A DNA stretch of 31,191 nucleotides from a virus. Its lineage: Duplodnaviria > Caudoviricetes. Numbering within the stretch: the stretch's first letter is position 1; the number at the start of each line of letters is the position of its first letter. The stretch covers positions 1 to 31,191 of the IMG/VR virus record IMGVR_UViG_3300012940_000076. One strand, given 5' to 3'. The position numbers and the translations under genes are program-made. The notes under the pieces were generated by a model, which had not been told where the DNA came from, searched no databases, and saw only the letters and a list, made by a program, of their open reading frames with translations. Shown here piece after piece: positions 1 to 31,191 of the stretch.

Positions 1-2465
1 CACCAGCTCACGTACGCCTCGTACAGGGTAGAGGTGCGCACCTCACCCTCCGGGTCGACCACCAGCCGGCCCTCCTCCACCATGTCGGTGAGGAACTGAG
101 CCACGTTGTCCGACTCCAGCCGGTGCTCGGTGACCTGCTGCTGCACCGCGTCCGGCTCGCCCAGGCCCCGCTCCCGGTAGGCGGCCAGTCCCGCGAGCAC
201 CCAGTTCAGAATCCCCGAGGCCTCCTCCTCGAAGATCCGCCGGCCGATGTTTGGAATGTCCGTTCCATCCTTCTTCGAGAACTGCACCCCGAAGTGGATG
301 GGCTTGTACCGGGCCCAGATCGCCCCGTCGTCGGAGTTCATCCGGGGCGGGAAGTTCGTGGCGAACCACAGCGTGAACTTCGGCCGCCAACTGATGTTGC
401 GCTGGTACAGCTCCCGGGTGGTCACGTTGTCCCCACCGGTGACCCGCTTGATCAGCTCCTCGTCCAGCTTCGCCATGTCCGAGGTTTCCGAGGTGGTGAC
501 GAACCGCTTCTCCCGCAGGTAGTGGAGGTTGTTCGTGGCCTCCGAGCGGGTTTCCCGGAACGTGGTGGCCTCCGCCGTGGCCCCGAAGTCGCCGAACAAG
601 TTCTCCATGATGGACAGGAACTGGCTCTTGCCGGTGCCCGACGGGCCGTGCAGCAGGAACAACGCCCGCTGGTCGTTCTCCCCGGTGAGCGTGTAGCCCA
701 GGGCCCGTTGCACGTAGTCCCGCACCGCCGGGTCCGGCAGCACTTCGGCGAGGAACTTCTCGAACTTGGGGGCCGTGGCCTGCGGGTCGTAGACCGCGTT
801 CAGTTGCTTGGTCAACATTCTCTGGGAGGAGAAGTTGAGCAGCGTCCCCGGCCGGTTCAGGTCCAGGACCCCGTTGCGCGTGGTGATCAGGTTGGACTTC
901 TTGTCGAAGTCCTCCACCCGGGCCGCGATCTGCGCCAAGTCGGAAAGCTGGCCGATGATCCCCTTCGTCTTGCCCCGGGACTGGCTGGCGAGGCCGTGCT
1001 TGACCAGCTTGCACCCGCGACAGGTGCAGACCTTGACTTCCTCGTCGTGTTCCGTCCCCGCTTGATTCTTGAGCGCGTTGCCCTGCTCTACGATGAACTT
1101 GGTGACGGCCTGCACCGCCCGGTTCACGGCGCTGGTCTGATCAACCTCCCACACCTCACCGTTCCAGTACATCCACTCCTCCAGATGGGGGATGTACCGG
1201 AAGCGGTGGCCGTGCATGGCCGCCACCAACTCGGCAGCACCAAGATCAGTGAGGTCAAAGTCGTGAACCTGGGGTGGACGCACGGCCGGCGGCTCCTGCA
1301 CGGGGGCACCCCCGCCATCGGGAGCCTCGCTCGGCTGGAACGGGCGCGGCGGCGCAGACGGCTCGCGCTGGCTGCCGTAACCCTGCGAGCGCAGGGCCTT
1401 GGCCGCCGCCCGGAAGTCCATGCCGTACCCGTTGAGGATGCTCCAGGTGGCGAACTTGGAGTAGGTCCGGTTCGCCTCGAAGCCCTCCATCTCGGTGGAG
1501 AACACGTAGAGCAGGTTTGAGCCCCGGTAGTTCGTGGTGCAGGAGTGCCCGTCGCGGCGGTGCTTACCCGGCCGCACCCAGTAGTCCTCCTCGCCGTGGC
1601 GGCGGTCGAACTGGTAGCCGTGCGGCTCCAGGATCTCCTCCCACGACATCCGCTCGGCCAGCTCGTCGCCCGGACGGTGCCCATCCTCTGACTGTCGGGG
1701 GGCCGGCACCCGGGGCGGCTGCGGCGCGGGCTTCGGGGCCAGCCGCCGCACCGTGTCCTCGGCGGCGACCAGCGCCGTGGCGAGCTGGTCAACGGAGTAG
1801 AGCCGGTTCGATGCGTCCGGCAGGATGCGGCACATGGTGGGGGCGTCGGCGATCTTCCGGTTCACCGTGCCGGGGATGCGGGTCACCCGGGACAGGTCAC
1901 CGAGGCCGCCGTAGGAGTAGCCGATCCGTTCCGCCGTGGCGGTGAGAACGTCCTGCCAGCGGGTGGAGAAGTCCTGAGTGGACTCCCGCACCTGCTCATC
2001 GGTCACGTCGACCGGGTTGTCCAGCAGCCACCAGGCGTACAGGCCGCCCCCGGAGTGCATCCAGTAGGTGGGTTCGGGCAGCCCCGACTCGGTGACGATC
2101 CGCCGCGCCTCCTCCTCGTTGGGCGGCAGCGGCTTGGTCGTCTTGTGCCCGGGGCCGGCGATGTCCAGGTCGGCCCACAGGCCGGGCAGGGTGTGGGAGT
2201 CCTCGATGCTTCCCCGGCTCCCGGGGGTGAGCTTGGGGTTCTTGATCGTGGTCAGGCGCAGGTAGATACCCTTCGCGCCCTGGCCGTCGAGCTGCGCGAC
2301 GTAGGCCCGCATCGCCTGGGACTCGGTGGGGGCGAACACCTGGCCGGTCCAGTTGAGGGTGGAGCAGATGTGCACGTAGCCCTCGGAGGCCCCGTGCAGG
2401 AGAGTGATCCAGGCTTCGACCTCGTCAAGGTCAAGTTGGCTGGTCCGCGAGGGTTCGGTTACCAT
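1..2465 (-). CDS. DNA primase-helicase: RepB/AEP-type primase fused to P4/D5-family SF3 helicase; 3' end runs off the window
   Basis: Not in the ORF track. Manual translation from ATG 2465 (SD-like AAAGGGG ~10 nt upstream) gives MVTEPSRTSQLDLDEVEAW...LWADLDIAGPGHK...WMHSGGGLYAWWLL (AEP motifs), then a Pro-rich linker. It continues with Walker A HGPSGTGKS, Walker B-region RFVTTSE, IKRVTGGD and motif C LWFATN. Confidence 0.9.
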   Translation of the reverse strand, partial: MVTEPSRTSQLDLDEVEAWITLLHGASEGYVHICSTLNWTGQVFAPTESQAMRAYVAQLDGQGAKGIYLRLTTIKNPKLTPGSRGSIEDSHTLPGLWADLDIAGPGHKTTKPLPPNEEEARRIVTESGLPEPTYWMHSGGGLYAWWLLDNPVDVTDEQVRESTQDFSTRWQDVLTATAERIGYSYGGLGDLSRVTRIPGTVNRKIADAPTMCRILPDASNRLYSVDQLATALVAAEDTVRRLAPKPAPQPPRVPAPRQSEDGHRPGDELAERMSWEEILEPHGYQFDRRHGEEDYWVRPGKHRRDGHSCTTNYRGSNLLYVFSTEMEGFEANRTYSKFATWSILNGYGMDFRAAAKALRSQGYGSQREPSAPPRPFQPSEAPDGGGAPVQEPPAVRPPQVHDFDLTDLGAAELVAAMHGHRFRYIPHLEEWMYWNGEVWEVDQTSAVNRAVQAVTKFIVEQGNALKNQAGTEHDEEVKVCTCRGCKLVKHGLASQSRGKTKGIIGQLSDLAQIAARVEDFDKKSNLITTRNGVLDLNRPGTLLNFSSQRMLTKQLNAVYDPQATAPKFEKFLAEVLPDPAVRDYVQRALGYTLTGENDQRALFLLHGPSGTGKSQFLSIMENLFGDFGATAEATTFRETRSEATNNLHYLREKRFVTTSETSDMAKLDEELIKRVTGGDNVTTRELYQRNISWRPKFTLWFATNFPPRMNSDDGAIWARYKPIHFGVQFSKKDGTDIPNIGRRIFEEEASGILNWVLAGLAAYRERGLGEPDAVQQQVTEHRLESDNVAQFLTDMVEEGRLVVDPEGEVRTSTLYEAYVSW

Positions 2466-2509
2466 CCGGCATGGACCCCTTTCTCTTTTGTTGAGTGGGA
2501 GATGGCGAG

Positions 2510-2672
2510 TCCGAAGGTCAGAGCAAGCCGCACGCTTCTCTGACCAGGGAGCCCCGGGATCGGCGTGAGATCCCGGGGCTCCTTTCGTTCCCCGCCGGCC
2601 CCAACACCACGTTCCTGCGGTGTTTGATGATCCTAGGTCAGGGGAAGGCGGGGAACCTAACGTCCGTCCGGA
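2510..2672 (-). other. Multi-stem structured intergenic element (candidate cis-regulatory RNA, attenuator or origin)
   Basis: Inverted repeats: GGTCAGAG/CTCTGACC (2516-2545); perfect 14-bp GGAGCCCCGGGATC (2548-2561/2569-2582); GTTCCCCGCC/GGCGGGGAAC (2587-2596/2647-2656) enclosing sub-hairpins. A closing stem 2510-2515/2667-2672 is possible. Confidence 0.6.
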
Positions 2673-3368
2673 TTAATACGGGGGGTTCTGCTCCGGCTGG
2701 TTGGCGAACGGTGCCGGCTTGTCGGCCATGGCCTTGAGCCGGTCCAACATGCTCTGCTGGTTGGCGCTGTGCGGCGCGGCAGGGGGACCCGACACCAGCG
2801 GAGCCGGCGGGGCCGGGGGTGCCGGCGGCGCGGACACCGAGTAGCCCGACGGCGGAGCCGGCGGGGCCGGTGGGGCGGGCGGGCCAGCGGGACGCGGGGG
2901 AACCGGACCCGCCCACGCCGGGGCCGGACCCTGCTCGTGGTGCGCGGTCGACGGGGCACCACCCCACACCTCCCGGGGGCGCTCCTCGATCGGGGCCATG
3001 AAGTCGGGGTTCTCGGCGATGTACGCCTCCGCCGCCGACTCGGTGTCCGGGTCACCGACCAGGGAGACGAACTTCCACGCCAGGTAGCCCTTGGCGTTCT
3101 TCTCCTTCGTCGGGTAGCCGATGAACGGCACCCCGATGCTGTTCTTGAACGCCTTGATGATCGGCCCGGAGAACCAGAGGGCCCCCCGCTTCAACTCCCC
3201 GGTGTCCAGCAGCACGACGTTCACCTTGATCGCGTCGCTGCGGGTGTCCCGCACCGGCATGTCCGGGATGTACTCGATGGGCCGCACGAGCATCCGCCGG
3301 TTCCATCCCTCCTCCAGGCTGAACCGGTCGTTCTCTTCCCGCTGCGGCTGGTCCGGGTTGCCCCACAT
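2673..3368 (-). CDS. ssb: Putative single-stranded DNA-binding protein
   Basis: Beta-rich N-terminal ~130 aa, long Pro/Ala linker and aromatic C-terminal tip (EQNPPY). Lies between exonuclease and primase; strong SD GGAGG. Confidence 0.65.
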   Translation of the reverse strand: MWGNPDQPQREENDRFSLEEGWNRRMLVRPIEYIPDMPVRDTRSDAIKVNVVLLDTGELKRGALWFSGPIIKAFKNSIGVPFIGYPTKEKNAKGYLAWKFVSLVGDPDTESAAEAYIAENPDFMAPIEERPREVWGGAPSTAHHEQGPAPAWAGPVPPRPAGPPAPPAPPAPPSGYSVSAPPAPPAPPAPLVSGPPAAPHSANQQSMLDRLKAMADKPAPFANQPEQNPPY

Positions 3369-3369
3369 G

Positions 3370-3492
3370 TCACTTTCCTCCCTGGTTCTGCTGGTTCGCC
3401 TGGTTCGTCTGGTTCGTTCGGTGCTGGCAGGGGCACTGGCCGGGGCCGGCGCAGGTGCGATGCTCGCCGGCCCGGCAGGGAAGGCAGATCAT
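3370..3492 (-). CDS. 40-aa Cys/His-rich micro-protein (putative zinc finger)
   Basis: MICLPCRAGEHRTCAGPGQCPCQHRTNQTNQANQQNQGGK. ATGA overlap with the upstream stop at 3489-3492; ends just before ssb. Confidence 0.65.
   Translation of the reverse strand: MICLPCRAGEHRTCAGPGQCPCQHRTNQTNQANQQNQGGK
3382..3417. repeat. 9-bp tandem repeat CTGGTTCNN x4
   Basis: ctggttctg ctggttcgc ctggttcgt ctggttcgt; encodes the (xNQ)4 tail of the micro-protein. Confidence 0.8.
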
Positions 3493-3707
3493 CCCTCGGT
3501 TCCCGTCGGCGGCTCGGTGTTTGCGGCCAGCCAGTCCCGGTACTGGGTGATCGACGGGCAGGGCCACTCCTCCTGGTCCTGCATACACACCAGCTTCACA
3601 TCGACCGGCTGGCCCGGGTACCGCGTCACCAGCTCGCCGGGAACGTGGGTGCGCGTCACCAGCTCCAACACCAGCGTGTCGGTGAAGTCGTAGGTGGGAA
3701 TCGGCAT
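3489..3707 (-). CDS. Hypothetical protein, 72 aa, with H..CxxD..WPC metal-binding-like motif
   Basis: Start revised to ATG 3707 (TAATG overlap, SD GGAGGAG): MPIPTYDFTD...THVPG...CMQDQEEWPCPSI. Confidence 0.7.
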   Translation of the reverse strand: MPIPTYDFTDTLVLELVTRTHVPGELVTRYPGQPVDVKLVCMQDQEEWPCPSITQYRDWLAANTEPPTGTEG

Positions 3708-3937
3708 TACTCCTCCTTCGGGGTGAGGCCCAGCCTCTCGGCGAGCGTGGGCCACTGGTGCCAACCCCGGGTGTATACCAGGTGCTTGTCCCAGGTACGG
3801 ATCTGTGCGACGAGGTACCGGGCCAGGATGTAGTCCGGGGTGTTGGTGAGGTTGTCGATGTTATGGGCGTTCAGCAGGTTTGTGAGGGCACCGATGAACT
3901 GCGCCATGTCCGGGTCGTCGTGAAGGAAGCGCGCCAT
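3707..3937 (-). CDS. Hypothetical phage protein, 76 aa (NTPDYILARYL motif)
   Basis: Start revised to ATG 3937, after AGGAAAG and the exonuclease stop; tightly coupled to both neighbours. Confidence 0.7.
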   Translation of the reverse strand: MARFLHDDPDMAQFIGALTNLLNAHNIDNLTNTPDYILARYLVAQIRTWDKHLVYTRGWHQWPTLAERLGLTPKEE

Positions 3938-3938
3938 G

Positions 3939-4808
3939 TCACTTTCCTGGGCAGCCGGTCGCATCGGCGGGGTGACCCTCGCGGAATGCGGGCCGGAAGT
4001 ACGGGCAGAACGTGCACATGTCCGGGGTTGCCGGAATGTCATTGAAGCGTTCAGGGTGGTTATTGACGTCCAATAGGTCCACGACTCCCTGAATCCGGTA
4101 CATCCGGTCCAAGGCCGCCTGGGCGCGCTCGGGACGGTAGTCGTCCACCCAAACTTCCATATCCTCCAACCAGCCAGAGCGCGGAATGCCGATCAGGCAG
4201 ACCTTGCGCACCTCTCGGCCGGTCCGTTGGACCCCCTTGGCGTACAGGTTCACTTGATCTTTCTGGTGTTCCGGGGGGCCCGACTTTTGCCACTGCTTCA
4301 TCTTCGTGGGGCCCAGTGACTTCCAGTCGCACACCATGTGCTCCCAGTGGTCGAACAGGTCCATGTGGCCCCGGACGAGTTTGTCCGGGTGCACCACCAC
4401 CTCCGTGGACCAGCGCACCCCGCCGGCAAACTCTTGGAACTTGTTGATCGCGTTCTCTAGCCAGTTGTGGATCGCGGTGCCCACGATCGCCGGCCACGGG
4501 TCGACCATGGTGTTCACGGGGGGCACCCCGGCCAGCCGGTAGGCGATGAACCGCTCACACGCCTGTCCCATCTCCGAGGGGCCGATCTCCTGCTGCTGGC
4601 TGCGCAGGGAGTTGGCGTCGGCCCACCGGATGACTTCGATCAGGTCGTTGCGGATCTGCTCGGCGAACGGGTCACGGCCGCCGGGGTTGCCGAAGACAAC
4701 AGCCACCGGGTCCTCCTTCGGCTCGCATCCGATGTGGTACTCCGACCCCTGGTCGAGCAGGAGCCGATCGAGAACGCCCCCGCACTTGCGGCACAGGGCT
4801 CCGGCCAT
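3939..4808 (-). CDS. Cas4-like/RecB-family PD-(D/E)XK exonuclease
   Basis: IGPSEMGQACER, GTAIH, GHMDL, DWKS, QVNLYA and C-terminal CTFCPY...C (four-Cys cluster); extra N-terminal CxxC...HxxC. Confidence 0.85.
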   Translation of the reverse strand: MAGALCRKCGGVLDRLLLDQGSEYHIGCEPKEDPVAVVFGNPGGRDPFAEQIRNDLIEVIRWADANSLRSQQQEIGPSEMGQACERFIAYRLAGVPPVNTMVDPWPAIVGTAIHNWLENAINKFQEFAGGVRWSTEVVVHPDKLVRGHMDLFDHWEHMVCDWKSLGPTKMKQWQKSGPPEHQKDQVNLYAKGVQRTGREVRKVCLIGIPRSGWLEDMEVWVDDYRPERAQAALDRMYRIQGVVDLLDVNNHPERFNDIPATPDMCTFCPYFRPAFREGHPADATGCPGK

Positions 4809-5030
4809 CTAGGACAGTCCGCCTTGGATGTTGCTCGCGGCGAACTCCAGCACGGTCAGCAGATCCCGGCCGTCCCGGATGTCGCCGCCGCACTCCACAC
4901 CGATCCGCAGGCCCCCGTCCTCGGTCTTACCGACGACGAGAAACACGTACGTCTGCCCGTCGGCCAGCTCCTGGAGGGTAGCGATGCGCTGGTCACCCTC
5001 CTCGGCCTCCGTCCACTGGTACTCGGTCAC
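4809..5030 (-). CDS. Hypothetical protein, 73 aa
   Basis: GTG start with SD GGAGG and GTGA overlap with the upstream stop; abuts the exonuclease start. Confidence 0.7.
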   Translation of the reverse strand: MTEYQWTEAEEGDQRIATLQELADGQTYVFLVVGKTEDGGLRIGVECGGDIRDGRDLLTVLEFAASNIQGGLS

Positions 5031-5455
5031 GGGGCCTCCTCGTCACCTTCCAGGCGGGGGATGTAGCTGCGGTAGACGAACCGGCCCAGGACCCCCAGAT
5101 CCTCGCACTGTAGGGCTCCGGTACGACACCGCTCCAGCACCTCTTCGGCACTCATGGCGAGGTACTGGCTGGCCGTGGACAGGGGCACCAGATCCTCGAA
5201 CTTGAGGCCTTCCTGCTCGACCTCTTCGATCACTCGCCGGGCGGCCCAGACCCACTCGCCCACCCGGGCGGCGGACTGGGAGTTCATGCCCTGGACGGCA
5301 TCCTCCCAGCGCTTGAGCGCGTCCGGCGTGACCTCCATCAAGTGGGCCTGGGCGTTTCGGGAGAGGCCCACCTTCTCCCGAAGTTCGCGCAGACCCCCTC
5401 CTAGAACACTGGAAATGCCGAGCTTTATCAGCTCAGCCCGTGTGGGGTTTGCCAT
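5027..5455 (-). CDS. HTH DNA-binding protein (XRE-like N-domain plus excisionase-like C-terminal HTH)
   Basis: LRELREKVGLSRNAQAHLMEVTPDALKRWE (XRE pattern) and LVPLSTASQYLAMSAEEVLERCRTGAL (Xis/MerR-like pattern); divergent from terL. Confidence 0.75.
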   Translation of the reverse strand: MANPTRAELIKLGISSVLGGGLRELREKVGLSRNAQAHLMEVTPDALKRWEDAVQGMNSQSAARVGEWVWAARRVIEEVEQEGLKFEDLVPLSTASQYLAMSAEEVLERCRTGALQCEDLGVLGRFVYRSYIPRLEGDEEAP

Positions 5456-5529
5456 GCAAGGAGCCTACACGATCATTCCCCTGGACAGGGAGGGATCTCT
5501 GAACACTTTGCACCTTCTATGCTCATCGT
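5456..5529. promoter_or_regulatory. Divergent promoter region, both sides probably leaderless
   Basis: Minus: TAGGCT (5467-5462), 6 nt, ATG 5455. Plus: TATGCT (5518-5523), 6 nt, ATG 5530. Neither gene has an SD. Confidence 0.6.
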
Positions 5530-6954
5530 ATGGGTCTGTCCCTTGCCGAACGATTTGCCCGCCTCCCGGTTGAGGAGCGCATCGCCTGGATCGCGCAGCA
5601 ACCGAACGACGTGCTGGTCCAGATCGCCCGAGGTGAGTGGTGGTGGACCTCGCGCCCCGAGCAGATCCCGCCACCCGGTGACTGGTTCATCCACCTCGCC
5701 CTGGCCGGTCGCGGCTGGGGCAAGTCCCGAGCCGGCTCGGAGTGGCTGATTCAGCGCACCCAGGACCACCCGGTGGACCGGCACGGCACCCCCACCGAGT
5801 GGCTGGTCATCGCCGAGACGCTGGCCGACGCCCGGACGATCTGCGTGGAGGGCCCGGCCGGTCTGCTGCGTGTGCTGGAACGCCGGGAGATCAAGTACAA
5901 GTACATCAAGCACCCGAAGCCGATGATCCTGGTCGGCGACGCGGCCACCAAGATTTACTTCGAGGGCGCGGACGACGCCGACGTGGGTCGCGGCTACAAC
6001 GCTGCCGGGGCGTGGCTCGATGAAATTTGTAAGTGGAAGTACCTCAAGGCGTCCTGGGAGGAAGGCATCATGCCGTCCCTGCGCGCCGACCTTCTTGACG
6101 ACCACCCGCGCGTATTCGTCACCACCACCCCGAAGCCGGTGGATCTGATCCGGGAATGGGTGGCCCGCGAGGACGGCTCCGTCTCCCTCGTGCGCGGCAG
6201 CACCTTCGACAACGCCGCAAACCTGTCCGCGATGACGCTGGAGGAAATGCGTAAGCGGTACGAAGGAACCACCATCGGCCGCCAGGAGCTGTACGGCGAA
6301 CTCATCGAGAACATGGATGGGGCGCTATTCAAGTACAGCGACATCGAGGCCGGTCGGGTCACCCAGATGCCGGAACTGGAAGTGTCCCGGGTATGCGCCG
6401 TCGACCCTGCCCTGACCGGTGAGGACGACGAGATGGGCATCGTCATCGCCGCCCGTGACCCGAAGAACCACATCTACGTACTGGCGGACGAGTCGACCAT
6501 GGGTTCGGGGCGGCCGGCGGCCCTGCACGCCTGGCGGGCCTTCGCCAAGTGGGGCTGTGACACGCTGCTGTACGAGTCGAACCTGGGCAAGGTGTGGATG
6601 GAACAGGTGCTCAGCGACGCCTACAAGGAGTTGATCAAGAGCGGCTTGTTCCCGGAGCGGTCCACCCCGCCGATGCGTTCCGTCGACTCGAAGCACGGCA
6701 AAAAGACCCGTGCCGAGCCGGTTGCCATGCGTTACGAACAGCGCCGCGTCCACCACGTCGGCCGTTTCGAGCTGCTGGAGAACCAGATGGTCGAGTGGGA
6801 CCCGATGGTCGCCGCCGACTCGCCTGACCGGCTTGACGCATTGGTGCACGCGGTACGTCACCTGATGGCCGGGGAGAGGCGCGAGGTTCGTATTCACACG
6901 CCAACGGGCCGGTGGCTGCCAAATGTCCGCAGCACCACCTCACCATTCGGGTGA
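5530..6954 (+). CDS. terL: Terminase large subunit
   Basis: Walker A AGRGWGKS, Walker B AWLDE, coupling motif TTTP, nuclease VDPA and SPDRLDA. Confidence 0.95.
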   Translation: MGLSLAERFARLPVEERIAWIAQQPNDVLVQIARGEWWWTSRPEQIPPPGDWFIHLALAGRGWGKSRAGSEWLIQRTQDHPVDRHGTPTEWLVIAETLADARTICVEGPAGLLRVLERREIKYKYIKHPKPMILVGDAATKIYFEGADDADVGRGYNAAGAWLDEICKWKYLKASWEEGIMPSLRADLLDDHPRVFVTTTPKPVDLIREWVAREDGSVSLVRGSTFDNAANLSAMTLEEMRKRYEGTTIGRQELYGELIENMDGALFKYSDIEAGRVTQMPELEVSRVCAVDPALTGEDDEMGIVIAARDPKNHIYVLADESTMGSGRPAALHAWRAFAKWGCDTLLYESNLGKVWMEQVLSDAYKELIKSGLFPERSTPPMRSVDSKHGKKTRAEPVAMRYEQRRVHHVGRFELLENQMVEWDPMVAADSPDRLDALVHAVRHLMAGERREVRIHTPTGRWLPNVRSTTSPFG

Positions 6955-6975
6955 TCAAGGGATTAGGCTACGGAC

Positions 6976-7263
6976 ATGCTTGCCCTGTACCTGTTTATCC
7001 TGGCCCTAGCCACAGCTCGGGGCACAAAGCTCATCGTGGACGACTACATCACCGAACCATTCCGGAAGTTCGTCATCAGAAAGTTCGGAGAAGAGTCAAA
7101 ACTGACCTACCTTGTCCATTGCCCGTACTGCACGTCCATTTGGGTTGGCGGACTCGCCGCCGTATTCGCGTGCCTGGTACTAGCTGTTTCCTGGTGGTGG
7201 CTTGTACCTCTAACATTGGCATTCAGTCAAGCGGCGGTATTCGCGGCCCTCTTGGACAGGTGA
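6976..7263 (+). CDS. DUF1360-like membrane protein
   Basis: ATAR..LIVDDYITEPFR and LVHCPYCTSIW with hydrophobic helices; between terL and portal; preceded by TAGGCT-N6-ATG. Confidence 0.75.
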   Translation: MLALYLFILALATARGTKLIVDDYITEPFRKFVIRKFGEESKLTYLVHCPYCTSIWVGGLAAVFACLVLAVSWWWLVPLTLAFSQAAVFAALLDR

Positions 7264-7266
7264 CGA

Positions 7267-9150
7267 ATGGCAATCGGACGCCGCGAACGGCGGGCAGAAA
7301 CGGAATCGCCGCCCACTTCCCTCATTGCCTCCGCCGCCCGGGTCACCCTCAATCGTGCCGATGCGTGGCGTGACTTCAAGCTGCGCGACGAAGAGTGGCA
7401 GGCCGAATGTTGGCGCATGTACGACGTGGTGGGCGAACTGCACTTCGCCGCCAACTACATCGGCTCCGCCTGCTCCCGCGTTCGCATCTACGTCGCCGAG
7501 GTCGATGAGGTTGGCCGCATCGGCGAAGAGGTGGACAACGACGAAGAGGTACAGGCTCTCGCCGACACCGCATTCGGTGGGCCCGCCGCGAAAGCCGAAG
7601 CCCTACGCGCCCTCGGTGTCAACCTCACCGTCCCGGGCGAGGCCTACATCGTTGGGCGAGCCAAGCGGGCCTCCTCCGAAGAGGACCGCTGGTTCGTCAC
7701 CACCGCCTCCGAGATTCGCCGCCAAGGTGGCCGGCTGATCGTGGACACGGGGAACGGGAAGGAGGAGATCCTTCCCGAGCGGGACATCGTGATCCGCGTG
7801 TGGACGCCACACCCGCGCCGGATGAAGATGGCCGACTCGCCCACCCGGGCGGCCCTGCCGGTGCTGCGGGAGATCGAACAGCTCACCAAGTTCGTGTTCT
7901 CGCAGATCGACTCCCGGCTAGCCGGGGCGGGCATCCTGCCGATCCCCAACAACGTCGACTTCCCGCACACCGATGAGCAGTCCAGCGGTGCGGAAGGTCT
8001 GATGAAGGCCCTGACCGACGCCGCGTCCGCGTCGCTGTCCGGGCACGGCTCCGCCGCCGCGCTAGTGCCGATCCTGGTGGAGATGCCCGTCGAGGCCATC
8101 AACGCGATGCCCGACAAGCCGATCCGCTTCGAGTCGGAACTGTCGGACAAGGCGAAGCTGCTGCGCGACGAGGCGTTGCGCCGGCTGTCCCTGGCGCTGG
8201 ACATGCCGCCCGAGGTGATCACCGGCACCGGGGACACCAACCACTGGTCGGCGTGGCACATCGAAGAGTCGGCGGTGAAGATCCACGTCGAGCCGCTGAT
8301 GAATCGGATCTGCCACGCGCTCACCGAGGCCTACCTCAAGCCGGCCCTCAAGACGCTGGGCAAGGACCCGAAGAAGTACGCCTTCGCCTTCGACACCGCG
8401 CCGCTGACCGTCCGCCCCGACCGGCTCAAGGACACCCTCATGCTCTATGAGCAGGGCGTCGTCAACGCCGATGCGGTGCTGCGGGCCGGCAACTACCACC
8501 CACAGCTCGACGCCCCCACCGAGGAGCAGGAGAACGCCCGCTTCCTCAAGGAGCTGATGCTGCGGGACCCGACCCTGATCAACTCCCCCGGCATCCGGGA
8601 AGCCGCCGGCCTCGGCGAGATCGACACCACCGTGCCGCTGGCCGAACTGCCACCCGGCCAGGACCCCAACGCACCCGGCCCACCGCCACCGCCGGCACCG
8701 GAGCGGGCCATCGACAACGGGCAGACCGCCCCGATGCCGGAACGTCCCGCCGGCACCGGCCCGAACGGTTCCGGGCTGATCGCCGCCGCCCGCGCCCAGG
8801 AGTTGGTGGACCCGCCGTCGGCGGTCCTGGTCGCCGCCGACGCGGTGGTGATGACCGCCCTGGACCGGGCCGGTAAGCGCCTGCTGACCCGCGAGCACCG
8901 GGCCCAGTGGCAGCATGTGGAGGCGTTCGAGCTGCACACCAAGATCCGGGTGCAGGGGCAGCAGCATGTGGAGAAGTTGCTCGACGGGGCCTGGAACAAG
9001 CTCCCCCTCATGTTCGAGGGCCTGAACGTGGACGTGCGGCGGATGCAAACAGTCCTGGAGCGCTACTGCGCGACTCTGCTGGTGCGGTCCACCCCGCACC
9101 ACCGGTCGTGGCTCGCGGCGGTCCTCAAGGAGCATGGGCTGATCCGATGA
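7267..9150 (+). CDS. Portal protein
   Basis: 627 aa after terL; VGELHFAANY, SRLAGAGIL, LDMPPE..TG..NHWSAW resemble cluster-B-like actinophage portals; Pro-rich insert near the C-terminus. Confidence 0.85.
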   Translation: MAIGRRERRAETESPPTSLIASAARVTLNRADAWRDFKLRDEEWQAECWRMYDVVGELHFAANYIGSACSRVRIYVAEVDEVGRIGEEVDNDEEVQALADTAFGGPAAKAEALRALGVNLTVPGEAYIVGRAKRASSEEDRWFVTTASEIRRQGGRLIVDTGNGKEEILPERDIVIRVWTPHPRRMKMADSPTRAALPVLREIEQLTKFVFSQIDSRLAGAGILPIPNNVDFPHTDEQSSGAEGLMKALTDAASASLSGHGSAAALVPILVEMPVEAINAMPDKPIRFESELSDKAKLLRDEALRRLSLALDMPPEVITGTGDTNHWSAWHIEESAVKIHVEPLMNRICHALTEAYLKPALKTLGKDPKKYAFAFDTAPLTVRPDRLKDTLMLYEQGVVNADAVLRAGNYHPQLDAPTEEQENARFLKELMLRDPTLINSPGIREAAGLGEIDTTVPLAELPPGQDPNAPGPPPPPAPERAIDNGQTAPMPERPAGTGPNGSGLIAAARAQELVDPPSAVLVAADAVVMTALDRAGKRLLTREHRAQWQHVEAFELHTKIRVQGQQHVEKLLDGAWNKLPLMFEGLNVDVRRMQTVLERYCATLLVRSTPHHRSWLAAVLKEHGLIR

Positions 9151-9887
9151 GCTACCCGGGCCAGGACGGTGAGGAGCGGCGGCTGACTGCCCTGGTGTGG
9201 GCGGCGCTGCGCCGCTGGCTCCAGCGCGTCTTGGACGCGGTGATGGCCGTCTACCGCCGGTTCGGGATCACCCCCGACCCGACCAGCATCTACTCCACGG
9301 TGCCGGAATGGGAAGAGGAGGTGGACCGGATCATTCCCGAGCTGGTGCCCTCGGCGCGGCTCGGCTGGGAGGACGTGCTGCCGGACTCCGACTCGTCGCT
9401 GGTGTCCACCGACTCCTACGTGCAGGCGTCGCTCGCCATGTCCCGCAACCTGCTGGTCCGCATCCCCGACGAGGGGTACAACCTGATCTTCGCGGAGATC
9501 ACGGACGGCGTGAACGACGGCGAAGGGGTCCGGGAGATCGCCGCCCGCATCGAGCGGGTCCTGGAAACCACCGGGTCGGAGCGGTGGCGCGGCCGGGCCG
9601 AGACGATCGCCGTGACGGAGGTGAACCGGGCCGCGAACGCGGGTGCCTACGCCGCCGGGTTGCAGGCCGAGCGGGACGAGGGTGTCTCGATGGTGAAGCG
9701 GTGGCTGGACTCGGACGACTCCCGGGTCCGGCCGGCGCACCGACGCGCCGACGGCCAGGAGGTGCTCCTGTCGCAGCCGTTCATCGTGGACGGCTTCCCG
9801 ATGATGATGCCCGGCGACCCAAGCGCCCCGCCGCATCTGGTGATCTGGTGCCGCTGCTCCATGCAGATCCGGGAGGCGCGGCGATGA
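9147..9887 (+). CDS. MuF-like minor head protein
   Basis: Start revised to ATG 9147 (ATGA overlap); RAETIAVTE, KRWL...DSRVRPAH..ADGQ, PGDP, CRC. Confidence 0.88.
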   Translation: MSYPGQDGEERRLTALVWAALRRWLQRVLDAVMAVYRRFGITPDPTSIYSTVPEWEEEVDRIIPELVPSARLGWEDVLPDSDSSLVSTDSYVQASLAMSRNLLVRIPDEGYNLIFAEITDGVNDGEGVREIAARIERVLETTGSERWRGRAETIAVTEVNRAANAGAYAAGLQAERDEGVSMVKRWLDSDDSRVRPAHRRADGQEVLLSQPFIVDGFPMMMPGDPSAPPHLVIWCRCSMQIREARR

Positions 9888-10024
9888 GGGACTGGCTGTG
9901 GCACCTACTCAACGACCCGATGCGGGACAACCCCTGGTCGTTGGGGCTGCTCGTGCTGATCCTGGTGGCGTGGTTCTCGGTGGCGCTATACCCGCTGGCT
10001 CGTAACTGGTGGAGGCGGCGATGA
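9884..10024 (+). CDS. 46-aa single-pass membrane protein
   Basis: MRDWLWHLLNDPMRDNPWSLGLLVLILVAWFSVALYPLARNWWRRR; ATGA overlaps at both ends. Confidence 0.7.
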   Translation: MRDWLWHLLNDPMRDNPWSLGLLVLILVAWFSVALYPLARNWWRRR

Positions 10025-10596
10025 ACGTTCTTGTCGCCTGCGAATACTCCGGGGTGGTGCGGGATGAGTTCCGCAAGCGCGGCCACATGGCGATGTCCTG
10101 CGACCTGCGCCCCGACGAGGGCAACTCGGAGTGGCATTTCCGGGGGGATGTGCGGCACGCGCTCCGCAACATCCAATGGGACATGATCATCGCGTTTCCG
10201 CCGTGCCAGCACCTGTCCGCCGTCGGGGCCCGCTACTGGGGCGAGAAGATGGCCGACGGGCGACTGCTCGAAGCCGTCGAATTCGTGAAGCTGATCGCCG
10301 AATCGGACTGCCCGCGCATCGTCATCGAAAACCCGACCGGAATCCTGTCTCGAATGTGGCGGGAGCCCGACCAGATCATCCACCCGTACATGTTCGGCGA
10401 GCCGTGGATGAAGCGGACCTGTTTATGGCTGAAAGGGGTACCGCCCTTGGAGCCGACGAACATGGTGGAACCCCAGGGGCATTGGGTTCAGACGGAAGCC
10501 ATCGGGGAGGGAAAGGTTCCCGGGCGTCGCGGAGCGAAGATCAGAGCCCGTACATTCACTGGTGTAGCACGCGCTATGGCAAGTCAGTGGGGATGA
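10021..10596 (+). CDS. Short DNA cytosine-C5 methyltransferase-like protein
   Basis: MNVLVACEYSG (variant motif I), SCDL, GDV, AFPPC (motif IV), IENP (VI), KRTCLW, VARAMASQW; start revised to 10021. Confidence 0.75.
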   Translation: MNVLVACEYSGVVRDEFRKRGHMAMSCDLRPDEGNSEWHFRGDVRHALRNIQWDMIIAFPPCQHLSAVGARYWGEKMADGRLLEAVEFVKLIAESDCPRIVIENPTGILSRMWREPDQIIHPYMFGEPWMKRTCLWLKGVPPLEPTNMVEPQGHWVQTEAIGEGKVPGRRGAKIRARTFTGVARAMASQWG

Positions 10597-10599
10597 GAA

Positions 10600-12555
10600 A
10601 TGGCTATCGACCAGAGCAACCCGAACACGCGCCGTCTCGTCCGCTACTGGACTCGGGGTGAGGGGGCCGCGAAGATCCGGTGGGGAACCGACGGGTCCTT
10701 TGACCGGTGCGTCCGGCACCTGACCGGAAAGGTCCGCGACCCGAAGGGCCTGTGCGCGGAACTGCACAAGTCAGCCACCGGGGAATGGCCGGCTGAGAAG
10801 GGCGTCGAGTCGTCCATGGAGACGGAGACGTTCGAGGTGAGCGAGGCTGAGGCGCGGGCCGCTGTGCCGATGCAGCGGGTGATCTCGTGGCGCGGCCCGA
10901 TCGCCCCGCTCAACCGGCCCACCGGGGATCGGCGGGAGTTCGCCCCCGGGGCGTTGGGTCACCGGGACTTCCCGCTGCCCGCCATGTTCCAGTTCGTCAC
11001 CGGGGGGCAGGGGCACGCCAACGCGGTCACCGTTGCCACGCTCGACGGGTACGAGGAGCTGGGCACGGAGATCATCGGCTGGGGCCGCTTCCTGGACCCG
11101 CGCATCGTCCCCGAGGTTCCCCGCGCCATCTACCTGCTCAAGGAGGGCGTGGCGGGCCCGTCGGTGGACCTGGAGCCGGACCTGACCTACGAGATGGTGG
11201 CGACGGACGACAAGCCGCGCTTCCGGGTCACCAAGGGGACCATGGCGGGCCTGACATTCGTGTCGAAGCCCGCGTTCGCCAACCTCAAGATCACCGTCCA
11301 CGACGAGGAGGTCCAGTCGGTCCTCGCCTCGGCTGGCGTCGATCTGGAGTTCGAGGAGCTGGACCACACCGACCTGTTCGAGGAGCCGGGGCCGGGGCTG
11401 GCCGACTTCACCGTCAACTCCTCCTCCTGGTCCAAGATGCCCCTCGGCGACCGGGACCAGCCCTTCGACGCGGACGACGCCATCGCCCGGCTGGTCGAGG
11501 CGTCCGGCGGCAACCCGGAGGTGTTCGGCAAGGCGTTCCTGTGGCGGCAGTCCGACGGGGACCCCCGCAACAAGGCGTCGTACCGGCTGCCCATCGCCGA
11601 CGTGATCAACGGGAAGATGACCCTCGTCCCGCACGCCGTGTACGCGGCAGCCGCGATCCTGTCCGGAGCCCACGGCGGCCTGCCCAACGTGCCGGACAAC
11701 GAGAAGGAGCAGATCCGCAAGGTCATCACGGAGATTTACGACGTGCTCCGTGAGACGTTCGCCGACCCCCGCGTCATGCCCCCGTGGCAGCGCGGCGGGC
11801 GTCGCGGCGCTGAGGGAACGGGAGACGCTGGCATGAGCAAGAATGAGGCGGCCCTGACCGCCGCCGCAGCGGCCGGTTTCCGGCCCCCGGCGGCCTGGTT
11901 CCGCAACCCGGACCTCCAGGCCCCGACCGGGCTGCGGGTCACCGACGACGGCCGGGTCTACGGCCACCTGGCCTCCTGGGGCATCTGCCACACCGGCATC
12001 GGTAACCAGTGCGTCACCGCGCCGCACTCGGTCACGGACTACCGCTACTTCAAGGTGGGGACGGTGATCACCGACGATGGGCAGGAGCTGGCGGTCGGAA
12101 AGATCACCCTCGGGGGTGGTCACGCGGACCCTCAGTACGGCATCCGCCCGGCCCTGGAGCACTACGACGACGCCGGCACCGCCGTGGCCGCCGTCAACAT
12201 CGGCGAGGACGGGCACGGGATCTGGGTGGCCGGGGCTCTCCTTCCAGGAGTGGATGATCAGCGTATTGCGCAACTCCGTCTCTCGCCCCTGTCCGGGGAC
12301 TGGCGACGGGTCGATGGCAACCTCGAACTCATCGCCGCCCTCGCCGTCAACACCCCCGGTTTCCCGGTCCTGCGCGCATCCGCCGGGGAGGACATGACCC
12401 TGCTGGCCGCTGGCATGGTTCAGGACCGGGCGGAGATCCCCGTCCAGCGGACCGACCCGATGGTGAAGCTGCGCGACATCGACGCCTTCCTGGACGGGCA
12501 GTCCAGCCGGGAGCGTCGTGAACGTCTGCGCCGGATTCTGGAGGAGGAGAAGTAA
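10600..12555 (+). CDS. Capsid maturation protease, multidomain
   Basis: TGDRREF...GHANAVTV...GPSVDL...GLTFVSKPAF (HK97-type protease pattern) and C-terminal GRVYGHLASW..CH...HYD...GIWVAG...LSGDWR; located between MuF and capsid. Confidence 0.75.
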   Translation: MAIDQSNPNTRRLVRYWTRGEGAAKIRWGTDGSFDRCVRHLTGKVRDPKGLCAELHKSATGEWPAEKGVESSMETETFEVSEAEARAAVPMQRVISWRGPIAPLNRPTGDRREFAPGALGHRDFPLPAMFQFVTGGQGHANAVTVATLDGYEELGTEIIGWGRFLDPRIVPEVPRAIYLLKEGVAGPSVDLEPDLTYEMVATDDKPRFRVTKGTMAGLTFVSKPAFANLKITVHDEEVQSVLASAGVDLEFEELDHTDLFEEPGPGLADFTVNSSSWSKMPLGDRDQPFDADDAIARLVEASGGNPEVFGKAFLWRQSDGDPRNKASYRLPIADVINGKMTLVPHAVYAAAAILSGAHGGLPNVPDNEKEQIRKVITEIYDVLRETFADPRVMPPWQRGGRRGAEGTGDAGMSKNEAALTAAAAAGFRPPAAWFRNPDLQAPTGLRVTDDGRVYGHLASWGICHTGIGNQCVTAPHSVTDYRYFKVGTVITDDGQELAVGKITLGGGHADPQYGIRPALEHYDDAGTAVAAVNIGEDGHGIWVAGALLPGVDDQRIAQLRLSPLSGDWRRVDGNLELIAALAVNTPGFPVLRASAGEDMTLLAAGMVQDRAEIPVQRTDPMVKLRDIDAFLDGQSSRERRERLRRILEEEK

Positions 12556-12557
12556 CC

Positions 12558-12704
12558 GTGGCCTGCGGCTGCAACAAGAACAAGACGGTCTACATGCTCA
12601 CCGTGCCCGGCAAGGAGCCCGTGGAGTTCGATGACCGGCAAAAGGCGCTGACCGAGGCGCGCATCCAGGGCGGCACGATCACCACGAAGGTCGTTCCGAA
12701 GTAG
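12558..12704 (+). CDS. 48-aa MACGC-type small head-module protein
   Basis: Not in the track. GTG after GGAGGAG: MACGCNKNKTVYMLTVPGKEPVEFDDRQKALTEARIQGGTITTKVVPK; high GC3; ends before a terminator. Confidence 0.8.
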   Translation: MACGCNKNKTVYMLTVPGKEPVEFDDRQKALTEARIQGGTITTKVVPK

Positions 12705-12713
12705 CCCGGACGT

Positions 12714-12755
12714 GAAGAACCCCCAGGCCCCACCCCTGTGGCCTGGGGGTTCTTC
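12714..12755. terminator. Bidirectional intrinsic terminator
   Basis: Perfect 16-bp stem GAAGAACCCCCAGGCC/GGCCTGGGGGTTCTTC between convergent genes; a second hairpin GCATCCA/TGGATGC lies at 12758-12790. Confidence 0.85.
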
Positions 12756-12800
12756 GTGCATCCAGGCCCCTACCCCATAGGCGTGGATGCGGCGGAAGGT

Positions 12801-13121
12801 CTACTTGTCGGTGGCGAGAAGGTTGTCCCGGTAGAGGACGATTCGCCAGGTGTACCGGGCGGCCTCAGACATGACCGTCCAGTCCCACCCGTTGATGCCC
12901 GTGAAGCTGATCTGGGTGTTCACGTCCGTGTCCACGGTGTTGATGGTCCGGGAGTCGGGCAGGATCATGAAGGAGACTCCCTCGTCGGTGCTGAGCCAGT
13001 CCACCTCGCCCGGGTACTTCGACCCCAGGTCAATCTCCCACACGTGGAAGTTCGGGTGATCGATGTAGTGGATAACGTCGTGGACCTTGATCCGGCCCTG
13101 CACAACCTCGGCAAGTTTCAT
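12801..13121 (-). CDS. Hypothetical protein, 106 aa, acidic and beta-rich
   Basis: SD GGAGGAG, high GC3, own promoter and terminator; no family recognised. Confidence 0.8.
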   Translation of the reverse strand: MKLAEVVQGRIKVHDVIHYIDHPNFHVWEIDLGSKYPGEVDWLSTDEGVSFMILPDSRTINTVDTDVNTQISFTGINGWDWTVMSEAARYTWRIVLYRDNLLATDK

Positions 13122-13267
13122 GTCTACTCCTCCCCAGAAGTAGGAACCGGCGCTACAGACCCGAAGTCCACGCGCCGGTGGCTTGGAAGGTGGATCAGGG
13201 AGGGCCCCACCCCTCGGGGGGCCCTCCCCTTCTATCCCCCTGGACCGTCCGACTTGGCGTCTGACGT
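13122..13267 (-). promoter_or_regulatory. Structured 5' leader with SD-sequestering hairpin
   Basis: Four hairpins: CGUC-GAC/GUC-GACG; GGGAGGGCCCC/GGGGCCCUCCC; ACCGGCGC/GCGCCGGU; CUACUUCU-GGGG-AGGAGUAG over the SD. Confidence 0.65.
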
Positions 13268-13273
13268 GCCCCT

Positions 13274-13302
13274 AGCCTAGCAAACCTAGGTACGGGGTGC
13301 AA
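13274..13302 (-). promoter_or_regulatory. Sigma-A/HrdB-type promoter
   Basis: TTGCAC (13302-13297), 17 nt, TAGGCT (13279-13274). Confidence 0.7.
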
Positions 13303-13528
13303 TCACCAATTCCGCCTGGACCCGGACCTCATCCGGGCGGTCCGGCTTGACCTGGAACGAGAACGACCCTCCCGTCCGCGAGGCCCGCAGCACCTGGTTG
13401 TAGACCACGAGAGCCCGGTTGATGGTGTCGGTCAGGTTGTCACCCGTCTCGTTGGAGGCCTCGATCGCTGCCTCCAACGACTTGTCCGTCAGGAAGAGGG
13501 TGACCTGCGTCGGCTGCCCCGAAGTCAC
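13286..13528 (-). CDS. Putative ribbon-helix-helix (CopG-like) DNA-binding protein
   Basis: TQVTLFL strand followed by two helices ...TGDNLTDTINRAL; GTGA overlap with the LPXTG gene. Confidence 0.6.
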   Translation of the reverse strand: MTSGQPTQVTLFLTDKSLEAAIEASNETGDNLTDTINRALVVYNQVLRASRTGGSFSFQVKPDRPDEVRVQAELVIAPRT

Positions 13529-14514
13529 GCCTCGAACCGCCGCGAACGCAGCCGCGACAGGGCGATGCCGGCCAGGCCGATCACTACCAGCAGGCCGCCG
13601 ACCAGGAAGGCGCGGACAACCGGGCTACCGGTCACCGGCAGGGAGTCGGAGTTGTCGACCGGGATCGTCTCGTCCGCGCTCGGGGTCGTGTCCGGCTGCG
13701 TCGGAGCCACCGACGGGCTCGGCGAAGCCGAAGCGCTCGGGGTCACGCTCGGGGTCACGCTCGGCGACGGGCTCGGGGACTCATCCACCTCGCACTCCGC
13801 ACCCTGCTTCTTCGCCACCGGGTAGATCCAGGGCGTCCAGCCATCCGGCTTGAGGTACCCGTCCTTGAGTACCACGTCCACTTCGACCATGCCCTCGACG
13901 GCCGGCTTGATGTCGTACTTCTCGATCCCCTCGGCAAGCTGAGCCGGTTCCTCGACCTTGCCGAGTTCGTCGCAGGTCGGCGGGGTGTAGACCGGCGCGG
14001 GGATCGTCTCCAGCCGCTTCGTCTCGACGGCCAGGAAGTTGACCTTCTCCTCGCCGATGGTGAGGTCACTGATCTTCACCTCACCCTGCTGGCCGTTGTC
14101 GAACACGACGCCTGCGTAGGTGATCGTGCCACTGGTCGGGATGGTGAAGCGGACCACCCCATCGGGGCCGCCGCACTGGTTCGGGTTTCCGTCGAAGGAG
14201 TTGTAGACAGTTTCCGCGACCTGCACGAACACCCGGGGAGCGCCGCCGCCGCAGGTGACGCCCGCTCCCAGGTCCGGGGTGAAGGACACCTCAGTGCCGG
14301 CCTCCACGGTCATGCCGAGGTTCGCTGCCTCGACGGAGGTCATGCCGCCAGTAAGCCGGACCGTGTTCTCGTTCTCGATCGACGCGGCGTCGTTGACGGG
14401 GCTCCAGATCCGGTCGCCGGGATCGGCGGCGGCCGGGAGGCTGTAGCCGAGCGTCAGGGCTCCGAGGCCGAACGCTGCGGCGAATGCTGTGGTCTGTACG
14501 TTACGGATTTTCAT
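13525..14514 (-). CDS. Secreted LPXTG (LPVTG) cell-wall-anchored protein
   Basis: Signal peptide ending PAAA, beta-rich Cys-containing body, (SP/VTPS) linker, LPVTG, TM helix and RLRSRR tail. Confidence 0.88.
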   Translation of the reverse strand: MKIRNVQTTAFAAAFGLGALTLGYSLPAAADPGDRIWSPVNDAASIENENTVRLTGGMTSVEAANLGMTVEAGTEVSFTPDLGAGVTCGGGAPRVFVQVAETVYNSFDGNPNQCGGPDGVVRFTIPTSGTITYAGVVFDNGQQGEVKISDLTIGEEKVNFLAVETKRLETIPAPVYTPPTCDELGKVEEPAQLAEGIEKYDIKPAVEGMVEVDVVLKDGYLKPDGWTPWIYPVAKKQGAECEVDESPSPSPSVTPSVTPSASASPSPSVAPTQPDTTPSADETIPVDNSDSLPVTGSPVVRAFLVGGLLVVIGLAGIALSRLRSRRFEA

Positions 14515-14555
14515 TCATTCCCCTCCAGGATCTTGATGGGACACAACGAGGCCTC

Positions 14556-14583
14556 ACACTACAGGATGTTGGTGCAGGGTCAA
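14556..14583 (-). promoter_or_regulatory. Sigma-A-type promoter for the LPXTG-RHH operon
   Basis: TTGACC (14583-14578), 16 nt, TAGTGT (14561-14556). Confidence 0.6.
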
Positions 14584-14605
14584 GTAGCGTGGCGTGTCCT
14601 AGATG

Positions 14606-14904
14606 CACTGAGCCCCCCGGCGCGTCAGCGGGAGGGCTGGAATCCGGGGGGCCCAGTGTTTCCTGGGGAGGAAATCTATGGAAGTTTAACCCCAGTCCGA
14701 GGATCGGCCGTCGACACCCTGGGGTGCCGTCCCTCGGTCATCGCCCCTGGGGTACCCGGGCGACTCCCTGCTAGCAGGGGAGCTGGTGGTGTGGGGTGGA
14801 TGCGCGCCCCGGGAGTTGGCGCTCCCGGGGCGCTGCCGACGACTGTTGCAGCAGCGTCGGCCTTGCACCCATCCCCATCTGGCACGAAAGGAACCCCTTG
14901 GTGC
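14606..14904 (-). ncRNA. Candidate ~300-nt structured non-coding RNA
   Basis: Starts ~7 nt after a good promoter and consists of back-to-back hairpins plus a three-way junction, ending in a GC-rich hairpin (14606-14658). Key wobble pairs work only on the minus strand; overlapping ORFs have poor GC3. Confidence 0.65.
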
Positions 14905-14911
14905 GAAAACA

Positions 14912-14940
14912 ACTGTAGAGGGTGGCGGAGCGAAATGCAA
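14912..14940 (-). promoter_or_regulatory. Sigma-A-type promoter for the candidate ncRNA
   Basis: TTGCAT (14940-14935), 17 nt, TACAGT (14917-14912). Confidence 0.72.
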
Positions 14941-14942
14941 CC

Positions 14943-14960
14943 CCGGACAAAACCGGACAA
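14943..14960. repeat. Direct repeat CCGGACAA x2 with 10-bp period (possible operator)
   Basis: Copies at 14943-14950 and 14953-14960, between divergent promoters. Confidence 0.5.
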
Positions 14961-14966
14961 CCGATC

Positions 14967-15008
14967 TTGTTGGGACTACTTGACATAAAGTACGCTCTGC
15001 ACTAGCTC
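14967..15008 (+). promoter_or_regulatory. Probable capsid-operon promoter
   Basis: Either TTGTTG-18-TACGCT (14967-14996) or TTGACA-17-TAGCTC (14980-15008); cannot choose from sequence alone. Confidence 0.5.
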
Positions 15009-15076
15009 GCACGATGGCTGAGGGCCTGTCGAGGAAGTTGTGACCATTTCCGACTTGCCCGAAAGGCCATCAAGTC

Positions 15077-16831
15077 ATGGACTTCACCCAGGATCTCAGC
15101 AACTTCACCGTTGCTGGCATCACTGAGCTGCGCAACGCCGCCGTCCGGCACCTCGCAAGCCTGCGGGCCTCCGTCGAGAACCCGGAGACTGTCTCCGACG
15201 ACCTCCTCGCCGAGATGGAGGAGGCCAAGGAGTTCATCGTCCGGGCCGACGAGGAGATCGCCCAGCGGACCGAGAAGGTCAACAAGCTCGCCGCGTTCGA
15301 GGGCATCGAGGAGCTTTCGGTCGAGACCGCCGCCACCGAGTCGACCACCACCACCGAGGTTGTGGAGGGTGAGGTGGTTGAGGGCACCGACAAGGCTGCC
15401 GTCGTCGCCTCCACCGTCGAGCCGGGCACCCAGGTCGTCTCCGCCGAGGTCTCCAAGGGCGGTGAGGGAATGCGGCGCTCCGTCCAGGTCGCCGACGTTG
15501 CCGGCAGCACCGACCCGAACGAGTTCCCGGAGGAGAAGACCTTCACCATCCGGGCGGCTGCGGACCTGCCGACCTTCACCTCCGGCCAGGAGCTGGAGTG
15601 GGATGAGCTGGGCAAGGCCTTCGAGGCGCGTGCCCGCACCTACGGCAGCGGCCCCCGCCAGGTCGGCGGGCGCGGCGGCCGGCTCCAGCACGGCTTCGCC
15701 CTCATCGAGCGGCAGTTCCCCGAGGAGCAGCAGCTCCTTGACAACGACGGCGAGATGAGCCTCTACACGAAGCTCACCGACCTCCAGAAGAAGGCGGCCA
15801 ACGAGGTCACCCAGCACAACGCCCTCGTCGCGGCGGCCGGCTGGTGTGCCCCGTCCGAGACGGTGTACTCCACCGTCAACCCGGTCACCACCGAGGGCCT
15901 GTTCAACCTCCCCGAGGTTGTGGCCCGCCGGGGCGGCATCCGGCACAACCAGGGCATCGACTGGTCGAAGTTCTTCGGCGGCACCTACCCGGCGCTGGAC
16001 ACCAACGTCCCGGGTATGACCCTGCTGACCGAGGCGCAGGTCATCGCCGACACCGCCAAGACGTGCCTGGAGATCGACTGCCCGCCGTTCATCGATGAGC
16101 GGCTGAACGTCGCGGCGCTGTGCCTCACCGGCTCGCTGCTCCAGAACCGGGGCTACCCGGAGTACGTCGCCGAGTTCACCCGGGGCTCCCTGGCCGCGTT
16201 CCAGCACCTCGTGAACCGGGAGATCATCGACATCGTTGAGGACGGCTCCACCGCCGTCGCTCTCACCCTGACCGAGGCGACCACTGCCCCGGCCCTGTCC
16301 ACCCTGATGACGGCGGTCGAGTTCGCGGCCACCGACATCCGGTACCGGCTGCGCTCCGGCAACGCCCCGATCGAGGTCACCCTGCCGGACTGGGTTCGGC
16401 TGGTCCTGCGCGCCGACTACATGCGGCGCAACGCGGCGGCCAACGATGACCTGGCCGACGCGGCGATCAACGAGATGTTCGCCCGGCGCAACGTGCGGGT
16501 CCAGTACGTCATGGACTGGCAGGACGCCTTCTCCGGCGTCGCGGGCGGCTTCGGTGCCCTCACCGCGCCGACGGACATCCCGAACACCACGGTCAAGTTC
16601 CTCGCCTACCCGGCGGGCACCTGGCTCCTGGCCCGCCAGGACGTGATCCGGCTCGACACCGTGTACGACTCGGTGAACCTCCAGCAGAACCAGGTCACCC
16701 AGTTGTTCATGGAGGACGGCTACCTGCCGATGCGGATGGGCCCGCTGTCGCGGGTCTACTCGACCCCGATCTGCGCGAACGGTGTCACCGCCTCGACCGC
16801 CGTCATCCAGGACTGCGCGGTCACCCCGTAA
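15077..16831 (+). CDS. Major capsid protein (hexamer-type) with N-terminal scaffold-like extension
   Basis: 584 aa; acidic coiled-coil N-terminus; ALVAAAGWCAPSET, LPEV..RGGI, KTCLEIDCP, LDTVYDS, FMEDG resemble cluster-B-like capsids; very high GC3. Confidence 0.88.
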   Translation: MDFTQDLSNFTVAGITELRNAAVRHLASLRASVENPETVSDDLLAEMEEAKEFIVRADEEIAQRTEKVNKLAAFEGIEELSVETAATESTTTTEVVEGEVVEGTDKAAVVASTVEPGTQVVSAEVSKGGEGMRRSVQVADVAGSTDPNEFPEEKTFTIRAAADLPTFTSGQELEWDELGKAFEARARTYGSGPRQVGGRGGRLQHGFALIERQFPEEQQLLDNDGEMSLYTKLTDLQKKAANEVTQHNALVAAAGWCAPSETVYSTVNPVTTEGLFNLPEVVARRGGIRHNQGIDWSKFFGGTYPALDTNVPGMTLLTEAQVIADTAKTCLEIDCPPFIDERLNVAALCLTGSLLQNRGYPEYVAEFTRGSLAAFQHLVNREIIDIVEDGSTAVALTLTEATTAPALSTLMTAVEFAATDIRYRLRSGNAPIEVTLPDWVRLVLRADYMRRNAAANDDLADAAINEMFARRNVRVQYVMDWQDAFSGVAGGFGALTAPTDIPNTTVKFLAYPAGTWLLARQDVIRLDTVYDSVNLQQNQVTQLFMEDGYLPMRMGPLSRVYSTPICANGVTASTAVIQDCAVTP

Positions 16832-16843
16832 CCCCTTCCTGAT

Positions 16844-16873
16844 CAGGGCCCGGTTCTTCGGAGCCGGGCCCTG
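16844..16873 (+). terminator. Stable C(UUCG)G hairpin after the capsid gene (partial terminator or mRNA stabiliser)
   Basis: 13-bp stem CAGGGCCCGGTTC/GAGCCGGGCCCTG with TTCG loop and no U tract. Confidence 0.7.
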
Positions 16874-16906
16874 GTCCAGGACCACTAGTCCAAGGAAGGA
16901 GGAGAC

Positions 16907-17731
16907 ATGGCGGTCCTCGCTAACACCCGGCTGTACGTGCCACGCCCGGGGGCGCTGGTCAACCGGTACGGCCTGTTCGACGTGGCTAACGGCCCGCTCG
17001 ATCTGGTTCCTCACGCCCGCTCCGGTGGCCTGGAGTACCAGAGCGCGGTGTGCGCGCTGCCGACCGGCTACGAGATTGAGTGCCCGGCCCCGGCGGAGGC
17101 GAAGTCGTTCACGTCCGGCGGGGCGTCGCTGATCACGGCGGACCCGTTCGTGGTCCGCTCCGATCTGGAGTGTGCCCCGGTCGGCCTGGACGACGCGCAG
17201 CTTCGCCAATGGCTGCTGGAACGGTTGCGGGCCGGCGAGCAGGCCACGGTGGAGCGGATCTTCTCGGAGGGCACCTTCGGGGCCAACCCGAGCCTCCAGG
17301 GGGCCACCGACCTGGGCACGGCGGTGTCCGTGGCGCAGGCCATCGGTGACCTGGAGGCGTGGCTGTACGCCCGGTACGGGCTGCCGGGGGTCCTGCACGT
17401 CCCGGCGACCGCTGCCGCGCACTTCGTCAACGGTGGCGGCCTGGTCCGGGATGGCCGGCTGTGGAAGACCGCCATGGGTACGGCGATCAGCTTCGGCAAC
17501 TACGCCAACACCAGCCCGGCCGGTGTGGCGGCAGCGGCTGGTCACGCCTGGGTCTACATCACCGGCCAGGTGACGGTGTGGCGGGCCCCCGACTCGGACG
17601 TGTTCACCACGCCCCTGCCGGCGGCCCTGGATCGCACCACCAATCAGGTCTACGGCCAGGCGGAGCGGGAGTACGCGGTGTCGTACGAGTGCTTCGCGGC
17701 GGCCATCGACGCAACCCTGTTCACCCTGTAA
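16907..17731 (+). CDS. Putative major capsid pentamer protein
   Basis: 274 aa directly after the hexamer-type capsid; RYGLF, DPFVV...C, GVLH, AEREYAV; SD AGGAGG. Matches the Rosebush-type two-protein arrangement as recalled. Confidence 0.7.
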   Translation: MAVLANTRLYVPRPGALVNRYGLFDVANGPLDLVPHARSGGLEYQSAVCALPTGYEIECPAPAEAKSFTSGGASLITADPFVVRSDLECAPVGLDDAQLRQWLLERLRAGEQATVERIFSEGTFGANPSLQGATDLGTAVSVAQAIGDLEAWLYARYGLPGVLHVPATAAAHFVNGGGLVRDGRLWKTAMGTAISFGNYANTSPAGVAAAAGHAWVYITGQVTVWRAPDSDVFTTPLPAALDRTTNQVYGQAEREYAVSYECFAAAIDATLFTL

Positions 17732-17742
17732 GGAGGCGAGAC

Positions 17743-18018
17743 ATGGACGAGGGCTACGCGCTGGTCGTGCCGAAGCCCGGCAAGGAGAAGGAAACCATCC
17801 GCCTCCTGCTGGATCTGGCCGAGAAGGCGCGGCACGTCAAGACGAACACCGACGGTAGCGGCATCGCGTTCGTCGTGCCGGAATACCTGCACAAGAAGTA
17901 CATCCAGTCCGGCGAAACGGAGATCACCGGCCAGCGCCGTCGGGGCCGTCCGCCGGGTTCGGGTCGCAAGCCCGCACCGGTTCCGTTCGGTGAGGCCGCT
18001 TCCGAGAGCGAGGACTGA
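17743..18018 (+). CDS. Hypothetical virion-module protein with AT-hook-like motif
   Basis: Start revised to ATG 17743 (SD AAGGAGG); 91 aa containing RRRGRPPGSGRK. Confidence 0.75.
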   Translation: MDEGYALVVPKPGKEKETIRLLLDLAEKARHVKTNTDGSGIAFVVPEYLHKKYIQSGETEITGQRRRGRPPGSGRKPAPVPFGEAASESED

Positions 18019-18020
18019 TC

Positions 18021-18941
18021 ATGACCTCCACCTGCTACTCCCTGCTGCGGGTGCCGGCGGTCCGGGTGACCCGGCTCGACGCCTGCGGCAACGTCGTTCC
18101 CGGTAACAACTCCGTGGCCTCCAACGGCATCATCACCATCGAGCAGACGGTCGAGCAGGAGGACCGGCAGGACTTCTTCACCCTGAACGCCGACGGTCAG
18201 CCGTGCGTTCGGGACACGTCCCCGCCGATCCTCAAGTGGATCAACGTGACGATCACGTTCTGCAACGTGGATCCGGAGCTATACAACATCATGACCGCCG
18301 AGCCGCTGGTCCTCGATGACGCGGACACTCCCCGCGCCGTCGGTTTCCGGACCCGCGAGGGATCGGTCAACAACTCCAACTTCGCCTTCGAGTCGTGGCA
18401 GCGGGTCAGCGGCGACGACGCCTGCGACGGCGGCGTGAACTACGGGTACTTCCTGCTCCCGTGGGTGAAGGAGGGCGTCGTCGGTGACGTGACCCAGGAG
18501 AACGCCCTGGCGAACTTCACCGTCACCGGCCGCACCTCGTTCGGCAGCCCGTGGGGTGTCGGCCCGTACAACATCCGCCTCATCGAGTCGGGTGCCAACG
18601 CGGGCCAGCCGGCCCCGCTGCTGACCCCGATCACGTCGAAGGACCACCGGCACATGCAGCTCACCACTCTCGCGCCACCGGAGCCGACCTGCGGTGCCAC
18701 GTCGGTGAGCGGCGAGCTGGAAGTGACCAGCACCGGCTCCCTCGGGGCTTCCCTCACCCTCCCGGCGGGCCTGGCCCTGCCGGCGATGGTGAACTGGGGT
18801 GATTCGGAGGTGTCCGCCGTTCCGGTGGGCACGGTGGGCCCGCTGGTTCACACCTACGACAGTGCGGGCACGTACACGGTGACGGCGTTCTCCACCACCG
18901 TGTCGGGTCCGATCTGGACCGGCGAGGTCACCGTCGCCTGA
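18021..18941 (+). CDS. Major tail protein with C-terminal PKD/Ig-like domain
   Basis: VRVTRLDACG, FCNVDP, YGYFLLPW, WGVGPY; C-terminal VNWGD...HTYDSAGTYTVT PKD signature. Confidence 0.82.
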   Translation: MTSTCYSLLRVPAVRVTRLDACGNVVPGNNSVASNGIITIEQTVEQEDRQDFFTLNADGQPCVRDTSPPILKWINVTITFCNVDPELYNIMTAEPLVLDDADTPRAVGFRTREGSVNNSNFAFESWQRVSGDDACDGGVNYGYFLLPWVKEGVVGDVTQENALANFTVTGRTSFGSPWGVGPYNIRLIESGANAGQPAPLLTPITSKDHRHMQLTTLAPPEPTCGATSVSGELEVTSTGSLGASLTLPAGLALPAMVNWGDSEVSAVPVGTVGPLVHTYDSAGTYTVTAFSTTVSGPIWTGEVTVA

Positions 18942-18949
18942 TAGGCCGC

Positions 18950-18985
18950 CGGGCCGGCGGTGTCCCCGTTCCCGCTGCCGGCCCG
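18950..18985 (+). terminator. GC-rich hairpin after the major tail gene
   Basis: CGGGCCGGCGG/CTGCCGGCCCG 11-bp stem with one wobble and no U tract. Confidence 0.55.
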
Positions 18986-19006
18986 GCCCGACCGTTGGGG
19001 GCCCTG

Positions 19007-19960
19007 ATGGCGTACCCGGACTCTTTGACCACCATCACGCTGACCGGCCGGTTTGTTGACGGTGACACCGGCCTGCCGGCCGAGGGCACCATCACGTTCG
19101 TCAGTAGCTACCTGTTGCAGGGGCCCACCGACGACGCATTCGTTACCCCCGTGAATAAGACGATGCGGCTGATTGACGGCGCATTCAGCGTGGTGCTGCC
19201 GGCCACGGATGACCCGGATTGGACGCCGCAGGGCTTCACCTACCGGGTGGTGCTCAACACCGACTGCGAGTCCCAGTCGTGGATCATCAGTCTGCCGGTG
19301 TCGCTGGCCCCGACGGTGGACCTGGCGGACATCGCGCCCGTCTCGACCGCACCGCCGGTAACCATGTACGTGCTCGCGTCCCGGGTGGGCACCGTGGGTG
19401 GCCCGGCGGGTCCGCTGGACGCCAACGGGAAGATCCCGATCTCCCAGATCCCTGGCGGCGGCGGTGAGGGCGGTGCCGTCGATTCGGTCAACGGGCAGAC
19501 CGGCATCGTCATCCTCGACGCCCAGGACGTGGGCGCGGAACCCACCATCGCCGCCGGCACCACCGCCCAGTACTGGCGCGGCGACAAGACGTTCCAGACG
19601 CTGAACAAGGCGGCGGTGGGACTGAGCAACGTCGACAACACCTCCGACGCCAACAAGCCGATCTCCACCGCGACGCAGGCGGCCCTCAACACCAAGGCCC
19701 CGATCAACAACCCCACCTTCACCGGCACTGTTTCCGGCATCACCAAGGCCATGGTCGGTCTGGGGAACGTCGATAACACCTCCGACGCCAACAAGCCGGT
19801 GTCCACGGCCACCCAAACGGCTCTCAACGGCAAGGCCCCCGTCGGGAAGCTGCACAACGGCACCGCCTACGTGGACAGCGCCAACGTCGTCCTGTACGTC
19901 GGCCCGGTCGACCCGGGCGCGGTCCCCGACGGGGCCGTCTGGATCGACACGAGCGCCTGA
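19007..19960 (+). CDS. Fibre-like structural protein
   Basis: N-terminal baseplate-upper-like domain, LDANGKIP, VDSVNGQTG and two VGLxNVDNTSDANKPxSTATQ repeats; ATG 19007 preferred over TTG 18995. Confidence 0.75.
   Translation: MAYPDSLTTITLTGRFVDGDTGLPAEGTITFVSSYLLQGPTDDAFVTPVNKTMRLIDGAFSVVLPATDDPDWTPQGFTYRVVLNTDCESQSWIISLPVSLAPTVDLADIAPVSTAPPVTMYVLASRVGTVGGPAGPLDANGKIPISQIPGGGGEGGAVDSVNGQTGIVILDAQDVGAEPTIAAGTTAQYWRGDKTFQTLNKAAVGLSNVDNTSDANKPISTATQAALNTKAPINNPTFTGTVSGITKAMVGLGNVDNTSDANKPVSTATQTALNGKAPVGKLHNGTAYVDSANVVLYVGPVDPGAVPDGAVWIDTSA
19607..19839 (+). repeat. Imperfect internal duplication (~95 bp, 138-bp offset)
   Basis: 19607-19701 versus 19745-19839, sharing AACACCTCCGACGCCAACAAGCCG. 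Confidence 0.8.
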
Positions 19961-20568
19961 TGGCTACCGTCAAGGCCCGTGTCGGCGGTGCGTGGGTGGA
20001 GGTTCCGATCAATGGGGCTGTCCGCTTCGGCGGCGTCTACCTGCCATTCGGCTCCACGCCCCCACCGACCGGCCAATCCCTGTTCACCGATGCGGACCTG
20101 GCCGGGGCGAACACCGACTTCCTGGACTCTGGTGGCGGCCCGCTGACCCTGGGAACGGTGCTGCGTCCGAGCGTGCCAGGCCAGGTGACGAAGGGTCGGT
20201 GGCGGTTCCCGGACACCGACACCGGGTCGTCGGTGAAGTTCGTGCTGTACGACTACGCCACCGAGGCGCGGCTGGCCGAGGCCACCTTCGTCGCCCCGAC
20301 GTGGGGGGCGTGGAACGAGGTGGACCTGCCGGTGCCGGCGAGCCTGGTGGCGACCCAGGATGTCGTGGCGTGCGTGTACCAGTCAACGGCGAACCCGCGC
20401 TACATCACCGACCCGGGCTTCTTCACCGCCGGCAAGGTCAGCGGGGTGCTGTCAGCTCCAGCGTCGTCGGAGATCCCCAACGGCCGGTTCACGATGTCCG
20501 ACACGTTCCCGACGGGATCTTTCGGATCGACCTGCTACTTCCCTGACATAGTGTTCATTCCGGACTGA
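19960..20568 (+). CDS. DUF4082-like domain protein (putative fibre tip/glycan binding)
   Basis: LTLGTV..SVPGQVTKGRW, WNEVDL..P, NGRF...FPT, YFPDIVF; TGATG coupling. Confidence 0.7.
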   Translation: MATVKARVGGAWVEVPINGAVRFGGVYLPFGSTPPPTGQSLFTDADLAGANTDFLDSGGGPLTLGTVLRPSVPGQVTKGRWRFPDTDTGSSVKFVLYDYATEARLAEATFVAPTWGAWNEVDLPVPASLVATQDVVACVYQSTANPRYITDPGFFTAGKVSGVLSAPASSEIPNGRFTMSDTFPTGSFGSTCYFPDIVFIPD

Positions 20569-20584
20569 TCGTAAGGAGGCGACG

Positions 20585-21349
20585 GTGGACGGACCCTGCG
20601 CGTGGGTGCTCGCGCCTACCTGTGAGGTGTGGGCGGAGCTGAGCCCCGAGGATCAGTCCCGGGCCACGAACTACGCGACGACGGTGCTGTGGGCGGCCAC
20701 CGGCCGCCGGTACGGCCTGTGTGAGCTGACTGTGCGCCCCTGCGGCCGGCGCACCGACCACTCGTCGCTGTGGGGCTACGTGTGGGACACGGCCGCCGCC
20801 GGCTGGTACCCGTACCTGGACGCCACCGGCACCTGGCGTAACTGCTCCTGCGGTCTGGGCGGGTGCGCCTGCGGGCCCCGCTGCGAGGTGTGGCTGCCCG
20901 GGCCGGTGCACGAGGTCAAGGAGGTCATTCAGGATGGCCTCGTCGTGGACCCCAGCGCGTACCGGGTGGACGACGGACGCTGGCTGGTCCGCATCGACGG
21001 TGGGTGCTGGCCGGAGCACGCGGACCTGTCCACCGACACTGACCGGTTCCAGGTCACCTACGTGCGGGGCACCAAGCCCCCAGCCGTGTTGATCAACGCT
21101 GCTGAGGTGCTGGCCTGCGAGTTCGCCAAGTCGATCCGCAACCAGGAGTGCCGGCTTCCCGCCCGGATGTCGTCACTGACCCGGCAGGGGGTGACGATGA
21201 CGGCGCTGGACACCGACTCGCTGACCCGGCGCAACTTCACCGGCATCCCCGAAGTGGATCAGGTGATCTTCGCCCTCAACCCGTACGGGCTGTTCGCCCG
21301 CCCCCGGGTGATGACCCCGGACATGCCGCCCCCACGAATCCGGAGGTAA
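20585..21349 (+). CDS. Head-to-tail adaptor
   Basis: VLWAATGRRYGLC..TVRPC, Cys cluster, LACEFAK..CRLP, RQGV, TGIPEVD; SD AAGGAGG. Confidence 0.75.
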   Translation: MDGPCAWVLAPTCEVWAELSPEDQSRATNYATTVLWAATGRRYGLCELTVRPCGRRTDHSSLWGYVWDTAAAGWYPYLDATGTWRNCSCGLGGCACGPRCEVWLPGPVHEVKEVIQDGLVVDPSAYRVDDGRWLVRIDGGCWPEHADLSTDTDRFQVTYVRGTKPPAVLINAAEVLACEFAKSIRNQECRLPARMSSLTRQGVTMTALDTDSLTRRNFTGIPEVDQVIFALNPYGLFARPRVMTPDMPPPRIRR

Positions 21350-21352
21350 TGG

Positions 21353-21862
21353 ATGCCGCCACTGCGAACGCCGGACCTGGATCTGGCGAACACTTTGCTG
21401 TCGTGCCTGAACGGGGCGCTGGAGGACCACCCGAACAAGCCGGTCCGTTCGTGCCTGCGCGTCGGTGAGGAGGTCGCCCAGGGCCTGTCACTGACCGAGG
21501 ATGAATGCTGCGATGGCCTGGCCTACGTCAAGGTCAACCAGGTGTTTCCGTCCTCGAACTTCCCCAACCCCGACGAGGTGGCGCTGAACTGCCCGCCGAC
21601 CGAATGGGCGGTGGACCTGGAGGTGGGCATCTTCCGCTGCGCCCCGACTGGGGATATGGGCCAGTTGCCCACCTGTGAGCAGTGGGACGGCGCGGCCACA
21701 ACTGTGGCTCTGGACGCGGCGGCCATGAGGCGGGCGGTGGCCTGCTTTCGCCGCGAGCTGGAGCCGGGTGCTTACGCAATGGTTCGTCAGTGGCTACCGA
21801 TCGGCCCCCAGGGGGCCTGTACCGGTGGCACGATGGTTGTCACTGTCTCTTTCTCCTGCTAG
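21353..21862 (+). CDS. Neck/tail-terminator-like protein
   Basis: Position after the adaptor; Cys-rich, VGIFRC, GPQGACTG; SD GGAGG. Confidence 0.6.
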   Translation: MPPLRTPDLDLANTLLSCLNGALEDHPNKPVRSCLRVGEEVAQGLSLTEDECCDGLAYVKVNQVFPSSNFPNPDEVALNCPPTEWAVDLEVGIFRCAPTGDMGQLPTCEQWDGAATTVALDAAAMRRAVACFRRELEPGAYAMVRQWLPIGPQGACTGGTMVVTVSFSC

Positions 21863-21871
21863 GCACAGGGT

Positions 21872-22306
21872 ATGAGCGATAACGAACCGATCCAGGCGCA
21901 GGCAACACGGTCGTTCGGCGACTACGTTCAGGGCGCGTGGTACGCCATCGACCCAAACGACGGGCAGCTTATGGCCCTGCTGGGTGCCGGCTACTTCGAC
22001 ACGAAGGGCAATGACAACCTGACTCGGGAGCGGTTCACGTACCGCGCCGGGGAGGTTGTGACTGCCGCGAATGCGGGTATTCGTGGGACTATGGCTACCC
22101 AGGAGACTGTGAACCCCGAGGACGGCTACCAGCCGTCGAACGATGTCGAGGTCCCGGCGAAGGCGACCGGGGCGCAGCGGGCAACGACCGCTGACGAGAA
22201 CGAGGCGACCGATGGCACGGTGGGAACCGAACCGCAGCGCGATTCAGCGCGCGGCCAGCGTTCCCGCACGACGGCTCGTAAGTCAAGCGACACGCGAGAC
22301 AGCTAA
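21872..22306 (+). CDS. Hypothetical protein, 144 aa, disordered charged C-terminus
   Basis: Fills the gap; TAGGCA-N6-ATG upstream; 3' end overlaps the next gene by 95 nt. Confidence 0.65.
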   Translation: MSDNEPIQAQATRSFGDYVQGAWYAIDPNDGQLMALLGAGYFDTKGNDNLTRERFTYRAGEVVTAANAGIRGTMATQETVNPEDGYQPSNDVEVPAKATGAQRATTADENEATDGTVGTEPQRDSARGQRSRTTARKSSDTRDS

Positions 22307-22655
22307 CATCGCCAAGGCCCGTGCCCCCCGCAAGACGGGCCGACTTGCCAATTCCATCGGCACTTCCATTCGCATGGCCCCGGATCGTGTTCGGGGCCAA
22401 TGCGGTACTCGGGTCCGGTACGGGAAGATCATCCACGACGGGGCGCGGGCTCACCGGATCACGCCACGCCGCCCTGACGGCACGTTGCGGTTCTTTTGGG
22501 AACGCACCGGCCGGGTCGAATACTTCAAGGCAGTCAACCATCCCGGCGTCGGGGCGACCCCGTTCCTGACCTCCGCAATGGTCGACGCCTGCCGGCCGTT
22601 GGGATTCATCACCGTGCTGGAAGTCGATCCTTCCCGTGTGGAGGATTTTCTGTAG
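22212..22655 (+). CDS. HK97 gp10-like tail completion protein
   Basis: Start revised to ATG 22212 (SD GAGG); AP.KTGRLANSI, YGKIIHDG, VNHPG...PFL. Confidence 0.78.
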   Translation: MARWEPNRSAIQRAASVPARRLVSQATRETANIAKARAPRKTGRLANSIGTSIRMAPDRVRGQCGTRVRYGKIIHDGARAHRITPRRPDGTLRFFWERTGRVEYFKAVNHPGVGATPFLTSAMVDACRPLGFITVLEVDPSRVEDFL

Positions 22656-22664
22656 GCTAGCCTC

Positions 22665-23051
22665 ATGACATCCGAGGCCACCGCAGCCGTTTCTACGACC
22701 CCCGAGGACACGAAGCCTGCCCCGTGGGCGACGCATGAAATCGCAGGTCGCACCATCACGTTCGTCGCGCCGACGCCGGAACAGCTCATGGTGCTGCGGC
22801 GGCTGTCCCGCCAGCTTGACGACGAGACGAACGTCAAGGGCCAACTGATCACCCTGGCGAAGGTGCTCGACGCGGTGTCCGCCTGTATCGCCACCGACGA
22901 CGACCGGGACTTCGTGGACCAGTTGGTGTTGGACCGCAAGGCCGGCGTGGATGAGCTGGCCCCGCTGATCGTCAAGGCACTGCGCGGCCCCAACGCGGAC
23001 AAGGCTACGGCCCCGAAGAACGGCCCCGCCCGGCGTGTCCGGCGTCGTTGA
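22665..23051 (+). CDS. Putative tail assembly chaperone
   Basis: Two genes upstream of the tape measure; helical and acidic; TAGGCT-N6-ATG. Confidence 0.6.
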   Translation: MTSEATAAVSTTPEDTKPAPWATHEIAGRTITFVAPTPEQLMVLRRLSRQLDDETNVKGQLITLAKVLDAVSACIATDDDRDFVDQLVLDRKAGVDELAPLIVKALRGPNADKATAPKNGPARRVRRR

Positions 23052-23583
23052 TCCCCTCGCCTCCATCCGGGCCTGGACTCTTGAGGTAGAGATCGCGGGT
23101 CGGGAGTACACGATCGCGCCCCGACTGGCCGGGGAGTGGTTGGCGATCCTGCTGGACGAGGTGTTCGACGCCTCGCTGGTGTTGCCGGGGATGCTGTCGG
23201 ACGAGGATGCCGAGGAGCTGGAAGAGGCGTTGCTGGACCGGCGGGTGTCCAGCTCCGAGGTGACCGACGCGGCCCTGGATGTGGTGGCGATGGCGGCGGG
23301 GCGTCCCTGGTGGTGGACGCTGCGGCTGTCCTCGGTTCTCTCGGCCCACTGGCTGACGGTGTACGGCCACCTCACCTCGCAGGGTCTGGACATCAACCGA
23401 ATGACCCTGGGGTCGTTCCTGGATGCCGCCTACTACGTGTGCCTGACGATGTTCTTTACGAAGCCGGAACAGCGCCTCCAATTCAACCGGGACTTGGAGA
23501 CGCCGCCGGTGGGTCAAAAGGTGGAATTGAACGAGGAGCAGGAGGCGGCGAACTTCCTGGCCCTGATGAATAGCAACCGTTAG
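23035..23583 (+). CDS. Putative tail assembly chaperone (second ORF)
   Basis: Directly upstream of the tape measure; AAGRPWW motif; GTG start with weak SD and 17-nt overlap. Confidence 0.6.
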   Translation: MSGVVDPLASIRAWTLEVEIAGREYTIAPRLAGEWLAILLDEVFDASLVLPGMLSDEDAEELEEALLDRRVSSSEVTDAALDVVAMAAGRPWWWTLRLSSVLSAHWLTVYGHLTSQGLDINRMTLGSFLDAAYYVCLTMFFTKPEQRLQFNRDLETPPVGQKVELNEEQEAANFLALMNSNR

Positions 23584-23654
23584 TCAATTCGGACATCGTT
23601 TCCGCAATTGTTGCTTTGTGGCTAAACGGCCCCCCGGCTAATACGATGTAGGCC

Positions 23655-25460
23655 ATGGCGCTGGGTAGGGCTTTCATTGAGGTACACGCCGACCTGCGCC
23701 CATTCAAGAAGGACTTGGGTCGCGGTGTCGCGGCCCTGCTCAAGGAGACCCAGCGGGCCGTCGATAAGGCGGTCAAGGATGGTCTGACCCAGGCCGAGGA
23801 GAGCGTCGGCGGTAAGCGCGGGCGGAAGATCAAGATCACCCCCGAGCTGGACACCACGAACGTCGACCGGGACAGCGATCGAGTCGCCAAGGGGCTTCGC
23901 GGGGCCGTCCAAAAGGGCCTCCGGGGTGGCTGGGAATCCTTCATGGAGGCCCTGAACTCCCCGGGCAAGACCTTCGATCTGGTCACCATCGGCCTGATCG
24001 CCGCTGCCGCTGCCGCCGCCCCCGTCATCGGGGCCATGCTCTCCGGTGCCATCGTCGCCGCAATCGGTGCCGCCGGCATCGGTACCGCCGTCGCCCTCAC
24101 CTTCCGGGACCCTCGGATCAAGGAGGCCGGCAAGGATCTGGTGAACTTCATCTTCGATGGGTTCACCGAGGCCGCCGACGTGTTCCTGGTGCCGGTCTAC
24201 GAGGCGATCGGGCAGCTCAAGGACATCTTCGCCGACATCTTCGATGACTTCCAGCGAGGCTTTGCCCACCTGGCCCCATACCTGGACGATCTGGTGGGCG
24301 GGTTCGGTGGCTTCCTGCGGGAGCTGTCCTCGGGCCTGGAGAGCGCGTTCCGTAACGCTGGGCCGTTCATCCAGATCGTCGCCCAGTATCTACCGGAGGT
24401 CGGCTACGCCCTGGCCTACATGATGGAGGTGCTGTCGGAGTCGGCGGGTGCCCGTGCCGGCCTGACCGCGTTCTTCATCGCCCTGATCGAGATCATCTAC
24501 TTGGTCACGGACGCCTTGAAGATCCTCTCCGAGTCGTTCCTTGGCTTCCTGATCATCCTCAACTCGCTGCCAGACTTCCTGCTGCCCGACCAGCTCAAGC
24601 AGGATCTGGACGACATGATCAGCTCGGTCGGCAGGGTGCCCGAGGTCGCCTCACCGGCCATCGAGCGGATCAACACCCTGGGCAACTCCGCCTTCAACGC
24701 CAGCGGCAAGGCCCGGGAACTGACCGCCTCCCTGAACGAGTTCTTCGGTGCCCAGCTCGGCTGGGTCGACGCGAACATCCGCTTCGAGGAGTCCATCGAC
24801 GCCATCACCGAGTCCTTTAGGCGCAACGGCGACACCCTGAACATCAACACCGCCAAGGGCCGGGAGAACGTCCGTGCCGTCAACGACGGCATCAAGGCGG
24901 CCATCGCCGCCCGGGACGCGAAGATCAAGGAGACGGGCTCCGTCGCCGCCGGTAACGCCGTCTACGCCACCCACATCGCCCGGCTGCGTAGCGTCCTCAA
25001 GAACGCTGGCCTCACCAAGACGGAGATCGAAAAGCTCATCGGGGCCTACGACGAGGTACCCGAGGAAGTCAACACCGACGTGAACGCGCCAGGCCTGTCC
25101 GACGCGCTACGCAAGGCCCGGGAGCTTCGGGCGGAACTGGCCCGGCTGGAGCGGATGGCGAAGGCCCCCGGCGGCAAGGGAGGCGACTACACGGGCGTCG
25201 GCGGCTACGCCGACGGTGGCGTGGTCACCCGACAGCAGCTCGCCTGGGTCGGTGAGGGCAACAAGCCGGAGGCGATCGTTCCGCTGACCAACCCCACCCG
25301 GGCCGCCGAGGTCATGGCCGAGGCCGGTCTGCTCGGCATGGGCGGCGGCACTATCGTCGTCCAGTTGGTCCTCGACGGGGAGGTCATCGATGAGCGCATC
25401 GTTCGCTACGACGAGGCGAACGCCCGTCGTATCCAGCACCAACCGAGAGCGGTGATCTAG
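23655..25460 (+). CDS. Tape measure protein (short, 601 aa)
   Basis: LGRAFIEVHAD N-terminus, Ala/Gly-rich helices, hydrophobic segments and YADGG...VGEG..PEAIVPL. Confidence 0.88.
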   Translation: MALGRAFIEVHADLRPFKKDLGRGVAALLKETQRAVDKAVKDGLTQAEESVGGKRGRKIKITPELDTTNVDRDSDRVAKGLRGAVQKGLRGGWESFMEALNSPGKTFDLVTIGLIAAAAAAAPVIGAMLSGAIVAAIGAAGIGTAVALTFRDPRIKEAGKDLVNFIFDGFTEAADVFLVPVYEAIGQLKDIFADIFDDFQRGFAHLAPYLDDLVGGFGGFLRELSSGLESAFRNAGPFIQIVAQYLPEVGYALAYMMEVLSESAGARAGLTAFFIALIEIIYLVTDALKILSESFLGFLIILNSLPDFLLPDQLKQDLDDMISSVGRVPEVASPAIERINTLGNSAFNASGKARELTASLNEFFGAQLGWVDANIRFEESIDAITESFRRNGDTLNINTAKGRENVRAVNDGIKAAIAARDAKIKETGSVAAGNAVYATHIARLRSVLKNAGLTKTEIEKLIGAYDEVPEEVNTDVNAPGLSDALRKARELRAELARLERMAKAPGGKGGDYTGVGGYADGGVVTRQQLAWVGEGNKPEAIVPLTNPTRAAEVMAEAGLLGMGGGTIVVQLVLDGEVIDERIVRYDEANARRIQHQPRAVI

Positions 25461-27592
25461 TGGCTCTGCTGGTCGCCACGCCCATTGATGAGCTGGGCAT
25501 CGTCAGGGTGATCGTGGACTGGTCGCCGTATGAGCATGAGCTGGTCAACCTGTACCGGGTGCTGCCGGACGGCAGCTACCAGGAGGTCATCGGCTCCCCG
25601 GTACGCCTGTCCGGCGGCAAGGCGATCATCTACGACACCACCGCGCCGTTCGACGTGGACCTGCTCTACCGGGCCGAGATGCGCGGCTACGACATCATCA
25701 AGGACGACTTCCAGCGCACCGTCGGCGACGGGTGGGGCACCCCCACCTACTCCATCACCCCCGGCACCTACACGGTTTCCGGCGGCGACGCGCCCGACTG
25801 GTGGGTGGACGCCGGCATGGCCCGGATGCGGATGGACACGACCGTGACGCGACGCGCGGTCGGGCCTGGTGTCTACAAGGACGTGCAGGTGGAGGCCACC
25901 ATCCAGTTGGATCAGGTGCCGACGGGCAACTTCATCCAGGTAGGCGTGTCCCCCCGCTACGTTGACGACGCCAACACCTACAACATGGGGGCGAGTCTCC
26001 AGCCGGACGGCACCATCACCGCGTTCATCATCGCCACCGTCGGCGGTATCACCAACACCCTGGCCGCGAAGGTGCTGACCGGGCTCACCTACGGGGGTGC
26101 AAACACTCCACTGCGGATTGTGGGGCAGAGCATCGGTGACACCCATTGGATGCGGGTGCTGACCTCCAGCGACCCGGACCGGCTGGGTAGGGCGTGGGAT
26201 CTCCAGGCCACCGAGGGGTCCATCGCCACCGGCTCACCGTCGGTCTACGCCATGCGCGGGCCGGGCAACACCAACGTCAGCCCCATCGCCGTGGTGAGCG
26301 ACTTCTACACGTTCAGCTTCAATTGGAACACCCTCGAAGCGGCCCGCACGGTCCGTCTCCTTGGTGACCCGCACGGCTGGATTCGTGACCCGATGATCCC
26401 GGGCCGGTCCATCCGCCTGGACAACTGCGCAGAACACGACTTCTCGTGCCTCAACAATGAGCGGTTCGCGTTCTTCCAGTCCCTGTCCGGTGAGCAGTAC
26501 ACGAGTCGTTCCGGCGTGTTCCCCGTCATCGACGCGGCACGTCCGAACACGGTTGCCCAGTTGCGGGAGGATTTCAGTACCGAGCTGCGGTTCGCCACGA
26601 CCACCCTGGACGACATCCGGGCGGTACGAACGCTGTTCTCCTCTGGCCGGAATCTGCTGCTGTCCCTGCCGGTGAAGTACGGGTGGGGCCTGGACAACCA
26701 CGGCACGGACATCTTCGCCGCCGGGGACATCACCGCGACGCGGCTGAACACCCGGGACATGGGCAAGCCGTACCGGCAGTGGAGCGTCCCCCTGGCGGTG
26801 GCGGAGCTGGACGACGCCGGCAGCGAGGGATGGGTGGCGGGGAACAACATTCCGCTGCCCGGGGCCACTTATCGGGACATGGCGAGCACTCACCTCACCT
26901 ACGGGGAGCTGAGCACGGTCGCCACGAGCCCCGAGGTGCAGGACCTTTTCAACGGGCGCACCGTCTCCAACGGCTTCGGTGTGGCCGCGCCGACGGGTGG
27001 CCCGTGGACGGTGGCGTTGCCGCCGTCCAGTAACTACTCGGTGTCCGGCGACGAAGCGCACATCACTGTCACGCAGCCGGACACCCCGAGCCTGATCATC
27101 ATCAACAACGTGCAGGCCACCAACGCGGGCTCCACGTCGATGCGGATTCCGACGCCGACCGGGGCCGGCATTCTCGCGGGCATGGCCTGCCGATACATCG
27201 ACAACGACAACTACGCTTTGGCGGTTCTGCGGATCGAGCCCGACAACACGGGCATCGTCCAACTGTTCAGCCGCATCAACGGGGCCTTCAAGATCCTGGC
27301 GCACGTGCCCACCGGCATCACCCAGGCCCCCGGCGACCGCTGGAGCCTGGAGTACATGATCAACGGCTCCACCCTCGTCGCCCGGGCGTGGATCACCGGC
27401 ACCGACCGGCCCGAGAACTGGACGGCCAGCACGAACAAGGTGCTGAACCCGGCGGTGAGCGGACCGGTTGGCCTGTTCGTCAACGCCCTGCCCGGGAACA
27501 CCGGCACCCCGCTCACGGTCGACATCGACTTCATCAACATCGACTACAGCGCCCGCACCTACCTGGACTGGTCGCAGGGGGTGTTTACCTGA
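25460..27592 (+). CDS. Minor tail protein (Dit-like position) with two lectin-like inserts
   Basis: First gene after the TMP; related segments start DDFQRTVGDGWG and DLFNGRTVSNGFG. Confidence 0.75.
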   Translation: MALLVATPIDELGIVRVIVDWSPYEHELVNLYRVLPDGSYQEVIGSPVRLSGGKAIIYDTTAPFDVDLLYRAEMRGYDIIKDDFQRTVGDGWGTPTYSITPGTYTVSGGDAPDWWVDAGMARMRMDTTVTRRAVGPGVYKDVQVEATIQLDQVPTGNFIQVGVSPRYVDDANTYNMGASLQPDGTITAFIIATVGGITNTLAAKVLTGLTYGGANTPLRIVGQSIGDTHWMRVLTSSDPDRLGRAWDLQATEGSIATGSPSVYAMRGPGNTNVSPIAVVSDFYTFSFNWNTLEAARTVRLLGDPHGWIRDPMIPGRSIRLDNCAEHDFSCLNNERFAFFQSLSGEQYTSRSGVFPVIDAARPNTVAQLREDFSTELRFATTTLDDIRAVRTLFSSGRNLLLSLPVKYGWGLDNHGTDIFAAGDITATRLNTRDMGKPYRQWSVPLAVAELDDAGSEGWVAGNNIPLPGATYRDMASTHLTYGELSTVATSPEVQDLFNGRTVSNGFGVAAPTGGPWTVALPPSSNYSVSGDEAHITVTQPDTPSLIIINNVQATNAGSTSMRIPTPTGAGILAGMACRYIDNDNYALAVLRIEPDNTGIVQLFSRINGAFKILAHVPTGITQAPGDRWSLEYMINGSTLVARAWITGTDRPENWTASTNKVLNPAVSGPVGLFVNALPGNTGTPLTVDIDFINIDYSARTYLDWSQGVFT

Positions 27593-28716
27593 TGGCGTGG
27601 CCGTTTGACGAGAGACTACTCAAGATCCTCACCGGCACCCACCGGATGCAGGCCAGGGTGGATGTGTTCACCCAAACCGAGGTGCGTGCCCGTAACGTGC
27701 GACTGCTCGGAGGCTCCATCACTGCCAACCTCATGTCGGACGTGTGCCGCACCGGCAGCCTGGTGGTGCCCAAGGATCTCATCGACCAGGGGCTGTTTGA
27801 CCCGAACGCTGACCGGGTGCGTGTGCAGACCGGGACGGCCCGCTACCCGATCACGATCTTCACTGGGCGCGTCCAGCAGCACACCACCCCCGTGGGGGAT
27901 CGGGTCACCGTCAACGTCGCTGACTTCGGCGACGATGTGGTGGAGGGCCGCTTCGAGCAGCCGTGGGCACCCCGTTACGGCAACTCCATGATCGCGGAGA
28001 TGCGGCGAATCCTGCGGGGCGTCGATGTGGACTTCGGGCTGAACGTGGAGCCCGGCATCCGTGACCGGCGGATACCGCAAGGGCTCGCCTGGAACGACAA
28101 CCGGGCCCAGGCGCTCGATGAGCTGGCCTCCGCCATGAGCGCGATCTGGCAGCCCGGGCGGACCGGAGAGTTCCGGCTGTTCCCGAACCCCTTCAACCTG
28201 CCGGACTCGCCGACGCCGGTACTGACCCTCAGCGACGGCCCCAACGGGAACCTGCTGGACTACGTGCGCACCGTCTCCCGGGAAAGCGTCTACAACTCCA
28301 TCACCCTGGAGGTGCAGCGCACCGGAGGCGGCGACCCGCTGCGGGTCACCGTCCGCGACACCAACCCATCGTCGCCAACCCGATGGGGCGGCCCGTTCGG
28401 CAAGCGCAACCGCCGAATCTCCGTGCAGACCCCGCTCGACCGGGTGACCGCATTCCGGGTCGCCTCGCGCATCCTGCGCCAATCCCTGGCCCTGGCGCGG
28501 TCGTGGCAGTTCTCCACCCCCCACTTCCCGCTGCTCGACCCGGGGGACGTGGTGGTGGTGGACTCCATCCTCGACGGGCTCAACGCCCACGTCATCCAGT
28601 CGATCACCTACCCACTGATGGCCCTGGACCGTACGACGTTCACCAGCCAGGAGCTGCGGCAGTTCAACGAGGATGCCGAGGACCCGAACACGTTCTTCTA
28701 TGGGGGAGTGGAATGA
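27592..28716 (+). CDS. Minor tail protein (DUF5047/Tal hub-like)
   Basis: Start revised to ATG 27592 (TGATG); VYNSI, SPTRWGGPFG, LLDPGDVV. Confidence 0.78.
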   Translation: MAWPFDERLLKILTGTHRMQARVDVFTQTEVRARNVRLLGGSITANLMSDVCRTGSLVVPKDLIDQGLFDPNADRVRVQTGTARYPITIFTGRVQQHTTPVGDRVTVNVADFGDDVVEGRFEQPWAPRYGNSMIAEMRRILRGVDVDFGLNVEPGIRDRRIPQGLAWNDNRAQALDELASAMSAIWQPGRTGEFRLFPNPFNLPDSPTPVLTLSDGPNGNLLDYVRTVSRESVYNSITLEVQRTGGGDPLRVTVRDTNPSSPTRWGGPFGKRNRRISVQTPLDRVTAFRVASRILRQSLALARSWQFSTPHFPLLDPGDVVVVDSILDGLNAHVIQSITYPLMALDRTTFTSQELRQFNEDAEDPNTFFYGGVE

Positions 28717-29495
28717 ACGCCACATACGGACTGCCGGCGGCAATGGCATTCCAGGCCCAGCCGGCAGCGCAATTCCAGACCGGCATCGTCGTCGCCGTAT
28801 CCCCGAACGGCCTGTACGTGGCCCCGGGAGGCTTGGAGGCCCCCCCGGTGCTCTGCGGGTACACCCGCAACGTTTACCGGCCGATCCTGGGGGATGTGGT
28901 TGCCCTGCTGCGGCAGGGCACGTCGTGGTTCGCGCTGGGCAGCATCAGCGGCCCCGACGAGATCGTCAACGCCATCGGCAACTACTCCTTCGAGGAGGGT
29001 GCCGACAATCTGCCGCCCCCGGGCTGGACCCTGGCGAGCGCTTCCGGGTCGCCCACGTTCACGACCCTGCGCCTGGCGTCGGCGAACTTCCTCGACGGAA
29101 GCAAGATCGGCTCCCTGAACGCCATGTCCGCCACGAGTATCAACGCATCGGTCTACTCGGACGCCGTTCCGGTGGAGGCTCAGCAGCGGTGGGGCATCGG
29201 TGGCTACTACCGGACGAACCTGCTGTTCGGGGCGAACGCTGGAACCATCCGGATGTGGGCGTCGTGGTACTCCGATTCAACTTTCGGATCGCTGATCACG
29301 GAGGAAAGCATCACCCAATACCTGCTCGTCCGTGGGCATGTGTGGCAGGTAATGGCAGAGTATGGTGCCACCGGTAATGGTTGCGTTGCCCCGGAGAACG
29401 CCAAGTTCCTTCGGGTGCGCATTCAAGCGCAATGGACTTCTACCGCCCAGGACGCCGTGTACCTTGACCGCATTACCGCCCGGAGGATCGCATGA
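28713..29495 (+). CDS. Minor tail protein with carbohydrate-binding-like domain
   Basis: Start revised to ATG 28713; Y.P.LGDVV N-domain; NYSFE...P.GW and VAPENA...VYLDRI (CBM-like). Confidence 0.72.
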   Translation: MNATYGLPAAMAFQAQPAAQFQTGIVVAVSPNGLYVAPGGLEAPPVLCGYTRNVYRPILGDVVALLRQGTSWFALGSISGPDEIVNAIGNYSFEEGADNLPPPGWTLASASGSPTFTTLRLASANFLDGSKIGSLNAMSATSINASVYSDAVPVEAQQRWGIGGYYRTNLLFGANAGTIRMWASWYSDSTFGSLITEESITQYLLVRGHVWQVMAEYGATGNGCVAPENAKFLRVRIQAQWTSTAQDAVYLDRITARRIA

Positions 29496-30010
29496 ACCCG
29501 ACCACCAACCAGGGACTTTTGCTGCCGGACGCCGACGAACTGAACAACGTTCCGGCGCACATGGCTCAGTACAACGACGGCGTGGAGAACCGCCTCGTGC
29601 AGCGCTACCTCTCGTCCATCGACCGGGAGGTGCGTAACCCGAATCCGAAGAAGGGCGAGATTTCGTACCGCCAGGATGTGGACCTGCACGAACGTTACGA
29701 CGGGACGGCGTGGCGGAATCTGCGTGGCGGCGTGGACCACTTCTACCTTCCCGGGGAGCTGGGCACCACGCTGGTGACGTTCTCGAACCAGAACACGTTC
29801 ACCCAGATCGTCAACTTCCAGGTGCCTTTCGCGCAGCCCCCGGTGGTGTTGACGAACATTTCGTCCACCGCCGGCTCGACCAGCGCCTGGATCTCTCGGG
29901 CCTACCTGGTCGGCACGTCCAGCTTCACCCTGTTCGTTCAGTCGGCGACGCTGGCGAACTCGTCCTGGACGAACATCGTGGTCGACTGGGTGGCGATCGG
30001 TCGGCAGTGA
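29492..30010 (+). CDS. Minor tail protein with H-type-lectin/gp53-like C-terminal domain
   Basis: TTNQGL.LP, YDGTAW, VNF.VPFAQPPVV, VDWVAIG. Confidence 0.72.
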   Translation: MNPTTNQGLLLPDADELNNVPAHMAQYNDGVENRLVQRYLSSIDREVRNPNPKKGEISYRQDVDLHERYDGTAWRNLRGGVDHFYLPGELGTTLVTFSNQNTFTQIVNFQVPFAQPPVVLTNISSTAGSTSAWISRAYLVGTSSFTLFVQSATLANSSWTNIVVDWVAIGRQ

Positions 30011-30053
30011 GGCGTTTGGGGTACCTGTGGGCAAACTCGTCTGGAGGTACCCC

Positions 30054-30479
30054 ATGCCACCATCCATCATCATCGTCGGCCGCCACCGTCCCCACGAGAT
30101 ATCAACCCTGGTTTTCTGCCTCCTCGCCGGCCTCGTGTTCGCCGCCGGGGTTGCCGACTCGGGGGCCCTGGACAGGATGGGCGGATGGGCTCCGGTGTGG
30201 GCCGTGGCGCTGGCTGTCTCGGCGGCGGTGGCGCTCCTGGGCGCGTTTTGGCGTGGGGCTCAACTGGTGGGGCTACCGCTGGAGCAGTCGGGGTTGCTGT
30301 TCAATGCGGCGGCCATTTTCATGTACGCCGCGTCCGTGTACTCGTACGCCGGGAACCGCTCTCTCTTCACTGTCGGAATCTGCCTGACCTGGATATGGGG
30401 GCACATGGCTCGCGTGATCCAAATCAGGAATGATCTACGCAGCCTGAGAGGAGCCCGGAGTGCTGGAGCAACTTCCTGA
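30054..30479 (+). CDS. Four-TM membrane protein (lysis cassette candidate)
   Basis: ATG 30054 after GGAGG; about four hydrophobic segments. Confidence 0.7.
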   Translation: MPPSIIIVGRHRPHEISTLVFCLLAGLVFAAGVADSGALDRMGGWAPVWAVALAVSAAVALLGAFWRGAQLVGLPLEQSGLLFNAAAIFMYAASVYSYAGNRSLFTVGICLTWIWGHMARVIQIRNDLRSLRGARSAGATS

Positions 30480-30870
30480 CTCGCCTGCCGCGATCGTGGT
30501 GGCCCTGATCCTGGCGCTGTTTTCCGGGGGTGGCGTCGGGGCGCTGATCGAAGCGTTCCGCAATAGAGGGAAAACGAAGGCGGAGGTTACTCAGACAGTC
30601 TCTGAGGCCGCTGCTGGCGTAGTCGAAATGCTCCAGAAAACAGCCAATGAGGCACAGGCTGACGCCAATGAGGCACGGAACGCGGCCCGGCTGGCGCGGG
30701 AGGAGGCGGAGGAGGCTCGGCGGCAGATGCGCGCTATGCGCATGGATGCTGAAACTTTGGCCTATCGCTTTCGCTTCTTGATCAATGCGATACTCGATGA
30801 CAACGTGACCAGGGACCATTTGAAGGAATTGGCCCGGACACCGTGGAACCTGGATGGGGGAGCGGAATAG
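30460..30870 (+). CDS. Single-TM coiled-coil membrane protein (lysis cassette candidate)
   Basis: AAIVVALILALFSGGGVGAL followed by an Ala/Glu/Arg coiled coil. Confidence 0.72.
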   Translation: MLEQLPDSPAAIVVALILALFSGGGVGALIEAFRNRGKTKAEVTQTVSEAAAGVVEMLQKTANEAQADANEARNAARLAREEAEEARRQMRAMRMDAETLAYRFRFLINAILDDNVTRDHLKELARTPWNLDGGAE

Positions 30871-31073
30871 TGGACAGGATCGCCAAGGCCGTCATCGCCA
30901 CCCTTGCCGCCGCGTACGGCATCTTCGAGTTCGCCACCACCATGGACTCCTCCGGTGGCGAGACGGTCACCGGTAACGAGTGGGTGCGGATCGCGGTGAC
31001 CGGCATCCTCGCCGGCCTCGCGGTGTGGGCGACGCCGAACAGCGACAAGCCGAAGCTGGGCCCTGAGAAGTGA
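30870..31073 (+). CDS. Holin-like two-TM protein, 67 aa
   Basis: GTG overlapping the upstream TAG: MDRIAKAVIATLAAA...EWVRIAVTGILAGLAVWATPN, charged tail. Confidence 0.7.
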   Translation: MDRIAKAVIATLAAAYGIFEFATTMDSSGGETVTGNEWVRIAVTGILAGLAVWATPNSDKPKLGPEK

Positions 31074-31191
31074 TACGCCGCATCTACCTGTGGGAGGTAG
31101 CCGTACCCCCCGACAGGGAGCTGAACGAGGCTCTGGGGGCCGCTCAGCGGGCGGCACAGCGGGTGGAGCGGTTCAATCCCAACGTGGAGGC
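31070..31191 (+). CDS. Partial hypothetical protein, truncated by the window end
   Basis: GTGA overlap; MIRRIYLWEVAVPPDRELNEALGAAQRAAQRVERFNPNVE, open to the end. Confidence 0.5.
   Translation, partial: MIRRIYLWEVAVPPDRELNEALGAAQRAAQRVERFNPNVE

Follow-up and report, generated by a model that had tools for sequence, protein, structure and literature searches.

The stretch of DNA analysed here (the window) is positions 1 to 31,191 of the IMG/VR record IMGVR_UViG_3300012940_000076, from a soil phage that was found in soil sequencing runs. No RNA sequencing run was listed among the runs containing this DNA. The record's own completeness estimate in IMG/VR is 53%. The genes of the window form a terminase-portal-protease-capsid set of the type seen in cluster-B-like actinophages. 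Between the protease gene and the major capsid gene (15077..16831, plus strand, PHROG 777), we found a leftward cassette composed of a promoter-like site (P1), a candidate structured RNA or leader of about 300 nt (14606..14904, minus strand), a second promoter-like site (P2) and three genes. The structured element adjoins the major capsid gene, which is divergent from P1. The first gene of the cassette (13525..14514, minus strand) encodes a 329-aa protein with a signal-peptide-like start and an LPVTG motif, which is likely to be sortase-anchored (the LPXTG protein). The start of the second gene overlaps the stop codon of the first, and its 80-aa product (13286..13528, minus strand; feature score 0.92, RHH clusters) is likely a ribbon-helix-helix (RHH) protein. 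The third is an orphan gene of 106 aa (12801..13121, minus strand) with a gene-like codon pattern.

Relatives of the LPXTG gene occur in five Micromonospora genomes, with DNA 68-72% identical over the best stretches, so Micromonospora is the likely host genus. None of these five loci had this structured RNA upstream of the chromosomal LPXTG homologue, and a leader common to the LPXTG gene family was rejected because the chromosomal copies lack the RNA. Members of this LPXTG protein family were also seen on contigs of phage size, and the family has relatives on the chromosomes of both Micromonospora and Actinoplanes. Superinfection exclusion would be our guess at the role of the protein in the phage. 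The 106-aa gene has a structured leader of its own (13140-13285, minus strand), comprising a UUCG-capped hairpin and a hairpin burying the Shine-Dalgarno sequence (SD); the stretch 13110-13290 folds with a z-score of -3.7.

A first-pass annotation, made from the letters without database searches, had proposed that the element is a novel structured phage RNA and had suggested comparing its folding energy with that of shuffled sequences. This comparison agreed with a structured RNA: on the minus strand a 311-nt stretch folded at -171.5 kcal/mol (z -6.39), and 0 of 100 shuffles were as stable. The element ranked first in excess folding energy among 103 non-overlapping 300-nt segments (five shuffles each, on a grid aligned to the element, which favours it), at -35.8 against a mean over the segments of -2.9 (SD 7.2). 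In 150-nt segments it ranked 4 and 8 of 207. The plus strand of the element folded with a z-score of -5.08. G-U pairs did not show a preference for the minus strand, either among all pairs (6/102 vs 9/110) or among confident pairs (3/74 vs 5/81), and the strand assignment therefore rests on the promoter. None of seven overlapping frames has codons patterned like those of genes, the second-position GC being 0.61-0.78 vs 0.36-0.51 in true genes, and the stretch looks non-coding. The structured element is real and undescribed. Other intergenic stretches of the phage were found to fold equally well (2460-2675, z -6.76; 12695-12790, z -6.28). The former, on the minus strand ahead of a D5-type primase-helicase gene, has one hairpin resembling an arm of the junction described below (arm B) and had no credible Rfam match.

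All the hairpins and the three-way junction listed in the first-pass annotation were recovered in the predicted fold, hairpin H6 as one of two states. Read along the minus strand, the fold opens with the 5' hairpin H1 (14882..14904; pair probability 0.97-0.98), in which AAGGGG and the GTG belonging to a 69-codon ORF are buried. The three-way junction (14792..14877) consists of a closing stem and two predicted arms, A (14835-14861) and B (14804-14833), with arm lengths of 7 bp and 12 bp, and contains letters like those of the twister-sister ribozyme. It is followed by the predicted hairpins H3 (14766-14779), H4 (14742-14762; kept, and collinear, in a diverged relative), H5 (14697-14737) and H6 (14663-14695), and by the terminal 15-bp stem H7 (14606..14658; probability 1.0), which has an inner hairpin and a C-rich loop. 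Arm B resembles intergenic hairpins of host-family genomes in 8 of the 15 matches fetched, three of them right after stop codons.

The computed fold has two competing states. The strand 14783..14790 (minus strand) can pair with 14689-14695, enclosing H3-H5 in one domain. In the 300-nt RNA, H6 had a probability of 0.67, vs 0.30 for this switch helix. The probability of the switch helix was 0.97-0.99 in transcripts reading through to 14480-14510. In the predicted fold of the read-through to 14490 (switch helix 0.97), a C-rich segment of the RNA, the seed, lies on the SD of the LPXTG gene. With the transcript extended to 14420, this cis pairing disappeared, the switch helix was at 0.27 and H6 was back at 0.69. 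The predicted accessibility of the LPXTG SD was 0.24 in the mRNA from P2 vs 0.13 with the P1 leader.

There is no U-tract after the H7 stem, as there would be in a canonical intrinsic terminator. According to the available text of one study, mycobacterial RNA polymerase needs a U-tract and does not stop at hairpins without one (PMC3993855). A discrete 3' end at 300 nt is therefore not established, and a 300-nt species would have to arise by trimming or through Rho. The stretch may just as well form the leader on the mRNA of the LPXTG gene and not a stand-alone 300-nt transcript. H7 and a hairpin at 12713-12755 have an 11-nt foot in common. The pattern GTGCATCYAGG, picked after it had been seen, occurs twice (0.04 expected), at 12756-12766 (plus strand) and 14598-14608 (minus strand). 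Both copies are at the foot of a long hairpin and are inverted around the LPXTG-RHH-106-aa cassette. The pair could be read as a shared terminator or processing signal, or as marking both ends of a segment that was inserted or can invert.

P1 (14912..14940, minus strand; predicted start near 14905) has the boxes that the first-pass annotation had pointed out, TTGCAT (14940-14935) and TACAGT (14917-14912), separated by a 17-nt spacer. It matches the sigma-70 consensus at 7/12 positions only, and a strict promoter scan of 12000-17000 returned no promoter-like site, P1 included. A leftward TTG-N16-18-TANNNT was present no more than 320 nt from the capsid start at 14 loci out of 113 distinct ones, the window's own record among them, vs 6.8 expected. 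The TTGCAT form was seen in the window and in three relatives (L001, L003 and L163), where TTGCAT-18-TANNNT occupies the same slot. In these three the slot also holds tRNA calls (22, 6 and 4, respectively), and tRNAs occupy it in 7 of the 113 relative loci. Given the TTGCAT-form sites and tRNA arrays of the three relatives, P1 is probably real, in line with the earlier proposal that the element has its own promoter, and the slot appears to house stable RNA genes in relatives. P2 (CTAC-TTGACC-16-TAGTGT; 14556..14587, minus strand) is a promoter-like site between the RNA and the LPXTG gene. For its CTACTTGAC, a pattern chosen after it had been seen, the one other copy lies upstream of the capsid gene (2 copies vs 0.07 expected).

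Several further features were observed in this slot. The tRNA arrays of L001 (301-3280, minus strand) and L003 (2213-3381, minus strand) lie between the protease and capsid genes, and each begins with a further promoter-like site together with a small hairpin of H7-like outline. In L163 (1017-1892, minus strand), YrlA-like RNAs that score 41, 36 and 27 bits, below the cut-off of 69, form an array interspersed with tRNAs, with a leader motif repeated five times and a P1-type promoter in front. The gene after this array was read by eye as Ro60, which Pfam did not confirm (no hit in the first 225 aa). A motif upstream of the capsid start (~15008-15030, plus strand), common to 8 of the 113 loci including the window's own, is a possible late-gene operator or leader. 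In L288, repeated near-perfect palindromes ~200-340 nt ahead of where the capsid gene is estimated to start give the strongest folding signal among the 113 relatives and look like iterated DNA sites, not RNA.

We compared the element with known RNA families. It had no Rfam match at gathering level and no ARAGORN call. Among the 10 Rfam matches with E<=10 in 14400-15100, none was to tRNA, tmRNA, Ms1, 6S, SRP, RNase P or T-box. The C4 family (RF01695) gave no match, and c4-a1b1 scored 13 bits, vs a cut-off of 46.7, elsewhere in the stretch. YrlA, or Y RNA (RF02553), is defined by a tRNA-like domain and a size of 80-130 nt in the available text of PMC4201824; it was rejected for the element, with no matches at E<=10 and no ARAGORN call. 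No Ro60 (TROVE) gene was found in the window, from a record that is 53% complete. A link to the repeat motif of L163 was also rejected, as a profile of the L163 repeats scored the element at 1.1 bits.

The first-pass annotation had recognised no ribozyme, tRNA or tmRNA in the element. This held as far as membership is concerned, but a sub-threshold match to the twister-sister ribozyme (RF02681) at 14789-14873 needed testing (25.6 bits, E 0.0034; cut-off 34 bits). The match has the invariant 11-nt 5' strand and 8 of the 9 letters of the 3' strand; the 5' strand of loop L1 and P2 of the ribozyme (GCAAG-GCC) is present. As a comparison we used 39 distinct segments with the same pattern, drawn from 124 IMG/VR loci (9 of 64 parts scanned). 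In the cleavage strand GCUCAU the window has G in place of a U that is found in 38 of the 39 pattern matches from phage contigs and that, in the available text of PMC11620745, forms a Watson-Crick pair in a base triple of the TS-like model. The ribozyme hairpin P4 with GGUGCAAG between P3 and P5, present in 37/39 segments, is absent in the window, whose would-be P4 has 3 bp and a 3-nt loop. Ribozyme stem P1 is closed by C-G in 37/39 segments; the window's would begin U-C. Forcing the ribozyme fold costs 23.6 kcal/mol, vs a median of 2.6 and a maximum of 6.4 in 37 genuine examples, and the probability of ribozyme stem P2 in the window is 0.0. Minimal TS-like ribozymes can dispense with L4 and require two stems and an intact loop, as described in the part of PMC11620745 available. 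The other structured region (2460-2675) reached an E-value of 0.0045 to an unrelated family, so such E-values come easily here. With the score below threshold and the fold cost, L4, P1 closure and U all wanting, membership was rejected. In IMG/VR contigs (L007-L125) we observed 37 twister-sister ribozymes that are complete and distinct; they lie between small genes, and a contig often has several.

A full homologue was found in none of the collections searched (phage, plasmid, IMG/VR and host-family genomes), and neither the surroundings of ~160 capsid relatives nor the genomes of 401 host-family members yielded one. Of the capsid relatives, 29 are 56-76% identical. The 50,697 phage records had no blastn match to the element, and blastn against plasmids gave two short chance-level hits only. 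A DNA search of the 401 host-family genomes returned 16 short matches, none over ~70 nt, and a similar search of four virus records returned no usable homologue. Six DNA patterns in IMG/VR gave no homologue: some had 0 hits, 6 hits could not be aligned, none of the 16 hits of one pattern matched the 5' model beyond E 0.028, and the 124 loci of another (9 of 64 parts) were true twister-sisters and chance matches. The best E-value of blastn and nhmmer over 163 capsid-relative loci was 0.031. Two covariance models, each built from a single sequence and weak by construction, reached at best E 0.053 and 1.9 outside the window over 85 and 83 sources. They gave one unconvincing hit (E 0.042) over 21 whole virus records and no homologue over the five Micromonospora loci, and the 3' model had 0 matches in 151 host-family genomes. 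We found no description of this RNA in the literature, although it may be among the 10,000 viral candidate RNAs of PMC10690425; the available text of the Minerva preprint says nothing about actinophages.

One diverged relative was partly seen, in contigs of two runs (X2/X3) from two studies, as records of 836 nt and 294 nt. It aligns over 14534-14677 with 18 differences and 14 gap letters, skips 14678-14741, where by arithmetic it carries ~103 other bases, and matches again over H4 in 21 letters, on a short and so weaker side. The point of divergence is exactly the ATG on the plus strand of the seed. The relative keeps 14629-14677, H7 and H4. In the inner hairpin of H7, read by hand, three pairs are kept, a C-G pair is changed to U-A and one pair is gained; the outer stem has two changes, the partners of both being unlisted, and the loop is C-rich still, with its U lost. 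The -35 box of P2 is unchanged and two spacer bases are changed. The next gene has a similar start, ATG AAG ATC. Its SD is changed yet CCUGG is present, and it pairs with the window's seed in 12 pairs and one bulge. The sequence 5' of H4 differs, and a stop codon there interrupts the reading frame corresponding to the 69-codon ORF (read by hand). The seed-containing part of the alignment has at most four differences, whose positions are unlisted, as are the differences near the alignment ends, where seed-target covariation could not be read. In this one relative, the 3' modules are thus kept and the internal ORF is broken. Together with a GC content by codon position unlike that of genes, the stop agrees with the earlier expectation that the internal GTG ORF is not translated.

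The seed (14661..14680, minus strand) is antisense to an extended SD (14661-14673) and has a CAU (14678-14680) five bases beyond that can reach start codons. Its predicted targets are the SD regions of the LPXTG gene (14518..14530, minus strand; 12/13 pairs) and of the 106-aa gene (13127..13139, minus strand; 13/13 pairs including G-U), the latter inside its own hairpin with a GGGG loop. These are both of the cassette genes with their own ribosome-binding site; the start of the remaining gene overlaps the upstream stop. When the seed was searched against the whole window, the SD of the 106-aa gene was the best of 1640 non-self sites (-24.6 kcal/mol) and that of the LPXTG gene was the 15th. Among 37 candidate gene starts, the two targets ranked 1 and 3, rank 2 being an internal ATG. 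In nulls that were all designed after the match had been noticed, both energies were reached in 8 of 20000 cases with the anti-SD core fixed and the flanks random, and the single-target energies in 12 and 185 of 20000 with GGAGG fixed and the target flanks shuffled. The first-pass annotation had likened C/U-rich loops of the RNA to anti-SD sRNAs; this holds for the UUCCU segment, which has specific partners in the cassette, and fails for CCUCCC in the H7 loop, where the U is not kept in the relative. A small unlisted gene was observed after the protease gene (~12535-12700, plus strand); its SD region comes third among the non-self sites that pair with the seed (-22.0), and L137 and L216-L218 contain similar short ORFs rich in Cys.

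The origin of the complementarity and the state of the seed bear on how it should be read. CTGGRGRGGA occurs three times in the window (0.57 expected), twice in the sense direction before the target genes and once antisense in the RNA. The antisense copy (14663-14672) is away from a gene start, and on its own strand it precedes only a three-codon ORF. The plus strand of the seed reads as an SD followed by ATG GAA GTT TAA, with spacing like that of true genes, and 7 of the 9 codon bases are like the first codons of the 106-aa gene. An inverted copy of a gene start would therefore explain the complementarity without selection. The unpaired probability of the seed is 0.32-0.73, with 0.32 for CCCC, i.e., it is half buried, and SD pairing does not require the ~220 of 300 nt that are outside the seed and H7. 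Whole-molecule co-folding with long leaders as targets gave -4.8 and -5.7 kcal/mol. With 70-nt target segments the values were -9.0 and -6.0, vs a range of 1.5 to -13.3 over 27 start segments, among which whole-molecule co-folding does not put the two targets first.

We suggest, at a probability of about 0.4, that the element is a leader or antisense RNA that would repress translation of the leftward cassette next to it. RNA made from P1 would damp translation of the cassette, its C-rich seed pairing with the extended SD regions of the LPXTG and 106-aa genes. In one state, the CCCCAG of the seed would be held in H6. In the other, strand 14783-14790 would take the 5' arm of H6, freeing the seed. 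Because H7 lacks a U-tract, P1 transcripts would probably extend into the LPXTG gene, with silencing in cis; those from P2 would not carry the leader. If trimmed at its 3' end and stopped at H7, a 300-nt form could act on both genes in trans. The complementarity, the non-coding character and the 3' modules kept in one relative are observed, and the two-state fold is computed; that P1 is transcribed, that the seed pairs in vivo and that translation is repressed are what we infer. More doubtful is a two-state riboregulator of a new family that would gate the surface-protein cassette both in cis and in trans, which we regard as quite unlikely. Its 5' junction or H3-H5 domain would sense a protein, metabolite or RNA, and sensing would flip the switch strand, hiding or freeing the antisense copy of the extended SD.

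Among known systems, the arrangement most resembles the start-associated sequences (SAS) of cluster K mycobacteriophages with one inverted copy. The available text of PMC3203893 describes a single inverted SAS in four phages and leaves undecided whether RNA or protein binds the SAS sites. In common with these phages (PMC3203893), the window has a phage-specific extended SD before non-structural genes and one inverted copy away from gene starts. However, the cluster K motif described there is a 13-bp motif with 11-19 copies; here the motif is different and has two sense copies in a 53%-complete record, there are no 17-bp inverted repeats, and the inverted copy is part of a 300-nt fold that has a promoter-like site of its own in front. 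The element is also like RsaE-type sRNAs of Firmicutes in that a UCCC-type motif is predicted to lie over target ribosome-binding sites (PMC2790875). In the account given there, the RsaE motif is unpaired, conserved and tested, whereas here it is half buried and phage-encoded, with adjacent phage genes as predicted targets. The element has no Rfam match to such RNAs. The C4 RNA of phage P1 reportedly works by pairing. Like this antisense RNA, as presented in the available text of PMC8198154, the element would be a phage RNA heading an operon, and repression of the downstream genes by pairing, found for C4, is proposed here. It is three to four times longer than C4 RNA, does not match RF01695 and has no processing signal that we could see. 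According to the available part of PMC5712189, cluster A mycobacteriophages make abundant non-coding RNAs from Pleft, with no mechanism reported there. The element shares with these several hundred non-coding bases behind a phage promoter and a poorly conserved sequence (PMC5712189). Unlike them, it has no sequence match in 50,697 phage records, occupies another genome position and is a predicted transcript. The likeness to twister-sister consists of catalytic internal-loop letters in the right order with one change (as compared with the available text of PMC11620745), but the predicted fold excludes the catalytic loop, and L4 and the P1 closure are absent. The element would thus work like C-rich anti-SD sRNAs or P1 C4 RNA, yet it is in neither family. 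The novelty claimed in the first-pass annotation survives for the RNA itself, which has no Rfam match above cut-off, and not for the mechanism, which would be of a known kind. Nothing found here points to the protein sponge or anti-defence RNA that it offered as roles, or to a stand-alone transcript of 300 nt.

Two other readings put less weight on pairing. The element might be a stable RNA working via its folded domains, as a protein decoy or scaffold, with the SD complementarity a by-product of the inverted gene-start copy. This is somewhat unlikely. It would account for the ~220 of 300 nt that SD pairing does not need and for co-folding that does not single out the two targets, and it fits the stable RNAs of the slot in relatives (tRNAs in 7/113 loci, YrlA-like RNAs in L163) and the abundant non-coding RNAs of unexplained role in actinophages, as far as the available texts of PMC5712189 and PMC10986025 go. 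However, the relative differs in the 5' and middle domains while keeping the seed, H4 and H7, and we saw no loop motif repeated in the manner of a known sponge. It is rather less probable that the element is a stack of terminator-like or stabilising hairpins insulating the capsid promoter and the leftward cassette, with any RNA as a by-product. The likeness of arm B to host intergenic hairpins (8/15 fetched matches from 401 genomes, three after stop codons), the equally good folding of 2460-2675 (z -6.76) and 12695-12790 (z -6.28), the 11-nt foot common to H7 and hairpin 12713-12755, and the proposal of hairpin clusters as terminators in the available text of PMC8355165 all favour such a stack. 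But it follows a promoter, not a stop codon, mycobacterial polymerase is described as passing hairpins without U-tracts (PMC3993855, available text), and a nested junction and two-state switch exceed what a terminator needs.

The remaining explanations concern the strand, the junction or the ORF. It is improbable that the plus strand carries the functional element, be it a three-codon mini-ORF whose SD is sequestered or a small-gene remnant, in late read-through. The SD-to-ATG spacing is as in true genes, the relative diverges exactly at the ATG and the plus strand folds well (z -5.08), but no upstream plus-strand promoter was seen in the strict scan or by eye, and the mini-ORF is separated from the late operon by the entire leftward cassette and a strong hairpin (12713-12755). 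We consider it very improbable that the junction is a twister-sister ribozyme, intact or decayed: although the RF02681 hit (25.6 bits, E 0.0034) has most catalytic-loop letters in place and twister-sisters are common in phage contigs, it is below the 34-bit cut-off, the fold would cost 23.6 kcal/mol with ribozyme P2 at probability 0.0, L4 is missing, P1 is unclosed and the cleavage-strand U is G, and 2460-2675 gets E 0.0045 to an unrelated family. We give hardly any credence to an mRNA for the 69-codon GTG ORF (14885-14676) or to a Y-RNA relative. For the ORF, AAGGGG lies 8 nt before the GTG, but the GC content by codon position is 0.77/0.72/0.61, vs ~0.65/0.45/0.9 in true genes, and the relative has the in-frame stop. 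The Y-RNA reading draws on the YrlA-like RNAs behind a P1-type promoter in L163, but YrlA gave no match up to E 10, the window has no TROVE gene and the L163-repeat profile scores only 1.1 bits.

If only the rival explanations were true, the element would be one more structured phage intergenic region. The two-state riboregulator, if real, would be the RNA partner left open for the SAS sites of cluster K. Very little is known of regulatory RNAs in actinophages, and this element provides a concrete case that can be synthesised, with named targets and a predicted switch. If a translation-repressing leader or antisense RNA is the right reading, it would show how a phage times a host-derived, cell-wall-anchored protein.
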